A DNA stretch of 64,000 nt from Dehalococcoidia bacterium (GTDB lineage: Bacteria; Chloroflexota; Dehalococcoidia; Lucifugimonadales; UBA1123). Under the pieces are notes generated by a model. That model was not told the DNA's origin. It saw nothing but the letters and a program-made list of their open reading frames with translations, and did not search any database. The position numbers and the translations under genes were made by a program. The DNA lies in contig OZ253472.1 of assembly GCA_965261525.1 (NCBI GenBank), positions 3,596,488 through 3,660,487 of the forward strand, in the 5' to 3' direction. Within the stretch, counting starts at the first letter, position 1. Every line of letters starts with the position of its first letter. Shown here piece after piece: positions 1 to 64,000 of the stretch.

Positions 1-1532
1 GGCCGGCATGGTCGCTTGTGTCCGAGACGGAATGGGGCAGATTATGGATTTTGCGCGTGGCGTTTGCCGCGGCAACGGGAGTCGTTCTGTTCGTCATGCG
101 CGGGCGTGTCGGAAATGCCGCGCTTACCTTGTTTGCAATCGCTCTCGGCGCGGGGGCGCTTCTCGCCATCAGTAGATCGAGTCACGCGGCTGCGCTCGTC
201 GAGATTGGCGACATATCGCTGCTGAACGACTTCATACATATGCTGGCGGCAGCCGTATGGGTGGGCGGACTGTTCAGCTTGGCCCTGGACATTCCGGCGG
301 CTATGCGTCTTCTCGACGAAGGCGACAGACGCAAGGTACTTTCCGCGCTGATACCGAGGTTCTCTGTGGTCGCGGGGATGTCCGTCGCGGCGCTCGCGCT
401 GACTGGGATCTACAGCGCATGGACACAGGTCACCGTCCCCGAAGCCCTGTCCACTCCATATGGAAATACGCTCATCATCAAGATTGGGCTCGTCGGGGCG
501 GTGCTGCTGATAGCCGCCGTCAACCTGATATGGGTAAGGCCCCGTTTGGCAGGCGACAGCCGGGCGGCGCGCTGGCTGAGACGACTGGTCACAGCCGAGG
601 TGATCGTCGCTGTTGTAACGTTGTTGTCCGTCGGCTTCCTCACGTCGCTCGAACCCGCCCGTCAGACTGCCTCGAGAGAAGGTATCGGAGTAGAAGACAG
701 CCTGGTATTTCAAGATACTGCCGAGGGCGCGGACATGATCCTTGAAATCACGCCGGGACGGGTAGGTCTGAATACGATAAAGGTCACGCTCAGAGACGGA
801 TTCGGCAGTCCGATAACCAACGCGACCGACGTCCGTGCGCGTCTGTCATATCTCGACGCGGACCTGGGCGAGACGGCGGTGTCCGCAACACCCCTCGGAG
901 ATGGCGAATTCACGCTGGCCGACCAGATCATCGGGATAGCCGGGGCGTGGGAGGTCGCGCTCGTTGTGCAGCGTCCCGACGCCTTCGACGCGCGAACAGC
1001 CTTCAGGTTCGAGGCATCCGGCGGAGGCGGCGCTTCGGCTATCGCTCCGTCGCGGGACACCGCGTATATTCTGCTGGGAGGGATATTCGGCGCGCTGGGA
1101 TTGATGTTCCTGGTATCTGCGTTGCGGCTAGGAGGATTCCAGACTCGCGCGGGAGCGACTGCGATGACCCTGGGGGTTCTGGGCGTGATTGGAGCGACTG
1201 CGCTGCTTGCGGGCGCATTGGGTTCAGAAGACGGCATTCCGGAGCGAAATCCCATTCCTCCGACATCTGAATCGGTGGCGGCTGGGCTGTCTCTGTACAC
1301 GACTCACTGTCACCAGTGTCACGGGACAGGAGGACTGGGCGATGGTCCCGCGTCCGCAGGCCTGAATCCCCCGCCAGCCGACCTGATAGTTCACGTTCCC
1401 CTTCACCCCGACCACGCTTTGTACGGCTTCATTTATGACGGGATACAGGGCGCGGCGATGCCTGCTTTGGGCGAAACCTTGTCCGACGACGAGGTATGGC
1501 ACATAGTCAACTATATTCGGACGCTGGAGTGA
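1..1532 (+). CDS. CopD-family copper-resistance membrane protein fused to a C-terminal c-type cytochrome domain (5' end probably outside window)
   Basis: ORF 18..1532 stays open back to base 3. It has many hydrophobic helices as in CopD/YcnJ-type proteins, a soluble beta-rich middle segment (ILEITPGRVGLNTIKVTLRD...), and a C-terminal CHQCH haem-binding motif. Confidence 0.65.
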   Translation, partial: PAWSLVSETEWGRLWILRVAFAAATGVVLFVMRGRVGNAALTLFAIALGAGALLAISRSSHAAALVEIGDISLLNDFIHMLAAAVWVGGLFSLALDIPAAMRLLDEGDRRKVLSALIPRFSVVAGMSVAALALTGIYSAWTQVTVPEALSTPYGNTLIIKIGLVGAVLLIAAVNLIWVRPRLAGDSRAARWLRRLVTAEVIVAVVTLLSVGFLTSLEPARQTASREGIGVEDSLVFQDTAEGADMILEITPGRVGLNTIKVTLRDGFGSPITNATDVRARLSYLDADLGETAVSATPLGDGEFTLADQIIGIAGAWEVALVVQRPDAFDARTAFRFEASGGGGASAIAPSRDTAYILLGGIFGALGLMFLVSALRLGGFQTRAGATAMTLGVLGVIGATALLAGALGSEDGIPERNPIPPTSESVAAGLSLYTTHCHQCHGTGGLGDGPASAGLNPPPADLIVHVPLHPDHALYGFIYDGIQGAAMPALGETLSDDEVWHIVNYIRTLE

Positions 1533-1608
1533 ACTGGATTAGCTGGAATCCGACATCCTATGCGCTTGGGGACAATGATTCCCCGTCGGCGGATTAGATG
1601 GGCAGCCG

Positions 1609-2322
1609 CTACTCCAAGTCTTCGAGTTCTTTGATGCGTTGCCGAAGTCTGAGGAGTTCGGATTCCGCGCTTTCTGCGCGCCTTTCGGCATTCTCGGCGC
1701 GTTCAACCTCGTCCGCGTGAGTGCGGATGTAACTCTGGGTTCTGGGATCGTACCATCGCAACTCACCGTCTTCCCAGCAGACGTAAAGCCCCAGGAATGC
1801 ACTGAAACCCCGGCAACGTCGCTGATCCAGCCACTCTATCTCGATGGGTTGATAGGAACCGTCAACCAGGCGGTCTCCGGCCAGGGGAGCGTCGTAGTAG
1901 TTTCCGCCGGACGGGTCGAATCGCCAGTATTCGGATACCCCATAGGCTTCGTAGTCGCGCCGCTTGTGAGTGTAGTCGTTTCGCCCAGTCGTCACGGATG
2001 CGACTTCCAATACAAAGTCGGGCGGCTTGTTTTGTCTCTCGATTGCGTAACCGCGCTGTTCGATGATCTCCGCGCGGTTAACGTTGTCGGCTATCAAGAG
2101 GTCAGGCCTTCGAACGCCTGTCGTCTGTCCGGGCGTCCATGCTAGGGGAACCTCTGCCAGGACAATAGTGGTGTCAGGGGCGCCGAGGAATAATTCAAGC
2201 GCATAGATGCAAGAAGGTCGGTACAGATAGAGTGGATTCTGCATATCGTCGCGTGGAGGGAACTCGGGAAATAGTTCGAGTCCTGTGTCCGTCTTGTTGA
2301 GGGTAATTGTCTTACTGGTCAT
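1609..2322 (-). CDS. Uma2-family (DUF820) PD-(D/E)xK endonuclease with C-terminal coiled-coil tail
   Basis: MTSKTITL... start at 2322. Family-typical PDLLIA...PDFVLEVAS...DYEAYGVSEYWRFDP signature. Paralog of 41279..42010. Confidence 0.75.
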   Translation of the reverse strand: MTSKTITLNKTDTGLELFPEFPPRDDMQNPLYLYRPSCIYALELFLGAPDTTIVLAEVPLAWTPGQTTGVRRPDLLIADNVNRAEIIEQRGYAIERQNKPPDFVLEVASVTTGRNDYTHKRRDYEAYGVSEYWRFDPSGGNYYDAPLAGDRLVDGSYQPIEIEWLDQRRCRGFSAFLGLYVCWEDGELRWYDPRTQSYIRTHADEVERAENAERRAESAESELLRLRQRIKELEDLE

Positions 2323-2535
2323 CACGCGCCTCTCAAGGCTGGGTGAACTTGGACTTGTCGTTCTGTGACAATATACCATTTCCAGACATCGGTTGTTAGC
2401 ATTTATTTGTTATCAAGGCGATTCTAATTGGTCATCTTGACTACCCCCGCCGCCTAGCAGTGAACTCCGGAGCGCGAACTTGACAATGCCGTTACCGGTT
2501 GCGAATAATCTCAGAAACTCAGGGACAGGATTCCA

Positions 2536-3360
2536 ATGCAGATAACTTCTCACGTTTACAATATGCACATTGACGATGGCGCGATCTCGCATCCGGGAGG
2601 CTCCAACAACTACTTTGTCGGCGACCCGAACGGCGAGATGGTACTCATTGACACCGGTGACCACTGGCGAGAGTGGACGCAGGCGATACTCGACTACTAC
2701 GACGAGCTAGGGCGTCCCAACATCAGCGCCATCCTTATAACGCATGGCCACGTTGACCACATCGGCGGCCTGGATCGCGTGCATGAGGCGATGGGCGCGC
2801 CCGTCCGATGTCATCCCGAACTCGCCGAGAAGTTGAGCAAGATTCTTGGCGGCGATGAAGCGGTCATCCCACTGGAGTCCGACGAGATTGCGCGAGTGGC
2901 CGGAGTTACGCTGCGGGCTCTGTTCACGCCGGGGCACGAGGTTGACCACGTATGCTACTACCTGGCCGAGGACGGTGTTATGTTCACGGGCGACACCGTT
3001 CTGGGCGCGTCCTCCACATCGGTGGGAGACCTGTCCGCTTACATGAAGTCGCTGGAACTTCTGATGAGTTTTGAACACTCGACGGTATGTCCCGCGCACG
3101 GCCCCGTAGTCCCGCCGCCAAAGGGGGCGGGTCTCGTCCGATGGCAGTACGATCATCGCGCTGGCCGCGAACAGCAGGTTCTGGACGCCCTGCGCGAAGG
3201 ACACGCTACGGCTGAGGACATTACGACCGCCATATACCCGCGCGACCTGAAAGAGGGTCTGCGTCGCTCTGCCCAGCGCAACGTCACCACCCATCTGACG
3301 AAGCTCAACAAGGAAGGCGTCGTCGAGGAGATCCCCGCGAGTTTCAAGCTGTCTGAGTGA
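2536..3360 (+). CDS. MBL-fold metallo-hydrolase
   Basis: THGHVDHIGG (HxHxDH) motif, later GH and H ligands, and a C-terminal winged-helix-like tail. Confidence 0.85.
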   Translation: MQITSHVYNMHIDDGAISHPGGSNNYFVGDPNGEMVLIDTGDHWREWTQAILDYYDELGRPNISAILITHGHVDHIGGLDRVHEAMGAPVRCHPELAEKLSKILGGDEAVIPLESDEIARVAGVTLRALFTPGHEVDHVCYYLAEDGVMFTGDTVLGASSTSVGDLSAYMKSLELLMSFEHSTVCPAHGPVVPPPKGAGLVRWQYDHRAGREQQVLDALREGHATAEDITTAIYPRDLKEGLRRSAQRNVTTHLTKLNKEGVVEEIPASFKLSE

Positions 3361-3385
3361 GCGCGAGGCGAGGAGCCTGACCTCT

Positions 3386-3699
3386 TTAGCCTTGGTCCCG
3401 GTGGCGGGGAATGCCGATCAGGAGCGCGATGGGGCCGGCGAGGAGCAGCCGGATCGCCGCGCCCAAGCCCCAGGTTCGGGCCGCCAGCCCGATGCCCAGG
3501 GGAACCAGACCGCTCACCAGGGAGGATACGTCGTTGACTGCCATCACCGTTCCGCTCTGAGCGAGAGGTCGTCGCGGATGAGGGGCCACGCCGCCGCCAT
3601 CGCTCCGAAGAATTCGTCTATAAACTCGATAATCAGAAGGGCGAGGACAAGCGCGCCGCCACCGGCAAACAGGTTTCTGAATCGCGTGATGCGTCTCAT
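3386..3699 (-). pseudogene. MFS transporter remnant (N-terminus and last helix only)
   Basis: The ATG at 3699 opens MRRITRFRNLFAGGGALVLALLIIEFIDEFFGAMAAAWPLIRDDLSLS and then stops. Another frame ends ...GLVPLGIGLAARTWGLGAAIRLLLAGPIALLIG. Only ~100 codons are left, so the middle of the gene is missing. Confidence 0.4.
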
Positions 3700-3831
3700 C
3701 CGGGGGTGGGAGCCTGAGATGCGGTGACTGCCGCTGCCAAACCCTGCGTTCGCGGGAGAGTATCACGGGAAAGGGGGTGACTCGCGCACGATGGATGGCA
3801 ATAGATTTGCGCCGTGGCCGTGGGATGTGGA

Positions 3832-3908
3832 TGGTGGGCGGTACTGGATTTGAACCGGTGACCTCTGCGATGTCAACGCAGCGCTCTAAACCACTGAGCT
3901 AACCGCCC
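3832..3908 (-). tRNA. tRNA-Val (anticodon GAC), CCA encoded
   Basis: The reverse complement GGGCGGTTAGCTCAGTGG...CTGCG-TTGACAT-CGCAG...TTCAAAT...ACCGCCCACCA folds as a cloverleaf with one T-stem mismatch. Confidence 0.85.
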
Positions 3909-3974
3909 GGGGAACTCCGTCAGGGTTAAAGTCTAGCAAGGACTTGATATATGGTCAAGATAGTATTGGCAGCC

Positions 3975-4080
3975 GATGCTGTATCAGTTTGGTGGGTGGC
4001 AGTAATCACCCTCACCCCAGCCCTCTCCCTCAAGGGAGAGGGGGTCTGTTGATTGAAATTCATAGCTGACAGGGGTAGGT
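3975..4080 (+). repeat. Interspersed repeat family A1 (core CCCTCACCCCAGCCCTCTCCCTCAAGGGAGAGGGGGTCTGTTGATTGAAATTCATAG)
   Basis: The same core recurs at 4170..4320 and, reverse-complemented, at 7850..8030 and 18215..18326. It contains the palindrome CTCTCCCTCAAGGGAGAG. Confidence 0.8.
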
Positions 4081-4169
4081 GTTTTTATGTCAAGTTAATG
4101 GGCATCAAGCCAAAGGTGGTTCGGTCTATGGTTCATAAAGCTGAAAACTCGACTTTAGCGCGCTCTCAG

Positions 4170-4320
4170 CCACCCTCACCCCAGCCCTCTCCCTCAAGGG
4201 AGAGGGGGTCTGTTGATTGAAATTCATAGCTGACTGGACATTTACCTACCCCTATCAGCCCTCAAGGGAGAGGGGATTTTCGCGCCGCAAGGAACGCCGA
4301 CTGACGCTGTATCAGTGAAA
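4170..4320 (+). repeat. Repeat family A1, long copy
   Basis: Collinear with the reverse complement of 7850..8030, including ...GGGGATTTTCGCGCCGCAAGGAACGCCGACTGA. Confidence 0.8.
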
Positions 4321-4412
4321 CCGACCACCGACCAAATTGGTACAGGCCCTTGGCAGCTGTCCAGGATGATTGCAAAGTCGGCGTTATCGTGGTTCCGTCA
4401 GCGGCGCGGCTC

Positions 4413-4463
4413 TGGATTGCCGAGCGGCGAGCCCTTCGGGGTTCCCGCTTTTGCGGGAGTGAC
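4413..4463 (-). repeat. REP-like hairpin element (GTCAYTCCCGC-N4-GCGGGAAC + CCYGAAGGGCTCGCCGCTCGGCAATCCA)
   Basis: Reverse complement of the elements at 10134..10184 and 18072..18122. Hairpin-only copies lie at 32922..32944 and 50002..50024. Confidence 0.8.
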
Positions 4464-4527
4464 AGACCTGAACCCCTGAAGGCTGAAATCGTAACTTTGC
4501 AATCGTCCTGGCTGTGACCCACCGAGG

Positions 4528-4879
4528 CAGGGCAATCGCATCTAAATTTCAGCAGGCAGGACTGTTTTATATATTTCGGTTTATATCGCTCAGGTCGTCC
4601 AACAGGTGAGTACAGGTGGCTCAACTGGTGACCTAACAGGTGGACGCTGAACCTGCATCCACCTGCATTTCACCTGCATTAGCTTTGAAGGAATTTCCCC
4701 AAGCGCCCGGAATTTCCATCATATAACTTTGTATTTATGGTTTTCAGGGTTCAGTTGTAGATTTCGGGCGGCGGGTGTCCGGTCGAGTGTTTCATGATAA
4801 TGGCGAGTCATGGGGATATTGTAGTCAAATCAGCACAAACGTACAAGGACATCGCGCATATTTAGATGCAATCTCCCTG
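4528..4879 (+). mobile_element. 352-bp MITE (family C), copy 1
   Basis: 20-bp terminal inverted repeats CAGGGCAATCGCATCTAAAT / ATTTAGATGCAATCTCCCTG. Flanking 10-bp direct repeats are CCCACCGAGG (4518..4527) and CCCACCGGGG (4880..4889). Near-identical to 33521..33872 in the opposite orientation. No credible ORF. Confidence 0.85.
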
Positions 4880-5052
4880 CCCACCGGGGCCGTGAGTGTG
4901 AAGGGCGCGTCTTTTATACTGGATGTATAGAATTCAGTTCTGCAGTCGCCATACCTTGATGGAGCTTCATGTTCATGTGGGATCCCAGAGCGGAATTGAC
5001 ATTCGAGGGCATTTCCATGAGTTACTCTCGAGTATTGGACGAATGTACTAAG

Positions 5053-5140
5053 TAACTGACCTTACGCAGTTGAGAGCGATTTCGTAGCTGCGTTGGCTAA
5101 TTCTTATATAAGAATTCATAGCTGAGTGCGTAACATCAGT
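5053..5140 (+). repeat. Repeat family B (88 bp, hairpin-forming)
   Basis: Identical except one base to 45753..45840. It contains the perfect palindrome AATTCTTATATAAGAATT and an outer imperfect inverted repeat TTACGCAGT...AGTGCGTAA. Diverged copies lie at 18392..18478 and within 49905..50090. Confidence 0.85.
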
Positions 5141-5162
5141 AAGTAACTATCTCAAAACCCGA

Positions 5163-6888
5163 CCTTAAGCCCGAATCCACCGAAGAGGGTTAGTATCGCC
5201 GCCGGGGCGTGGGTGAGGGACGTGTCAAAGTGGCGGTGCGGTTATGATGTCAGCGCCTGGGTCGTTCTGAAGGTCCGCGGTCGTGATTTTGGACGCCAAT
5301 GGAGGCCCACAGTGGCGATTTGGGGCGAGTTTGACGAATCTGCGGGCAACAGTGGACACCCGCGGTCCGGTCCGGAGCGATCTTACGGACAAGACAGGCT
5401 GTGGTGTGTACGGTGGTCAGTAGTAGACACTGCCGTCAGGCCGGCAGAGGAATGGCTCGCAGTCTGGTCAGTGCGCGACCGAACTGTGTTTCCCAGGGCC
5501 AGCGCTGCGGGAGATGCAAAGTAAGGCGGCGGGCCGAGTGGGTGAGCCGTCCGGCGAGGGAGAACAAGCGTCTGCGCAGGGTCTTGGTGGTCGCCACCGG
5601 CTCGCGCAGACCGATGCGTCCGATCCAGCGAGCCAGGTTGTGAGCCATTACCTGTATGGCCATCCAGGCGGCGTTGGCTGCAAAGCGCCCCGAGGGCAGA
5701 TGGTTCAGCCCGACACCGTACTTGAGGTCTCGGATGGCGTTCTCGATCTCGGCGTGGCGGCGATGGTCGGCCTCCAGTTGGAGGGTGTCGCCCTGTCGGT
5801 CGGTGATGAAGGCGTGATAGCTGTAGTCGACGAAGAGGGCCAGTTGTGAACCGGGCGTGGGCTTCACCCTGCGGACGATGAGACGCACCGGTGCGGCATC
5901 GGGCTCGTTCCGAAAAGGGGTGTAGGTGGTCTCAGCCACGTCGGCTGCGCCGTCCATCCAGTAGGGTATGGGAGTCCAGTCCTCCTCAGGTATGGCCTCT
6001 ATGAGATTGCGCAGTCGGGTGTGCTGACGGACGGTGATGGAGAAGCGGACACCTGTCTTTCGGCATACGGAGACGATGTCATGGGTGTAGAAGCCACTGT
6101 CGGCGCGTACGGTGAGTTGTCCTGTGGCCCCGGCGCAGCGCACCCGGCTCACCGTCTCACGCAGGAAGTGGGCTGCGCCCCGGGCGGTGTTGGCTCGACC
6201 CTGTCGCAACCGGGCCATCAGCACGTCGCCGGTTCCTGCGGCGACGGCCACAAGCGGGTGATAGCCTCTCTGGCCGGTGTAGTTGTGGCGGCGGGCGCCC
6301 TCCTTGCCCAGTCCGTAGGTCTCGCAGATGGTGGAGTCCAGGTCGATGGTCAACGGCTCATCGCCGGGACCCGCGCCAGCGGCCCAGGCCCGCGCCAGCA
6401 ACTCCCGGCTCACCCGGTCCAACTGCCGCACATGTCCCCACCTGAAGCTGCGCAGGAAGGTCCCCAGGGTGGATGGCGCCTTCACTGTACAGCCCAACAC
6501 CCGCCCGGTCCCACCGGCACGCAGCGCGTCGGCGTCATCGATGCAGTCCCCACCGGCCAGCGCCGAGGCAACCAGGGTCAGCGTCTTGTCTCCCGGGTTC
6601 GCCCGTCCCGGCGCATCGCCCAGGTCAACGTTGCTGTCCACCAGTTCACTCAGTCCCAGGCGCTGAGCGAGAGTGGCCGGCACGAGCAGCCCGGCATTGG
6701 CCACCAGCCGGGGATCGTCGAAGGCGATTCGGATGCGGTCGGGACGCTCAGGTGGTAACATCTATTAAGTGCTCCTGCTCTGGGGTTGGTTCTTGTCTTC
6801 AAACCCATTATCCCAGATTCAATGGAGCGCTTTCTCACCCCTTTTGCACGACGACTCATCCATCCCTTCGGTGGATCCGGGCTTAGGT
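5163..6888 (-). mobile_element. IS1380-family insertion sequence
   Basis: Inverted ends AAGCCCGAATCCACCGAAGAGGG (5167..) and CCCTTCGGTGGATCCGGGCTT (..6884) bracket a single transposase gene. It looks visibly more GC-rich than its surroundings. The exact ends and target duplication (TTAA/TTAG?) are ambiguous. Confidence 0.75.
5436..6761 (-). CDS. IS1380-family DDE transposase
   Basis: 441 aa with family-typical blocks: DLDSTICETYG, RADSGFY, HAEIENAIRDLKYGVGLNHLPSGRFAANAAW. Confidence 0.85.
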   Translation of the reverse strand: MLPPERPDRIRIAFDDPRLVANAGLLVPATLAQRLGLSELVDSNVDLGDAPGRANPGDKTLTLVASALAGGDCIDDADALRAGGTGRVLGCTVKAPSTLGTFLRSFRWGHVRQLDRVSRELLARAWAAGAGPGDEPLTIDLDSTICETYGLGKEGARRHNYTGQRGYHPLVAVAAGTGDVLMARLRQGRANTARGAAHFLRETVSRVRCAGATGQLTVRADSGFYTHDIVSVCRKTGVRFSITVRQHTRLRNLIEAIPEEDWTPIPYWMDGAADVAETTYTPFRNEPDAAPVRLIVRRVKPTPGSQLALFVDYSYHAFITDRQGDTLQLEADHRRHAEIENAIRDLKYGVGLNHLPSGRFAANAAWMAIQVMAHNLARWIGRIGLREPVATTKTLRRRLFSLAGRLTHSARRLTLHLPQRWPWETQFGRALTRLRAIPLPA

Positions 6889-6935
6889 GTCGCTATACAT
6901 CGTAAATGGGCGTGAGTGATTGAGTTCCCACTTTG

Positions 6936-7587
6936 TCACGCCAACTTGCTGAAGTCGAAGCGGCCCCAGAAATTGTGTCTGACCTCGTTTCCCATCTGGG
7001 TTAGCGTGCGCCATGGGAATTCGGCGGCCTGCTCGTCTTCGGGCAAGTGTTTGAATCCGGGGTCCCACAGCGCGTCCACGTAGAAGGTGAAGAAGTGACG
7101 GCCTAAGAATCGGGGCAGGCGGCGCATCCAGACAGGATCGAGCGCGTTCATCTGACGGCTCGTAACTCTTCGTGAGAGCGTGCATCCTGCCTACCAGCGC
7201 GCGCCACTGTTCGAATAGTTCAGGTGTCCAATCTCGCCAGTCCACCGGCGCGCCCGGAACCTTTTCGTATGCTGTGGCTAGGAAGTATCCGGAATCGGCT
7301 TCCAGCGTCTCGACCAATTTGCCGTCTAAAGACGGAATGGCGCGCGATACGTTCATGCTGTTGTCCGCCAGATAGTTGGTGAAGTCGAGTTCTCCCAGTA
7401 TCTGCTGGACTTGTCAGTGGGAACTGTGGGTTATCTTCAGGATGACCGGAGACCCGTCCATAGGGTAGTCGAAGACGTAGCTGTGGCTGCCGTCCAGTGG
7501 AAGCGACCCGGATCGTTTCAAACCGAATCTGCGTTCGGCCTCGGAGCGAATGTCGTCGCGGTAGAGGGGCCCGAATTCTTTCAGCAT
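6936..7587 (-). pseudogene. Phosphotransferase (APH/choline-kinase-like) family pseudogene
   Basis: The ATG at 7587 gives MLKEFGPLYRDDIRSEAERRFGL...VILKITHSSH, then an in-frame TGA. It continues QVQQILGELDFTNYLADNSMNVSRAIPS...WRALVGRMHALTKSYEPSDE, then needs a frame change to reach the C-terminal ORF 6936..7151. The catalytic HGD region is absent. Confidence 0.5.
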
Positions 7588-7685
7588 GGGTTATCGACAG
7601 GATACAACATAAACGAAAGCGAAAACTGAAAGGAAAGCCAGCTATCCCGTGTTCCGAAATGCTAGCTGCAATAGGGAGAAAGAAC

Positions 7686-7762
7686 TGGCTCCGCAGGTAG
7701 GACTCGAACCTACGACCAATCGGTTAACAGCCGACCGCTCTACCACTGAGCTACTGCGGAGC
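7686..7762 (-). tRNA. tRNA-Asn (anticodon GTT), CCA encoded
   Basis: The reverse complement GCTCCGCAGTAGCTCAGTGGTAGAGC...CTGTTAA...GTAGGTTCGAGTCCTACCTGCGGAGCCA forms a clean cloverleaf. Confidence 0.9.
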
Positions 7763-7849
7763 GTTGAAGTGGGATAATCGGACATTACGACCATCTGTCA
7801 TATGATAGCATTGGCTGATTCGGGGCTTCAAGCCAATTGTCCCAGTAGA

Positions 7850-8030
7850 ACCTGTATCAACTCAGTCGGCGTTCCTTGCGGCGCGAAAATCCCCTCCCCT
7901 CGACGGGCTGAGAAGGGTATGTAAATGTGCAGCCATCTAAGAATTTCAATCAACAGACCCCCTCTCCCTTGGGGGAGAGGGCTGGGGTGAGGGGGACTAC
8001 TGCCACCGACCAAACTGATACAGCATCGTC
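7850..8030 (-). repeat. Repeat family A1, reverse-complement long copy
   Basis: Collinear with 3975..4080 plus 4170..4320 in reverse complement. Confidence 0.8.
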
Positions 8031-8089
8031 CCAGTATATGGGATGTCTGAGAAGGTGTTGAATGGCCTAGTCCGCGAACCTGTGATAAA

Positions 8090-8581
8090 TTGTTGCCGCA
8101 ACACGCTTTCGACCACAGAATAGGGAAGGATTCAGCGATTTTGAGAGTTCAGGGCTCTTATACTTTCGATACCGATATTCAAACCGTTTGGAATTCTATG
8201 CAGTCGCCTGAAGTTCTTTCAGGATGTATTCCGGGCTGCGAGAGTTTTGAGCCTGCGGGCGAGAACAGATACATCGTCCAGGTGCAGGTTAGGGTCTCGG
8301 CTATAACCGGCTCCTACAAGGGGGAAGTCAGGATCGAGAACAGCGAGCGCCTGAACTCATACACTATGATCGTGGAGGGAAGCGGCAGGGGAGGCACGGT
8401 GAAGGGGACCGGTGACCTCAACTTCTCGGAGTCAGGCGGTCGCACAACCATTGATATTCAAGGTGACGTCCTGGTTACAGGCATCGTCGCGCGGGTAGGG
8501 CAGCGACTGCTCGGCGGCGCGTCTCGAATGATGATGAACCAGTTCTTCGACTGCCTCAAGACGAAAATCGAGTCCCAGTAA
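8090..8581 (+). CDS. CoxG/SRPBCC-family protein
   Basis: ...VWNSMQSPEVLSGCIPGCESFEP...SYKGEVRIEN...GIVARVGQRLLGGASRMMMNQFFDCL matches the CoxG pattern. The start codon is uncertain. Confidence 0.7.
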   Translation: MLPQHAFDHRIGKDSAILRVQGSYTFDTDIQTVWNSMQSPEVLSGCIPGCESFEPAGENRYIVQVQVRVSAITGSYKGEVRIENSERLNSYTMIVEGSGRGGTVKGTGDLNFSESGGRTTIDIQGDVLVTGIVARVGQRLLGGASRMMMNQFFDCLKTKIESQ

Positions 8582-8605
8582 ACGTATCCGCAGAGGTCTT
8601 CAAAT

Positions 8606-9472
8606 ATGACGTACAAGTTCATAGACACACAGGAGTTGGATGGAGTCCTCATTATCACGATGGACGATCCACCTACACGCAACGCCATCGGCGACGAGAT
8701 GGCCGGGGAGATAAATCAGGAATTCGACAGGCTTGAGGCGTCATCGGACCTGCGCGCCGTCGTCCTGACAGGACGTGACCCGTCTTTCTGCTCGGGAGCG
8801 AATGTGAAGCGAATGGACGATGCCAACCGCGCTCGTGCCGAAGAATCTTCGTTGCCCACGGAAAGGACGGCATGGGATGTACTGGATGAGGAGTGGAAGC
8901 GACTGGATGAGTCCGAGCCTCCCGGCTCCGAAGAGATTGACGGGGTTCGATTCGTTCCTCTCAGGCTGCACAGACTCCAAAAGCCGTCAATAGCTGCCGT
9001 GAACGGATATGCGATGGGGCTGGGCATGGGAATCGCCCTGTCCTGCGATATACGGATCGCGTCTGATAAAGCGCGGATGTCGGAGACTTTCATCCGGCGC
9101 GGCCTCATACCCGCCGATGGGTCTTGCTGGCAACTGCCGAGAATGATCGGATTGGGCAATACAATGCTGCTCCAGTACACGGGAAAAGTCATGGACGCGG
9201 AGGAGTGTTCGCGGTTGGGAATCGTCAACGAGGTCGTCGAACACGCCGACCTGATGGAGCGCACGCTGGATTTGGCGCGACAGATAGCGGGCGGGCCAAC
9301 TTACTCGATGGCCCTGATAAAGAGACTTGTGCAGGAATCGCTGTACGTTGACTTCGCCGAAAGCCTTCGACTCGCGGGCCCGGCGCAGAGCTTAGCGCGC
9401 CGCACTCAAGACCATAAGGAAGGCGTCCGCGCGTTTGTCGAGAAGAGGCAGCCGAAATACCAGGGACGGTGA
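8606..9472 (+). CDS. Enoyl-CoA hydratase/isomerase (crotonase) family protein
   Basis: RNAIGDEM...VVLTGRDPSFCSGANV...AAVNGYAMGLGMGIALSCDIRIAS...HKEGVRAFVEKRQPKY. Confidence 0.85.
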   Translation: MTYKFIDTQELDGVLIITMDDPPTRNAIGDEMAGEINQEFDRLEASSDLRAVVLTGRDPSFCSGANVKRMDDANRARAEESSLPTERTAWDVLDEEWKRLDESEPPGSEEIDGVRFVPLRLHRLQKPSIAAVNGYAMGLGMGIALSCDIRIASDKARMSETFIRRGLIPADGSCWQLPRMIGLGNTMLLQYTGKVMDAEECSRLGIVNEVVEHADLMERTLDLARQIAGGPTYSMALIKRLVQESLYVDFAESLRLAGPAQSLARRTQDHKEGVRAFVEKRQPKYQGR

Positions 9473-9496
9473 TCGCTGACGCGTCGTATCGGATGG

Positions 9497-10006
9497 GTGA
9501 CGATGGATTGGTCCGGCGCTTTGACCGCCGCCGATTGTAGTTTCGCGCTATTCTCCGGCGACCGCAGGTACCGCTATCTGCTAAGACGTCGGGTTTCCGA
9601 GTCGCGCAAGCGAATTCTGTTCATTATGCTCAACCCTTCCAGAGCGGACGAGAAACGAAATGACCCCACCATACGCAGGTGCATCGGTTTCGCGCGTGAC
9701 TGGGGATTTGGATTGCTGGATGTCGTGAACCTATTCGCGTTGGCGTCCACAGACCCCTTGGTACTGCTGAATGTTGAGGACCCCGTTGGCAAGGACAACG
9801 ACGCGGCCATCTGTGCCGCGCTGGAAGTCGCCGACATGACCGTGCTGGCATGGGGCAATCATGGACTCAACCATGAGAAGAGAGCGGTGGAAGTGACCGC
9901 GATGGCTCGCGGAACCTCGCAGTCTTACTGCCTTGGTTTGACCATGAAAGGCGCGCCAAAGCACCCGTTGCGTCTCGCCAGGAGTACAACCCTCAGGCGA
10001 TACTGA
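9497..10006 (+). CDS. DUF1643 domain protein
   Basis: YRYLLRR...ILFIMLNPSRADEKRNDPTIRRCIGFARDWGFG...AWGNHG is the DUF1643 signature. Confidence 0.7.
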   Translation: MTMDWSGALTAADCSFALFSGDRRYRYLLRRRVSESRKRILFIMLNPSRADEKRNDPTIRRCIGFARDWGFGLLDVVNLFALASTDPLVLLNVEDPVGKDNDAAICAALEVADMTVLAWGNHGLNHEKRAVEVTAMARGTSQSYCLGLTMKGAPKHPLRLARSTTLRRY

Positions 10007-10133
10007 ACCATTTCAAGTGAAAGCATTAAATAAGGAAAGCCGCCAGAGGGCGCCATACTGTCGCTTGGCCAAGAGATATTGCCGGAATATGTACGAGCTA
10101 GCCGGATTAGCGGGGTCTTTTCGTTTTCGTCTC

Positions 10134-10184
10134 GTCATTTCCGCGAATGCGGGAACCCCGAAGGGCTCGCCGCTCGGCAATCCA
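10134..10184 (+). repeat. REP-like hairpin element
   Basis: GTCATTTCCGCGAATGCGGGAACCCCGAAGGGCTCGCCGCTCGGCAATCCA. Same family as 4413..4463 and 18072..18122. Confidence 0.8.
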
Positions 10185-10242
10185 TCTCTCCGGTATGAGC
10201 GAATGTAGTTGTAACGTCAATCCTGAGACGGGAGATAAGACA

Positions 10243-10369
10243 CTTAGAGACTATCTCAAAACTCTTCGCTCAAGCGGATGGCAGGAGGACACAATCTCCC
10301 TCTCCCTCAAGGGAGAGGGCTGGGGTGAGGGTGAAATTCCTTAAGGTCGGGTTTTGAGATAGTTACTTA
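10243..10369 (+). mobile_element. ~125-bp MITE (family A2) sharing the A1 palindromic core
   Basis: Near-identical to 14959..15086. Inverted ends are GAGACTATCTCAAAAC / GTTTTGAGATAGTTA, and CTTA is present on both sides of both copies. A lone end fragment abuts the IS1380 at 5141..5169. Confidence 0.75.
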
Positions 10370-10463
10370 ATGTTGTCCCAAACAGGATAATGAAAAGACC
10401 CTGGCCGGATTAGGAAGCCTTGACACTGAAAAGGCGCAAAGCCTAACATATATGTTACCGGGT

Positions 10464-10540
<77 letters not shown>

Positions 10541-10554
10541 TGCGCTCGCTTCGA

Positions 10555-10629
10555 GCGGGAGTAGCTCAGTGGTAGAGCACTTCCTTGCCAAGGAAGATGT
10601 CGGGGGTTCGAATCCCCTCTCCCGCTCCA
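10555..10629 (+). tRNA. tRNA-Gly (anticodon GCC), CCA encoded
   Basis: GCGGGAGTAGCTCAGTGGTAGAGC...TTGCCAA...GGGGGTTCGAATCCCCTCTCCCGCTCCA. Confidence 0.9.
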
Positions 10630-10670
10630 GTCTCTCAGCCGCTGGCTGATTGACTCCCCCACAGGCCAAC

Positions 10671-11522
10671 TCAGGCGGTGCGCTTGTTCTCAAGTACTCC
10701 GGCGACACCCTTGGTGTAAGCGAGCGCCAGCATGAAGAATCCGGTTGCTACCAATGCCATCGCCGGCCCCGACGGCAGGTTGTAATGAAATGACAGGTAC
10801 AGCCCCACAATCGCGGATGTAGCCCCAATTGCCGCGCCGAGCGCCATGGACTGGGTGAAGTTTCTCACCAAAAGCTGGGCGGTTGCCGCCGGTGTAATCA
10901 GCATCGAGATGACCAGCACTATGCCCACTGCTTGAAGGGCTATCACTATGACCAGGGCCAACAGTACCAGAAGAGTGTAGTCCAGAACCTGCGTGGGTAT
11001 TCCGATTACGGACGCGCCTGTCGGATCGAAGCTGGCGAATACAAACTCCTTGTGCAGTGCCCATAGCAGTATCAGGACGCCCGCCGCAAGACCAAGAGTT
11101 ATCAGCACGTCGCCCCCGGAAGTGCCCAGCACTTGTCCAAGAAGTACATCCTCGACATTCACGGGCAGCCCCCCGGCTGTTGTTAGCATTACCAGACCCA
11201 GGGCGAAGAGTCCGGCGAACAGGATTCCGATGGAAGTATCCTCGCTCACTCCCGCCCGCATTGTCATGTAGCCTATGAGAAGCGCGATAGCGACTGCGCC
11301 GGGAATTATGCCGATGAAGGGACTGAGTCCTAGCATGAACGCGAGCGCCATTCCAGGAAGCGCCGCGTGCGCTAGCGCGTCGCCCATGAAGCCCAGACCC
11401 CTTGTAACTACGTACGCGCCTACCGCGGGGCACATTATGCCCACCGTTACGGACACTATCAGCGCCCTTACCATGAAACTGTATTCGAATGGAGTGAAAA
11501 AGGCCTCAGTGATGATGTCCAT
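10671..11522 (-). CDS. znuB: Metal (Zn/Mn) ABC transporter permease
   Basis: The start is trimmed to MDIITEAFF..., overlapping the ATPase stop. The polytopic sequence is typical of ZnuB/TroCD-type permeases. Confidence 0.8.
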   Translation of the reverse strand: MDIITEAFFTPFEYSFMVRALIVSVTVGIMCPAVGAYVVTRGLGFMGDALAHAALPGMALAFMLGLSPFIGIIPGAVAIALLIGYMTMRAGVSEDTSIGILFAGLFALGLVMLTTAGGLPVNVEDVLLGQVLGTSGGDVLITLGLAAGVLILLWALHKEFVFASFDPTGASVIGIPTQVLDYTLLVLLALVIVIALQAVGIVLVISMLITPAATAQLLVRNFTQSMALGAAIGATSAIVGLYLSFHYNLPSGPAMALVATGFFMLALAYTKGVAGVLENKRTA

Positions 11523-12285
11523 CCGGGGGCCCTCCATGAATCGGTGCCGCGCCGTATGGCCCGTACAGCTCTTCCAATACCTTAGGCGTAAGAACGTCCC
11601 GCGGCGCTCCGCAGGCGCATACGTGGTTGTTGATGCACAGACACTCGTCGCAGTAGTGGGCCACATGGTCAATGTCGTGAGAGGACAGCAGGATAGTCCG
11701 GCCTTCGTCTCGGAGTTGATGCAGCACGTTTACGAGAGATTCCTGCGAGGCTATGTCAACCCCACTGAACACCTCGTCAAGAAGCAGGACATCGGCGCCC
11801 TGCGCCAGCGCGCGCGCTACGAAGACTCGCTGGCGCTGGCCGCCGGACAATTCGCTGACAAGTGAGGAGCGCAGCTCCCACATTCTCACCTGCTCGAGCG
11901 CTTGACGCGCCGCCTCGCGGTCCGAGCGTCCGGGACGGCGAAACCACCCGATCCTGCGGGTTCTACCCATCATAACCACGTCTTCCGCTCTCATCGGCAT
12001 TCGCGCGTTGATCTTCTCGTACTGCGGAACGTAGGCGATGACCCCCCGAGAATCGTCAATGCCCTTGCCGTGAATGAGAATCCTGCCTTCATTGACAGGA
12101 ATCAGCCCCACCAGCGCGTTGAATAGAGTGCTCTTCCCCGCGCCGTTTGGACCGACAACCCCCATCAGGCAGCCGGGACCCGCGCTGAAGGTAACGCTGT
12201 CCAGAATCGTAACGCTGCCGAACTTTACAGTTACGTTTTCTGCCGACAGCGGTGGATTATCGGGATCGGGTGACGCGACTGTCAT
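11506..12285 (-). CDS. znuC: Metal ABC transporter ATP-binding protein
   Basis: Walker A GPNGAGKST, signature LSGGQRQR, Walker B LLLDE. The C-terminal His run is DGHHH. Confidence 0.85.
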   Translation of the reverse strand: MTVASPDPDNPPLSAENVTVKFGSVTILDSVTFSAGPGCLMGVVGPNGAGKSTLFNALVGLIPVNEGRILIHGKGIDDSRGVIAYVPQYEKINARMPMRAEDVVMMGRTRRIGWFRRPGRSDREAARQALEQVRMWELRSSLVSELSGGQRQRVFVARALAQGADVLLLDEVFSGVDIASQESLVNVLHQLRDEGRTILLSSHDIDHVAHYCDECLCINNHVCACGAPRDVLTPKVLEELYGPYGAAPIHGGPPDGHHH

Positions 12286-13367
12286 TTCAGAGCCTCCACG
12301 ATTGTGTTGACGTTGAATCTCATCATCTCTGCATAGGTCCCTGCCTCGCCTCCTGGTTCTCCTAGCGAACCCGTGTACAGCGAGCCGACGACGGCGGCGC
12401 CTGTCTCTTCCGCGATCCGCTGAGCGAGTCGGTCCGAATGGACGTTTTCTCCGAAGACCACGCGCGCTCCTTCGTGTTCTATCGTCTTTACCAGAGCCGC
12501 CAGATCCTGAGCGGTAGGCTCGGCTTCGGTTGTTGTCGGGAAGATAGCGCCAACTACCTCAAAGTCGTAACGTGTCGCGAAGTACTGGAAACTGTCGTGA
12601 GATGTTACCAAAATCCTGTTCTCTTTGGGAATTGCTTTAACCCGCTCCTGAACCCACGAATGCAGTTCGCCCAGCTCGCGTATGTAAGAATCCGCGTTGC
12701 TGGTATAGTACTCCGCGCCTTCGGGATCGAGCGTCGAGAGGCGGGCCGCGATCTCGTTGACCGCGCTCTGTACCCTCAGCGGGTCGAACCAGAAATGAGG
12801 GTCGAGCGAGCCGTGTTCCTGGTCATCTTCCTCTTCCCCGTCGCTGTCGCCGTCCTCCTCGTGGTCATCTTCGCCGAAAATACCAGCGAACTCTATCGGT
12901 TCGGCCAACTCACCCAGTGACACGATGGACTCGTGATCCCGGGCGGCGTTCTCGATAAGCTCGTCGAGCCAGCCCCCCTCGAGCGAAAGGCCAACGCTGA
13001 GTATAAGATCGGCGTCTGCGACCCTGGCTACATCCCTGGCCCCTGGCTGGAATGTGTGCGGGTCGGCGTCGGGAGGTAGAAGGGAGAAGAGACTCACCCT
13101 TTCGCCGCCGACCCGCCTGACCCAGTCACCGACGATGTTGCTGGTGCTAACGACACTCAGCGCTGGCGTGTCAGTGGTCTGGGATGGGGGAGAAATCTGG
13201 GATTTGGCCGTAGCCGTCGCGGGCTGAGACGCGGGCTGAGGAACGGCTGTCGGCGCGGCTGAAGTCGGTGGCGGAGCGCTATCCTCCGCGTCTTCTCCGC
13301 ACGCGCCCGCAATCACCGCTGCGCTCAGCATGGCGATTAGTATAAGCGTGATGAACCTTGAGATCAT
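12282..13367 (-). CDS. znuA: Metal ABC transporter substrate-binding lipoprotein (ZnuA/TroA type)
   Basis: Signal peptide with a Cys (AGACGE). The acidic/His loop DDHEEDGDSDGEEEDDQEHGSLDPHFW is characteristic of ZnuA. Confidence 0.8.
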   Translation of the reverse strand: MISRFITLILIAMLSAAVIAGACGEDAEDSAPPPTSAAPTAVPQPASQPATATAKSQISPPSQTTDTPALSVVSTSNIVGDWVRRVGGERVSLFSLLPPDADPHTFQPGARDVARVADADLILSVGLSLEGGWLDELIENAARDHESIVSLGELAEPIEFAGIFGEDDHEEDGDSDGEEEDDQEHGSLDPHFWFDPLRVQSAVNEIAARLSTLDPEGAEYYTSNADSYIRELGELHSWVQERVKAIPKENRILVTSHDSFQYFATRYDFEVVGAIFPTTTEAEPTAQDLAALVKTIEHEGARVVFGENVHSDRLAQRIAEETGAAVVGSLYTGSLGEPGGEAGTYAEMMRFNVNTIVEALK

Positions 13368-13450
13368 GTTTGCTTCCCCGTAGTAGTAATGGTAGTCAAT
13401 ATCAATACCGACTCTGATCTACCTGTTTGACGGTATCATCTGGAAAATTA

Positions 13451-13467
13451 CTGATATTGAGTATCAG
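13451..13467. promoter_or_regulatory. Candidate metal-regulator operator palindrome
   Basis: CTGATA-TTGAG-TATCAG (a 6-5-6 inverted repeat) lies in the AT-rich divergent region between znuA and the His-rich ORF/CDF gene. No regulator gene is in the window. Confidence 0.3.
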
Positions 13468-13628
13468 AAAATTGACCATATTATATCTTATTTCGCGCTG
13501 TCTTAATTGTCAAGTGCTGGTTTCGGGCGTCGAATTCTGGATATTGTCATTTGATGTATGATGTATTACACCGGAGTTGGTTTCCACTGGGAAATCACCC
13601 GCTCAAAGTTATAAGATGGAGGTAAGAT

Positions 13629-13871
13629 ATGCCGCACGACAGCCACGAATGCGACGAACACGAACACCACGCTCACGAGCATGACTCCCACGAATGCGAC
13701 GAGCATGAGCGCCACGCCCATGACCATCAGGCTCACGAGTGCGATGATCATGAACATCATGGCGACGAGCCGGGGCATGTCCACGACTCCCACGAGTGTG
13801 ACGACCATGAGCGCCATGCCCATGTCCACGATTCCCACGAGTGTGACGACCACGAGCGCCACGACCACTAA
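13629..13871 (+). CDS. 80-aa His/Cys/Asp/Glu repeat protein (putative metal-binding)
   Basis: GGAGG lies 8 nt upstream of the ATG. There are five HECD(E/D)HE(H/R)H units, and the protein is made almost entirely of H, D, E and C. It sits between the znu operon and the CDF exporter. Confidence 0.65.
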   Translation: MPHDSHECDEHEHHAHEHDSHECDEHERHAHDHQAHECDDHEHHGDEPGHVHDSHECDDHERHAHVHDSHECDDHERHDH

Positions 13872-13949
13872 GAATCCCTCGCCCAGTTAGCCTCGCCGCT
13901 GACGGGGCGAACTTCGATCATCAGCCCCTTTAGCTGCCCTGGGAATGCT

Positions 13950-14963
13950 ATGACCCAACACAGCCACGACGACCACGGTCACGGAGGGCATGACGACCAT
14001 GATGACCACGCTGGACACGACGACCACGACCACAGCGGCCACGCCCACGACTTCAGGGAGGCAAGCCGCCGCAGCCTGATAGTATCCCTGGTTCTGATTA
14101 GCGGATATATGGTCGCCGAGATTGTGGGCGGTGTCCTGTCCGGCAGCCTCGCTCTCATAGCCGACGCCGGCCATATGCTCACCGACGCTGCTGCCATAGC
14201 GCTGGCCCTATTCGCGATGTGGCTGTCGAGCCGCGGCTCTTCCACCACTCGAACCTGGGGCTTTCACAGAACCGAAGTGCTCGCCGCGATGATAAACGCG
14301 CTCGCCCTCTGGCTCATTGCCGCCTGGATAGTATTCGAAGCGGTCGAGCGCTTCTCAATGCATCACACACTCGAGATCGAGGGCGGCCTCATGATGGCGG
14401 TCGGAATCGGCGGCCTGATAGTCAACATCATCGCCGCTTGGATACTTCACGCATCCTCAGAGCACAGCATGAACGTCGAAGGCGCGTTCCAGCACGTTCT
14501 GGCAGACTTGTTGGGCTCCATAGGCGTCATCGTGTCCGGCATACTCGTCCTGGCCTTTGGATGGACGATTGCCGACCCGATAATCAGCGTCATAATTGCC
14601 GTACTTATCGTGCTTGGCTCATGGCGGCTGGTGGCGCAGGTAGTCCACGTACTGCTCGAAGGCACTCCTGAGCGCATAAATATATACCGGCTCTGCTATG
14701 AAATGGGAGAGGTCCAGGGCGTGACCGTTATCCACGACGTCCACTGTTCCACGATAACCTCCGGCTATGAGGCGCTCACCGCCCATGTGCTGATTGACTC
14801 GGAACACCAAAGCGACCTCGATCCGATTCTCCGAGAGTTGCGCCGTATAGCGACAGAAGACTTCGGCATCGCCCATGTCACAATCCAAGTGGAGCAGTCT
14901 GTCGAGGGTTGCACTGAGGAACACCACTTGGACGATCTGCTCCACGAGGCGCGTCCGACTTAG
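13950..14963 (+). CDS. czcD: Cation diffusion facilitator (CzcD/ZitB-type) efflux protein
   Basis: His-rich N-terminus (HSHDDHGHGGHDDHDDHAGHDDHDHSGHAHD), six TM helices with the HxxxD pair (HMLTD, HVLAD), and a C-terminal cytoplasmic domain. Confidence 0.85.
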   Translation: MTQHSHDDHGHGGHDDHDDHAGHDDHDHSGHAHDFREASRRSLIVSLVLISGYMVAEIVGGVLSGSLALIADAGHMLTDAAAIALALFAMWLSSRGSSTTRTWGFHRTEVLAAMINALALWLIAAWIVFEAVERFSMHHTLEIEGGLMMAVGIGGLIVNIIAAWILHASSEHSMNVEGAFQHVLADLLGSIGVIVSGILVLAFGWTIADPIISVIIAVLIVLGSWRLVAQVVHVLLEGTPERINIYRLCYEMGEVQGVTVIHDVHCSTITSGYEALTAHVLIDSEHQSDLDPILRELRRIATEDFGIAHVTIQVEQSVEGCTEEHHLDDLLHEARPT

Positions 14964-15086
14964 AGACTATCTCAAAACTCTTCGCTCAAGCGGATGGCAG
15001 GAGGACACAATCTCCCTCAAGGGAGAGGGAGAGGGCTGGGGTGAGGGTGAAATTCCTTAAGGTCGGGTTTTTGAGATAGTTACTTA
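14959..15086 (+). mobile_element. MITE family A2, second copy
   Basis: Same element as 10243..10369, with a small indel in the central palindrome. It abuts the czcD stop codon. Confidence 0.75.
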
Positions 15087-15134
15087 GTTAGCGGTGGCGC
15101 TAGGTGGCGATAGACTGCTAGACAGATGGGCCGC

Positions 15135-15338
15135 CTATCCGCCTCCCACCGCCCGCACTATTTCAAGCTGGTCCCCGTCCCTGAGCGTGATTCCTCCCAG
15201 TTCCGTTCGCCGAACCACCTCTCCATTGTGCGCCACCGCGATCGCCTTCTGCGTAACGCCTATCTCCGCCAGGTAGCGCTCTATGGACACCGGGCCGCTC
15301 GTCTCTCGTGGCTTGCCGTTCACCGTAAGAGTTATCAT
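15135..15338 (-). CDS. thiS: Sulfur-carrier protein ThiS
   Basis: 67 aa ending ...VRAVGGG (C-terminal GG). GGAG lies upstream of the ATG at 15338. Confidence 0.85.
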   Translation of the reverse strand: MITLTVNGKPRETSGPVSIERYLAEIGVTQKAIAVAHNGEVVRRTELGGITLRDGDQLEIVRAVGGG

Positions 15339-15991
15339 CTTATCCACTCCCCAGGATTGGAGTACGCCTGCCTCATAGTCTCCGACAGCCCCGAAGACGC
15401 CGCCTTTGGGTCCGAGGCCATTGATATAGCCGTGATGACCGCCGCCCCCGCCGCGCCCGCCTCCACAAGCCCGGCGACGTTGGACTCCGATATGCCCCCT
15501 ATGCCAATGACCGGAATTCCGACCCGGTTGGTCACATCCCTCACAAGCTCCAGACCGCCCGTGTCCGCTCCGGGGTGCGAAGCCGTCTCGAATATCGTGC
15601 CAAGCACAAGGAAATCCGCGCCGTCCGACTCTGCCGCCTCAGCCCCCTTCACCGAGTGAACCGAACGACCAATGAGCGTATCGGGGCCGACCAGCCTGCG
15701 CGCCGACACCGCGTCCAGCGCGTTCTCGCCCAGTTGAACCCCGTCCGCTCCGCTGAGCAGAGCGATGTCCACCCTGTCGTTCACTACCAGCATCGCACGC
15801 CCATCCGTTACGCTTCGCAGTTCGCGCGCCAGCGCCAGCAGTTCTCCGGCGAGACAATCCTTCTCCCGAATCTGAACCATCCCCACGCCTCCGTCCACCG
15901 CCGCGCGCGCCATATCCACCAGACCCCCCGAAGCAACGCGCTCCCTGTCCGTAACCAGGCACAGGCAGGGCAGGGCTAGTTTCGGCTTCAT
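15335..15991 (-). CDS. thiE: Thiamine-phosphate synthase
   Basis: Trimmed to MKPKLALPCLCLVTDRE... and contains VQIREKD, LVVNDRVDIA, GADGVQLG and GGI motifs. Confidence 0.85.
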   Translation of the reverse strand: MKPKLALPCLCLVTDRERVASGGLVDMARAAVDGGVGMVQIREKDCLAGELLALARELRSVTDGRAMLVVNDRVDIALLSGADGVQLGENALDAVSARRLVGPDTLIGRSVHSVKGAEAAESDGADFLVLGTIFETASHPGADTGGLELVRDVTNRVGIPVIGIGGISESNVAGLVEAGAAGAAVITAISMASDPKAASSGLSETMRQAYSNPGEWIR

Positions 15992-15995
15992 AGGG

Positions 15996-16781
15996 CTACG
16001 CGGTCGCCGCGGCGGCGACCCCTTCCACCGGGCTGGACGGCACGCCCGTCTCCCTGCGCGCAATGCGTCCCGCCTGGTACGCCATCCGGCCCGCCTGGAC
16101 ACCCAGCTTGAATGCCTCTCCCATGCCCGCCGGATCCTCTGCCTGTGCTATCGCCGTGTTCACCAGAACCGCGTCCGCGCCCGCTTCCAGCGCCACTGAG
16201 GCGTCGGACGGGACCGCCAGACCCGCGTCCACCACTACCGGCACGTTAGACTGCCTGATGATCAGCCTTATCTCGTCAATCGTTTGCACCCCTTGGCCCG
16301 AACCTATCGCCGAACCCAGCGGCATCACCGTCGCGCAGCCCAGATCCTCCAAGTCTTTGGCCAGAACGGGATCAGCGTGGATGTAGGGCAGAACCACGAA
16401 GCCTTCCTCGATAAGCCGCTTCGCCGCGTCGTATGTTCCGCGAGGGTCGGGCAGAAGGTACTCGGGATACGGAATCACTTCCAGCTTTATCCAGTCCGTC
16501 CCCGTCACCTCGCGCGCCAGCCGCGCTGTGAAGATGGCTTCCTCCGCAGTCTTGCATCCGGCGGTGTTCGGCAGAATTGTGTACTCGTCCCAGTCGAAGT
16601 AGTCCAGAATGTTCTTCTCTTCCAGGTTGTCCAGATCCAGCCTGCGAACCGCCACCGTGATTATCTCCGCCCCGGATGCCCTGACCGAATCCACCATCTC
16701 CTCGTTCGTCCGGTGTCTTCCTGTGCCGACCATCAGGCGTGAATCGAACTCCTTGCCCGCTATCACCAACTTGTCGTCCAT
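15996..16781 (-). CDS. thiG: Thiazole synthase
   Basis: MDDKLVIAGKEFDSRLMVGTG...LPNTAGC...IKLEVI...VMPLGSAIGSGQG. GGAGGA precedes the ATG at 16781. Confidence 0.9.
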   Translation of the reverse strand: MDDKLVIAGKEFDSRLMVGTGRHRTNEEMVDSVRASGAEIITVAVRRLDLDNLEEKNILDYFDWDEYTILPNTAGCKTAEEAIFTARLAREVTGTDWIKLEVIPYPEYLLPDPRGTYDAAKRLIEEGFVVLPYIHADPVLAKDLEDLGCATVMPLGSAIGSGQGVQTIDEIRLIIRQSNVPVVVDAGLAVPSDASVALEAGADAVLVNTAIAQAEDPAGMGEAFKLGVQAGRMAYQAGRIARRETGVPSSPVEGVAAAATA

Positions 16782-16793
16782 TGTTTCCTCCAT

Positions 16794-16831
16794 CAAACGC
16801 AAAACACCGCTGGTTGACATGCCAGCGGTGT
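16794..16831 (-). terminator. Intrinsic terminator (probable expression platform of the TPP riboswitch)
   Basis: The minus strand reads ACACCGCTGG-CATGTCAA-CCAGCGGTGT followed by TTTGCGTTT, between the aptamer and the thiG RBS. Confidence 0.6.
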
Positions 16832-16851
16832 ATCATAGCCTTATATAATGT

Positions 16852-16948
16852 CCCTGCGCTGGCATTACCCAGATCAGGTGATCGCGGTCGGCGGCGATGT
16901 TCGGCATCCGCCCTCTCAGCCCGGTTTCCCCAAGCTCCCGCTACCCAT
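16852..16948 (-). promoter_or_regulatory. TPP (THI-box) riboswitch aptamer
   Basis: The minus strand reads ...GGGGAAACCGGGCTGAGAGGGCGG...CGCGATCACCTGATCTGGGTAATGCCAGCGCAGGGA. It has the conserved CUGAGA and ACCUGAUCUGGGUAAUGCCAGCG blocks, upstream of thiG. Confidence 0.85.
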
Positions 16949-17070
16949 CTGTCCCGTTCAGAATAGACCACGCCCCCCTAAAAGTCAATCGAATCGAATC
17001 GGCATTCAGCGTCTTTTCAAAGTCGGTATAAAAGATACATCTCCAGCATCTTCCAGTGGGCCAGATTGGG

Positions 17071-17350
17071 GCAGTTTGATATATCTTGGTTTATATATAC
17101 GCTGGAGGGCACTGATTTTTGAACAGGGACTGCGCTGGGTGAACGCTGGGCACAATCACCCAGCGTTTTTCCCACAACCCCATCTGCATCTGACCTGTAT
17201 CCACTTGCATCAGCTTTGGGAGAGAGAATTTTCTTCGGGTAAGCGATTTCTCATTGATAACCGATAGTTTATAGTTATTAGTCAGTAATCTCGTAGTCTT
17301 TAGTTAGTGGCTGTTGGTTTTCGCAGGTGTATTGTAGCACAGTGGGCAGG
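17071..17350 (+). repeat. Family C scaffold, diverged copy (no MITE ends)
   Basis: Shares with 4556..4850, in the same order, the blocks GATATAT-N-GGTTTATAT, three phased 7-mers (TCTGCAT/CCTGTAT/CTTGCAT at 17183, 17194, 17204), AGCTTTGGG, TTTATAGTT and ATTGTAGCAC. Confidence 0.6.
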
Positions 17351-17442
17351 TGTGCATGTAGTTATTCAGGAAACCATGCCAACTTTGAAAAGGCCCTGGC
17401 ATTGGCATTGATATTGTGTGAACTGACGTTTACAGTGTAGCT

Positions 17443-17736
17443 ATGATTGAGGTCATCCAGAGTTTGACATTCAGACGCTGGGTTCGGAGTCTGAGGGATC
17501 GCCGCGCCGTCGCCCGCATCAACGCGCGTATGAGAAACGCTTCGCTAGGCAATCTGGGCGATACAAGGTCGGTTGGTCATGGCCTATTCGAGATGCGCAT
17601 TCACTATGGCCCGGGATACAGGCTCTATTTTATACGGGACGGTCAGACAGTCATCGTGTTGCTCTGTGGCGGAGACAAGGACAGTCAGCCGCGCGACGTA
17701 GCGCGCGCCAGGCAGTTGGCGCGGGAATGGAGGTAA
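17443..17736 (+). CDS. RelE/ParE-superfamily toxin ('addiction module killer', HigB-like)
   Basis: FRRWVRSLRD..AVARINARM...GNLGD...VGHGLFEMRIHYGPGYRLYF...VIVLLCGGDK. Confidence 0.8.
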   Translation: MIEVIQSLTFRRWVRSLRDRRAVARINARMRNASLGNLGDTRSVGHGLFEMRIHYGPGYRLYFIRDGQTVIVLLCGGDKDSQPRDVARARQLAREWR

Positions 17737-17739
17737 GCG

Positions 17740-18027
17740 GTGCCTGAAACATTCACTAGATGGGACGTAACCGACGATCTGCTCACCAAGGAGGATATTC
17801 GGCTCTACCTTGAGGCGTGCGCGGAAGAAGACCCGGGTGACGGCAGCCTGATTCGGGCGGCGCTGAATGATATTGCGCGGGCGAAGAATATGAGCCAACT
17901 GGCGCGTGAAATAGGCATGACCCGAGAGGGGCTGTACAAGGCGTTGGGACAGAACGGCAACCCGACTTTCGCAACGGTCATGCGAATAACCAAGGCCCTG
18001 GGGTTGCAGCTGCGCATCACTGTGTAG
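17740..18027 (+). CDS. HTH antitoxin ('addiction module antidote', HigA-like)
   Basis: FTRWDVTDDL...YLEACAEEDPGDGSLIRAALNDIARAKNMSQLAREIGMTREGLYKAL..NGNP.F.TV. Confidence 0.8.
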   Translation: MPETFTRWDVTDDLLTKEDIRLYLEACAEEDPGDGSLIRAALNDIARAKNMSQLAREIGMTREGLYKALGQNGNPTFATVMRITKALGLQLRITV

Positions 18028-18071
18028 CAGAGCTTTCGATTGCTCCAAAACTGAAAATCCTCCAGCTATCG

Positions 18072-18122
18072 GTCATTCCCGCGAAAGTGGGAACCCTGAA
18101 GGGCTCGCCGCTCGGCAATCCA
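18072..18122 (+). repeat. REP-like hairpin element
   Basis: GTCATTCCCGCGAAAGTGGGAACCCTGAAGGGCTCGCCGCTCGGCAATCCA. Confidence 0.8.
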
Positions 18123-18214
18123 CAAGCCCCACCAGTGTCAGTCACATAGCTGTCTAACCGACGCTTTTCCACCCGACCAGCCGACTCTGAAAATGCCCTG
18201 GTCAATCGAATGAG

Positions 18215-18326
18215 AGTCCCCTCAGCCCTCGATGGGCTGACAGGGGTAGGTAAATGTCCAGTCATCTATGAATTTCAATAACAGACCCCCTCTCCCTTGA
18301 GGGAGAGGGCTGGGGTGAGGGTGATT
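18215..18326 (-). repeat. Repeat family A1, reverse-complement copy
   Basis: ...CATCTATGAATTTCAATAACAGACCCCCTCTCCCTTGAGGGAGAGGGCTGGGGTGAGGGTGATT. Confidence 0.8.
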
Positions 18327-18376
18327 AGGTTCGACACCTTCCACTCTCAGGGAATAGACGAACGAGTAATAAGCTC

Positions 18377-19915
18377 GACTTTGTACATAATTAGGACTTA
18401 CGCAGTTGAGAACGATTTCGTAGCTGGATTAGGTCATACTTACCTAGGATTTCATATCCAAGTGCGTAACTCCTAATAATATAGACAGAACATGAAAACA
18501 GGGTAAGATAGCCGAGCCAAGCTATCACGAAAGGTCCGGCTACGCTCACCCTGCCCGAAGCCATTATACCCATACTCCAGCCCTTCTCAACGCTGTTTCA
18601 GCGCAGAACCTGGGTGAAAGCTCAGGTACTGCTGGTCGGCGCCGTCCTGGCTCCGCGCAAGCGAACCGTAACCTCCGCGCTTGGTGTCATGGGACTCAGC
18701 GACGATGACGGCTTTGCGATATACCACCATGTCCTCAACCGCGCCGTGTGGTCGTCCCTGCGGCTGAGCCGAGTTCTGCTGACGCTTCTGATTCAGCATC
18801 TTGCCCAAGGGGACGGTCCACTGGTATTCGGGATAGACGAAACAATTGAGCGGCGGCGGGGCAGTCGCATCAAGGCAAAGGGCATCTACCGAGACGCTGC
18901 GCGCTCCAGCGACAGCCATCTGGTCAAGGCCTCGGGCCTGCGCTGGATAAGCCTGATGTGGCTGACCACCATACCCTGGGCGCATAGGACATGGGCATTG
19001 CCTGTACTGACAGCTCTTGCGCCCTCAGAACGCTACAACCGGAAGATGGGACGGACTCACAAGAAAATCACCGACTGGGCGCGCCAGATGATACTCCAAC
19101 TCCGGCGTTGGCTTCCAGACCGTCCCATCGTCATGGTGGCTGACAGCGGCTACGCCGCACTCGACCCGCTCCACTTCTGCCAGTCTATGTCCCAACCCGT
19201 TGCCTTCATCACCAGACTGAGGCTCGACGCCGCGCTCTACGAACCCGCTCCAACCCGACTGCCCGGTCAGATGGGACGCCCGCGTCTCAAGGGCCAGCGC
19301 CTGCCCACGCTCAGGGAACTCCTCGACCGCCCCGATACACGCTGGAGCCGGACATCGGTCGCATGGTACGACAACGATACCCGTACGGTGGAACTCAACT
19401 CTCACACCGCGCTCTGGTATCACAGCGGCAAGCCGCCTGTGCCCATTCGCTGGGTTCTCATTCGAGACCCACTGGGGCAGTTCCACTCCCAGTCCCTGCT
19501 GTGCACAGATCTTTCAGTATCCCCTACGCAGATCGTTGAATGGTTCACGCTGCGCTGGCAGCTCGAGGTGACCTTCCAGGAGGTACGCGCTCACCTTGGA
19601 GTGGGTACGCAGCGCCAATGGTCGGACCTTGCCATAGCCCGTACCACGCCCGCGCTGTTGGCGCTGTTCTCCTGGATAACTCTCGCAGCCGAACCGCTAA
19701 GGCGAGAAGGTTCAGTTCCAACGCGTTCAGCCGCATGGTACGCCAAGTCTGAACCCACGTTCAGCGACGCAATCGCGTTGGCGCGTCATCATATGTGGAG
19801 AGCGTCTGAGACTTTTTGCTTGTCTGAACGCAAACCCGACATCGTTAAAGTCCCCGCGCTTCTGTTCAACCGACTCATAGAATCCCTGACTTACGCCGCC
19901 TGAATGTACAAAGTC
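18377..19915 (+). mobile_element. IS701/IS4-superfamily-like insertion sequence
   Basis: A 12-bp inverted repeat, GACTTTGTACAT (18377..18388) / ATGTACAAAGTC (19904..19915), brackets one DDE transposase gene. No clear target duplication is visible. A family-B-like segment lies just inside the left end. Confidence 0.6.
18614..19903 (+). CDS. DDE transposase (IS701-like)
   Basis: GIDETIERRRG, MVADSGYAALD and a C-terminal W..RWQLEVTFQE block. Family-like sequence (PEAIIPILQPFSTLFQRRTW) continues upstream to 18512 without a canonical start, so the N-terminus may be damaged or use a non-canonical start. Confidence 0.65.
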   Translation: MKAQVLLVGAVLAPRKRTVTSALGVMGLSDDDGFAIYHHVLNRAVWSSLRLSRVLLTLLIQHLAQGDGPLVFGIDETIERRRGSRIKAKGIYRDAARSSDSHLVKASGLRWISLMWLTTIPWAHRTWALPVLTALAPSERYNRKMGRTHKKITDWARQMILQLRRWLPDRPIVMVADSGYAALDPLHFCQSMSQPVAFITRLRLDAALYEPAPTRLPGQMGRPRLKGQRLPTLRELLDRPDTRWSRTSVAWYDNDTRTVELNSHTALWYHSGKPPVPIRWVLIRDPLGQFHSQSLLCTDLSVSPTQIVEWFTLRWQLEVTFQEVRAHLGVGTQRQWSDLAIARTTPALLALFSWITLAAEPLRREGSVPTRSAAWYAKSEPTFSDAIALARHHMWRASETFCLSERKPDIVKVPALLFNRLIESLTYAA

Positions 19916-20156
19916 CAGATTAGAACCACCTGACCCCTGCCAGGGCAAGGCTCCTAGCACAATCAGCCCCGCTGGATCGAATACATAGCGGAGCTCTTCT
20001 ATTTGTGTGGAAACCGTTAGTTCATGTGCGAAATTCACTTCCCGTACTATGAGAGATTACATGGTCTGTCGGTGCTTTACATTTGGCAGTTGTGATGTAT
20101 TTCACATAAATATTTATGCAATATAACGAAATATGCTAGTTAAATCTTTTACAATA

Positions 20157-20184
20157 TTGACAATACACAAATATCTACTATAAT
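20157..20184 (+). promoter_or_regulatory. Near-consensus sigma70-type promoter
   Basis: TTGACA, a 16-nt spacer, then TATAAT, inside an AT-rich stretch. Three SD-preceded small ORFs follow. Confidence 0.5.
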
Positions 20185-20478
20185 GAATGTAACGCTGAGT
20201 AATGGGAGGTACTTATGGTCATGTATGAGAGTCCCTATTCAGGGGGGAGTTAAAATACCCTGTCTCGACTCTGCTCTCACTGCATAGACTCAGTTGGCAA
20301 GAGGCAATTCAAGCACGTGAACAGGAGGAACGAGATGATTCAGACAGTGCATACCCACAATAGGGTGTATAGATAACGTTCACCCCTCAATAGATAAGAT
20401 CCAGTATGGAAATGGCAGTTCCACATGGTCGTACTGACGCTACTGACTGCGTGAATATGCAATCTGGAGGAGATTCAA

Positions 20479-20682
20479 ATGGGTGGGTTGAGGGCGGTTC
20501 TGCTGTATAGTCCCATCTTCATAGCGCCGCTGGTCGTGGGACAAAAGTTGATCAGACACAAGCGAGCTCAGGAGTCTCATGTAATCTGGCTGGCGGGGGT
20601 AATAATGGTTGCGCTCGGAGCGATGGCGGGAATGATATGGCTGTTTTTGTTCATAATCGTTCTGATAGCAGGGCGATGGTGA
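20479..20682 (+). CDS. 67-aa two-helix membrane protein
   Basis: GGAGGAG lies 7 nt upstream of the ATG. Two hydrophobic helices are separated by KLIRHKRAQESH. Confidence 0.5.
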   Translation: MGGLRAVLLYSPIFIAPLVVGQKLIRHKRAQESHVIWLAGVIMVALGAMAGMIWLFLFIIVLIAGRW

Positions 20683-20804
20683 TTGAACAGGTCCATATAT
20701 CCAGTTTGACGATGCCACATAATAGCCGAGGCGCTTTTGAATACGACTGCTCACCCATACCAGACTCCCTTCATGTCATGGTCACATCAGTCCAAATTGG
20801 TATC

Positions 20805-20849
20805 AAACACCACAGGGGGTGTCCGGTGCGGACACCCCCTGTGGTGTTT
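20805..20849. terminator. 20-bp perfect-stem hairpin
   Basis: AAACACCACAGGGGGTGTCC-GGTGC-GGACACCCCCTGTGGTGTTT, immediately after the stop of a gene 3'-end fragment on the minus strand. Confidence 0.5.
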
Positions 20850-20932
20850 GGGCTAGAGGCCGAGTTCGGATTCGGTTTTGCCTATGGCGTCGTCGAGGCG
20901 GGAGACGAGTTCGTCAATTTCGTCGCGGGTGG
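20836..20932 (-). repeat. Direct repeat 1: 3'-terminal gene fragment (...STRDEIDELVSRLDDAIGKTESELGL*) plus hairpin arm
   Basis: About 97 bp, similar to 21518..21614. The reading frame is closed about 34 codons upstream of the stop. Confidence 0.7.
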
Positions 20933-20957
20933 ATGCAAAGTGGCGCGCTATCTGAGG

Positions 20958-21200
20958 CTACCTGACAAGGTCAAGTCGGCGGAGGTCTTCGTCTGTCCAA
21001 GAAGCGTCGAGCATCATGCTTCTGAGTGTCTTGGGAGGGAACGTATCTCCGAGCCGATGGTAGGCTACGACTACTCTTCGACCACCTGAATGGCGGTATA
21101 TCCGGTGACTACCCCTGGTTCGCCTCAGTGTGAAGCCATCCTGAATCAATGCCCTGATGAAACGCCGCGCAGACATGCCTCTCGGAAGAGGCCCAATCAT
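20958..21200 (-). CDS. hicA: HicA-family mRNA interferase toxin
   Basis: RRFIRALIQDGFTLRRTRGSHRIYRHSGGRRVVVAYH...TLRSMM. Confidence 0.8.
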   Translation of the reverse strand: MIGPLPRGMSARRFIRALIQDGFTLRRTRGSHRIYRHSGGRRVVVAYHRLGDTFPPKTLRSMMLDASWTDEDLRRLDLVR

Positions 21201-21224
21201 ACAGTGACCATTACTGACGGGGAT

Positions 21225-21464
21225 TCATGCTCTGCGGTCTGGCTGGCTGTATGAATCCGTGGGGATTTCTTCCCCGGCTTCGAGTATATCTTCAAGGTAC
21301 AATGCGATAGCTTCCCGGATGTTGGTCTGGGCTTCCTGGCAGGTGTATCCCCAAGTGTGGCAGCCCGGAAGGGCTGGGCAGTAGGCGTGGTAGGCAGACC
21401 GACCATCATCGAATTGGTCGTCTTCGATTATGACTCGGAAGGTGTGAGAAGACGACATTAGCAA
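21225..21464 (-). CDS. hicB: HicB-family antitoxin (UPF0150 fold)
   Basis: FRVIIEDD...YHAYCPALPGCHTWGYTCQEAQTNIREAIALYLEDILEAGEEIP. Confidence 0.8.
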   Translation of the reverse strand: MLMSSSHTFRVIIEDDQFDDGRSAYHAYCPALPGCHTWGYTCQEAQTNIREAIALYLEDILEAGEEIPTDSYSQPDRRA

Positions 21465-21499
21465 TCTCCATGGTTTCTGGATTGCTTTGAGGAATGATC

Positions 21500-21522
21500 G
21501 GGGCGTCCATGATGGACGCCCC
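21500..21522. terminator. Hairpin following the second 3'-end fragment
   Basis: GGGGCGTCC-ATGAT-GGACGCCCC, then TGTGGTGTTTGGG as in the first copy. Confidence 0.4.
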
Positions 21523-21614
21523 TGTGGTGTTTGGGTTAGAGGCCGAGTTCGGCTTCTACCTTGCCAATGGAGTCGTCGAGGCGGGAGACGAGTTCGTCAA
21601 CTTCGTTGCGGGTG
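21518..21614 (-). repeat. Direct repeat 2: 3'-terminal gene fragment (...ITRNEVDELVSRLDDSIGKVEAELGL*)
   Basis: Similar to 20836..20932. Only about 26 meaningful codons remain. Confidence 0.7.
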
Positions 21615-21740
21615 ATGCGAGAGCATCGGCTCCAACTTGAAGATGGCGCGATACATGGTTTGTATTATGGACGGAAAATCCAGCCGCGGGTGTTTGCGTA
21701 CTCGCGCAGTTGCTTGGCTTTTGTTGTCGTTTGCCTCTTA

Positions 21741-22589
21741 GAGGGTGTTTCCAAAGCCTTCGAATTGACCTATACTACTCGCATTATGCGCAAACCCTAT
21801 CCCAGCGACCTCACCGATGAACAGTGGGATATTCTCGCTCCCCTGCTCCCACCAGCCAAACCTGGAGGACGCCCTCGCGCAGTAGACCTTCGGGAGGTGG
21901 TCAACGGCATCCTGTACGCGCTTCGGAGCGGATGCGCCTGGCGTATGCTCCCCAACGACCTTCCTCCCTGGCAAACAGTGTACAAATACTTTCGGAAGTG
22001 GACAACGGACGGAACGTGGAAACGGGTCAATGGGACTCTGCGCTCCGCCGTTCGAGAGGCGGAGGGCAGGAATCCGACGCCCAGCGCGGCAATCATAGAC
22101 AGCCAGTCAGTGAAGACTACTGAAAAAGGGGGCCTCGCGGTTATGACGCGGGCAAGAAGATCAAAGGTAGAAAGCGACACATCATAGTGGATACCATGGG
22201 GTTGTTGTTGGACGTGGTGGTGCATCCCGCCGACATTCAGGACCGGGACGGAGCGAAGTTGGTTATCTCTAAATTGAAAGGACGCTTTCGGCGTATGCGT
22301 TTGATCTGGGCTGACGCGGGCTATGGGGGAAAACTGATCGAGTGGGTGCGGGAGTTGACAGGATGGACGCTTGAAATCGTGAGGCGTCCCCGGGACAGTC
22401 ACCAGTTCAAAGCGCTGCCGCGCAGATGGGTGGTTGAGCGAACATTCGCGTGGCTGGGAAGGTGTCGCAGGTTGAGCAAGGACTACGAGGCGCTGCCTGA
22501 AACAACCGAGGCCTGGGTCAACATAGCTATGACTCATCTCATGCTCCGACGATTGAAGCCTTCATGACATATCCTTTGGAAACACCCTC
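21741..22589 (+). mobile_element. IS5-family (IS427-group-like) insertion sequence
   Basis: Perfect inverted ends GAGGGTGTTTCCAAAG / CTTTGGAAACACCCTC, with TA on both flanks. There are two overlapping transposase ORFs. Confidence 0.85.
21786..22567 (+). CDS. IS5-family transposase, two frames joined by a probable -1 frameshift
   Basis: ORF A is [23 protein letters not shown]...[11 protein letters not shown]. The -1 frame continues (P)[25 protein letters not shown]...DAGYGG...[19 protein letters not shown] slippery A/G run (GAAAAAGGGGG) lies at about 22122. Confidence 0.8.
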
Positions 22590-22593
22590 TAAG

Positions 22594-22727
22594 ACATTCC
22601 ACAGAGCCAATTCAAGTGGCGGGCGTCCCGCCAACAGCCAAGTCGTGATGGCTATTCCCCAAGGCGCTATCAGGAAGTGAATGACAGCCCAATGTTTCGC
22701 GATCAGGGACAATATCCGCCTAAACAC
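22594..22727 (-). pseudogene. 5' fragment of a small membrane-protein gene interrupted by the IS
   Basis: KHWAVIHFLIAPWGIAITTWLLAG resembles the N-terminus of the neighbour (KRHVLAAPWGTALATWLLT). The ORF runs straight into the IS end. Confidence 0.3.
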
Positions 22728-22764
22728 AGACTATCGCATCCAAGTACCCCCATCCTCCAACGCT

Positions 22765-23211
22765 TCAGTCATCTGTGCTCCTGGCACCCTTACTCCGTCC
22801 GTTATTTTGCAGGTCGGCCATTAGGTCTTCCAGCAATTCTTCGGGAGATAGGTCCGGGGACTCTTTGAACTTGGCGCGTATAGAGTCTATCGTACTGGCT
22901 ACGCCCTCAGCCATGCCCTCAGCCCTACCCTCAGCCCTACCCTCAACTCTGCCCTCAGCTCTTTCCTCGGCTATGCGTCTCCGACGCATGGCACGCTCGT
23001 TCTTGATTTTCTCATATGCGTAGAATGCCATAGGTACCCCCAATTCCAGAGCCGACATGATCATGCCGTATATCATGGCTCCCATGCTTACCATGTTAGC
23101 AAAGGGAGCAGGCTCGTAGTATATCGTCAATAGCCATGTTGCCAGCGCGGTTCCCCAAGGTGCTGCTAAGACATGGCGTTTAGGCCATTGACTGGTCAAT
23201 TGGATTCTCAC
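22765..23211 (-). CDS. Membrane protein with an (E/A)GR(A/V)EG repeat tail
   Basis: Two to three TM helices, then RRRRIAEERAEGRVEGRAEGRAEGMAEG, encoded by a 12-bp tandem repeat at about 22905..22970. Confidence 0.5.
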   Translation of the reverse strand: MRIQLTSQWPKRHVLAAPWGTALATWLLTIYYEPAPFANMVSMGAMIYGMIMSALELGVPMAFYAYEKIKNERAMRRRRIAEERAEGRVEGRAEGRAEGMAEGVASTIDSIRAKFKESPDLSPEELLEDLMADLQNNGRSKGARSTDD

Positions 23212-23214
23212 GCG

Positions 23215-23652
23215 CTAGTCCGCGAACTCAGTTTCCACCCGCGCCGACTGTTCGAAGAAGTACTGGAAGGTCTGGTTGTACCTGAAGAACATATCCTGGC
23301 GATACTGGTCGCCGGTGTATGAGTGCGCCAGGCCGTCCAGACTGTCCAGGTCTATTGTGTTGAGCGAGTGATCGAGGTCGGCCTCTCCGTTCTCGCGGAT
23401 GTTCTCCAGCATATCCTCCCAGTCGTCCATGGGCATATCGAGGTAGAAGTCCGTGTCCTCAAGGTCGGACTCCGCTATCTCGGACGCTGACGAACACTCG
23501 AATCCCTCGAACACGAGCAGAAATATATGTCCGCCGGCCTTGACGCCGACTCTGGCGTCGCACATTCCGCCGCCGGCAGTTCGCACGGCGTCGTTGGTGT
23601 TGAATTCATGGCGCACGGCGTCGAACCACTCTACGGTCGGGAAGGCGGGCAC
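23215..23652 (-). CDS. SCP2/sterol-carrier-like small protein (weak call)
   Basis: A GTG start at 23652 lies 3 nt after the upstream stop. FPTVEWFDAVRHEFN...ARVGVKAGGHIFLLVFEG...DFYLDMPMDDWEDML follows the SCP2 pattern. Confidence 0.45.
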   Translation of the reverse strand: MPAFPTVEWFDAVRHEFNTNDAVRTAGGGMCDARVGVKAGGHIFLLVFEGFECSSASEIAESDLEDTDFYLDMPMDDWEDMLENIRENGEADLDHSLNTIDLDSLDGLAHSYTGDQYRQDMFFRYNQTFQYFFEQSARVETEFAD

Positions 23653-23654
23653 TC

Positions 23655-24767
23655 TTAGTCCTCCAGATACTTGGCCAGGTCGGGAGATAAGGGGGCGGCG
23701 CGTTGTATGCCGAGCCACTCGCAGGCGGCCATGTATCCGTTCAGCCAGTCGGCCATCATGCGCTTCACATGCCCCATTCCGGCGCGCGCTCCCTCGATGC
23801 CGCCGCCGAATACGATTGCGAGCGGTTCGAGCATGGCGGGGTCTTGGAGTTCCTTGGCGAATACGCGCTCGCCTATGAACAAGAGTCGCTGGAATATCAG
23901 CGCCTTGTCCTGCTGATGGGTGACGGCGTATCGCAGGTGCTGGAGTCCGTAGGCGACATGGCGCGCCTTGTCCTGCATTGCTCGGGCGAAGAGGACTTTC
24001 TCGGCGGGGTTGTTGGCGAAGCGTTCGCAATGCCTGTAAACGGTGAGGAGGAAAGTCCCCCTGAGAAGGTGAAGGAACAGGCTCGTCTCCGACCAACCGC
24101 CCTTGCTCTCCAGGATCATGCGATTGATCTCGCCGCGGCTTTCGAGTCCGAGCCCGCCGCCGTTGGACAAGGCCCGCTTTCTGAAAGCCTCGTGATGTCG
24201 TCCGGCGTCGAACATATTGGTGGCGAGGAACAGCTTGACCTCGTGGTATCCGTAGGACATGTGCTGAAGCCAGTAGCCTATGGTCTCGAACTCGACGTTG
24301 GCGGCCTGGCTCAACTCGGTGCAGAGTTGGCACATGGCGGCCTCTACATCGTCGGGCAGCGGCTCGATGGTGTGCCAGGGAATGTCGGTCGCCGCTATCC
24401 AGCGTCTCTGGATGGCCTCTTCGTACAGGTCGGCGGCATTGTCGGCCCACATATCGCGCTTGTTCTTGAGCGCGAATCCGAGCGGCGGAATGCCGGCGAG
24501 AGGATACGCGCCGCGAGGCATACGGGTCGGCTCATCCCAGTGGTCAGGGATCTCGCCATAAATGCCGACGTTGAGGTCGCCGATTCTGAGTCCGGCCTTA
24601 CCCGGCTTGACGCGCGTCTCCCACTGGAGCGTGCGCGGCATCCATGCGAATGAAGGATCGGGAACTTCTACGTTTTCGTCTGTGTTGAGGGCTCGCCTTC
24701 GTCTGGGGCGTTCCCACACCTCGGCCTTCTGTCCCGCTACTCTCTTCTGGCGGTCTTCATCTGCCAA
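23655..24767 (-). CDS. Ferritin-like four-helix-bundle protein, ligand-degenerate paralog
   Basis: Collinear with 24772..25872, sharing RRW..ATDIPW..I.PLPDD.E.A.CQL and FRKRAL.NGGG. The ExxH glutamates are replaced (DAGRH, DKARH), and so are the lone Glu positions. Confidence 0.7.
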   Translation of the reverse strand: MADEDRQKRVAGQKAEVWERPRRRRALNTDENVEVPDPSFAWMPRTLQWETRVKPGKAGLRIGDLNVGIYGEIPDHWDEPTRMPRGAYPLAGIPPLGFALKNKRDMWADNAADLYEEAIQRRWIAATDIPWHTIEPLPDDVEAAMCQLCTELSQAANVEFETIGYWLQHMSYGYHEVKLFLATNMFDAGRHHEAFRKRALSNGGGLGLESRGEINRMILESKGGWSETSLFLHLLRGTFLLTVYRHCERFANNPAEKVLFARAMQDKARHVAYGLQHLRYAVTHQQDKALIFQRLLFIGERVFAKELQDPAMLEPLAIVFGGGIEGARAGMGHVKRMMADWLNGYMAACEWLGIQRAAPLSPDLAKYLED

Positions 24768-24771
24768 GCGA

Positions 24772-25872
24772 CTAGCTCCTGACGTATTCCATAAGCTCGG
24801 AATTTGCCCGGCCGTTCTCGAACCTCTCTCCGAACCCGGCGGAGCGGATGCGCTGGACGTATTCCTCCGCCTGCCGCTTGCGGATGGCGAGCAGCTTGCG
24901 GTAGCCCTCGTCGAAGTTCTTCTGGCCGCCGCCGAGCAATATGGACAGCGACTCGCTCTGCGCGGAATCGCGGGCGGCGGGGTTCTGGCTTCCGGCTACA
25001 AGGCCGCGTTCGCCCTCGTCCAGGTACTCGTGAATCTCCTCCTTGCGGTCCGGCTCGGTCTCGGCGAGGTAGCGCATGTGCATCACGCCGAACGCTACGT
25101 GTCGAGACTCGTCCTGGGCGGCGAGGCGGTAGATGCGCTTCTCAGCGTCGTTGTACGCCATGAGTTCGCCCATACGGAAGATGGTGAGCACCGCGCCCTC
25201 GCCCGATATGTGCAGGCGGGAGGACATCTCGGTGAAATCCCTGGACAGGTCAATGCTGCCCACGACTCCGCTGGTGGTCACGTTGATGTCGGGGCGCTGC
25301 ATGAGTCCGCCGCCGTTGGCAAGCGCGCGCTTGCGGAACACGTCTAGGTGGCGGGACTCGTCCATGATCTGGGTTATGAGGAACATACGCGGCTCGAAGT
25401 AGTCCGGCGTGGTGCTGGCGACCCATCGGCCGGGTATGTCGGCGGCTACGAACTCCACCTCCGTCAGGAACGTGGCAAGCTGGCACTGCGCTCGCTCGAT
25501 GTCGTCGGGCAGCGGCTTGATGGCTTGCCACGGGATGTCGGTGGCCGAACTCCACTGCCGCTGAAGCGCCTCTTCGTAGAGCATGGAGGCGTTGGTGAGC
25601 CAGATGTCCGACTTGGTGCGGACCTGGTATCCGCCGATGCGGTAGGCGTTGGGCCTTGCCGCCGCGCCTCTCGGCTTGCCGGTCATGTTGTCCGACTCGT
25701 CCGGTGGGTCGCCGTAGCTTCCGATCTGGGTGTCGTTGAGTGTGAGGCCCTTCTGCCCGTCGGCGGATGCCCTGATTCCCCATTCGCCCTGCTTGTCAAT
25801 CCAGCTAAGATCGAGTCCCTGGTCGTCGGCGTATTCCTGAATGCCGTTGAAATTATCCTTGAGAGAGGTCAT
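24772..25872 (-). CDS. Ferritin-like di-iron carboxylate protein (AurF/R2-like oxygenase fold)
   Basis: Complete E...ExxH / E...ExxH set: LTEVEF, MDESRH, SGEGAV, QDESRH, with about 30-residue spacings. Confidence 0.7.
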   Translation of the reverse strand: MTSLKDNFNGIQEYADDQGLDLSWIDKQGEWGIRASADGQKGLTLNDTQIGSYGDPPDESDNMTGKPRGAAARPNAYRIGGYQVRTKSDIWLTNASMLYEEALQRQWSSATDIPWQAIKPLPDDIERAQCQLATFLTEVEFVAADIPGRWVASTTPDYFEPRMFLITQIMDESRHLDVFRKRALANGGGLMQRPDINVTTSGVVGSIDLSRDFTEMSSRLHISGEGAVLTIFRMGELMAYNDAEKRIYRLAAQDESRHVAFGVMHMRYLAETEPDRKEEIHEYLDEGERGLVAGSQNPAARDSAQSESLSILLGGGQKNFDEGYRKLLAIRKRQAEEYVQRIRSAGFGERFENGRANSELMEYVRS

Positions 25873-26027
25873 GCGCGGCCCCCTTTAATTGTAGCTATCT
25901 TATACTTGTACTATACCCGCTGGGGTATCAGTCCGCAATAGATGTGATGGGGCAGGTATGTAGGCTGAGGGGAGGTTGGGGCAGCGTTGGGGAGACAGTT
26001 GTTACTCTGGCGGGCATGAGGTGGGTT

Positions 26028-26575
26028 CTAGCCTACTGTGTTGGAACGCCGGGTCAGGCAGCAGGGAAGATAACACTGATTCCTGGAGGAGCAGAGATGA
26101 ACGAGGCCGTGCATACGGTTATTGTCATCTTGATCGAACTTAGGAATCATCCTGTCGAATTGCGAGGCGTGTCCCGATTCGTATCTTCCGTACACAGTGT
26201 TGGCGATTAGATCCGCTATCTGAAGCATCCTGCTGTTTTTGGACAATGTGAAGAAAGGTATGTCAACTATGTCCCGGAGTTCATGCCATCTTGTCCCCTC
26301 CAGCGCCAATTGCCGCGCCACCACCTCAAGACGATCTCGATAGCTGGAATCGGCTATGACGATAAGTCCTTTAACACGATCCCCACGCTCTCTATATCTC
26401 CGGTTCAGGAACTGATCGAATCTGGACAGCATATCTTCCAAGGCTCGTTCGTAAGGGTCCTCACCTTCTGGTCTGCCGCCCAGTAGATATTGGTCTCGTA
26501 AACGGAAACGCCCGCCATTTCGTATTGGCGGGCGTTCGACTGGGTTCCTGATTCGTCCAGATAGAGTAGATACAT
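26028..26575 (-). pseudogene. DUF3800 protein gene with a frameshift
   Basis: The ATG at 26575 gives MYLLYLDESGTQS...AGVSVYE (the DUF3800 start). The rest (LIVIADSS...MLQIADLIANTVY) is in another frame (ORF 26028..26441). Confidence 0.55.
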
Positions 26576-26765
26576 TAAAGGGCTGTGTAAGCCACCCTGA
26601 GATATTGTAAGGTGGCCGAGTGAAATATTTATCTCAGCGAACCGGGTACCAGTGGTCCTCCCAGCCCGAGTACAATGTATATTACGCCGTGATATTTGTC
26701 AACTGTTTTTGATTTGCGAACTTGCGTGGTATCCTTGCCCCATCTTCAGTGTAGAGGTTTGGATA

Positions 26766-27827
26766 ATGGATAAGGTTCGGCTGGCTATAGTAGGTTGCGG
26801 CACAATTTCACAGCTCAACGCGCCGGGGTATCTGGCGCATGAGAATTGCGAGGTGGTCGCGCTGTGCGACCCTGTTCGAGAGAGAGCGGAAGGTCGCGCC
26901 AAAGAGTGGGGCATAAGCGCCCGCATCTACACGGACTACGCCGACGTTCTCAACGACTCTGACGTGGACGCCGTGGAGTTGCTGACGCCGACACCGCTGC
27001 ATCCTGAGCAGATAATCTCCGGCCTCGAGGCGGGCAAGCACGTCTCGTGTCAGAAGCCGACCGCGGGCAGTCTCGATGAGATGCGCGCAATCGCGGAAGC
27101 GGCGAGCGGGGCGGACACGTTCTTCAGGACGACCGAGAACTTTCTGTACTACCCGCCTATCGTAAAGGCGAAGGAGTTAATCAGCGATGGGACGCTGGGC
27201 GATATTACCATGGTGAGTATTCGCACGTTGCGGGGTGGAGGCAGCGAGGTCGCGATTCCCATAACCGAGGGCGCGTACGTATGGCGCCAGGACAGGGAAC
27301 GCAACATGGGCGGCCATATGTACGACGACGGATGGCACAAGGTTTCTACTGCTATGTGGTGGGGCGGCAGTGTGGAGAAGGTGTCCGCGATCATCACGCG
27401 GACGGAAAACTTCATACAGGAGATTCCGAGCGTGGCAACCTGGAAGTACGCGGACAAGGACTGTCTCGCGGTGTTCGAGTACGCCAGCGCGAGGGAGATG
27501 CCGATACGCTCCCGGTACTACCCTGCGGACGAGTTCATGGAGGTCATAGGCTCGAAGGGCGTGCTGTGGGTGACGCGCTGCACCGGCGAAATGCTGGATA
27601 TGCCGCCGTTGGTATTGCATCTTGGGAACGAAAGTGTCTCGTACCAGATGCCTATGGACTGGATAGAGAGCTTCAACGGCGCGGCGGCGGACTTTGTCGA
27701 GGGCATACTTGAGGGCCGTCAGCCGATGATGGACGCGGAGTTCTCGGACGATGTTCTCAGGGCGATAATCGCTATGTACAGGTCGTCGGACAGCGGCGAG
27801 TGGAAGGTTCCGGGAGAACTGGAGTAG
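26766..27827 (+). CDS. Gfo/Idh/MocA-family oxidoreductase
   Basis: MDKVRLAIVGCGTISQ (Rossmann GxGxxG)...EKP-like CQKP motif. The start is trimmed to 26766. Confidence 0.8.
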   Translation: MDKVRLAIVGCGTISQLNAPGYLAHENCEVVALCDPVRERAEGRAKEWGISARIYTDYADVLNDSDVDAVELLTPTPLHPEQIISGLEAGKHVSCQKPTAGSLDEMRAIAEAASGADTFFRTTENFLYYPPIVKAKELISDGTLGDITMVSIRTLRGGGSEVAIPITEGAYVWRQDRERNMGGHMYDDGWHKVSTAMWWGGSVEKVSAIITRTENFIQEIPSVATWKYADKDCLAVFEYASAREMPIRSRYYPADEFMEVIGSKGVLWVTRCTGEMLDMPPLVLHLGNESVSYQMPMDWIESFNGAAADFVEGILEGRQPMMDAEFSDDVLRAIIAMYRSSDSGEWKVPGELE

Positions 27828-27832
27828 GTAGC

Positions 27833-28051
27833 CTAACCGTGATGGGTTACAGGATCTGCCGCGGGGGTGGGAGAGCGTCCCTTATCCACGTCTGCGGCGG
27901 CTCGCTTCGAGAATGACCGGGCGTAATCTTGGTAGCGCCTGATTTCGGATTCCAGATTCTCGACAGACCGCCATTCGCCGCGCTCGAAGGAGTCTTCAAG
28001 TCCCCGCTCTTCCTCGTCGAGTTCGACCTTGTCAAAATCAATCATTATCAT
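27833..28051 (-). CDS. brnA: BrnA-like antitoxin
   Basis: A small acidic protein (LDEEERGLEDSFERGEWRSVENLE) overlapping the stop of the DUF497 toxin gene. Confidence 0.55.
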   Translation of the reverse strand: MIMIDFDKVELDEEERGLEDSFERGEWRSVENLESEIRRYQDYARSFSKRAAADVDKGRSPTPAADPVTHHG

Positions 28052-28419
28052 CTCTCTTGCGACAAGTAGTCTCTGGTAGCTTTCCGACTGGGGTAAACTG
28101 TCTTCAGTATGATCCCACGCTCAGTTTCTTCAAACGGAACCATGTAGGTGTAATCTCCGATACGAACTACGAATATGCGCTGACCGGGATACATGGCTTG
28201 GTTGTGATGGTTTACCACATTCAACAAGTCGCCATGTTCTATATGGAAGACCACATCCTCAAAGGACACATACCCACGGGTTTGATCCCGCTTCAGGATT
28301 TCATTCTTGTGTTCGTCCCAATAGAAATCCGGCACGCCGGCATTATACCAGAGTAGGCGGTACATCGCTGAGACATTGAGGTAATCGTGATATAATCCAC
28401 GCGATGGAATATCCCTCAT
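28048..28419 (-). CDS. brnT: BrnT (DUF497) family toxin
   Basis: FYWDEHKNEILKRD..RGYVSFEDVV...ILKTVYPSRKATRDYL. The true start may be the Met at 28365. Confidence 0.65.
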   Translation of the reverse strand: MRDIPSRGLYHDYLNVSAMYRLLWYNAGVPDFYWDEHKNEILKRDQTRGYVSFEDVVFHIEHGDLLNVVNHHNQAMYPGQRIFVVRIGDYTYMVPFEETERGIILKTVYPSRKATRDYLSQER

Positions 28420-28454
28420 TAGCTAATTGATTACGCTCTGTAGAGAGGAACGAT

Positions 28455-29231
28455 ATGCCCAAATTTGCCGCCAACCTGACTATGCTGTTCAACGAAGTGG
28501 ACTTCCTCGACAGGTTCGAGGCGGCGGCGGGCGCGGGATTCCAGGGCGTCGAGTTCCTCTTCCCGTACGACTACGACGCCGACGCGCTGGTGGAGCGACT
28601 CCAGGAGCATGGGCTCGCGCAGGTTCTCCACAACCTGCCCGCGGGCGACTGGAACGCCGGCGAGCGCGGCATCGCCTGCCACCCGGACAGGGTGAGCGAG
28701 TTCCGGGACGGCGTAGCCAAGGCGATTGAGTACGCGACCGCGCTGGGCTGCAAGCAGGTCAACTGCCTTGCGGGCATAGCTCCCAGAAGCGTGTCGGAGC
28801 AGAGGGCGCACGAGACTTTCGTGGAAAATCTCAGGTTCGCCGCGCCCGCGTTGGAAGAGACGGGAGTACGGCTTCTGATAGAGCCCATCAACACGATTGA
28901 TATACCCGGCTTCTTCCTGACTCGCACGTACCAGGGCAGGTCAATTATCAGCGAAGTGGCTTCGCCTAACCTGTCCTTGCAGCACGACATCTACCACATG
29001 CAGATTATGGAGGGCGACCTTGCCCGCACAATAGAGCAGAACCTGGACATAATTGCCCATATGCAGCTCGCGGATAACCCGGGGCGGCACGAGCCCGGCA
29101 CCGGCGAGATTAACTACCCGTTCCTGTTCGACCTGATTGACTCCTCCGGCTACGATGGCTGGATAGGCTGCGAATACATACCCAGCTCGACGACTGAAGA
29201 GGGTTTGGGCTGGATGCGGGGGCGTGTATGA
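28455..29231 (+). CDS. hyi: Hydroxypyruvate isomerase family TIM-barrel protein
   Basis: MPKFAANLTMLFNEVDFLDRFEAAAGAGFQGVEFLFPYDY...IEPIN...HMQLAD. Confidence 0.8.
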   Translation: MPKFAANLTMLFNEVDFLDRFEAAAGAGFQGVEFLFPYDYDADALVERLQEHGLAQVLHNLPAGDWNAGERGIACHPDRVSEFRDGVAKAIEYATALGCKQVNCLAGIAPRSVSEQRAHETFVENLRFAAPALEETGVRLLIEPINTIDIPGFFLTRTYQGRSIISEVASPNLSLQHDIYHMQIMEGDLARTIEQNLDIIAHMQLADNPGRHEPGTGEINYPFLFDLIDSSGYDGWIGCEYIPSSTTEEGLGWMRGRV

Positions 29232-29340
29232 TTTTGACCCTATGGCGCAAACGGCTCAATGCCGCATTGAAGAGGCAACCGTCTTGAAGAAGTGGATAGG
29301 GATGCCACTCAACAACCTATATCAGGAAGGATAAGTTATC

Positions 29341-30129
29341 ATGTTCTCACAGAAGTACGAAGATTTGGAACGCAGATTCTGTGAGCAGGTTCAGAAGGAT
29401 TTCGACTGTTGTAGCCTCGAAAGCGGTATGTTACGCAACATTCAACCGGATGGACCTGTTGACTTCATTCTGATAGCCCAAGAGCCAGCGTGGGGTGGAC
29501 ATACTCCGACCGGCAGACGCCTGCCCGACTGGGAATGCGTCAAGGATAGGGAGAATCGAAACTTCTGTGGCAGCATATACGACTTTATGTTCCATTTCTG
29601 CGTCAGGAAATACCTGTGCGAAGAGGATCAGACATACTATCTGACAGACCTATCAAAAGGCGCGATGTCGGTTAAACAGGCAACGGCTACTAGCCGCGAG
29701 ACATACAAGAGATGGTATCCGCTATTGGTCGAGGAGCTCAACCTCATGGCAAAATCGGAGGGTACTCATATCATCGCCATCGGCAGGAAGGTTCAAACAT
29801 TCCTCAGAAAGCGCACGGAGTTTGAAAGAATAGATTGGGTATCGCACTACTCCAGAAATGCAACGCCGTATAAAATAAAAGCAATACAACCGTGTATCAA
29901 TGAGTTCCCGGGATTCGCCGAGACGTTGAACTTCGACGATGTTCTGAACACGACCGAAGATGTGCTGAATCGAGCGGGATACTGCGAGAAATCGCGCAAG
30001 GACAAGCGGCAGCAACTTAAAAGTGGATCGCGCTTGACCGACGTCCGCAAGAAGTCGGTCTTCTACTACAAGAAGCGGTTTGAAGAACTGAAGGTCAGTA
30101 AGGGTCTGATCTGGAAAGGCGAATCATAA
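29341..30129 (+). CDS. Hypothetical protein, possible uracil-DNA-glycosylase-superfamily fold
   Basis: FILIAQEPAWGG (compare UDG motif A, GQDPY/GEAPG), YYLTDLSKGA, and a late SHYS (compare HPS). It looks lower in GC than its neighbours. The assignment is tentative. Confidence 0.3.
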   Translation: MFSQKYEDLERRFCEQVQKDFDCCSLESGMLRNIQPDGPVDFILIAQEPAWGGHTPTGRRLPDWECVKDRENRNFCGSIYDFMFHFCVRKYLCEEDQTYYLTDLSKGAMSVKQATATSRETYKRWYPLLVEELNLMAKSEGTHIIAIGRKVQTFLRKRTEFERIDWVSHYSRNATPYKIKAIQPCINEFPGFAETLNFDDVLNTTEDVLNRAGYCEKSRKDKRQQLKSGSRLTDVRKKSVFYYKKRFEELKVSKGLIWKGES

Positions 30130-30353
30130 TGCCGGACGAGAGACATAGCCGCTGGACCGACAACCCGTTTCAGCCGCCGAACGCGTCGCCTGAGCTCTTG
30201 GAGTGGTATGAAAAGCGCGACAGAGCGATACGGATCTGGCGGGAGACCGGGGACGACAGCATGGCTATTGAGATCGGACTGTTCCCAAGCCCGGAGGAAG
30301 AGGAGGCGGCAGGAGCGAAGTTCAGAAATACGGAAGTCGAAGATCGCGAGTGA
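30129..30353 (+). CDS. 74-aa acidic hypothetical protein
   Basis: Its start overlaps the previous stop (ATAATG), suggesting translational coupling. No recognisable motif. Confidence 0.4.
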   Translation: MPDERHSRWTDNPFQPPNASPELLEWYEKRDRAIRIWRETGDDSMAIEIGLFPSPEEEEAAGAKFRNTEVEDRE

Positions 30354-30460
30354 ACCCCCTCTGTGTATTAGGCATCGGCGTCAGTCGTTGATTGTGGCTT
30401 ATTGATTCCCGCACCCCGATTGCGCGGTAATGAAGGCATTAAAGAAGAGAGGACGGCATC

Positions 30461-32845
30461 ATGGTCACCACAGCGACCAGCGCAGATACGGAAGGCTTCA
30501 TTGACCGCGACCATGCGCTGGGGCAGATACAGGACCGCCTTCTGTGGCTTTCGATGAACATGATTCATCACGCCAACAACGTGCGTCCCAGTCCGGACGG
30601 CGCCAAGGTTGGCGGACACCAGGCGTCGAGCGCGTCCGTCGCCACGATAATGACATCTCTGTACTTCGACTTCATGCGCGCGGGCGACCGCATATCGGTC
30701 AAGCCGCACGCGGCGCCCGTATATCACGCTATCCAGTACCTGCTGGACAACCTCGACCCCAAGTATCTGACCATGCTGCGCGAGTATCACGGTCTCCAGG
30801 CGTATCCCAGCCGCACGAAGGACCCGGACGACGTGGACTTTTCCACCGGCTCGGTCGGGCTTGGCCCGGTCGCCCCCAACTTCGCGGCGCTGGTGGACAA
30901 GTACAACAAGGCGCACCTGTTCACACACTCCAGGGTTGACCACCGCTATATAGCGATAGTGGGCGACGCGGAACTGGACGAAGGCTCGGTCTGGGAAGCC
31001 ATCGCGGAGCCGGAGATGCAGGAGCTTGGCAACGTTCTATGGGTGGTTGACCTGAACAGGCAGAGCCTCGACCGCGTGATACCCGGGATACGAGTTCGCG
31101 CGTGGCGAGAGATGTTCTACGCCAACGGCTGGAACGTGATTGACGCCAAGTACGGCAAGAAGCTCCAGGCCAAGTTCGCGGAGCCGAACGGCGAACTGCT
31201 TCGGCTGGCGATAGACGAAATGCCGAACGAGGTCTATCAGCGGCTGCTGAGAGTGCCGCCCCAGCGTCTGCGCGAATGGCTTCCCAGGACTTCGCGCTAC
31301 CCCAGGGACATGGCTCGGCTGGTGGCGCGCTGGGATGACGACGATCTGCAGGAATCTTTCCGCAACCTGGGCGGACACGATTTCTCCGAACTGCGCGACG
31401 CCTTCTCGCAGGTTGACTTCGGCTCCGGCCCCAATATCGTGTTCGCGTACACGCTGAAGGGATGGCGTCTGCCGTCTGTCGGCGACCCGCAGAATCACTC
31501 GGTCGTGCTGTCCGACAGACAGATGGAGCAACTGCGTGACGAGTTGAACGTCGAGGCGGGCGGAGAGTGGGACAGGCTTTCCCCGGACGTCCCGGCGGGC
31601 CGTATATGCTCCGATACGGGACGTATGCTGGGCATAGGCCGCAAGCCCAGGTTCGACATACCGGAGATGCGTATTCCCGACGACTTCAATCAGCGATACT
31701 CCGGCAGCATGGCCACGCAGCAGACATTCGGACTCATCATGACCGCCATCTCGCGCGAACTGCTGGAGGTGTCCGACCGGATGGTCACCGTCAGCCCCGA
31801 CGTGGCGAGTTCGACCAACCTGGGCGGCTGGATAAACAAGGTCGGCGTGTGGGGAGAAGACAACAAGGAACCGATGCCTGAGGAGTCCATAGTCAGGGCG
31901 CTCAGGTGGGATATGCACGCGCGCGGGCAGCATATAGAACTGGGCATATCCGAGAACAATCTGTTTATGATGCTCGGACAGTTGGGGTCGTCCTTCGAGG
32001 ACAATGGGGAGATGCTCTTTCCCATAGGAACCCTGTACGACCCGTTCATCAGGCGTGGTCTGGACGCCTTCGTGTACAGCGTCTATTCGGGCGCGAAGTT
32101 CATGGTGGTCGGTACGCCATCGGGCGTGTCCCTGGCCCCGGAGGGCGGCGCGCACCAGTCGCAGATAACCCCGTCCATAGGGACAGAAATCTCTGAACTC
32201 GATTTCTATGAACCCTGCTTCGGGCAGGAACTTGAGTGGATAATGCTGGCCGCTCTGGAACAGATCAGGCAGCGGAGCAGGTCAACGTATCTCAGACTGA
32301 CCAGCAAGCGTGTTGACCAGGGTTTGCTGAAGACGCCGGAAGACCCCATCGCCAGAAGTCGGCTGCGGCGGCAGGTGTTGAACGGCGCTTACAGGCTGGT
32401 TGACAGAAGTTCGAGCCGGGGATACAAGCCGGGTGAGAACGTGGTTCATATAATGGCGAGCGGCGCGATGATCCCTGAGGCCGCCGCCGCCAGCAACGCC
32501 CTGCTCAATGAGGGGATATTCGCCAACGTGGTCAACGTAACCGGGCCCGGCCCTCTGTACAGGTCGTTCCAGCGTTCGGTTTACGATTCGATGGACGGTC
32601 GAGGCAGCCTGGATATGTTCATGGCGGACTCGGTCTCGCCGGACGCTCGAAACGCCCCGGTCGTAACGGTCGTGGACGGACACCCGCACTCGCTGGCCTG
32701 GGTGGGCAGCGCGCTGAAGACGCTGGTCATCCCCGTGGGCGTAACCGAGTTCGGGCAGTCCGGTTCAAGGGACGAGTTGTACCGGGAATACCGCATAGAC
32801 AGGGACAGTATAATGGCCGCAAGCTACGCTGCCCTCGGCATGTAG
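30461..32845 (+). CDS. Homodimeric-type 2-oxoacid (pyruvate) dehydrogenase E1 component, ThDP-dependent
   Basis: GGHQASSASVATIMTSLYF...KPHAAPVYHAIQYL...STGSVGLGP...IVGDAELDEGSVWEAI...VVDLNRQSLD. It is shorter (794 aa) than classical AceE. Confidence 0.75.
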   Translation: MVTTATSADTEGFIDRDHALGQIQDRLLWLSMNMIHHANNVRPSPDGAKVGGHQASSASVATIMTSLYFDFMRAGDRISVKPHAAPVYHAIQYLLDNLDPKYLTMLREYHGLQAYPSRTKDPDDVDFSTGSVGLGPVAPNFAALVDKYNKAHLFTHSRVDHRYIAIVGDAELDEGSVWEAIAEPEMQELGNVLWVVDLNRQSLDRVIPGIRVRAWREMFYANGWNVIDAKYGKKLQAKFAEPNGELLRLAIDEMPNEVYQRLLRVPPQRLREWLPRTSRYPRDMARLVARWDDDDLQESFRNLGGHDFSELRDAFSQVDFGSGPNIVFAYTLKGWRLPSVGDPQNHSVVLSDRQMEQLRDELNVEAGGEWDRLSPDVPAGRICSDTGRMLGIGRKPRFDIPEMRIPDDFNQRYSGSMATQQTFGLIMTAISRELLEVSDRMVTVSPDVASSTNLGGWINKVGVWGEDNKEPMPEESIVRALRWDMHARGQHIELGISENNLFMMLGQLGSSFEDNGEMLFPIGTLYDPFIRRGLDAFVYSVYSGAKFMVVGTPSGVSLAPEGGAHQSQITPSIGTEISELDFYEPCFGQELEWIMLAALEQIRQRSRSTYLRLTSKRVDQGLLKTPEDPIARSRLRRQVLNGAYRLVDRSSSRGYKPGENVVHIMASGAMIPEAAAASNALLNEGIFANVVNVTGPGPLYRSFQRSVYDSMDGRGSLDMFMADSVSPDARNAPVVTVVDGHPHSLAWVGSALKTLVIPVGVTEFGQSGSRDELYREYRIDRDSIMAASYAALGM

Positions 32846-32921
32846 CTCCGGAAGGAAGAGAAGAACATGGTTATACCAATCCATAATGATGACGCCATGT
32901 TTTCCAAGCCGGATTCACTGG

Positions 32922-32944
32922 ATTCCCGCCTTCGCGGGAATGAC
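32922..32944 (-). repeat. REP-like hairpin (hairpin-only copy)
   Basis: ATTCCCGCCTTCGCGGGAATGAC. Confidence 0.6.
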
Positions 32945-32987
32945 GATACACAACTTGCAACCGGCGTTCACGGCGCAGTCAGGATGA

Positions 32988-33293
32988 AATGGTATTAGAC
33001 CCATTAGAGTAGAAACCCGACCGGGATACCGGATATGGCTGGAATACTCGGACGGCGTCTCCGGCGAGATTGACCTCTCGGACATGGCAGGCAAGGGTGT
33101 GTTTAAGGCATGGAATGAACCAGGCTATTTCGACAGGGTACATATAGCCCCAAGTGGAGCGATAGCCTGGGACGAAAACCTTGATCTTTGCCCGGAGTCC
33201 CTGTACATGGAACTCACAGGCAAGACATTTGAGGAATTGCTGGCGTATGAAGAATCTTTGACTGAGACTCAGACTGCGCTTGGCGATGCCTGA
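32988..33293 (+). CDS. DUF2442 domain protein (start unclear)
   Basis: IRVETRPGYRIWLEYSDGVSGEIDLSD...IAPSGAIAWDENLDLCPESLY. There is no canonical start upstream of Met 33084, and an ATG at 32984 is out of frame. Confidence 0.5.
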   Translation, partial: NGIRPIRVETRPGYRIWLEYSDGVSGEIDLSDMAGKGVFKAWNEPGYFDRVHIAPSGAIAWDENLDLCPESLYMELTGKTFEELLAYEESLTETQTALGDA

Positions 33294-33538
33294 GCTTTGT
33301 AGATTCTACGGGATCATCATACGTATGTACGCTGAAGATCATCCGCCGCCCACTTCCATGTAGAATACAGCGGACGCCAAGCCCAGGTGGGAATTGAGCC
33401 TATTGAGATTTTGCGGGGCAGGCTTCCGCAGGTTGGGCGTCCATTCGCCAAACGGAGTTGCGTGAAGCGTGGAAGCGATTACAGCGCATGGAATCGCCCG
33501 GTAAAATAGCGCCGTTGGAGCAGGGAGATTGCATCTAA
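33286..33538 (+). pseudogene. DUF4160 protein gene with at least two frameshifts and a MITE before its stop
   Basis: MPELCRFYGIIIRMYAEDHPPP, then a shift to HFHVEYSGRQAQVGIEPIEILRGRLPQ, then a shift to ASIRQTELREAWKRLQRMESPGKIAPLE. The MITE enters directly after ...PLE. Confidence 0.6.
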
Positions 33539-33872
33539 ATATGCGCGATGTCCTTGTACATTTGTGCTTATTTGACTACAATATCCCCATGACTCGCCAT
33601 TACCATGAAACACTCGACCGGACACCCGCCGCCCGAAATCTACAACTGAACCCTGAAAACCATAAATACAAAGTTATATGATGGAAATTCCGGGCGCTTG
33701 GGAAAACTCCTTCAAAGCTAATGCAGGTGAAATGCAGGTGGATGCAGGTTCAGCGTCCACCTGTTAGGTCACCAGTTGAGCCACCTGCACTCACCTGCAG
33801 GACGACCTGAGCGATATAAACCGAAATATATAAAACAGTCCTGCCTGCTGAAATTTAGATGCGATTGCCCTG
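33521..33872 (-). mobile_element. 352-bp MITE (family C), copy 2, inverted relative to copy 1
   Basis: A perfect 10-bp target duplication GCCGTTGGAG lies at 33511..33520 and 33873..33882. I count about 8 mismatches to copy 1 by eye. Confidence 0.9.
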
Positions 33873-33958
33873 GCCGTTGGAGTAGTACGACATAGTATCT
33901 GACACGTCTAACAAGCTGGTCTCTCATACTCGGCAGTAATAAAATCGGAGGAACTCCC

Positions 33959-34384
33959 TTGGCTAAAATACTCGTTTTGCACGGTCTCGGAATGAATATG
34001 CGGGGCAAGGTCCAGACGCATATCTTCGGCACGGAAACGCTCGATCAATATGACGAGCGGATCAACTCCTATGCTGAAGAACTCGGCGTCAAGGTGGAGA
34101 TCTTCCACTCCAACATAGAGGGCGAAGTCGTCAACAAGATATACGACGCCCACGAGAGCGGCGACGTGAGCGCGGCCCTTTTCAACCCCGCGGCATACTC
34201 CTCCGGCCATCCCGGGGTCATCGCGGCGATAGCCCAGGTGGACTTTCCGTTTTACGAGATTCACATATCCAACCCCTACTCCAGGGGCGGTCAGTCCCAG
34301 GTTGCTGGAGTCTCTAAGGGCGTCATTACAGGGTTCGGTCTGTTCGGATACTACTTGGGCATGAGGGGCGTTCTGGCGTCCTAG
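33959..34384 (+). CDS. aroQ: Type II 3-dehydroquinate dehydratase-like protein
   Basis: ILVLHGLGMNMRG...FHSNIEGEVVNKI...ALFNPAAYS...YEIHISNPYSRG. Somewhat divergent from the canonical AroQ. Confidence 0.65.
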   Translation: MAKILVLHGLGMNMRGKVQTHIFGTETLDQYDERINSYAEELGVKVEIFHSNIEGEVVNKIYDAHESGDVSAALFNPAAYSSGHPGVIAAIAQVDFPFYEIHISNPYSRGGQSQVAGVSKGVITGFGLFGYYLGMRGVLAS

Positions 34385-34455
34385 TAAGGGTGAGGACTGG
34401 CGCCGGAAAGTCAGAGCGTTAAGAAGAAATCACATATCCGCGCCTTAATACCGAT

Positions 34456-35064
34456 ATGCTTGAAATAGCCCTCACACTCGTCATAGCCTTCGTACTTGGC
34501 TCGTTCCCGACGGCGTACATAGCGGGAAGAGTTTTGTCTGAGTCGGACATACGCGAAGTTGGCAGCGGCAATCCGGGCGCGCTGAACGCGGCGCGGAGCA
34601 TGGGTATAGGCGTCGGAGTGGCGGTGCTGCTGATTGACGCCGCTAAGGGCATCCTCGCCGTATTCGTCGCGCTCCAGATGCCGGTCTCCGACCTGTGGGT
34701 GTACGCCTCAGCCCTTATGGTCACGCTTGGGCACAACTTCTCGCCGTTCACCGGATTCAGGGGCGGGAAGGGCGCCGCGAGCGTTCTGGGCATTTCCGCG
34801 TTCATGCTATGGCATATTACCGCCATCACATTCGCGGTCGGCCTCGTCGTCTATCTCGCCACCCGTCAGGCGGTTGTGTCCATGACGGTCGTGTTCATAG
34901 TTCTCAACGCGCTGACCATAGCGACCGGGCAGTCAACCGGCCAGATAGTCCTCTGCCTCATACTTTCCCTGCTCGTCGCGGGAACACACCTCTTGCGGGA
35001 GCGCGACAGGGTTTCGTCTTCAATCAGAGAGAGGAACTGGCGCCGATTCATGTCCATAGAGTAA
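34456..35064 (+). CDS. plsY: Glycerol-3-phosphate acyltransferase PlsY
   Basis: GSFPTAYIAGR...DIREVGSGNPGALNA...LGHNFSPFTGFRGGKGAAS. Confidence 0.85.
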   Translation: MLEIALTLVIAFVLGSFPTAYIAGRVLSESDIREVGSGNPGALNAARSMGIGVGVAVLLIDAAKGILAVFVALQMPVSDLWVYASALMVTLGHNFSPFTGFRGGKGAASVLGISAFMLWHITAITFAVGLVVYLATRQAVVSMTVVFIVLNALTIATGQSTGQIVLCLILSLLVAGTHLLRERDRVSSSIRERNWRRFMSIE

Positions 35065-35194
35065 CGATCCGCGACTCATACCTTGTTCGTCGGTCGTCGG
35101 TGGCGTATCCGAATCAAAATGGGTAGAATGGCGCCAGCATAAAGCGCGGCGCAGGATGAAGCCGTGCAATCTATTTTCGGAGCGCCAGGACACC

Positions 35195-35896
35195 ATGAGA
35201 CTTACGATATTGCTAACCGCGCTTGCCATTATCGCGTTTGCAGCCTTCGCGTGCAGTTCGGAAGAAGAACCCGAACCTGCGCCGGCCTCGGCAAACCAGA
35301 CCCAGACGCAACCCGCACCCCAGCCCCAGAGCGGTCCCAAGCAGTGGGACTCCCCGCCCGCGATGGTCATAGACACGTCGAAGAGCTACAAGGCCGTTTT
35401 CGAACTCGAGAAGGGCGACGAGTTCGAGGTCGAACTGTACGCGGACAAGGTTCCGTCCGTGGTCAACAACTTCGTCTTCCTCGCGCGTGAGGGCTTCTAC
35501 GACGGCGTTACGTTCCACCGCGTGCTGGAAGGCTTCATGGCTCAGACGGGCGACCCGTTCGGAACCGGCAGGGGTGGCCCCGGCTACCGATTCGAGAGCG
35601 AGTTCCACCCCGACCTCAGCCACGACAGCGCAGGCATACTGTCCATGGCGAACGCGGGCGGACTAAACACCAACGGAAGCCAGTTCTTCATCACCTTCGT
35701 CCCGACGCCGATGCTGGACGGCTACAACCCCGACGGGTCGGAGAAGAACTGCGCTCAGCGAGGCGTGTCCTGCCACTCGGTATTCGGCAAGGTCACCAGT
35801 GGAATGGACGTGGTGAACAACATCACACTGCGCGACCCTTCCTCAGCCACCACGCCCGGAGACGTCATAACCACGATTCGGATCGTCGAAGAGTAA
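35195..35896 (+). CDS. Cyclophilin-type peptidyl-prolyl isomerase, secreted/lipoprotein
   Basis: Signal peptide MRLTILLTALAIIAFAAFACSS, then FHRVLEGFMAQTGDP, GGPGY.F..E, and LSMANAGGLNTNGSQFFITF. Confidence 0.85.
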   Translation: MRLTILLTALAIIAFAAFACSSEEEPEPAPASANQTQTQPAPQPQSGPKQWDSPPAMVIDTSKSYKAVFELEKGDEFEVELYADKVPSVVNNFVFLAREGFYDGVTFHRVLEGFMAQTGDPFGTGRGGPGYRFESEFHPDLSHDSAGILSMANAGGLNTNGSQFFITFVPTPMLDGYNPDGSEKNCAQRGVSCHSVFGKVTSGMDVVNNITLRDPSSATTPGDVITTIRIVEE

Positions 35897-35915
35897 AATC
35901 TGGTGAGGGTATGCA

Positions 35916-36128
35916 ATGAAATTCGTGATAACCTTGGAAGATGGCGAGGACGGTTTTGTAGTGGCCGGTTGTCCCGCTCTACCTGGATGCTACTCACAGG
36001 GCATTGACATGGAAGACGCCATCGCCAATATCTCCGAAGCCATTCAGGCATATACAGAGAGCATGAAAAAGCGCGGGGAGCCATTGCCGTCATACTCTGA
36101 ACTTCAGGAGATCGAGGTAAAGGTCTAG
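35916..36128 (+). CDS. hicB: HicB-family antitoxin
   Basis: MKFVITLEDGEDGFVVAGCPALPGCYSQGIDMEDAIANISEAIQAY. Confidence 0.75.
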   Translation: MKFVITLEDGEDGFVVAGCPALPGCYSQGIDMEDAIANISEAIQAYTESMKKRGEPLPSYSELQEIEVKV

Positions 36129-36129
36129 T

Positions 36130-36349
36130 ATGGCGCGCCTTCCGGTCATGTCCGGTTCTGATTTCGTCAGAGCCATGAGGCGCATCGGCTATATACATGA
36201 CCACGCTCGATGCAGTCATATGATCTGGATACACCCATCCAGACCCAAGTTGTCAGTTTCCAGGCATAGGCAACTTTGGTCGGGGACTGCTCAGGAGTCT
36301 CTTGCGGGAATAGGGCGTGTCGAGAGACGAGTTCGCAAGACTTATCTGA
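36130..36349 (+). pseudogene. hicA: HicA toxin gene, frameshifted with an in-frame TAG
   Basis: MARLPVMSGSDFVRAMRRIGYIHDHARCSHMIWIHPSRPKLSVSRH is in frame 1. The family-typical tail GNFGRGLLRSLLRE*GVSRDEFARLI is in the +1 frame, interrupted by TAG. Confidence 0.55.
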
Positions 36350-36421
36350 CAGGCAACAAAATGCCCTTCCCCCGCAGGAGTAGCGAGGGAAGGGCCGAAT
36401 GCAGGGTGAGAGTCTTCGCCC

Positions 36422-38623
36422 CTACTCCGAACTCTCGCCCTGTGGATCAGTCTGAGGTAGGTATCTGAAGAAGTACAGCCTGCCCGACGCGCCTATAAGG
36501 CTATTGTCATGTATAGGCATCGTGTCCGTAACAGGCTGGTTGTTCACTCTGACCGTATTGGGCAGCACACGTATCGAGACCATCGTTACGGTCTCCGAGC
36601 CGAACACGAACGACACTCCACCGAATCCGGGCAGGTCAAGTTCGTCTCCGTCAATCCTGCTGCGTTTCATAAAGTTGTCAATGGGCCTGCGGACGACCTC
36701 GGCGAGGTCCGCCAGCAATTCGCCTTCCTCGGTGTACATATAGCCGAACGGGGTGGGCCTTGTCATCCAGTACAGGATTACTCCCAGTATGGCTATTCCG
36801 ATTGCCGCCAGCGCGATTATGATAGCCGCAGTCGGGATTCGAGTCGCCGAGTCTTCTGGCTGCTCTGTCGGCGCGGGCGGCGGAGCCGCGGTCGGCGCGG
36901 GCTGTGCAGGCGGAGCGGTTGTTGGCGCGGGCGCCGGTGTAGGAGCCGGCGCTGGCGCAACCGGCGCGGGGACGGGCGTCGGGACCGGAATCGAAGACAC
37001 AACTATCGAATCGGTCGAATAGATATAGCGTCTGCCGGCGTACTCGATATCCAGCCCGAAGATCACCGTGGCCCGCGACTCGGATTGCGGCGTATAGTAA
37101 ATGTCGAAACCATACGCCTTGTCCACGGTGACTATTTCATGCGGTATCTTGGTTACTTCGCCCGCGGGCACCTCGTCATTGGTGTTTACAGACACTGCCA
37201 ACTCGTCCACCAGCACAGTATAAGGCTGGCCGTTGATGTTTACGAACACCGAGGCTACCTTCGCCGTAGCGCCGCTCTCCAGTTCGCCAACTATCTCGGG
37301 TGTCACCTCGATGGTTGGGAAACTCTGCGCTTCGAACTCCGCCAGTGAAATTATCGAGTGGCCAACATCGGGCCAGGACAGCCGGAGTTCAACCTCGTAT
37401 CTGCCTTCTGCGTTGACCGGAGGAAGCGTGAGCGAGAAATACCCGTCAAGCGGAATCGAGTCCCCTTCCAGACCCGCGTCATTCAATTCGTGAACGATAG
37501 TGTCTCCCGAAGGGGCTGTGATTCGCGCCGTAACCGTAGCGTCCGGCGAGACCGGTTCGACCAGTTCGCCCCTGTCTAGAACTGCGGCCACAATCAGGGT
37601 CTCGGGATGGTCAACCGGCACCGCGCCGAGGTCCTGAAGCTCTACCGTGTACCTGTTGATCGTGTGAAGACTGGCCGACACGACACCGCTGTTGCCGCGC
37701 ACCTCGGCTTTCCAGTTTCCCTGGACCGGGTCGGTCACTTGCCAGATAACCATATGTGGGAGCTCTATGACTGACGACGAGGTACGGTCTCCGTCCGAAG
37801 ACTCCATTCCGTCGGGATTGGTTATCCTGAACGAGGTTTCGGGGTTGTCTCTTACAAAGAGGATATTCGCCCAGCGTGTGCTCGGCACGATACTCAAGTC
37901 AACCTCGAACACCGGGTTGTCGGACAGATTCGCCCGCGCGATGTGAGAGAGCGCGCCCCTGCTCTCCATTCGCAGACTTCGGTCCACGAATTCTTCGATT
38001 CCGTCGGGTATCGAAAGCGTGAACGATTCTCCGCCGGTGTCTATGCTGATTGTGTTGAGGTCCGAGGCCAGCGCGTCGTTCGCGCCGGGAATTGTGACGC
38101 TATATACGCTCCAGCCCTTCTCAATTATGGGATCCAGGGCAGAGTCAATCTCGGATGATACCTGCTCTGAACTCGTGTAATCGGGACTGGCGGATACCAG
38201 ATATATGCTTCCTTCCTCGCGCACGTGTACCGAGGTCATATAATCGTATATCCTCGTTAGTGAGGAGGAGAGGTCAACCGGCGCGGACGCGGAACCCGAT
38301 CCGACCGCGGCGCTCACCTGAGATTGCAGTTCCGCGAATCCGTCGGTGTCAGTGTTGAGAGGCCCGTAGATTTTGCTCGTATCGTCCGTAAACACTAATG
38401 CAACCGGCTCGCCTTCTTTCAGATTGACGAGCAACCCGAGAAAGGTCTTGACCAGTTGATCGTTCGCATCGCCCGAGGAGATCGAATAGCGGTCTATCGC
38501 AACAACGGTCAGCCTGTCGAAAATCTGCTGCGCTTTGACTGCCTGCGCGGTTGCGCCCAGCCCCAGCAGGATTACGACTGCCAGTAAGGTTAATATCAGT
38601 GGCTTTCTCATTGACTCTCTCAT
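36422..38623 (-). CDS. Large single-pass membrane protein
   Basis: The domain order is: signal peptide, a vWA-like N-domain, Ig-like beta domains, a Pro/Ala/Thr linker, a TM helix, and a small cytoplasmic beta domain. Supporting sequence: signal peptide ...GLGATAQA; VVAIDRYSISSGD...ALVFTDD...IYLVSASPDY (vWA-like, with a non-canonical MIDAS motif); PVPTPVPAPVAPAPAPTPAPAPT linker; TM IPTAAIIIALAAIGIAILGVILYW; C-terminal ...VRVNNQPV...LIGASGRLYFFRY (FHA-like, weak). Confidence 0.55.
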   Translation of the reverse strand: MRESMRKPLILTLLAVVILLGLGATAQAVKAQQIFDRLTVVAIDRYSISSGDANDQLVKTFLGLLVNLKEGEPVALVFTDDTSKIYGPLNTDTDGFAELQSQVSAAVGSGSASAPVDLSSSLTRIYDYMTSVHVREEGSIYLVSASPDYTSSEQVSSEIDSALDPIIEKGWSVYSVTIPGANDALASDLNTISIDTGGESFTLSIPDGIEEFVDRSLRMESRGALSHIARANLSDNPVFEVDLSIVPSTRWANILFVRDNPETSFRITNPDGMESSDGDRTSSSVIELPHMVIWQVTDPVQGNWKAEVRGNSGVVSASLHTINRYTVELQDLGAVPVDHPETLIVAAVLDRGELVEPVSPDATVTARITAPSGDTIVHELNDAGLEGDSIPLDGYFSLTLPPVNAEGRYEVELRLSWPDVGHSIISLAEFEAQSFPTIEVTPEIVGELESGATAKVASVFVNINGQPYTVLVDELAVSVNTNDEVPAGEVTKIPHEIVTVDKAYGFDIYYTPQSESRATVIFGLDIEYAGRRYIYSTDSIVVSSIPVPTPVPAPVAPAPAPTPAPAPTTAPPAQPAPTAAPPPAPTEQPEDSATRIPTAAIIIALAAIGIAILGVILYWMTRPTPFGYMYTEEGELLADLAEVVRRPIDNFMKRSRIDGDELDLPGFGGVSFVFGSETVTMVSIRVLPNTVRVNNQPVTDTMPIHDNSLIGASGRLYFFRYLPQTDPQGESSE

Positions 38624-38675
38624 TTCGCACTCGCCTTAGACTAAACGGTAAAGACATCTCCAATAGATAGTCAAT

Positions 38676-39032
38676 TTGAAATATGTTCAAGTTTTTCTTA
38701 AACAAGCGCCAAAGTCGTCTGTTATAGCCATCGCGCTCGCATTCGGGTCATACTGCGGAGGTGGCGGAGGAGGAACGGACACCTCTGAAGAAGTGTTCGA
38801 GGGGCTGATTACGAGTGTCGAGGCGAGGACGCTCCTCGACATCGAGTCAATAGAAGTTACGGACGATACGGGAGCGTCGCTGGAGTTTCACGCCGACGGA
38901 CGGCGATTTGCGGAATTTACCCCAAGCCACGTCAAGGAACATATGCTTCAGGGTCTCGGGGTGATAGTCACATATCGGAAATCGGATGACGGCGCCCTGC
39001 GCATCGTCGGTATCAGAGACCGGCCTCCCTAG
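38676..39032 (+). CDS. Hypothetical small secreted/lipoprotein-like protein
   Basis: TTG start, a hydrophobic N-terminus ending ...AFGSYCGGGGGG, and no recognisable domain. Confidence 0.35.
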   Translation: MKYVQVFLKQAPKSSVIAIALAFGSYCGGGGGGTDTSEEVFEGLITSVEARTLLDIESIEVTDDTGASLEFHADGRRFAEFTPSHVKEHMLQGLGVIVTYRKSDDGALRIVGIRDRPP

Positions 39033-39597
39033 CGGCCCTCGCTCTTCTGCTGGACATGAAGAGGTAGATGCTGCCGCCGACCAGAACTATCACGATGCCC
39101 AGAAACACCCAGCCACCCTCGAGCCCCGGCTCTATCGGGGCGGGCAGCACCACGATGGGCGCCCGAAAGTCCGCCCGGCCGGACGTCGGGCTGTCAACCT
39201 GTATGTGCAGAATCCAGTTGCCAGCTTCCTCGAACTTCATGTTGGCGCGATATACGGTCGGACTGTCCGGGCTATTCACCGCCACAACCTCGAAGACAGG
39301 CTCTTCCACCGCTTCCTCGGCGACTACAAGGATGCGCGCGTCGGCGACAGACTCGCCGGTGGCGGCGATTGTCGGCTTGAGCGCGATATTTACGTAGCCG
39401 ACCTGCGGAGCGGGAGGCAGCCACCTGACGGCAACCTCGTAGTCTCCGGCCGGCCGCCTGAAAAGCGGGTCGAAATCCTCGTCCGACTGCGCCCATGCGA
39501 CCGCTGCGGTCAGCGTCGCCAGCAGCAGACACAGGACGACCGTGAAGGCGGAGATTCTGAATAGTCGGGGCATTCTTTTGTGGATAGTATGTCTCAC
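39013..39597 (-). CDS. FixH/YtkA-like domain protein with a C-terminal TM anchor
   Basis: A signal peptide, a beta-sandwich-like segment (YEVAVRWLPPAPQVGYVNIALKP...WILHIQVDSP), and a TM helix WVFLGIVIVLVGGSIYLF. Confidence 0.45.
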   Translation of the reverse strand: MRHTIHKRMPRLFRISAFTVVLCLLLATLTAAVAWAQSDEDFDPLFRRPAGDYEVAVRWLPPAPQVGYVNIALKPTIAATGESVADARILVVAEEAVEEPVFEVVAVNSPDSPTVYRANMKFEEAGNWILHIQVDSPTSGRADFRAPIVVLPAPIEPGLEGGWVFLGIVIVLVGGSIYLFMSSRRARAAREAGL

Positions 39598-39602
39598 TTA
39601 TC

Positions 39603-39971
39603 CTACCTCAGCGTAGCTGCAACGGCGTCAAACGCATTGTCGAAGGTCTTGATCTCTCTAACATCCCGCCTGCGGCAACTTGCAAGGTGGCAAAGATCAC
39701 GAGGGTCCAGCATTTTTCTACGAGACTCACATATGACTTCCAGGTGTTCCTCCCATTCCGGCTCCAACGCAGGCCCTTCCAGCGTGTCGCGCATATCAAA
39801 GAATGCCTCAAGCTCTTCCGTAGAGTTGAACAGAGGAGACGGTTTTCGCTCTCCGAGACGCTCATAAGCGGCAAGCCTTAGCCATGCGCTTAGTGACAAT
39901 CCTTCACTCTGCGCCTGCTGGACAAAGCGGTCCCGATCCTCATCGGAAACTGTTATCTGGACTCTGGCCAT
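39603..39971 (-). CDS. Ribbon-helix-helix antitoxin fused to a remnant of a PIN (VapC) toxin
   Basis: MARVQITVSDEDRDRFVQQAQSEGLSLSAWLRLAAYERL (RHH)...EWEEHLEVICESRRK. It then reads MLDPRDL...LASCRRRDVREIKTFDNAFDAV, which resembles the first and last segments of a PIN domain with the middle deleted. Confidence 0.4.
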   Translation of the reverse strand: MARVQITVSDEDRDRFVQQAQSEGLSLSAWLRLAAYERLGERKPSPLFNSTEELEAFFDMRDTLEGPALEPEWEEHLEVICESRRKMLDPRDLCHLASCRRRDVREIKTFDNAFDAVAATLR

Positions 39972-40207
39972 TGTTCCTGCTGCTTCCTAATGGGCGATTG
40001 CAACTTCAAGAATGTCGAGCCAATTCTTCTCTGCTGAAATTGTAGCGCTCTCGACGTTGATGGGGTAAGTTCATGAGGTGATTGGGACTGCCGGACAGCG
40101 CCATCTGGTTCTGGGGCTCTCCCACAACCCAGTAGCCGCCGATTCCGGCCACAAGGTAAGTGTGTAGCCGGAGGATTCGGGCGCTCTCACACAAGCGTGA
40201 TAGGCCG

Positions 40208-40609
40208 TCACTCGATCCGGAAATGGGGATTCCATGCGATTTCCCAAAGATAGCCCTCCGGGTCGGCAAAGTAGCCTGAGTATCCGCCCCAGAACGTGTC
40301 CTCCGCTGGCTTGACCAGGGTGGCGCCGGCGGCCACGGCCACATCCAGCAGGGGATCTACCTCCTCCCGCGCGCGGACGTTATGAGCCAATGTGACGCCG
40401 GAAAAGCCGCTGCCCTCCGTGGGAACACCCGCGTCCGCAGCCAGCGCCTCCCGTGAGTACAGGGCCAACCAGGTTCCATGAATCTGGAAAAAGGCGATGG
40501 ACTCGGTGTTTTCGTCATAGAGGGGCAGCCCCAATCCATCCCTGTAAAACTCCACCGAGCGGGGCAAATCGGTAACGCCCAACGTGATAATGCTGATCCG
40601 CGGTTCCAT
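40208..40609 (-). CDS. VOC (glyoxalase/bleomycin-resistance) family protein
   Basis: ISIITLGVTDLPRSVEFYRDGLGL...WGGYSGYFADPEGYLWEIAWNPHF. Confidence 0.85.
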   Translation of the reverse strand: MEPRISIITLGVTDLPRSVEFYRDGLGLPLYDENTESIAFFQIHGTWLALYSREALAADAGVPTEGSGFSGVTLAHNVRAREEVDPLLDVAVAAGATLVKPAEDTFWGGYSGYFADPEGYLWEIAWNPHFRIE

Positions 40610-40653
40610 AGAAAATCCTCACTTGGCCTGGTGGGCGCTTACACACTCTGTCA

Positions 40654-41148
40654 TTACGGAGCGTCCAACCTTCTCTGAATGAACCACAATAAGTAGCCAT
40701 AATACTTGCGCTGCAACTCTTCTTTCATCCAGTCGTACCCTGTTATCACCTTCCGGCAGGTCGGAGCGCCGCAGTTGCACTCCATCCCATACGGCTCGTC
40801 TTCCGTCATAGCATAGTCGAACGTGAGCTCCTCGGCGGCGGCGATGTCACGCAGCGCGACGAAAGCGATCTGCCCCTGCAATCCGAGGTTGGGCTCGCGC
40901 GAGTGGTTGAGATGCATCATGCCTCCCCCGCGTTCCGACTGCGTGACCGGTCCGATGAACAGGTCCTCAGTCACCTGAATCTCAGCAGGGCCCAACCCGC
41001 GCCCGACCTCATCCCGCTGATCCCGCGTCATCACATAACCCCCCTTGACCACTACAACCTCACCCCTGGAGATAGACTCGCGCGCAAAAAGCCCGCGCCC
41101 TTCGATCCCGCTAACGCGCTTCTCAGTCTTCGGGGAGAAATAGGTCAT
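40654..41148 (-). CDS. SET-domain protein (putative lysine methyltransferase)
   Basis: GIEGRGLFARESISRGEVV...MMHLNHSREPN...EELTFDY...CNCGAPTCR (post-SET Cys cluster). The start is trimmed to MTYFSPK. Confidence 0.8.
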   Translation of the reverse strand: MTYFSPKTEKRVSGIEGRGLFARESISRGEVVVVKGGYVMTRDQRDEVGRGLGPAEIQVTEDLFIGPVTQSERGGGMMHLNHSREPNLGLQGQIAFVALRDIAAAEELTFDYAMTEDEPYGMECNCGAPTCRKVITGYDWMKEELQRKYYGYLLWFIQRRLDAP

Positions 41149-41278
41149 GTCCGCGGTTTCACATCCAGCGCTTCGTGTTGAACGCTCTAAGCCTGCACGT
41201 ACCACCTGGATACTTCGCTCTCTGCGGAGATCGTTTTTGAGCTGGGCAGTCACAACGCCAACCAAGATAGTGGAGTCT

Positions 41279-42010
41279 CTATTCACCCCGCAGGCGTCGA
41301 AGCTCCGCCTCTAGTTCGGCCACGCGCGCTTCGGCTTCCAGACGGCCCGCCTGCTGCTGCTCGGCGCGACTTTCGGCTTCCAGGCGGCCCGCCTGTTCCT
41401 CCTCATGGGTAGGGAGATAGCTCTCCGAAGCAGGGTCGTAGAACCTCAGGGTTCCCTCCTCCCAGCACACGTACAGTCCCAGCGCCTCGCTGTATCCACG
41501 GCAGCGACCTTTGTCCAGCCACTCCATTTCGATGCGTCGGTACTTCCCGTCGGCCAGGCTGTCTCCGGCCAATGCCTCGTCATGGTACTCACCGCCGCTC
41601 GGATCGAATCGCCAGTACTCCGGTATCCCGTAATGCTCGTAGTCCCCACGCTTGACCGTGTAGTCCCTCACGCCCGTGGTCCGCGACGCCACCTCCAGCG
41701 CGAAATCCGGCGGCTTGCCCTGGCGGTCTATCGCGTAACCGCCCAGATCATAGACGGCCCCAACGTCGCAGTCGAAAGCCACTATCAGGTCCGGTATCCG
41801 GTAGTCTTCCCATGTATCCAGAGTCGGAGCCACCGGGACCTCTCCATGCACAAGCGTCCTCTCCGGTTGGGCATAGTGGATGAGCAGGCTGGTCATGATC
41901 GAGCGTAGGTGTAGGTGGGAGGTGTTCTGCATATCTTCCCGGGGCGGAAAGTCGGGAAAGCGTTCGAGCTTGCCCTCTTCCTGTGTGAGCGTAATCGTCT
42001 TGCTGGTCAT
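41279..42010 (-). CDS. Uma2-family (DUF820) endonuclease with a coiled-coil tail, second paralog
   Basis: MTSKTITL...PDLIVA...PDFALEVAS...DYEHYGIPEYWRFDP, with the tail QAGRLEAE repeated. It has its own TATAAT (42063..42069, minus strand) and RBS. Confidence 0.75.
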   Translation of the reverse strand: MTSKTITLTQEEGKLERFPDFPPREDMQNTSHLHLRSIMTSLLIHYAQPERTLVHGEVPVAPTLDTWEDYRIPDLIVAFDCDVGAVYDLGGYAIDRQGKPPDFALEVASRTTGVRDYTVKRGDYEHYGIPEYWRFDPSGGEYHDEALAGDSLADGKYRRIEMEWLDKGRCRGYSEALGLYVCWEEGTLRFYDPASESYLPTHEEEQAGRLEAESRAEQQQAGRLEAEARVAELEAELRRLRGE

Positions 42011-42070
42011 CAGCGTTTTCCCCTGTTTGGCCGGGCGGCGCGCTAAGTTGTCTTGCGCTCGCATTATATC

Positions 42071-42092
42071 ACGGGGCGCCGCGGCGCCCCGT
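42071..42092. terminator. GC hairpin with a T-run at the upstream edge of the Uma2 cassette
   Basis: ACGGGGCGCC-GCGGCGCCCCGT followed by TTTTT on the plus strand. Confidence 0.4.
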
Positions 42093-42113
42093 TTTTGTCC
42101 ACTTGGATTCCAG

Positions 42114-42312
42114 GGTCCTCAGTCACCTGAATCTCAGCAGGCCCCAACCTGCGCCCGACCTCATCCCGCTGGGCGCGGTCATCACATAGCCGCCCTTGAC
42201 CACCACCTCCTCCCCCTCGGAGATAGACTCGCGCGCAAACAGCCCCCGTCCCTCGATCCCGCTAACGCGCTTCTCAGTTTTGGGGGAGAAGTAAGTCAGA
42301 TCCACGGTTTTG
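42114..42312 (-). pseudogene. Decayed duplicate of the first ~190 bp of the SET-domain gene
   Basis: Aligns with 40962..41160 (DLTYFSPKTEKRVSGIEGRGLFARESIS.GE.VVVKGGYVMT), then loses frame through small indels. Confidence 0.75.
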
Positions 42313-42370
42313 CGCCCAATGCTTCACGGCGAACGACCTCTGCCGACATGTCCCCTTCATACCTGCCGAG

Positions 42371-43165
42371 TCACTTGGTCGCCCTGATCGAGAACATCTG
42401 CGGGTACGACTCGTTGTGCTTCGTGAAGCGCCACCACCCGTCATCGCCCTGCTCCATCACGGGACGTATTGGATAGCTATTGAATGGGAATTCGTGAAGG
42501 AACTCGATTCGCAATCCAGCGGTCACCAACGCAGTCACGATTTCTCCCAGACTATGTTGCCACTCGTAGGTCGGGCTCTCGATCATCTGGGACCCTGCAT
42601 AGCTCGGCTCGTTGCCATCGAAGAATAGTTCGTTACGCAAGTATCCATATGTCGGTATCATGTCCCCCGAATCCGATTGCTCGAACACATCCGAGAACGG
42701 GTGAAACTCCACGATATAGAACGTGCCGCCGGGCTTGAGGCGCTTGACGATAACTTCGGCCCATCTGTCGAGGTCCGGTAGCCAGGTCAAGACGCCGTAC
42801 GACGTGAACACGATGTCGAATTGTTCGTCGAGCGCGTCCGGCAGATCGTAAACGTTGGCGCAGATGAATCGAGCTTCCAGCCCCAATTCCTCATTCAGCG
42901 ACCGCGCCAGTTCGATGGCGGCTTCGGAGAAGTCAACGCCCGTCGCCACCGCGTTCAGCCGCGACCAGGACATCGTATCCAGACCGAAATGACATTGGAG
43001 GTGAAGGAGCGTCTTGCCGGATACGTCGCCAACCTCCCGTCGTTCGATGTCGGTGAGCGTTATACGGCCCGCCTTGAACCCTTCCACATCATAGAAGTCT
43101 GACGCCGCATGGACTGGCGCGCGCTCGTTCCAGTTGTTTCGATTGACTTCGAGTCGCTTATCCAT
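42371..43165 (-). CDS. Class I SAM-dependent methyltransferase
   Basis: GKTLLHLQCHFGLDT (motif I region)...GVDFSEAAIELAR...FDIVFTSYGVLTWLPD. Confidence 0.8.
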   Translation of the reverse strand: MDKRLEVNRNNWNERAPVHAASDFYDVEGFKAGRITLTDIERREVGDVSGKTLLHLQCHFGLDTMSWSRLNAVATGVDFSEAAIELARSLNEELGLEARFICANVYDLPDALDEQFDIVFTSYGVLTWLPDLDRWAEVIVKRLKPGGTFYIVEFHPFSDVFEQSDSGDMIPTYGYLRNELFFDGNEPSYAGSQMIESPTYEWQHSLGEIVTALVTAGLRIEFLHEFPFNSYPIRPVMEQGDDGWWRFTKHNESYPQMFSIRATK

Positions 43166-43385
43166 GGATATGAAACCAGATCCGACGAGAGTCTAGGGAC
43201 ATCACAGTGGCGCGTGCGCCACGGCCAGTCAATACGCAAAACTGAACGTCAATGAGAGGATTCTTGATCTTGCGCAGTTTGGTGGGCCTAAGCGTACCAT
43301 ATTGCGAACTTTTCGCTGGGAGGTTGCGCTGTGACCTCAATCAGCCAACCTCCCGTCACCGTCCGGCGTGTATCGGCCGACGCTC

Positions 43386-44003
43386 CTACGGTTTGATGCT
43401 CAGGGTGAACGCCCCGCCGGAGCCTGCCGCTTCCGCCGTGTAGTCTCCGGGGGCCAGGGTCAGCGTGACGCTGTTGGAGCCGTCATGCGCCAGCTTGCCA
43501 TTGTTGCGCCGCGCGTTGACGCGATGCTCATAGGTGGCCCCGGGCGGCGTTCCCCAGCCGTTCTGCGGCGCGCCCTTCGACACGAACAGCGCCCCGCCCG
43601 ACTCCGACGTGAGGGTGACGCTCACCTCGGTCACCTCCGACAGTGTGAAGTGGAAGTACCTGGCGGAGCTGTCTTGGTGGTGGGCGCGGCAGTCCGCGTC
43701 GTCCCAGGCTCCGCTGAACTCCGCCGCCGCGGTGAGTTCGTTCAGGTCCGTGATGCAGGACGTGATCGGCGTCGGCTCCGGCTCAGGCGGCTGGCTGACG
43801 GCAATGGTCGTCTCGGCGCTGGCCGATAGTCCGCCCTCGTCGGTGACCGTCAGTCGGAAGGTCAGCTCCGTCTCCTCAGTCACGCCCGGGGCGGTGAAGC
43901 CGGCCGTGGCCGCGCCTGCGCCGGCGATGGACGCCGACGGCGTTCCTCCCACCTGGCTCCAGGCGAAGGTCAGGGACGCCGTCGTAAGCGCCCTCCGCCG
44001 CAA
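43386..44003 (-). pseudogene. Fragment of a secreted repeat protein (PKD-like plus pre-peptidase-C-terminal-like domains)
   Basis: LTFAWSQVGG...ELTFRLTVTDEGGLSASAETTIAV, then a PPC-like beta domain. There is no signal peptide, and upstream homology (AAEGAYDG) is in another frame. Confidence 0.45.
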
Positions 44004-44307
44004 GCTGGAGCGCAGGCGCGGTCCTGCCCATCTGCATATTCAACGAGCCGAGAGTGGGGTATAGGATGGCGGATGGGGAGCCGCCGGAGAGGCAATGACC
44101 GGGCTGAGCAGCGACTTTTGAGCCGCCGGCCAGCCTCTACATAAAGAAAAGTCCCCGCTGACACAGTGGGGGCTCGGCGTTCAACCTTTTCATCAAAGAC
44201 TCACCGTTCCATGTCCGGTGATTTCACCGGCAGCCGGGGCGGTGCGCCAAGCTGATTAAAGCGCCAAGGACTAACCGAATCACGAAGGTTCTTGATCTTG
44301 TACAGTT

Positions 44308-44382
<75 letters not shown>

Positions 44383-44602
44383 ACTGAGGGGTAGAACCTA
44401 GCCTAACCAAACCTCCAGAAAACTGTCAAGCGGATTCCCCGGGCGCGCTTTGCGCGATAAAGGCAGTTCCACCCGGAAATTAACGCATTACGCCCGCAAA
44501 ATTCGGTAGAGCTTAACGGGGTGGTGGATTGACCCCCTCCCATCGCCATGTTCTATACAACACACAACATATATGGTCTATAATCGAATGAGGAGATGGA
44601 TC

Positions 44603-45604
44603 ATGGTGGTTACGATCAGAAATACCGACGACTTCATACGTGCTCTGCGAGAGAACGAGGAATTTCAAGCCGCCGCTAGGCGCGAGTTAATGACTCAGGA
44701 CCTGCTTGAGCTGCCGAAGGAGGTCGGGGAATTCAGGGCAGAGGCCAGGGAATTCAGGGCAACGGTTGATGAGAGATTTGACGGCGTTGAAAAGGAGGCT
44801 AGGGAATTCAGGGCAACGGTTGATGAGCGATTTGACGGCGTTGAAAAGGAGGCTAGGGAATTCAGGGCAACGGTTGATGAGAGATTTGACGGCGTTGAAA
44901 AGGAGGCCAGGGAATTCAGGGCAACGGTTGATGAGAGATTTGACGGCGTTGAAAAGGAGGCCAGGGAATTCAGGGCAACGGTTGATGAGCGATTTGACGG
45001 CGTTGAAGAGGGCATCGAAGTTGTCCGGAAAGACATCAACGGACTGGGAGAATCGTTCAGGCGAGAGGTGCGGGCTCAGTCCAGCTACCGCGGCAACTAT
45101 GCCCAGAGCGCCGCGCGTGGAGACGATCTGGAAATTGCCGCTCTGTTCGCTGGACGATACGGATTGGAGGATATAGACACTAGACACATATCCGCCAATA
45201 CACGGAGGACATGGCTGAGAGTTCATAGAGACTTGATAGAGTCCTTGAATCTTCGACCAAGAGCAAGGAGAACCTTCCTGCGCCCCGACATGATCGTGGC
45301 GGTAATGGATCTGTACGCGGGAGACGACGCGGAACCGGAATTCTACATCGTGGTGGAATCCTCCTACACGGGGGACGAAGAGGACATAAACAGGGCGACC
45401 GACCATGCCAGAATCGTGCGATCTGTGACTGGGATGGACGCCTACGCGGTTGTGGCCGCGGTGACGCTGGACGACAAGATGGACGCTGGGACGCAGAACC
45501 GGCTCTACGACGATGTGAGTCAGTTCGTCGAGGTCCACGACGACAATGCCGCATTCTGGCATCGGCTGAACTCTGCGGACCTGAGGCCACTCGAACCCCG
45601 CTAG
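44603..45604 (+). CDS. DUF3782-like protein: N-terminal helical region with an 18-aa tandem repeat and a C-terminal PD-(D/E)xK-like domain
   Basis: MVVTIRNTDDFIRALRENEEFQAAARRELMTQDLLELP... is typical of this family. The C-terminus reads RPDMIVAV...EFYIVVESSYTGDEEDI. Confidence 0.55.
   Translation: MVVTIRNTDDFIRALRENEEFQAAARRELMTQDLLELPKEVGEFRAEAREFRATVDERFDGVEKEAREFRATVDERFDGVEKEAREFRATVDERFDGVEKEAREFRATVDERFDGVEKEAREFRATVDERFDGVEEGIEVVRKDINGLGESFRREVRAQSSYRGNYAQSAARGDDLEIAALFAGRYGLEDIDTRHISANTRRTWLRVHRDLIESLNLRPRARRTFLRPDMIVAVMDLYAGDDAEPEFYIVVESSYTGDEEDINRATDHARIVRSVTGMDAYAVVAAVTLDDKMDAGTQNRLYDDVSQFVEVHDDNAAFWHRLNSADLRPLEPR
44741..45010 (+). repeat. Intragenic tandem repeat, 5 x 54 bp (EAREFRATVDERFDGVEK)
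   Basis: Five head-to-tail units differ at only a few synonymous or near-synonymous positions. A partial unit lies at 44720..44740. Confidence 0.9.
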
Positions 45605-45752
45605 GCAATCCCCAATCCCACTGAGTTCCCCATTTCACTACCCATCCACATCCTCCCTCCAAACAAGACTCGCGGGGCGCCCTGATTGATCCGAAACGAC
45701 TCATATTTGATTGACAATCCTGACAATCATAAAGCGGGACATCTGATATGAA

Positions 45753-45840
45753 TAACTGACCTTACGCAGTTGAGAGCGATTTCGTAGCTGCGTTGGCTAA
45801 TTCTCATATAAGAATTCATAGCTGAGTGCGTAACATCAGT
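45753..45840 (+). repeat. Repeat family B, second copy
   Basis: One mismatch to 5053..5140. Confidence 0.85.
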
Positions 45841-45860
45841 GAATAAATCAAAACTAATCT

Positions 45861-45960
45861 CACAGGGCAGGCTGGGGCAGGTTCAGGGCAGGAAAATTCT
45901 CCAAAGCGCCCTGAAAATCACTTCGTTTCCGTAGCTGACAGGGCAGGTAGGGCAGGTATT
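45861..45960. repeat. Family C scaffold fragment with GGGCAGG words
   Basis: GGGCAGG occurs at 45865, 45875 and 45886 (10/11-bp phasing), next to GGAAAATTCTCCAAAGCGCCCTGAAAATC (compare 4694..4721). Two more words lie at about 45940. The orientation is ambiguous. Confidence 0.5.
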
Positions 45961-46175
45961 TTGAAAACTCTTTTCGCCGGAGGCCATCTTCCGCTTTTCT
46001 TCCGAATTGAGATAACAGTATATGACACGATCCATATCAATGGTCAGAGGGCGGACTCCAGGCGGAGCGTCCTTGCGATGTCACCCCGCGTGGGATATAA
46101 ATTGCGGCGGCAAATGGAAGAGGAGATTACCCCACGAAAACCGCCCGAATCAGCGCTCCCAAGACCTGGGATATA

Positions 46176-46539
46176 ATGGACACTGAAACGCCTGCCATCC
46201 AGGATGGCCAGTGCCTGGTTAAGCTGGAACGATGGTCCGTCTGCGAGAGCGACATCCGGCACGATTACGGAGACGTGTACCCCGAAGAGGAATACCCCAT
46301 GAAGGTCGGCAGCCCCTGCCACGATTGCGCCGGTACCATAGTCGAAAGTCGCGACGACCGGTTCCGCGAAGGCCAGCGCGTCATCGTGCTGCCCGGAGTT
46401 GACGGCAATGGCGGACTCGTCGAGTACATGGCCGGTACCCCCGACCGCATGGTCGCGCTGCCCGACGACGGCAGCCTCGACGAGTGGGTCATGTGCCAGC
46501 CCTCAGGCGCCGTGCTCTACTCCTGCCAGCAGATGGGCG
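46176..46539 (+). pseudogene. Zn-dependent alcohol dehydrogenase (MDR) gene truncated by IS21
   Basis: Only the GroES-like N-domain is present (WSVCESDIRH...GSPCHDCAGTIVES...GQRVIV). The reading frame enters the IS end at 46540. Confidence 0.65.
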
Positions 46540-46651
46540 TGTCAAGGGCGGTGACATATTGGACAACCGGGGCGGCGGAAAAGTGTACCACCAAGGCCTA
46601 AGCGCCCAGGGAAAATGTCCGCTTTGATTGATGAGGATCTGGGGACGGAAG

Positions 46652-47419
46652 TCAGTCCGAAGAGAGCAATGCGGCGGCCTGCCCGCTCTGTCTGAGCCTG
46701 TAGCTCTCGCCGTTCATCTCCAGGATGTGTACGCGGTGGGTCAGCCTGTCCAGCAGGGCCCCGGTCAGCCTCTCTGACCCGAAGACCTCGGTCCACTCGT
46801 CGAAGGGCAGGTTGGTGGTAACCAGGATCGAGCCTCTCTCGTACCGCTGGCTGAAGATCTCGAAGAGCAGCTCGGCGCCGGTCCTGGACAAGGGAACGAA
46901 GCCAAGCTCATCTATGATCAGCAGCTTGAGCCGAGACAGCTTCTTCTGAAGGTTCAGCAGCCTTCTCTCGTCCCTGGCCTCCATGAGCTCGTGTACAAGG
47001 GCGGCCGCTGTTGTGAACCCCACCGACAGTCCCCTCTGGCAGGCGGCGAGACCAAGCCCCAGCGCGATGTGAGTCTTGCCCGTTCCGCTGTTGCCCATGG
47101 CGATGACGTTTTCTCTACGCTCAACGTACTCGCACCGGGCCAGTTGGTTCACGAGTTGCTTGTTCACTGACGGGATCGCAAGGAAGTCGAATGTGTCCAG
47201 ACTCTTGACCGCGGGAAAGCGCGCCGCCTTGATCCTGCGTTCCACCATGCGGTGATGACGGTCTATGAGCTCAAGCTCCGACAGTCTGAGAAGGTAGTCG
47301 GGGTGATCAACGCCCTCGGCGGCGCACTGCTGCGCCATTTTGCCGTACTCCCTGAGGAAGGTAGGCAGCCTCAGCTCCTTGAGATGATGTTCCAGCAGCA
47401 GAGTTGACCTGTCGCTCAC
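46652..47419 (-). CDS. istB: IS21 helper ATPase IstB
   Basis: Walker A GNSGTGKTH and Walker B LLIIDELG. Confidence 0.9.
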   Translation of the reverse strand: MSDRSTLLLEHHLKELRLPTFLREYGKMAQQCAAEGVDHPDYLLRLSELELIDRHHRMVERRIKAARFPAVKSLDTFDFLAIPSVNKQLVNQLARCEYVERRENVIAMGNSGTGKTHIALGLGLAACQRGLSVGFTTAAALVHELMEARDERRLLNLQKKLSRLKLLIIDELGFVPLSRTGAELLFEIFSQRYERGSILVTTNLPFDEWTEVFGSERLTGALLDRLTHRVHILEMNGESYRLRQSGQAAALLSSD

Positions 47420-48924
47420 GACGCTCTCCCGGTGAGAAGACCCATATAGTCGGTGGCCGAGGTCTTGCCGACGCTGACCCTGGGAAGGTACGGGTACAGC
47501 TCAAGGTCGAGTCTCGGCGGTCGTCCCTCGATGCTGCACAGCAGGAGATGCTTGACCGCGTCGAAGCTGATCGCTCCCAGCCTGATCGCGTCTCTGACTG
47601 CGGAGTGAACCTCGTCGGCTGAGAAGGTCTCCATGAGCCTGAGGACCTGAACGAACTCCTTCTTGCCGCGCCTTTCCATCCTCGACTCCATCAGACGGCG
47701 CAGCGTGTCGAACTCCTCCGGCAGGTCCCATCCCTGGAGGGGAGCCGCCTGGTCGAGAGCCGCGGTCTTCCGCTCCAGCAGAGGCAGGTAGTGGATCGGG
47801 TCGAACACGAAGTCGTCCCGTTCGTAGGAACGCCGGTGTCTGGCTATGACCTCGGCGCCGCAGCTTATGACCACCTCATGGACATACCCTCTGACCAGAA
47901 CGTCCCTGTAGCCGTACGCCACCGGAACCGAGTAGTCGTTGGTGCGATAGCGCACCAGCGACAGCGAGTTGACGCGCGTCCCATGCTTGTCGCTCGCGTC
48001 ATACGGGACCGCCGGCAGCGGCAGAAGAGCCGTGAGGTCTTGCTTCATACGCTCGCCAATGGTCTCGCGGTGTCCCCTGAGCCTCGCCTCCATGCGCTCA
48101 AGGCAGCGTCCCTCAAGATAGAGGTTGAGGGCGTCGAAGCTGTCGAACGACGGTATGGGCACGAGGAAGTTACGACGACTATAGCCCACCATGCCCTCGA
48201 CGTTGCCCTTGTCGTTACCCCTTCCCGGCCGTCCGAACCTGTCGGTGAACAGGTAGTGGGACTGTAGCTCGGTGAACACCCGGGTGCGGACGCGCCTCCC
48301 GTCTCCCAGTATCTTCGCAACCGCCAACTTCGTGTTGTCGTACAGGACGCTCTGGGGAACTCCGCCCAGGAAGCGGAACGCAGATATGTGTCCGTCGCAG
48401 AACGCCTCGGTGGTCTCGGCCGGGTACGCCTTCACGAAGACGCCGTCGCTGTGGGGAAGGGACAGCACGAAGAAGTGGACATTGCGCTTCACCCCGTCTA
48501 TCACCGCCCACGCCTCTCCGAAGTCGCGCTGGGCGTGCCCGGCGGGATGGGAAAGGGGAACGAACATCTCCCGGGTCGTGCGCCGGCGCTCACGCGCGTA
48601 GTCCTTGACGATGGTGTACTTGCCCTCGAACCCGCGCTCGTCCCTCAGCCGCTCGTAGATGCGCTTGGCGGTGTGGCGCCGCTTCTTCGGCAGACTCATA
48701 TCTGAGCGCAGTATCTCGTCTATGACTCCTGTGTACGGGCCTATCTTGGGTCTTCTGGGAGGCTTTCGCCTGCGGTAGCCCGGCGGAGCGGCGTACTTGA
48801 TCATCTTGCGAACGGTGTCTCTGTGCAGGCCGAACACGCGGGACGCCTCCCGGACGCTCATGCCGTCCACCATGCAGGCTCTTCGGACACGCATATACAG
48901 TTCCACGCTGTACATCCTTCTCAC
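47416..48924 (-). CDS. istA: IS21 transposase IstA
   Basis: N-terminal HTH (MSVREASRVFGLHRDTVRKM), a DDE core, 502 aa, overlapping istB by 4 nt. Confidence 0.9.
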   Translation of the reverse strand: MRRMYSVELYMRVRRACMVDGMSVREASRVFGLHRDTVRKMIKYAAPPGYRRRKPPRRPKIGPYTGVIDEILRSDMSLPKKRRHTAKRIYERLRDERGFEGKYTIVKDYARERRRTTREMFVPLSHPAGHAQRDFGEAWAVIDGVKRNVHFFVLSLPHSDGVFVKAYPAETTEAFCDGHISAFRFLGGVPQSVLYDNTKLAVAKILGDGRRVRTRVFTELQSHYLFTDRFGRPGRGNDKGNVEGMVGYSRRNFLVPIPSFDSFDALNLYLEGRCLERMEARLRGHRETIGERMKQDLTALLPLPAVPYDASDKHGTRVNSLSLVRYRTNDYSVPVAYGYRDVLVRGYVHEVVISCGAEVIARHRRSYERDDFVFDPIHYLPLLERKTAALDQAAPLQGWDLPEEFDTLRRLMESRMERRGKKEFVQVLRLMETFSADEVHSAVRDAIRLGAISFDAVKHLLLCSIEGRPPRLDLELYPYLPRVSVGKTSATDYMGLLTGRAS

Positions 48925-49037
48925 CTCCCTTCGGGTCGGGTTCGACCCTATGGGAGACGATAGACGGTACGGTTTTCAACCGCCACAATCAGGCTGTCGA
49001 GCCGCCTACACGGTCCATTTTATCTCCGCCTTTTACA

Positions 49038-49785
49038 TACAATCGAGCCAGTGGCTTTGTGTCGCGATTCGATCATGATCGCTGACGCCCCGTCTCCCCG
49101 CTCGCATCGAACCAGGGAAAGTGTCGAGGCTGAGGTCCTGTACGGAGTCCTGGTAGTTGAAGGAAGAGACGAGTAGTCGCATCTAGAGCCGATGTAAACC
49201 CCCGTAGCTGAAGGCGCGGTTATCCGGAATTCATAATCACTGGGATCTACGCCATATGGGCCGTTGATCTCGATGCGAACCTTCAATGATTTCAGAATCA
49301 ACCAATATTTCGCATACTTTATCAAGCTCGATTCGATGGAGGTGGGTGGACTCTCACCGTCTATATAAGCAATCTTCGCGTGTATTTGCAACTGGGAAAC
49401 GGGCGTCGGAACCGGAGTCGGTGGAACCGGAGTGTTGGTCGGTGGCGGTCTGCGCGTTGGCGTGGGCCTGGGCGTGTAGGTGGCTGTCGGCACAGGCGTG
49501 TTGGTCGGCGTGGGCCTTGGGGTGCGTGTAGGTGCGTGTGTCTTGGTCGCCGTAGGACACAGATGGGGGAAATCCTCGCAGAAGCACGCGTCGCATTCGC
49601 CTTCAGGCCCCTCCTCCCGCTCAGAGCCATCAGAAGCCGGGGGAGTAAGGGTGGGAGCAATCTGAGGTGTGGGTCGCTGTCGACTCAGGCGTTTGCGCTA
49701 TTGCCCCCTGGCTGAGGACCACTGCCAGAATCAGCCCGAAGATACCCCCAATAACCGTAACAAGCCTGATATTCATGCCTGACAT
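49038..49785 (-). pseudogene. Secreted Pro/Thr-rich protein gene, frameshifted and 3'-truncated by IS21
   Basis: The signal-peptide ORF from 49785 (MSGMNIRLVTVIGGIFGLILAVVLSQGAIAQ) stops after 51 codons. The +1 frame continues with a Cys-rich plus PTPT linker and a beta-rich domain (ORF 49020..49493) that runs into the IS end. Confidence 0.4.
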
Positions 49786-49904
49786 ATCATCACCTCAGCG
49801 CATAGGAAACATCTCTGGACTAGATATAATATATATTGCGCAACGATTTGTCAAATCACAGGTGTTTTCGGCGTGCGCTGGTATTCATATCTGGAATTGC
49901 CAAC

Positions 49905-50090
49905 TTATTTTACGCGGTTTAGAATTATTTCGTAGCTGATATGGCTCGTTCTCAGTCGTTAATTCATCTGGAGTTACGCGCTTGAATACGGCTTGACCCT
50001 CGTCATTCCCGCGAAAGCGGGAATCTACTTCTACCCAACTGCGTAAGTCCTATTCATATCTGAGTGCGTAACATCAGTTAGTCAATCATG
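49905..50090. repeat. Composite of family-B-like arms and a REP hairpin
   Basis: Contains ATTTCGTAGCTGA, GTCATTCCCGCGAAAGCGGGAAT (50002..50024), AACTGCGTAAGTCC and CTGAGTGCGTAACATCAGT. Confidence 0.6.
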
Positions 50091-50198
50091 CCGCGGGCTG
50101 TATTTCATTCATACTTGAAGATAAAGCGCAGACAGTCTCGATTTGGCGGGCGCGCGAGATTATACTTGAGGAACCCGAGTATGGGCTGAGAAAAGCGA

Positions 50199-51410
50199 TT
50201 GGGGAGACGTCCGGTGAAAATAACCGACCTGAAACTACGGGAACTAAACGGCGTGATGGAGCGCCCTGACCCCTTCTGGGAAGAACGGCTTGTCAGGCCG
50301 CAGGACATCTACCCGGAGTACAGGAAGCAGGGCGCGGACTACTCGACAAGCCTGGGCAGCGGACGCTACGCGATGCGCTCCGTCTTTCTGGAGATACACA
50401 CCGACGACGGCGTGGTGGGGCTGTCCGGCCCTTGCTCCCGGATCGAGGCTTTCATTATAGACACCGCGCTGAGGCCGCTGCTTATGGGGAATGACCCACT
50501 GGCTATCGAGCGGCTGTGGGACGTGATGTATCGCTCCATGATCCACGGTCGCAAGGGCGAGACGATGATGGCGATAAGCGTCGTGGACTGCGGACTGTGG
50601 GATCTGAAGGGCAAGGCGCTGGGACAGCCGGTGTACAGGCTGTTGGGCGGGCCGACGCGCACCCGCTTCCCCGCATACGCCAGCGCGCTGGGGTTCTCGA
50701 TAGAGCCGGAGGCCGCCGCGGAACGCGCGAAGTGGATAGTGAGCCAAGGATACACGGCTACCAAGTGGTTCTTCAGGGACGGACCCACGGACGGGCGCGA
50801 CGGCGAGCGCAGGAATCTCACTCTGGCGCGGACGCTCAGGGATGCGGTCGGTGACGACGTGGACATCATGCTAGACGCCTGGAGCTCCTGGAACGTTCCC
50901 TACGCCATCCGAATGTCCAACCGGCTCGCCGAGTACAACATCCGGTGGCTGGAGGAACCTGTGCTGGCCGACAAGCTCGACAGCTACGCGGAGATCCGCC
51001 GCAACTCGCCGATAGACATTTCAGGCGGCGAACACGAGTACACCCGCTGGGGGTTCAGGCAGATCGTCGAGAAGCGCGCGATGGACGTGCTTCAGCCGGA
51101 CATCTACTGGTGCGGCGGCATAAGCGAGACCCTGAAGATATGCGCCCTGGCGTCGGCGTTCGACCTGCCGGTAATACCTCACGGCCACAGTTCGCACGCC
51201 ACCGCGCACCTGATAGCGTCTCAGCCGCCGACGACCACGCCTATCCAGGAATTCCTGCTAAAGTGGAACGCTGTCCACCAGTTCTTCCTGAAGTACCCGC
51301 TCGTTCCGGTTGACGGGACGATCACCGTGCCGGACTCCCCTGGCCTGGGCCTCGAGATAGACGAATCCAAGGTGGATTCGAGCCGGGAACTGAATTTCAG
51401 GAATATCTAG
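50199..51410 (+). CDS. Enolase-superfamily enzyme (mandelate racemase / sugar-acid dehydratase type)
   Basis: VKITDLKLREL...AISVVDCGLWDLKGKALGQPVYRLLGG...DIMLDAW...WLEEP...GGEHEY. Confidence 0.8.
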   Translation: MGRRPVKITDLKLRELNGVMERPDPFWEERLVRPQDIYPEYRKQGADYSTSLGSGRYAMRSVFLEIHTDDGVVGLSGPCSRIEAFIIDTALRPLLMGNDPLAIERLWDVMYRSMIHGRKGETMMAISVVDCGLWDLKGKALGQPVYRLLGGPTRTRFPAYASALGFSIEPEAAAERAKWIVSQGYTATKWFFRDGPTDGRDGERRNLTLARTLRDAVGDDVDIMLDAWSSWNVPYAIRMSNRLAEYNIRWLEEPVLADKLDSYAEIRRNSPIDISGGEHEYTRWGFRQIVEKRAMDVLQPDIYWCGGISETLKICALASAFDLPVIPHGHSSHATAHLIASQPPTTTPIQEFLLKWNAVHQFFLKYPLVPVDGTITVPDSPGLGLEIDESKVDSSRELNFRNI

Positions 51411-51438
51411 CAAAACGCCGGCTGACCCCCATGATAAG

Positions 51439-54400
51439 ATGCGCACTCAGTCAAGGGAAGTAGGCAACATGGTCGCTTCAGCCCGGTTCCGTCAGTACAT
51501 CAAAGACATCCAGGATAACCTCAAACTCGGCAGCGCCACCGAGCATACACATAGGCCCGCATTCAAAGCGCTTCTCGAATCCGCCTACGACGGCATTACA
51601 GCGACCAACGAACCGGGCAGAATAGAGTGCGGCGCGCCCGACTTCTCCATCAGCAAGGGCGACGCCCCTGGGCAGGTTACCATTGGCTACATTGAGGCGA
51701 AGGACGTCGGTGTTGACCTGTATGCTATAGAACGCGACAGTAACCGCGCCAATCCGACCACGCCTAACGGGAAGCAGTTGAAGCGATACCGACAGGCGCT
51801 TCCCAACCTGATTCTCACCAACTACACCGAATTCCGCTGGTACTCGGACAGCGAACTCCGCGTGACCGCCGCGCTTACTGAACACAGCGACGCTGCTTTG
51901 TCTGTCAGCAATGACGGCGTTTCCAAGACCGATGATCTGCTGTCTGCTTTTCTTGTCCACTCCCCTGAACTCGTATCCAACCCCAGAGACCTTGCCGAGC
52001 GTATGGCCAGACTTACTCACATGATACGAGACATAGTTCGAGAGGGGATGAGCAAAGAGCGATCATCTCAAGATGTCAACGACCTGTATCAGGCGGCAAG
52101 AGAAGCGCTGGTTCCCAATCTGACGCTGGACGACTTCGCCGACATGTTCGCTCAAACTCTCGCCTACGGCCTGTTTGCCGCCAGAGTAAACCACGATTCC
52201 GGCAGCTTCCACAGGCGGGACGCCGTTTACGACATTCCCGCCGCCAATCCGTTCCTGCGCCAGATATTCAACCTGACCGCTGGACCGAACGCGGAGAACG
52301 AACCATTCATCGGATTCGTGGACGACCTCGCCCAGCTTCTCGCGAACTCCGATATGGAAGCGATACTCGCCGACTTTGGCAAGCGCGACGTTCGTCAGGA
52401 CCCTGTGATGCACTTCTACGAGACCTTTCTCGCCGCCTACGATCCTGAACTTCGTGAGCGTCGCGGCGTGTACTACACCCCGGAGCCTGTCATATCCTAT
52501 ATAGTCCGCTCGGTTGACATCCTTCTCAAAGAACGCTTCGGATGCGCGGAGGGCCTCGCGGACTACCAGCAGGCGGAGTATGAAGTCCTTGAACAGGTGG
52601 ATGGGGAGCAGCAGAAAGTCACGAAACAGGCGCACCGCGTACTTGTACTCGACCCCGCCTGTGGAACGGGATCATTTCTCTACGCGGTCATTGACCACAT
52701 ACGCCAATACTATCGAGATAACGGCAACGCTGGAATGTGGAACGGCTATGTTCGAGAACATCTGCTGAATCGCGTTTTCGGGTTTGAGCTGATGATGGCC
52801 CCCTACGCGATGAGCCACCTGAAACTTGGTATGCAACTTGCCGCTCAGGATATGCCGGAAGATGTGCGAAATGAATGGTCGTATGAATTTGGAGACGACG
52901 AGCGACTCGGCGTGTACCTGACCAACTCTCTTGAGCAGGCGGAACAGCAGACAACCACGTTGTTCGGTCCAATGCGAGCTATCACCGATGAAGCGAACGC
53001 CGCGTCCGAGATAAAGCGTGACCTGCCCATCATGGTCGTATTGGGCAACCCGCCCTATTCGGGCCATTCGTCCAACGCCAGTAGGCGGGGCCGGAAACTC
53101 ACCTGGATAGGCGAACTTATCGAGGACTACAAGAAAGTTGATGGAAAGCCGCTTGGTGAGAAGAATCCAAAGTGGCTCCAGGATGACTATGTGAAGTTCA
53201 TACGTTTCGGACAGTGGCGCATCAGTCAGTCCGGCGCGGGCATATTGGCGTTCATCACCAACAACGGCTATCTGGATAACCCTACGTTCAGGGGTATGCG
53301 ACAGCAGCTTATGGACACATTCGCGGATATATACCTGCTTGACTTGCACGGCAATTCCAATAAAAAGGAGAGTACCCCGGACGGCGGCTCTGACCAGAAT
53401 GTGTTCGACATACAGCAGGGCGTCTCGATTGCCATATTCGTCAGAGAACCGGGAAATTCCGGACCTGCGAAGGTTCACCATGCTGACCTATGGGGAGACC
53501 GGGCGACCAAGTACTCGGTACTGGAAGAATCGGATGTGTCAACTACCAATTGGGAACTCCTGGAGCCTGTCTCACCCAGATATAGGTTCAGACCTTGGGA
53601 AGATGAGTTTGAAGATGAGTATCTCCGGTGGCCCACAATCAGAGAAGTCATGCCAATCAACTCGTCAGGCGTCACAACGGCACGAGACAAATTGACCATT
53701 CGATGGTCCCGGGATGAAATGATGAGTGTGGTCCGTGACTTCTCTGGACGTGAGCCAGAAGATGCTCGGAACAAGTATAAATTACCTAAGGACGTTCGAG
53801 ATTGGAAAGTTCATTGGGCGCAGGCCGATCTGAAAGAAGCGGGCATTGACGAAGATTTAGTAAAGCCTGTCTTGTATAGACCATTCGACACTCGATACAC
53901 GTACTATACAGGCAAGACTCGCGGTTTCATTTGTAGGCCACGCTCCCAAGTCATGCGGCATATGCTGACCGGCGACAATCTAGGATTATCAACAACACGT
54001 TCAATCGAAATACAGTCGGGTTTCGAGCATATCTTTGTCAGTAAAGACATCACGCAGCTTCACACTGTTTCAATTAAAGAAGTGAACTATCTATACCCTC
54101 TCTACACCTACCCTTCGGAACAGGAAATCGCCCAGGGTCTTTACGAGGCCGGAGAGCGGCAGCCAAATCTTGCTCCTAAATTCATCGAGGATTTAGAACA
54201 GCGGCTTGGCTTGCGATTTGTCAGCGACAGCGAAGGCAATCTGAGAGAAACATTCGGCCCTGAGGATGTCTTATACTACATCTACGCAGTCTTCCATTCG
54301 CCTACCTATCGAGAGCGTTACGACCAGTTCCTTCGCTCCGACTTTCCCCGCGTCCCTGTCCCCAACACGCCTGATTTGTTTCAGGCGCTTGCAAAGATTG

Positions 54401-54816
54401 GCCGAAGACTCACCGACGCTCACCTAATGAATTCTGCTGCGCCAAGCCCGTCTCCAATCAGATTCCCCGTAACGGGCGACAACATAATCGAGAAAGCGCA
54501 TCCCAAATACTACGCCCCGGGAGAAAAAACTCCGGGCGTCGAGTCGTCTCTTGAGCGCGGCAGGGTCTATATCAGCAAAAACAACCGACGCTCCGGCAAG
54601 CGTGGTCAGTATTTCGATGGCATAACGCCGGAGGTATGGGGATTTCGCGTTGGCGGCTACCAGCCCATGGACAAGTGGCTTAAGGACCGCAAGGGGAGAA
54701 CGCTGACCTTCGATGACCAAGAGCATTACCGGCGCATATCCGCATCCATTGAGGAGACAATTCGGCTCATGCAAGCTGTGGACGATGCGATAGCGGAGAA
54801 TGGCGGGCTGTGGTAG
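51439..54816 (+). CDS. Single-chain Type IIG-like restriction-modification enzyme
   Basis: The domain order is: candidate PD-ExK nuclease, gamma-class N6-adenine methyltransferase, and a Type ISP/YeeA-like C-terminal specificity region. Supporting sequence: APDF-x17-IEAK (~51628..51708); DPACGTGSFL (~52650..52680); GNPPYSG (~53044..53064); C-terminal YIYAVFHSPTYRERYDQFLRSDFPRVP and GGYQPMDKWLKDRKGR. The start is possibly Met 51469. Confidence 0.75.
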   Translation: MRTQSREVGNMVASARFRQYIKDIQDNLKLGSATEHTHRPAFKALLESAYDGITATNEPGRIECGAPDFSISKGDAPGQVTIGYIEAKDVGVDLYAIERDSNRANPTTPNGKQLKRYRQALPNLILTNYTEFRWYSDSELRVTAALTEHSDAALSVSNDGVSKTDDLLSAFLVHSPELVSNPRDLAERMARLTHMIRDIVREGMSKERSSQDVNDLYQAAREALVPNLTLDDFADMFAQTLAYGLFAARVNHDSGSFHRRDAVYDIPAANPFLRQIFNLTAGPNAENEPFIGFVDDLAQLLANSDMEAILADFGKRDVRQDPVMHFYETFLAAYDPELRERRGVYYTPEPVISYIVRSVDILLKERFGCAEGLADYQQAEYEVLEQVDGEQQKVTKQAHRVLVLDPACGTGSFLYAVIDHIRQYYRDNGNAGMWNGYVREHLLNRVFGFELMMAPYAMSHLKLGMQLAAQDMPEDVRNEWSYEFGDDERLGVYLTNSLEQAEQQTTTLFGPMRAITDEANAASEIKRDLPIMVVLGNPPYSGHSSNASRRGRKLTWIGELIEDYKKVDGKPLGEKNPKWLQDDYVKFIRFGQWRISQSGAGILAFITNNGYLDNPTFRGMRQQLMDTFADIYLLDLHGNSNKKESTPDGGSDQNVFDIQQGVSIAIFVREPGNSGPAKVHHADLWGDRATKYSVLEESDVSTTNWELLEPVSPRYRFRPWEDEFEDEYLRWPTIREVMPINSSGVTTARDKLTIRWSRDEMMSVVRDFSGREPEDARNKYKLPKDVRDWKVHWAQADLKEAGIDEDLVKPVLYRPFDTRYTYYTGKTRGFICRPRSQVMRHMLTGDNLGLSTTRSIEIQSGFEHIFVSKDITQLHTVSIKEVNYLYPLYTYPSEQEIAQGLYEAGERQPNLAPKFIEDLEQRLGLRFVSDSEGNLRETFGPEDVLYYIYAVFHSPTYRERYDQFLRSDFPRVPVPNTPDLFQALAKIGRRLTDAHLMNSAAPSPSPIRFPVTGDNIIEKAHPKYYAPGEKTPGVESSLERGRVYISKNNRRSGKRGQYFDGITPEVWGFRVGGYQPMDKWLKDRKGRTLTFDDQEHYRRISASIEETIRLMQAVDDAIAENGGLW

Positions 54817-54880
54817 ATTTTACATAGAGACTGAGTTTCGCAATGAGGATGGCTACATTTACCACAGAGGGAGTAAAGGC

Positions 54881-55066
54881 ATGGATGCTAAGCAACTAGA
54901 CGACAATTACCTGAAGACGCTGGAAGAGACCAAAAAGCAATATCAGCAGTATGTGGAAGTCAGTAAGCTCTATGAGTTGCCAACCAAACAAGATGAAACT
55001 CAAGTGCAGTATCGTATCCCTAGCCTCCAACATCCCTTGACGACGAACAGAATTCGCACAAACTGA
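54881..55066 (+). CDS. 61-aa hypothetical protein
   Basis: A GGAG-type site lies upstream of the ATG at 54881. The protein is a charged helical peptide (MDAKQLDDNYLKTLEETKKQYQQYVEVSKLYEL) in AT-rich context. Confidence 0.4.
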   Translation: MDAKQLDDNYLKTLEETKKQYQQYVEVSKLYELPTKQDETQVQYRIPSLQHPLTTNRIRTN

Positions 55067-55079
55067 AATGGAGTCGTAA

Positions 55080-56037
55080 ATGCCTTCATGGAGCGACCTT
55101 CTTTCGGAATTCCAGAATCATCAGAACGAACCTGGTTGGTTGGATAAGCGGCTCACAGAGCGCTTGACCTCTATATCAGAACGTCGCGATGGAGCCTGCG
55201 TCCATTTTGTATGCTTCGGCTTTCCTGCAAAAACCCAGGGGCGAAGTTTCCATAACCAGAGAAGATATGAATGGCTTCATGAATGCGTTGTATGAAGCCT
55301 CGACAGAACAGGGGCTGGTTCTGATATTGCATACGCCCGGCGGTGACCCGAATGCTGTTGAGAGCATAGTAGAATACCTGCACTCCAAATTTCACCGAAT
55401 CGCAACTATTGTCCCATATCTTGCTATGTCCGGCGGCGCGATGATGAGCTTGGCGAGCGACCTGCTGATACTTGGTAAGCAGAGCCAGCTAGGTCCTACG
55501 GATCCACAAATTCAGATAGGCAATGCGGGTTCCTATTCTGCTAGGGCAATTCAAGAAGGCTTCAGCAAGGCAAGAGAGGACATTGAAAAGGATATCAAGC
55601 TAGCCCACCTTTGGGCTCCCATCTTGCAGAACATGGGACCGTCTCTCGCTTTGGAGTCCGAAAAGGCCCTGTCTTACAGCAAAGGATTGGTAACCAAGTG
55701 GTTGCGTAAGAGATGTCTTATTGGGGATGGGGCGGACAGTAAAGCCGAGACCATCGCTGCCTACTTCAACGCGGAACCTTCGACCAAGCATGGCCAGGTT
55801 TATGTGCATGGTCAAAGAATCGGAACGGAAAAACTCGCTGAACTTGGTATTGACATAGAATATCTTGAGAATGACCAGAGCCTGCAAGACGATGTTCTAA
55901 CCACGTATCACCTGATGACCCTGATTTTTGAAACAGGCCCCTCCGTAAAATTCATCGCAAGCGACAAAGGAAAGATGTGGGCTAAGGAGCAGCTTCAAAG
56001 ACAGGTCTCTGATTCCGAACAGGAACCTGTCGAATAG
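55080..56037 (+). pseudogene. SDH-family ClpP-fold serine protease, split by a 1-nt frameshift near codon 38
   Basis: ORF 55080 (MPSWSDLLSEF...LTSISERRDGA) and ORF 55189 (..SILYASAFLQKP...LILHTPGGDPNAVESIV...AMSGGAMMSLASDLLILG...LGPTDPQI) read as one protein if one base is removed at about 55195..55205. The catalytic core is intact from Met 55189. Confidence 0.65.
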
Positions 56038-56058
56038 AGTGAACGCGCATAGTGAGCT

Positions 56059-56301
56059 TCACCCCCCACCCATCCGCCGAAGCCGCTCCCTGAGCCTCGC
56101 CACCTCCGCTTCAGCTTCAGCCGCCCGACTTTCAGCAGCCTCACTCACGGCTTGTTCTTTCTGAAGAAGGCTTCTGGCAGCCTCAAGCTCATCCTCCAAC
56201 CCATACACGCGCGCTTCCAAGTCGTCCATTGGATCTGGTAACGGTTCCAAGTGAGTATAGTCAGGGGTATGTGGCAGTTCAGATTGATTCCCGGCGGCCA
56301 T
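56059..56301 (-). CDS. 80-aa coiled-coil protein
   Basis: DDLEARVYGLEDELEAARSLLQKEQAVSEAAESRAAEAEAEVARLRERLRR. It resembles the tails of the two Uma2 proteins. Confidence 0.35.
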   Translation of the reverse strand: MAAGNQSELPHTPDYTHLEPLPDPMDDLEARVYGLEDELEAARSLLQKEQAVSEAAESRAAEAEAEVARLRERLRRMGGG

Positions 56302-56444
56302 GGTTAGCTTCTCCGTTTAGCGGTGATTAAAGACTCCCCGTCTGTCAAAAATCATAACACAGACCTCTGATCCCCATAGTCACCTTCCAAGGCTGTCCCA
56401 GCCTGTCTCCATATTCCCAATTTCGCTACGCATCTAGTCCCCTA

Positions 56445-56665
56445 TTCTGCTACAATCCTCGTATGCCAAACGAAAACCGACAATTCACGAACAATCACTA
56501 TGAACCATAAATCCACGGTTATAAATGAGAGCGGGCAACCGCAAAAAACCCTCTAAACTGGTGAATACAGGTCTATACAGGTGATATGCAGGTACCAGAC
56601 CCCTCCAGCAGGCCACTTGCAGACCGCCTGCACAGCCACCAGTAATCGCACTGATATATAAGTCC
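56445..56665 (-). repeat. Family C scaffold, diverged copy (minus orientation)
   Basis: The reverse complement carries TTATATAT, three phased words (CCTGCAT/CCTGTAT/CCTGTAT; plus-strand ATACAGG at 56565 and 56575, ATGCAGG at 56586), CAGTTTAGAGGG, ATTTATGGTT and ATTGTAGCAG. Confidence 0.6.
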
Positions 56666-56687
56666 ACGTAAATGGCAAAGACTGAAA

Positions 56688-57803
56688 TTGAAGATCACCG
56701 ACGTTAAGATAGAAGTAGTCCGCCGAACCCTGCCCGACACCGGGCTCGACTCCGACCTGGGTCGCTTCTCTGGCGATGTCGAGCAGGGTATGCTGCGCAT
56801 CATGACCGACGAGGGCATAGAGGGCAACTGCTTCATCGGCGACTTCAGAGGCGGCGGACACGGGCAGTTCGGTCCCATTCTCAACGTCCTCAAGCCCGAA
56901 ATACTTGGCCGCGACCCGTTCGAGCGCGAACGCCTGTGGAGTCGTCTGCCCATCCTCAGCGGACGGCGCGGATTGAGCATGAACGCCTGGGCCCCCGTGG
57001 ACGTGGCGCTGTGGGACATCGCGGGCAAGGCCGCCGGAGTTCCCGTGTACAAGCTGCTCGGCGCCAGCCGCGACGAGACCGAGGTTTACGCCACCTACCC
57101 GCCGCGACACGAGACCTCGCAGGGTTACTTCGGAGAGGCGCATCAGATACGCGCCGCCGGATTCCGCGCCTACAAGATACACCCGGGTGTCATGGACACC
57201 GCCGCCGTCTTCGAGATGATGGCCGGCGTGAGGGACGTCGTTGGCGACGATATGGAGCTTATGCTCGACCCCAACAACGGCTACGACTTTCGCAAGGCGC
57301 TGGACGTGGGAAGCGCGGCGGACGACCTCGGCTTCTACTGGTACGAGGACCCAATCCCGCCCCACGAATACGACAACATCGCCGAACTCAGCAGGCGTCT
57401 CCTCACTCCAATCTGTATGAGCGACAAGCCTGAGAACCAGTTCCAGACCGGCTATCACTACATCCGTCTCAAGGCGCTGAGGCTCGTGCGCGGCACTGCC
57501 AGAAAGCTCGGCATCACCGGCCTGAAGAAACTCTGCTCCATGGCCGAGGGATTCGGGATGAACTGCGAGATCGGCACGGCTGGCAATTCGCTGCTCAATA
57601 TAGCCAACCTTCATGTGATCTGCTCTGTGCGGAACTGCGCCTACTACGAGTACTGGATGCCGACCGAGGCGCACCAGTTCGGCCTGGTCGAGGACATTAA
57701 GCTGAACGAGCGCGGCGTTCTCGAAGCGCCGACCGCTCCCGGGCTGGGTTTCGAGCTCGACTGGAATTGGATCAACGCCCACAGGGTAGCCACCCTGGAT
57801 TAG
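56688..57803 (+). CDS. Enolase-superfamily enzyme (mandelate racemase/muconate-lactonizing type), second paralog
   Basis: MKITDVKIEVV...APVDVALWDIAGKAAGVPVYKLLG...LMLDPNNGY...WYEDP. Confidence 0.8.
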   Translation: MKITDVKIEVVRRTLPDTGLDSDLGRFSGDVEQGMLRIMTDEGIEGNCFIGDFRGGGHGQFGPILNVLKPEILGRDPFERERLWSRLPILSGRRGLSMNAWAPVDVALWDIAGKAAGVPVYKLLGASRDETEVYATYPPRHETSQGYFGEAHQIRAAGFRAYKIHPGVMDTAAVFEMMAGVRDVVGDDMELMLDPNNGYDFRKALDVGSAADDLGFYWYEDPIPPHEYDNIAELSRRLLTPICMSDKPENQFQTGYHYIRLKALRLVRGTARKLGITGLKKLCSMAEGFGMNCEIGTAGNSLLNIANLHVICSVRNCAYYEYWMPTEAHQFGLVEDIKLNERGVLEAPTAPGLGFELDWNWINAHRVATLD

Positions 57804-57866
57804 ACCGCGACTGTAAACATTCCTAATTCCAAATTCACAATTCCTAATTTCTACTATGGCTGGTGG

Positions 57867-59084
57867 ATGGTCGGTGGCGCGGTCGTCAGCCTGTTTGCGT
57901 GGATGGGAGTCAGTCAGGCCGCGGCCGGAGTGTTCCTCAAGCCGGTCGTGGATGATCTTGGCTGGCAGGTCTGGCAATTCACGCTCGGCGCTTCACTCGC
58001 TTCGGGCGCGGGCGGACTTTCGGGTGTATTCGCGGGATCCATAGTTGACAAGCGCGGTCCGCGACTTCTGATCCTTGTCGGGGCGCTGGTTGCCGCCGCC
58101 TGCCTGATCGGTCTGAGCAGACAGTCCCACCTATGGATGTTCCTCGTCTTGTACACCGTCGGGGGACTCTTTGGGTGGAGCCTGTTTAGCTCGACCGTCA
58201 TAAACCCCACGATTACCAAGTGGTTCATCAGGAAGCGCGGATGGGCGCTGGCATTGGGTTCGATAGGCGTGTCCATGGCCGGACTCATCGCGCCGGTGAC
58301 CATGACCTTCATCGTGGACACCTGGAACTGGAGAGTGGGCTACGCCGTGATGGGGGTGTTCGTACTTGTTGCCGTCGTTCCTGTGTCTTTCATTATGCGG
58401 CGGACGCCCGAGGACCACGGCCTTCTGCCCGACGGCGATTCATCCGATCTGGCTGTTCAATTCAATCAACCCACGCGAGCCGTCGAGACTCCTTCCTTCA
58501 CTCGCTGGGAGGCAGTCCGCACGAGTGGGTTCTGGCTGCTGTTGATCGGATTCGCATTCAATATGGCTGCTCTCATCTCCGTTCTGGTCCACGCCATCCC
58601 GCTCCTCACCGACTCGGGATTCTCCAGGACGATAGCGGCCTCCGCGCTTGCGGTCAACGGGCTTGGCAACCTGGCATCCAAGGCGGCGTGGGGCTACGGA
58701 CTCCAGCGAGTCCATCCACGCCTGCTCGTGATAACCGCGTTCATGATCTCGGCCGCCGGCGTCATCCTGATACTGATCGCCACCGCCACAGGACTCTACA
58801 TCGTCCTGTTCCCCGCGTTCTTCATGTACGGCTTCGGGTTCGGAGGAACCATACCATTGGGCGAGTTCACCTGGGCGAAGTATTTCGGCAGGCGTCACAT
58901 CGGAGCTATTCGAGGCATCGGAAACCCGGTAGCGATCCTGTTCTCCGGCATCGGGCCCATACTGGTCGGCTTGTGGTTCGACATCGTGGGCGCGTATCAG
59001 CCCGCCTTCTTCGCCGTCATAGCGTCGTTCTTCGTGGGCGCCGCGCTTGTAGCAGTGTCGAGGGAGCCGCGCAAGGCGGAGTGA
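57867..59084 (+). CDS. MFS transporter
   Basis: 12 predicted helices with a D-K-R-G-P-R loop (IVDKRGPR). An in-frame YYGWW lies just upstream but without a start codon. Confidence 0.8.
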   Translation: MVGGAVVSLFAWMGVSQAAAGVFLKPVVDDLGWQVWQFTLGASLASGAGGLSGVFAGSIVDKRGPRLLILVGALVAAACLIGLSRQSHLWMFLVLYTVGGLFGWSLFSSTVINPTITKWFIRKRGWALALGSIGVSMAGLIAPVTMTFIVDTWNWRVGYAVMGVFVLVAVVPVSFIMRRTPEDHGLLPDGDSSDLAVQFNQPTRAVETPSFTRWEAVRTSGFWLLLIGFAFNMAALISVLVHAIPLLTDSGFSRTIAASALAVNGLGNLASKAAWGYGLQRVHPRLLVITAFMISAAGVILILIATATGLYIVLFPAFFMYGFGFGGTIPLGEFTWAKYFGRRHIGAIRGIGNPVAILFSGIGPILVGLWFDIVGAYQPAFFAVIASFFVGAALVAVSREPRKAE

Positions 59085-59205
59085 CCCCGAGGCGCGGATT
59101 GCCATACAAGTAGTCTCGCTGCCAGTGCCCGATGGAAAAACACGGGTGAAGCAAAAAGCGACCCAAGTACACGAAAACAGTGTAAAATAGAACCATTAAT
59201 GCCGA

Positions 59206-59445
59206 TTGGCGGAGGGTGTGAGCGTGAAGAATATAACGTTGAGCGCCGACGAAAATCTAATAGAAGCGGCGCGTCGGCGTGCGACGGAAGAGCGGACTAC
59301 CCTGAACGCTCAATTCCGGTTGTGGCTCGAAACCTATGCTCAGAATGAATGGCAGGCTGAGCAGGCCATGAACGTCATCCGTGAACTGCAAGGCAAATTG
59401 CAAGTGGGTCGCAAGTTGACACGTGAGGAAATGAATGAGCGCTGA
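59206..59445 (+). CDS. Antitoxin-like small protein (VapB-type position)
   Basis: KNITLSADENLIEAARRRATEERTTLNAQFRLWLETY. Its stop overlaps the start of the PIN remnant. Confidence 0.5.
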   Translation: MAEGVSVKNITLSADENLIEAARRRATEERTTLNAQFRLWLETYAQNEWQAEQAMNVIRELQGKLQVGRKLTREEMNER

Positions 59446-59572
59446 GTATTTCTATGACTCTATTATTGTCGCCGCCGCATTGGAGGCGGGATGCAGACGA
59501 TTGTACAGTGAAGATATGCAGCATGGTCAGAGGATACACGGCCTGACTATCGAGAACCCTTTCGCTGGATAA
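59435..59572 (+). pseudogene. C-terminal remnant of a PIN-domain (VapC) toxin
   Basis: The 45-aa ORF MSAEYFYDSIIVAAALEAGCRRLYSEDMQHGQRIHGLTIENPFAG matches only the last third of PIN toxins (DS.IVAAAL.AGC..LYSEDLQHGQ). Confidence 0.55.
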
Positions 59573-59629
59573 TCTCGGCAACGTCCTCGATGAACGGCGA
59601 ACCCGGATTCCTCGACGGCGGGCCGTTTA

Positions 59630-60304
59630 TCAGCCGAATCTCGCCAGCGTCGGCGCCGGACCGAAGGCCGCAATCGTGTAGAAGAGAATTGAGAGTGAAA
59701 CGGCGAGCAGGTATGGTCCATATATGCTTAACCACCCGCGAGTCGAATCGCGCAGTGTATAAATAAGCAAGGAGCCGATTCCGAAGATCGCGCCGGCCAT
59801 AAGGCCGGTGAACAGCCCGAATACTCCGTGCGTGAATGAGAACGACGGTACGCGGAACAGCGCGCCTGACATCTGAGATGGAATCTCTCCCAAGGTGATG
59901 ACTCCCTTTTCAAGGCTCAGAAAGACTGTGGTTATGGGGAGTGTGCTTCCGGTTATAATCGGCGAGAGAAGGCCGAATATGAATCCGAATGACAGCCATT
60001 GGACAATGGTTCGCGGCGCGCTATCCCGTTCTCCCGAACTGTATGCCATGAGGCCGCCAATTATGGCGCAGACTACGAAGGCCCCACCCGACAGGAACAG
60101 CGTCGGCGTGAACATCATATGCTCGGGAGTGTCCGGGTACTTCGTGCGGGAAAGCAGATTTATAAGCAGAGAGGCAGCCCCCAGCGACCCGCCGTAAATG
60201 GCAAGGCAGATGATCAGGTATCCACGCCGCGCAAGTCTGCTCTCGCTCAGCGGCGGCGGAGCCAGTCGGGGATATGACCTTAGTGAAATGTCTTGGTTCT
60301 GCAT
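59630..60304 (-). CDS. Polytopic membrane protein, unknown function
   Basis: 224 aa with about six hydrophobic helices and no recognisable motif. Confidence 0.5.
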   Translation of the reverse strand: MQNQDISLRSYPRLAPPPLSESRLARRGYLIICLAIYGGSLGAASLLINLLSRTKYPDTPEHMMFTPTLFLSGGAFVVCAIIGGLMAYSSGERDSAPRTIVQWLSFGFIFGLLSPIITGSTLPITTVFLSLEKGVITLGEIPSQMSGALFRVPSFSFTHGVFGLFTGLMAGAIFGIGSLLIYTLRDSTRGWLSIYGPYLLAVSLSILFYTIAAFGPAPTLARFG

Positions 60305-60481
60305 TGGAGTCTTCTAGTGCGTCCGAGTAGGTCTCGAAATAGTGGACAGGCTGTTCGATTCACAAGAAAGAGGCCATCTTTGAAATGCCTGTGCCACATA
60401 GTCTATCAATGCCAGGCCACACGTGGCAATTCGCGTTCCGAGTTCGCGTATTCAGGCTGTGAATCCCGTAAACGAGCGGAC

Positions 60482-61528
60482 TTAATTGCCCGAACTCGCT
60501 AACGCGCCCGCCAGGGTCAGCTCTTCGGCGCGGTGGCAGCTTGCGTAGTGGTTCGGGGCTATCTCGCGGAGCTGAGGAGTCTCGCTTCGGCATATATCGG
60601 TCGCGTATTCGCAACGTGGATTGAAATAGCACCCGGTAGGCGGGTTGGCGGGATTGGCGACCTCTCCCTGGAGCACGACGCGGTCGCGCCGCACACGAGG
60701 GTCGGGCTCCGGCACGGAGGACAGCAGCGCCGCCGTGTATGGATGCTTGGGCGAATTGAAGAGCTCGTCGGTCGGAGCCATCTCGACCAGCTTGCCGACG
60801 TACATAACCGCGATTCGGTCGCTGATGTGCTTGACCACGCTGAGGTCGTGCGCGACGAACAGGTACGTCAGGCCCAGTTCACTCTGGAGGTCCATCATAA
60901 GATTGAGCACCTGCGCCTGCACCGACACATCCAGCGCGGAGACGGGTTCGTCCGCGACTATGAGGCGCGGGTTGAGCGCCAGCGCTCTCGCTATGCCTAT
61001 ACGCTGTCTCTGACCACCGCTGAAGGCGTGAGGGAACCTGCGCATATACTCGGGCCGGAGACCGACCACCCTGAGAAGTTCCGCGACCCTGTCCTCCCGC
61101 TCCGATTTAGGGTAGCCGCTTATGATCAGCGGTTCGCCCACAATATCCATCAGCGTCATACGCGGGTTCAGCGACGAGAACGGGTCCTGGAAGATCATCT
61201 GCATTTCCTGGCGCAGGCTTCTCATCTGCGCTCGCGGCGCGATGGCCACGTCCACTGTTCCGCCATTTTCCGACCGGAACAGTATCTCGCCGCTCGTTGG
61301 CTCTATCGCTCTGAGAATGCACCTCGCGGTGGTGGTCTTTCCACATCCGCTTTCGCCCACGAGCCCGAGGGTCTCGCCCTCGTTAATGTAGAAGCTCACG
61401 TCATCAACGGCGCGAATGTTGCCAATCTCGCGTCTCAGCAAGCCCTGTTGTATCGGGAAGTATTTGCGGAGATTGTTTATCTCCAGCAGTCGCTCGCCAT
61501 TTTGTGCAGTTGGTGTTTCCACGGTCAA
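60482..61528 (-). CDS. Oligopeptide/dipeptide ABC transporter ATP-binding protein (OppF/DppF type)
   Basis: [23 protein letters not shown], and a C-terminal Cys-containing oligopeptide-transporter extension. Confidence 0.85.
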
Positions 61529-61531
61529 ATC

Positions 61532-62566
61532 CTATACTCCGTGATGGAGAAAGCAGCTTACCTGATGATTGGAGGAGATGGGCTTCAGGGTCGGTGCGTT
61601 TGTGTCGCATATCCCTGACATGAAGGCCGGACAGCGCGGATTGAACGGACATCCGGTCGGCCTGTCGTATGGGTGAGGCACCGATCCCGTGATGGACGCC
61701 AAACGCTCTTGTGAACTGTCGGACTGGATGCGCGGTATGGACTGCAAGAGCGCCTGGGTGTACGGATGCTGCGGGTTGTGGAATATGTCGTCCACGGGGG
61801 CGCTCTCCACCACCCTGCCGAGGTACATCACTACCACGTAGTCCGCCATCTCAGCTATCACGCCCAAGTCGTGAGTGATAAGCATGATGGCCATGTCCTC
61901 TTCCTGCTGAAGATTAATCATCAAGTCGAGGATCTGCGCCTGGGTCGTTACATCCAACGCGGTCGTCGGCTCGTCGGCTATCAGTATGCGCGGGCTGCAC
62001 GACAGCGCCATCGCGATCATGGCCCTCTGGCGCAGGCCGCCGCTGAGCTGGAACGAATACTCGTTCATTCTCTGTTCGGCCAGCGGTATCCCGACGCGCC
62101 GAAGCATCTCGATGCCTATCTCCCGAGCTTCAGCCTTGTGAACGTCTCTGTGCAGCATGATCGCTTCCATAAGCTGGTTGCCGACAGTGTGTACGGGGCT
62201 GAAAGAAGTCATGGGTTCCTGGAAGACATACGCGATTTCGCCGCCCCTGATGTCGCGCATTTCCGTTCCGTCAGGGTCGAAGGCGGTGAGGTCCCGCATC
62301 TCCTCCCGGTCACTGTTCCTGCTCTTGTAGCGGAACTTAATCTCCCCGCCAACTATCTCCCCCGGCTTGTCCAGTATGCCAAGTATAGAGCGCGCTGTAA
62401 CGCTCTTGCCGCATCCGCTCTCACCCACGATGCCCAGCGTCTGGCTGGGGTACAGGTCGAAACTAGCGCCGTCCACCGCTACCACCGTCCCCTCGTCGAG
62501 CGGAAAGTGGGTACTGAGGTCGCGCACCGAAAGGAGCGGCTCCGGCTGCCCGTTACTTGTTGTCAT
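61532..62566 (-). CDS. Oligopeptide/dipeptide ABC transporter ATP-binding protein (OppD/DppD type)
   Basis: GESGCGKSV, LSGGLRQR, LIADEPTTALD. The start is chosen at MTTSNGQ and is uncertain by a few codons. Confidence 0.85.
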   Translation of the reverse strand: MTTSNGQPEPLLSVRDLSTHFPLDEGTVVAVDGASFDLYPSQTLGIVGESGCGKSVTARSILGILDKPGEIVGGEIKFRYKSRNSDREEMRDLTAFDPDGTEMRDIRGGEIAYVFQEPMTSFSPVHTVGNQLMEAIMLHRDVHKAEAREIGIEMLRRVGIPLAEQRMNEYSFQLSGGLRQRAMIAMALSCSPRILIADEPTTALDVTTQAQILDLMINLQQEEDMAIMLITHDLGVIAEMADYVVVMYLGRVVESAPVDDIFHNPQHPYTQALLQSIPRIQSDSSQERLASITGSVPHPYDRPTGCPFNPRCPAFMSGICDTNAPTLKPISSNHQVSCFLHHGV

Positions 62567-62570
62567 TTCA

Positions 62571-63722
62571 TTATCCATAAGGGTCGGCGGCATCTCTAAG
62601 ACCATCTCCAAGGAAATTAAAAGCGAGAACGGCGATAATCACTGGAACCGCCGGAACCAGAAGCCACGGCGTAAGCGCGATGGCCTGAACCTGCTGGGCG
62701 GCCTGGAGGAGTACACCCCAGCTTATGGCGGGAGGACGCATTCCCAGGCCCAGGAAACTGAGCGACGTCTCCGCGATTATTATCGCGGGGAAGGCCAGTG
62801 TCGTCGCGGCGATGATGTGGCTGAGGAAAGAGGGGACCATGTGCCTGAATATGATTCGCATCTGGCTGGCTCCCGCCAATTCCGCGGCCGCCACAAAGTC
62901 CTCCTCGCGCAATGAAAGGAAGCGTCCTCGCACCACCCTGGCGACCTCAGTCCAGCCTATGATAGCTATGATGATAGTGATTGCGAAATACACCTTCAGA
63001 ACGGACCAGTCCCTCGGCACGCTCGCGGCTATTCCCATCCACAACGGGATAGTCGGTATCGAACGCAGTATCTCGATTATGCGCTGGATAACGATGTCCA
63101 GCCAGCCGCCGTAGTATCCGGATATGCCTCCAAGCAGAACTCCGAGGAACAGAGTTATCGCGACGCTGACCAATCCGATAGTCATGGATATCCGCGACGC
63201 GTGCAGCAGCCGCGACCACAGGTCCCGTCCCTGGAGGTCGGTTCCCAGTATGAAAACTGTATCTTCCGCTTTGTAGGGCTGGTCAACGCCTATCAAGTGG
63301 CGGTCCGTCGTAATCAGTCCCAGGAACTTGTACTCGAATCCGCGCGCGAATAGTCGAATCGGGATCTTTGTTTCGGTATCTATCTCATAGACCCTCTGGA
63401 ACGTTATCGGATCGCGCTTACCGGAGATAGCGAGCGCATGAGGACTCGGTTTCCATCCGTCAAAGAGATGTATGCGTTGCGGCGACATAAGTCCGCGCTG
63501 CGCCTCGGGCTGGGTCGGGTTCGACGTTGCGAGGAAGTCCGCGCCAAGCACGACGCAGTAGAAGGCTATCAGCACAATCCCCGCCACCATGGCCAGCTTG
63601 TGCTTGCGAAGGCGCCACCACATCAACTGCCACTGCGACGCGGCGTATATTTGCTCTTCGTTGCGGACAGATTCCGCCGCTTCCGTCAAGACCCCTTCGA
63701 GAGAGGTCGTGTTCTCAGCCAT
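62571..63722 (-). CDS. ABC transporter permease (OppC/DppC type)
   Basis: An N-terminal extension plus a BPD-type permease core (ETSLSFLGLG). Confidence 0.85.
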   Translation of the reverse strand: MAENTTSLEGVLTEAAESVRNEEQIYAASQWQLMWWRLRKHKLAMVAGIVLIAFYCVVLGADFLATSNPTQPEAQRGLMSPQRIHLFDGWKPSPHALAISGKRDPITFQRVYEIDTETKIPIRLFARGFEYKFLGLITTDRHLIGVDQPYKAEDTVFILGTDLQGRDLWSRLLHASRISMTIGLVSVAITLFLGVLLGGISGYYGGWLDIVIQRIIEILRSIPTIPLWMGIAASVPRDWSVLKVYFAITIIIAIIGWTEVARVVRGRFLSLREEDFVAAAELAGASQMRIIFRHMVPSFLSHIIAATTLAFPAIIIAETSLSFLGLGMRPPAISWGVLLQAAQQVQAIALTPWLLVPAVPVIIAVLAFNFLGDGLRDAADPYG

Positions 63723-63723
63723 A

Positions 63724-64000
63724 TTAGGTGCTCTCCAGTCGAATGCGAGGATCCACCCAGGCTAACAAGATGTCCGAAATAAAAGTGCCGACGACAGTCA
63801 TAAGCCCGATCATCAGAATTATCGTTCCCGCCAGGAACATATCCTGAGCGATCAGCGCCTTCAGCAGGAGCGGTCCGACGGTTGGCAGACTCATCACTAC
63901 GGACACGATGATGCTGCCTGATACGATCAGGGGGAGGAGATAGCCGATTGTGCTTATGAGCGGATTGAGCGCCACCCGGAACGGGTATTTGAGAACAACC
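63724..64000 (-). CDS. ABC transporter permease (OppB/DppB type), C-terminal part only
   Basis: It ends ...FISDILLAWVDPRIRLEST, and the ORF continues beyond the window edge. Confidence 0.8.
   Translation of the reverse strand, partial: VVLKYPFRVALNPLISTIGYLLPLIVSGSIIVSVVMSLPTVGPLLLKALIAQDMFLAGTIILMIGLMTVVGTFISDILLAWVDPRIRLEST

Follow-up and report, generated by a model that had tools for sequence, protein, structure and literature searches.

The anti-phage system FS_HP_SDH_sah reportedly has its source in the PICI-encoded immunity described by Fillol-Salom et al. in 2022, and ClpXP acts on the HsdR of EcoKI in restriction alleviation. Second-line effectors co-oriented with a restriction-modification (RM)-type methyltransferase are found in PrrC-EcoprrI and with other abortive-infection genes in RM loci, while BREX type 1 combines the PglX methyltransferase with the Lon-like BrxL, an effector with a protease domain. 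FS_HP_SDH_sah is the name of a DefenseFinder model (PMC13532340), and the cassette described here likewise comprises two co-oriented genes, for a small hypothetical protein and a PF01972 protein, a likeness of architecture only; both are carried on mobile elements and in prophage-like contexts. By contrast, the copy in the window (the 64,000-nucleotide stretch of DNA analysed here) has a protease pseudogene, belongs to a Dehalococcoidia MAG and lies directly behind an RM gene. This polar order from RM gene to cassette is similar to that of PrrC-EcoprrI and BREX, although the likeness comes from gene order only, most cassettes stand alone and the effector families differ (ClpP/SDH fold in the cassette versus anticodon nuclease in PrrC or Lon in BREX).

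The locus is probably best explained, with a probability that we put at roughly 60%, as an active, specificity-swapping Type IIG enzyme beside an independent cassette, of defence or toxin-antitoxin-like kind, that is decaying, the two being separable, horizontally acquired elements. The features concerned are collected in Table 1.

Table 1. Features of the locus and their positions in the window
Feature	Position	Strand	Basis
eno1, enolase-superfamily (MR_MLE) acid-sugar dehydratase-like gene, left flank	50199..51410	+	Pfam MR_MLE_N, MR_MLE_C
Single-chain Type IIG/IIL RM enzyme, 1125 aa, intact	51439..54816	+	PADLOC, Pfam, motifs
Hypervariable segment of RM gene (C-terminal methyltransferase part and recognition domain)	52641..54420	+	Window vs L167
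61-aa protease partner protein gene	54881..55066	+	tblastn, HMM, alignment
SDH-type ClpP-fold serine protease gene, pseudogene in window	55080..56037	+	PF01972, phrog_11747
Extra C, +1 frameshift at protease codon 41/42	55202..55203	+	DNA alignments
80-aa alanine-rich coiled-coil ORF, convergent, GGAG ribosome-binding site	56059..56301	-	Sequence
eno2, second enolase-superfamily gene, right flank	56688..57803	+	Pfam MR_MLE
MFS transporter gene, syntenic with relatives	57867..59084	+	Pfam MFS_1

The initial annotation had proposed a fused nuclease, methyltransferase and specificity enzyme of 1125 residues, and this was confirmed by a full-length match to the PADLOC model REase_MTase_IIG (PDLC03610; E 3.8e-271; residues 18-1115 aligned to positions 3-1073 of the 1096 in the model) together with Pfam matches above cut-off to Type_ISP_C (E 2e-90) and N6_Mtase, while MmeI_Mtase and Eco57I matches fell slightly under their cut-offs. 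A PD-ExK nuclease, a gamma N6-adenine methyltransferase and a Type-ISP-like target recognition domain make up the protein, with the motifs APDF...IEAK at residues 66-89, DPACGTGSF at 405 and NPPY at 537, and its nearest solved structures by sequence match are DrdV (7LO5, E 1e-35), LlaBIII (4XQK) and LlaGI (5FFJ). It has the same N-terminal PD-ExK domain and gamma-class N6A methyltransferase (motif I and NPPY) as the Type IIL/IIG enzymes DrdV and MmeI, and it shares the C-terminal Type_ISP_C recognition domain with the Type ISP enzymes LlaGI and LlaBIII; however, Type ISP enzymes carry a helicase/translocase module, which the window enzyme lacks. The gene is also present in a near-identical strain (L167) with the same layout as in the window. 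Nucleotide identity between the two is 66-92% in the hypervariable segment and 98-100% in the remaining RM gene and flanks, and the segment is swapped between these near-identical strains, with a mosaic recognition domain as the result.

The two enolase-superfamily genes and the MFS gene, which had been read as one sugar-acid catabolic unit split by about 5.2 kb of AT-rich foreign DNA, were identified by Pfam where the initial annotation had placed them. The best NCBIfam matches of eno1, to rhamnonate and galactonate dehydratase, are both below cut-off. Compared with two syntenic Dehalococcoidia loci (L001 and L074), eno1, eno2 and the transporter have amino acid identities of 91%, 93% and 82%, respectively. 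The order in both relatives is eno1, small ORF, intact protease gene and eno2, and the only segments missing from them are approximately 51438-54830 (the RM ORF) and 56096-56412 (the region of the 80-aa ORF). The relatives keep the small ORF and protease gene between the enolases yet have no RM gene; the enolase-flanked "insert" is composite and, compared with them, is not a single insertion. Nor was the splitting of a catabolic unit confirmed, and no un-split eno1-eno2 site was found among 80 metagenome loci with eno2 relatives. The AT-richness is upheld: GC content is lower in the RM gene (0.539; GC3 0.62), small ORF (0.44) and protease gene (0.495) than in both enolase genes (0.62; GC3 0.82), but these values correspond to z-scores of only -1 to -2.7 against the window mean of 0.574 (sd 0.049). 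The convergent coiled-coil ORF is present as previously noted and is called as a gene in L167; its matches to DUF7310 and an Ala-zipper lipoprotein family are all sub-threshold, it has no tblastn match in the 80 protease loci, and it is outside the conserved cassette.

Judged from sequence comparison, the small ORF and the protease gene form a conserved two-gene unit. The 61-aa ORF, rightly credited with its own ribosome-binding site (GGGAG 8-12 nt upstream of the ATG), truly lies at the position in Table 1, with a gap of about 13 nt to the protease gene. By tblastn, 41 of 80 loci have the small ORF, its end lying approximately 0-30 nt ahead of the protease gene, and an HMM recovered it in the majority of the distant loci as well as in viral contigs; its homologues form 102 clusters of 61-78 aa without a Pfam domain. 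In the protein, a single long helix (YLKTLEEVKKQYQQYVEV) leads into an extended tail that carries an invariant PLTTN motif, and the AF2 model places the helix at residues 2-29 (pLDDT >90) and leaves the tail unstructured. From the gene order, the narrow gap, this modelled helix-plus-tail shape and the PLTTN motif, we infer that the small protein may be an inhibitor or adaptor.

Cassettes are hosted by bacteria, by one archaeal MAG contig and at accessory ("moron") positions of prophages, which include sites beside HicAB, in the nin region and beside an integrase. The small ORF occupies the same position on 10 of 11 IMG/VR contigs (five with HMM E<=0.03) and an equivalent place in Klebsiella, Acidiphilium and Shewanella elements; the Klebsiella version gave no DNA-level match to E. 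coli genomes. A more distant SDH-family protein was observed in the slot after cI of an E. coli lambdoid prophage. PADLOC lacks a model for the protease or the cassette. The neighbours are mostly housekeeping genes, or else the cassette sits within a prophage, and the cassette is a widespread, autonomous mobile unit that stands alone in most genomes.

The RM gene preceding the cassette in the window raises the possibility that the cassette is a functional RM accessory, e.g. a guard that senses RM inhibition or failure and triggers protease-mediated abortive infection as PrrC does with EcoprrI, with the window being a decayed example. Within 5 kb upstream of the cassette, at least 22 of 80 loci carry an RM gene (21 of these 22 co-oriented), compared with 2 of 80 downstream (Fisher p about 9e-6, over loci that are not phylogenetically independent), and in 9 loci no more than 300 nt separate the end of the RM gene from the small ORF. 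At least seven unrelated upstream architectures are represented: Type I-like M/S plus R, DrmMI/Eco57I-like (~1340 aa), MmeI-like, another IIG, Mrr plus ResIII, an N6_N4 methyltransferase and the type found in the window. RM and protease divergence is correlated across phyla (r about 0.93), a pattern more in keeping with a functional link than with adjacency by chance alone, and two RM families were co-transferred with the cassette between phyla. Consistent with such a link, no terminator-like site was found in the 64-nt gap from the RM stop to the small ORF in the window. The expected co-occurrence was seen for RM genes generally but not for the window's Type IIG family, of which a full-length homologue is close to the protease in only 1 of the 80 other loci (L034, downstream on the opposite strand). 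The initial annotation had offered two readings, a protease-coupled R-M module or unrelated neighbours in a defence island, and is partly supported. Some link between the genes draws support from the conserved pair, the upstream bias and the joint transfer. By contrast, a fixed three-gene system has against it the single IIG instance, L001 and L074 without RM genes, the housekeeping or prophage setting of most cassettes, and proteases broken by different mutations in the window and L167. Counting further against an accessory role, roughly 70% of cassettes lack a neighbouring RM gene, phage and prophage copies are solitary, the cassettes of L001 and L074 are intact without one, and assorted defence genes also occur downstream as in a generic defence island. 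We regard a dedicated RM accessory as rather unlikely.

The protease matches PF01972 (SDH_protease) with 62.8 bits against a gathering cut-off of 31.3 and phrog_11747 over its full length (E 5e-63), supporting the family originally assigned, but the 282-aa ORF quoted for it (55189-56037) is merely the portion of the gene after a frameshift. Its homologues, 302-336 aa in length, start with MPSWSELL..., and in the window this start is encoded in a different frame. The frameshift site reads GCGTCCATT in the window versus GCGT-CATT or GCGT-TGT in five homologues, and because of this +1 frameshift from the extra C, the protease is dead in the window. The possibility that the extra C is an assembly or sequencing error, leaving the protease intact in the organism and all three genes functional, is consistent with single-base indels being the commonest long-read assembly error and with the remaining ORF being stop-free and 92% identical to an intact 314-aa homologue (P0001). 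However, the site is a CC dinucleotide and not a long homopolymer, and the L167 gene, 99.5% identical, independently carries a CAG>TAG stop at codon 136 within the invariant QSQLGP motif, such that 2 of the approximately 6 sites at which the genes differ carry an inactivating change. Disrupted copies were further found in 6 of 79 other family members (~8%), in species-representative genomes, and an error is thus unlikely.

The protease shares a ClpP-like fold signature with the self-compartmentalising ClpP, SppA and NfeD (1510-N) proteases. It matches TIGR00706 SppA and 3BPP weakly by sequence, scores under the cut-offs of NfeD1b_N and NCBIfam Clp_like_SDH, and its model (pLDDT 67) gave weak Foldseek matches, to ClpP only. 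Unlike them, it carries a pair of conserved N-terminal helices and, as an additional C-terminal half, a helical region of ~150 aa, both at that model confidence, and it has no stomatin partner, ClpX/ClpA partner or signal peptide region.

If the pair were simply an addiction or toxin-antitoxin module, or a selfish mobile cassette without a part in phage defence, RM closeness would reflect shared integration into variable islands. The small gene coming first with a tight gap, the frequency of pseudogenes, and RES-Xre, HicAB and IS elements among the neighbours agree with this, as does the ~70% amino acid identity across phyla, which indicates recent horizontal spread. However, a strict upstream, same-strand RM bias is unexpected from random island co-location, and DefenseFinder lists a system of matching architecture as anti-phage, making this quite improbable. 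Even less credible is a restriction-alleviation or RM-control factor that degrades the restriction enzyme at times when the host's own DNA lacks protection and so eases establishment of a new RM system, which the co-oriented position behind many RM families, the co-transfer, the ClpP-type fold and, by analogy, ClpXP-dependent EcoKI alleviation might suggest, but most cassettes have no RM partner, one protease would need many substrates because the partners are structurally unrelated, in both the window and L167 the protease has been lost but the RM gene is intact and diversifying, and prophage moron positions suit defence better.

Under the favoured model of two separable elements, the RM enzyme would methylate the host's DNA and cleave DNA that is unmodified, with its recognition domain being exchanged among strains. 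The small protein would be made together with the protease and may restrain or target it, its conserved C-terminal PLTTN tail perhaps docking on the protease. In response to a phage cue, the protease could then be released or redirected and might cleave host or phage proteins in a toxin-antitoxin or abortive-infection style. With the protease dead, nothing but the RM enzyme, perhaps joined by the small ORF, would still be able to act in the window, where the three genes would not be working as a protease-coupled system. The region is mostly ordinary, yet in other genomes the cassette lies directly behind many unrelated restriction systems.

All the genes listed by the initial annotation were recovered in an ORF map and family scans (two MR_MLE enolase genes, the MFS gene, the 1125-aa ORF, the small ORF, the protease and the convergent 80-aa ORF). 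The same annotation had proposed that the segment between the enolase genes is either a protease-coupled restriction-modification (RM) module or a set of unrelated neighbours. The second reading fits best: judged from sequence comparison, the window holds an intact Type IIG enzyme beside a dead copy of a separate cassette of small ORF and protease, as independent neighbours.

Genes between and next to the two enolase genes (window positions)
Feature	Position	Strand	Length	Remarks
eno1, MR_MLE enolase gene	50199-51410			
Type IIG RM enzyme	51439-54816		1125 aa	PADLOC REase_MTase_IIG PDLC03610
Small ORF	54881-55066		61 aa	GGGAG upstream
SDH/ClpP-fold protease pseudogene	55080-56037			282-aa ORF at 55189 is a piece only
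Ala/Glu-rich coiled-coil ORF	56059-56301	(-)	80 aa	GGAG ribosome-binding site; 8178-8420 in the near-identical strain L167
eno2, MR_MLE enolase gene	56688-57803			
MFS gene	57867-59084			

The Type IIG enzyme matches its PADLOC profile from end to end as a single polypeptide (residues 18-1115 on positions 3-1073 of 1096, E 3.8e-271). A target recognition domain, Type_ISP_C, makes up its C-terminus (aa 736-1112, Pfam, E 2.1e-90), a PD-ExK motif (APDF...IEAK, aa 66-89), motif I (FxGxG-like, DPACGTGSF, aa 405) and motif IV (NPPY, aa 537) are present, and the nearest solved structures are DrdV, LlaBIII and LlaGI. We take the ORF, on sequence grounds, to be a bona fide single-chain Type IIG enzyme that is intact. 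Positions 52641-54420, which cover the methyltransferase's C-terminal portion together with the recognition segment, are 66-92% identical, with indels, to 4780-6540 of L167, while the nuclease part is 100% identical, the final 400 nt are ~99% identical and elsewhere the window and L167 are 98-100% identical. Such a segment amid near-complete strain identity bears the hallmark of swapped specificity in an actively used enzyme, and it looks like a recombinational exchange of RM specificity between the window strain and L167.

The segment had also been described as about 5.2 kb of AT-rich, foreign-looking DNA splitting an enolase unit. Its low GC content was confirmed for the RM gene (GC 0.54, GC3 0.62), the small ORF (GC 0.44, GC3 0.53) and the protease gene (GC 0.50) against the two enolase genes (both GC 0.62, GC3 0.82), with a contrast that lies mainly at third codon positions and a z of only -1 to -2.7 for cassette and RM gene relative to 500-bp windows (mean 0.574, sd 0.049). 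A single insertion was not borne out, the segment being composite. Window ~50.1-64 kb is syntenic with L001 and L074, two Dehalococcoidia MAG loci, at 80-87% nt identity, which assigns the window's source to the same class. Each of the two loci contains eno1, the small ORF, an intact protease gene, eno2 and the MFS gene, without an RM gene. Alignment with these relatives showed that the cassette is kept and that two stretches are absent. The RM stretch (~51438-54830) corresponds to a ~190 bp spacer in each, whose sole homology is the small ORF leader; local alignment of these spacers with the 5' and 3' ends of the RM gene detected no significant RM remnant, with scores within the shuffle range, and the difference could represent either gain or loss of the RM gene. 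The second stretch, the 80-aa ORF segment (56096-56412), occurs only in the window and L167 and replaces ~130 bp of L001. L167 (ERZ25071051 contig_18), which was found via the small protein, carries eno1, RM gene, small ORF, protease gene, 80-aa ORF, eno2 and MFS gene, arranged as in the window. Because no homologue of the 80-aa coiled-coil ORF was found in any of 80 protease loci, it was rejected as a part of the system; its family matches were all sub-threshold (DUF7310, Lpp-like alanine zipper).

Adjacent eno1 and eno2 were found in no genome, and none of 80 metagenome loci with eno2, among them orthologues at 64-87% identity, had an eno1 orthologue, cassette or RM gene upstream, leaving the idea of a split unit unproven. 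A search for direct or inverted repeats bracketing the segment gave no meaningful ones, and promoter and terminator scans stayed at or below chance. On the left, synteny among the window, L001 and L074 ends just upstream of eno1 (~50100) and identity to L167 falls to 73-90% at 49044-49640, indicating another variable junction. On the right, ~285 nt present in L167 (11478-11762) are absent at window ~59450, within a VapC-like PIN-domain gene that lies beyond the MFS gene; since in L167 a 141-aa PIN gene comes after a 73-aa ORF there, the window seems to keep only a toxin-antitoxin remnant.

Assignment of the protease to the SDH/ClpP-fold family was upheld, with the 282-aa piece matching PF01972 SDH_protease at 62.8 bits against a gathering cut-off of 31.3 (Pfam, profile positions 73-180 of 286). 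The ORF at 55189 had been taken as the whole gene, and this part of the claim fell, as the gene is frameshifted and starts at 55080. Protease homologues are 302-336 aa long with the N-terminus MPSWSELL...RRDGACVILYASAF, and the window frame from 55080 encodes MPSWSDLL...RRDGACV with the remainder of the protease in the following frame. Aligned as DNA with five homologues, the gene showed an extra C at 55202/55203, resulting in a +1 frameshift that parts residues 1-41 from the remainder, so that the N-terminal part and the MSGGA motif with its Ser do not share one open frame; the piece retains MSGGAM. An assembly error is a less likely source of this indel. The L167 gene, ~99.5% identical to the window copy, is without the extra C and has a CAG>TAG change at codon 136, within the invariant QSQLGP motif. 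Given that two of the ~6 differences in 960 nt are independent inactivating mutations, the comparison speaks for genuine decay of the gene in the window/L167 lineage. Disrupted copies were also found among 6/79 other family members from species-representative genomes. Disruption affected 5/24 RM-linked versus 3/57 unlinked copies, with p ~0.05 and counts that are not independent, and a link between RM presence and protease decay was treated as anecdotal for these reasons.

An intact homologue of 314 aa, 92% identical to the window copy, scored 74.8 bits, below the curated cut-off of 250 for the NCBIfam equivalog NF047768 Clp_like_SDH. By these profile scores the cassette protease is a distant PF01972 member in a subfamily distinct from NF047768. 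It matches phrog_11747 over its full length; a PDB profile search returned nothing significant, and an AF2 model (pLDDT 67) gave weak ClpP matches only in Foldseek (E ~0.02, TM 0.2-0.4), so that it allowed no assignment of catalytic partner residues.

The small ORF precedes the protease gene in the same orientation with a 13-nt gap. Its product belongs to a family of 102 homologue clusters in which the alignment reveals two invariant features, a helix, YLKTLEEVKKQYQQYVEV, and a PLTTN close to the C-terminus. Its AF2 model has a single long helix at residues 2-29 (pLDDT >90), with an extended tail after it. Between the window and L167 (7001-7186) the small protein differs at 6/61 residues (12 nt in ~190), compared with ~6/960 nt in the neighbouring protease gene, and either a local recombination patch or relaxed or positive selection on the small protein could account for this divergence. 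Scanning of species-representative genomes yielded the 80 protease loci, and in 41/80 the 61-aa protein ends ~0-30 nt before the protease start (tblastn). An HMM built from those recognized an upstream ORF in most remoter loci (protease 42-50% identical), including one archaeal MAG contig, and 10/11 IMG/VR viral contigs have a small ORF in the same position, five of them matching the HMM at E<=0.03. The conserved unit is the small ORF with the protease, an autonomous two-gene cassette.

The protease is uncommon, with 168 clusters (50% identity) at E<=1e-30 among 1.84 billion representatives. Its ~70% aa identity across Dehalococcoidia, Latescibacterota, Binatia, Terriglobia, Nitrospirales, Flavobacteriales, Pseudomonadales and others implies recent horizontal spread, and many cassette hosts come from typical sponge-symbiont lineages, as in the names Poriferihabitaceae and Spongiisocius. 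Annotated phages and plasmids carry full-length, ~32-34% identical homologues at accessory sites. These are gp31 of Gordonia phage BeeGee, a gene preceded by a 90-aa ORF in a Shewanella Mu-like phage, copies adjoining HicAB in Porphyromonas prophages, one preceded by a 67-aa ORF in the nin region of a Klebsiella lambdoid prophage, one adjoining the integrase of a P. aeruginosa element and one adjoining a RES-Xre pair on an Acidiphilium plasmid. For the Klebsiella version, E. coli genomes gave no match. A more distant SDH-family member (300 aa) is encoded in a lambdoid prophage on the E. coli plasmid pSM107_MCR (NZ_CP130669.1, 37653-38555), directly downstream of and co-oriented with a cI-like repressor gene (the rexAB position), with a 56-aa ORF after it and a Ral anti-restriction gene nearby.

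FS_HP_SDH_sah is reportedly a two-gene DefenseFinder system, a hypothetical protein with an SDH_sah/PF01972 protein, that stems from the work of Fillol-Salom et al. 2022 on PICIs. Compared by architecture and domain only, the cassette is a candidate member, alike in placing a small hypothetical protein beside a co-oriented PF01972-type protein. The DefenseFinder model name itself occurs in PMC13532340. PADLOC v2.0 matched the RM enzyme and left protease and small ORF unmatched as a system, with no match at E<=0.01 for the 282-aa, 71-aa or 88-aa products, and literature searches on PF01972, SDH/ClpP-like proteases and defence islands yielded no description of the cassette. The cassette is also similar to type II toxin-antitoxin systems, both in placing a small gene close before a larger enzymatic one, with gaps of ~0-20 nt, and in being mobile and patchy, with prophage and plasmid copies and ~70% aa identity across phyla.

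The homologue survey showed no conserved co-localisation with the RM family of the window; RM genes in general are markedly enriched on one side of the cassette. Gamma-N6A-methyltransferase RM proteins were found by iterative phmmer within 5 kb upstream in 19/80 loci (18 co-oriented) versus 2/80 downstream (Fisher p 8e-5), and Pfam scans added three upstream co-oriented cases (L024, L026 and L049), giving an upstream total of at least 22/80 (p ~9e-6, counts being phylogenetically non-independent). At least seven architectures are represented: a Type I-like M/S fusion with an HsdR-like helicase, a ~1340-aa DrmMI/Eco57I-like protein, an MmeI-like one, another IIG, Mrr+ResIII, an N6_N4 methyltransferase and the window's own type. 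In nine loci the distance from the end of the RM gene to the small ORF is at most 300 nt; in the window this gap is 64 nt, with no terminator-like site. Divergence of RM protein and protease is correlated across phyla in the Type I-like and DrmMI-like groups (r ~0.93), indicating that these blocks move together with the cassette. We regard this polar, multi-family linkage as a genuine lead. In L008 and L010, two Latescibacterota MAG loci, ORFs of 79-120 aa resembling the DrmMI/Eco57I-like RM protein stand directly before the small ORF, with the full RM gene ~2 kb further upstream and other genes between; the short ORFs may be 3' remnants that stayed behind when insertions entered an ancestral RM-cassette junction. 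In a Flavobacteriales MAG locus (L015), a DrmMI-like RM gene (~1368 aa) and the cassette flank a second protease homologue (321 aa), which is inverted and ~2 kb upstream of the cassette.

As to mechanism, the small protein would be co-translated with the protease and bind it through its helix, and the PLTTN tail could act as inhibitor, substrate or adaptor. A phage cue might then free proteolysis, with a toxin-antitoxin- or abortive-infection-like outcome. One could extend this to a portable 'second layer' behind many unrelated RM types, which either monitors restriction (proteolytic abortive infection once a phage has disabled it) or controls the RM enzyme; we give this little better than a one-in-five chance. 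If true, RM plus protease would amount to a composite defence architecture that recurs, has no name so far and is spreading among symbiont phyla, and the window and L167 would show the outcome of discarding the protease half. That the cassette guards restriction by analogy with PrrC is unlikely, with roughly one chance in five, and is kept alive by the polar RM association. The protease might instead be a restriction-alleviation factor, as ClpXP is for HsdR, and a plain addiction module is a further rival. The fixed RM-protease module first proposed is not supported for the window enzyme family: a full-length homologue of the RM enzyme lies near the protease in 1/80 loci (L034, 37% identity, downstream on the opposite strand), L001 and L074 lack the RM gene, and the window layout is common to the same-species strain L167 only. 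Several observations speak against obligatory RM-cassette coupling: the cassette is intact without RM in L001 and L074, ~70% of cassettes have housekeeping or other genes as neighbours, phage copies stand alone, the genes downstream include assorted defence genes (mad3, AriA, AbiL and PDC candidates), a mixture like that of any generic defence island, and the RM neighbour counts are phylogenetically non-independent.

For the window, the result is mainly corrective, turning a suspected three-gene system into a presumably working RM enzyme and a dead copy of a probably already catalogued, mechanistically unstudied cassette. Its comparative value lies in a cassette with ~70% aa identity across many phyla, in the strong polarity with which at least seven unrelated RM architectures are associated with it, and in a small partner protein family, defined by comparison, with a single helix, an invariant PLTTN tail and no Pfam domain. 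If the RM-cassette association is functional, it would supply a case, open to testing, in which a protease effector is added on top of restriction, and a first way into the mechanism of the HP+SDH defence system.
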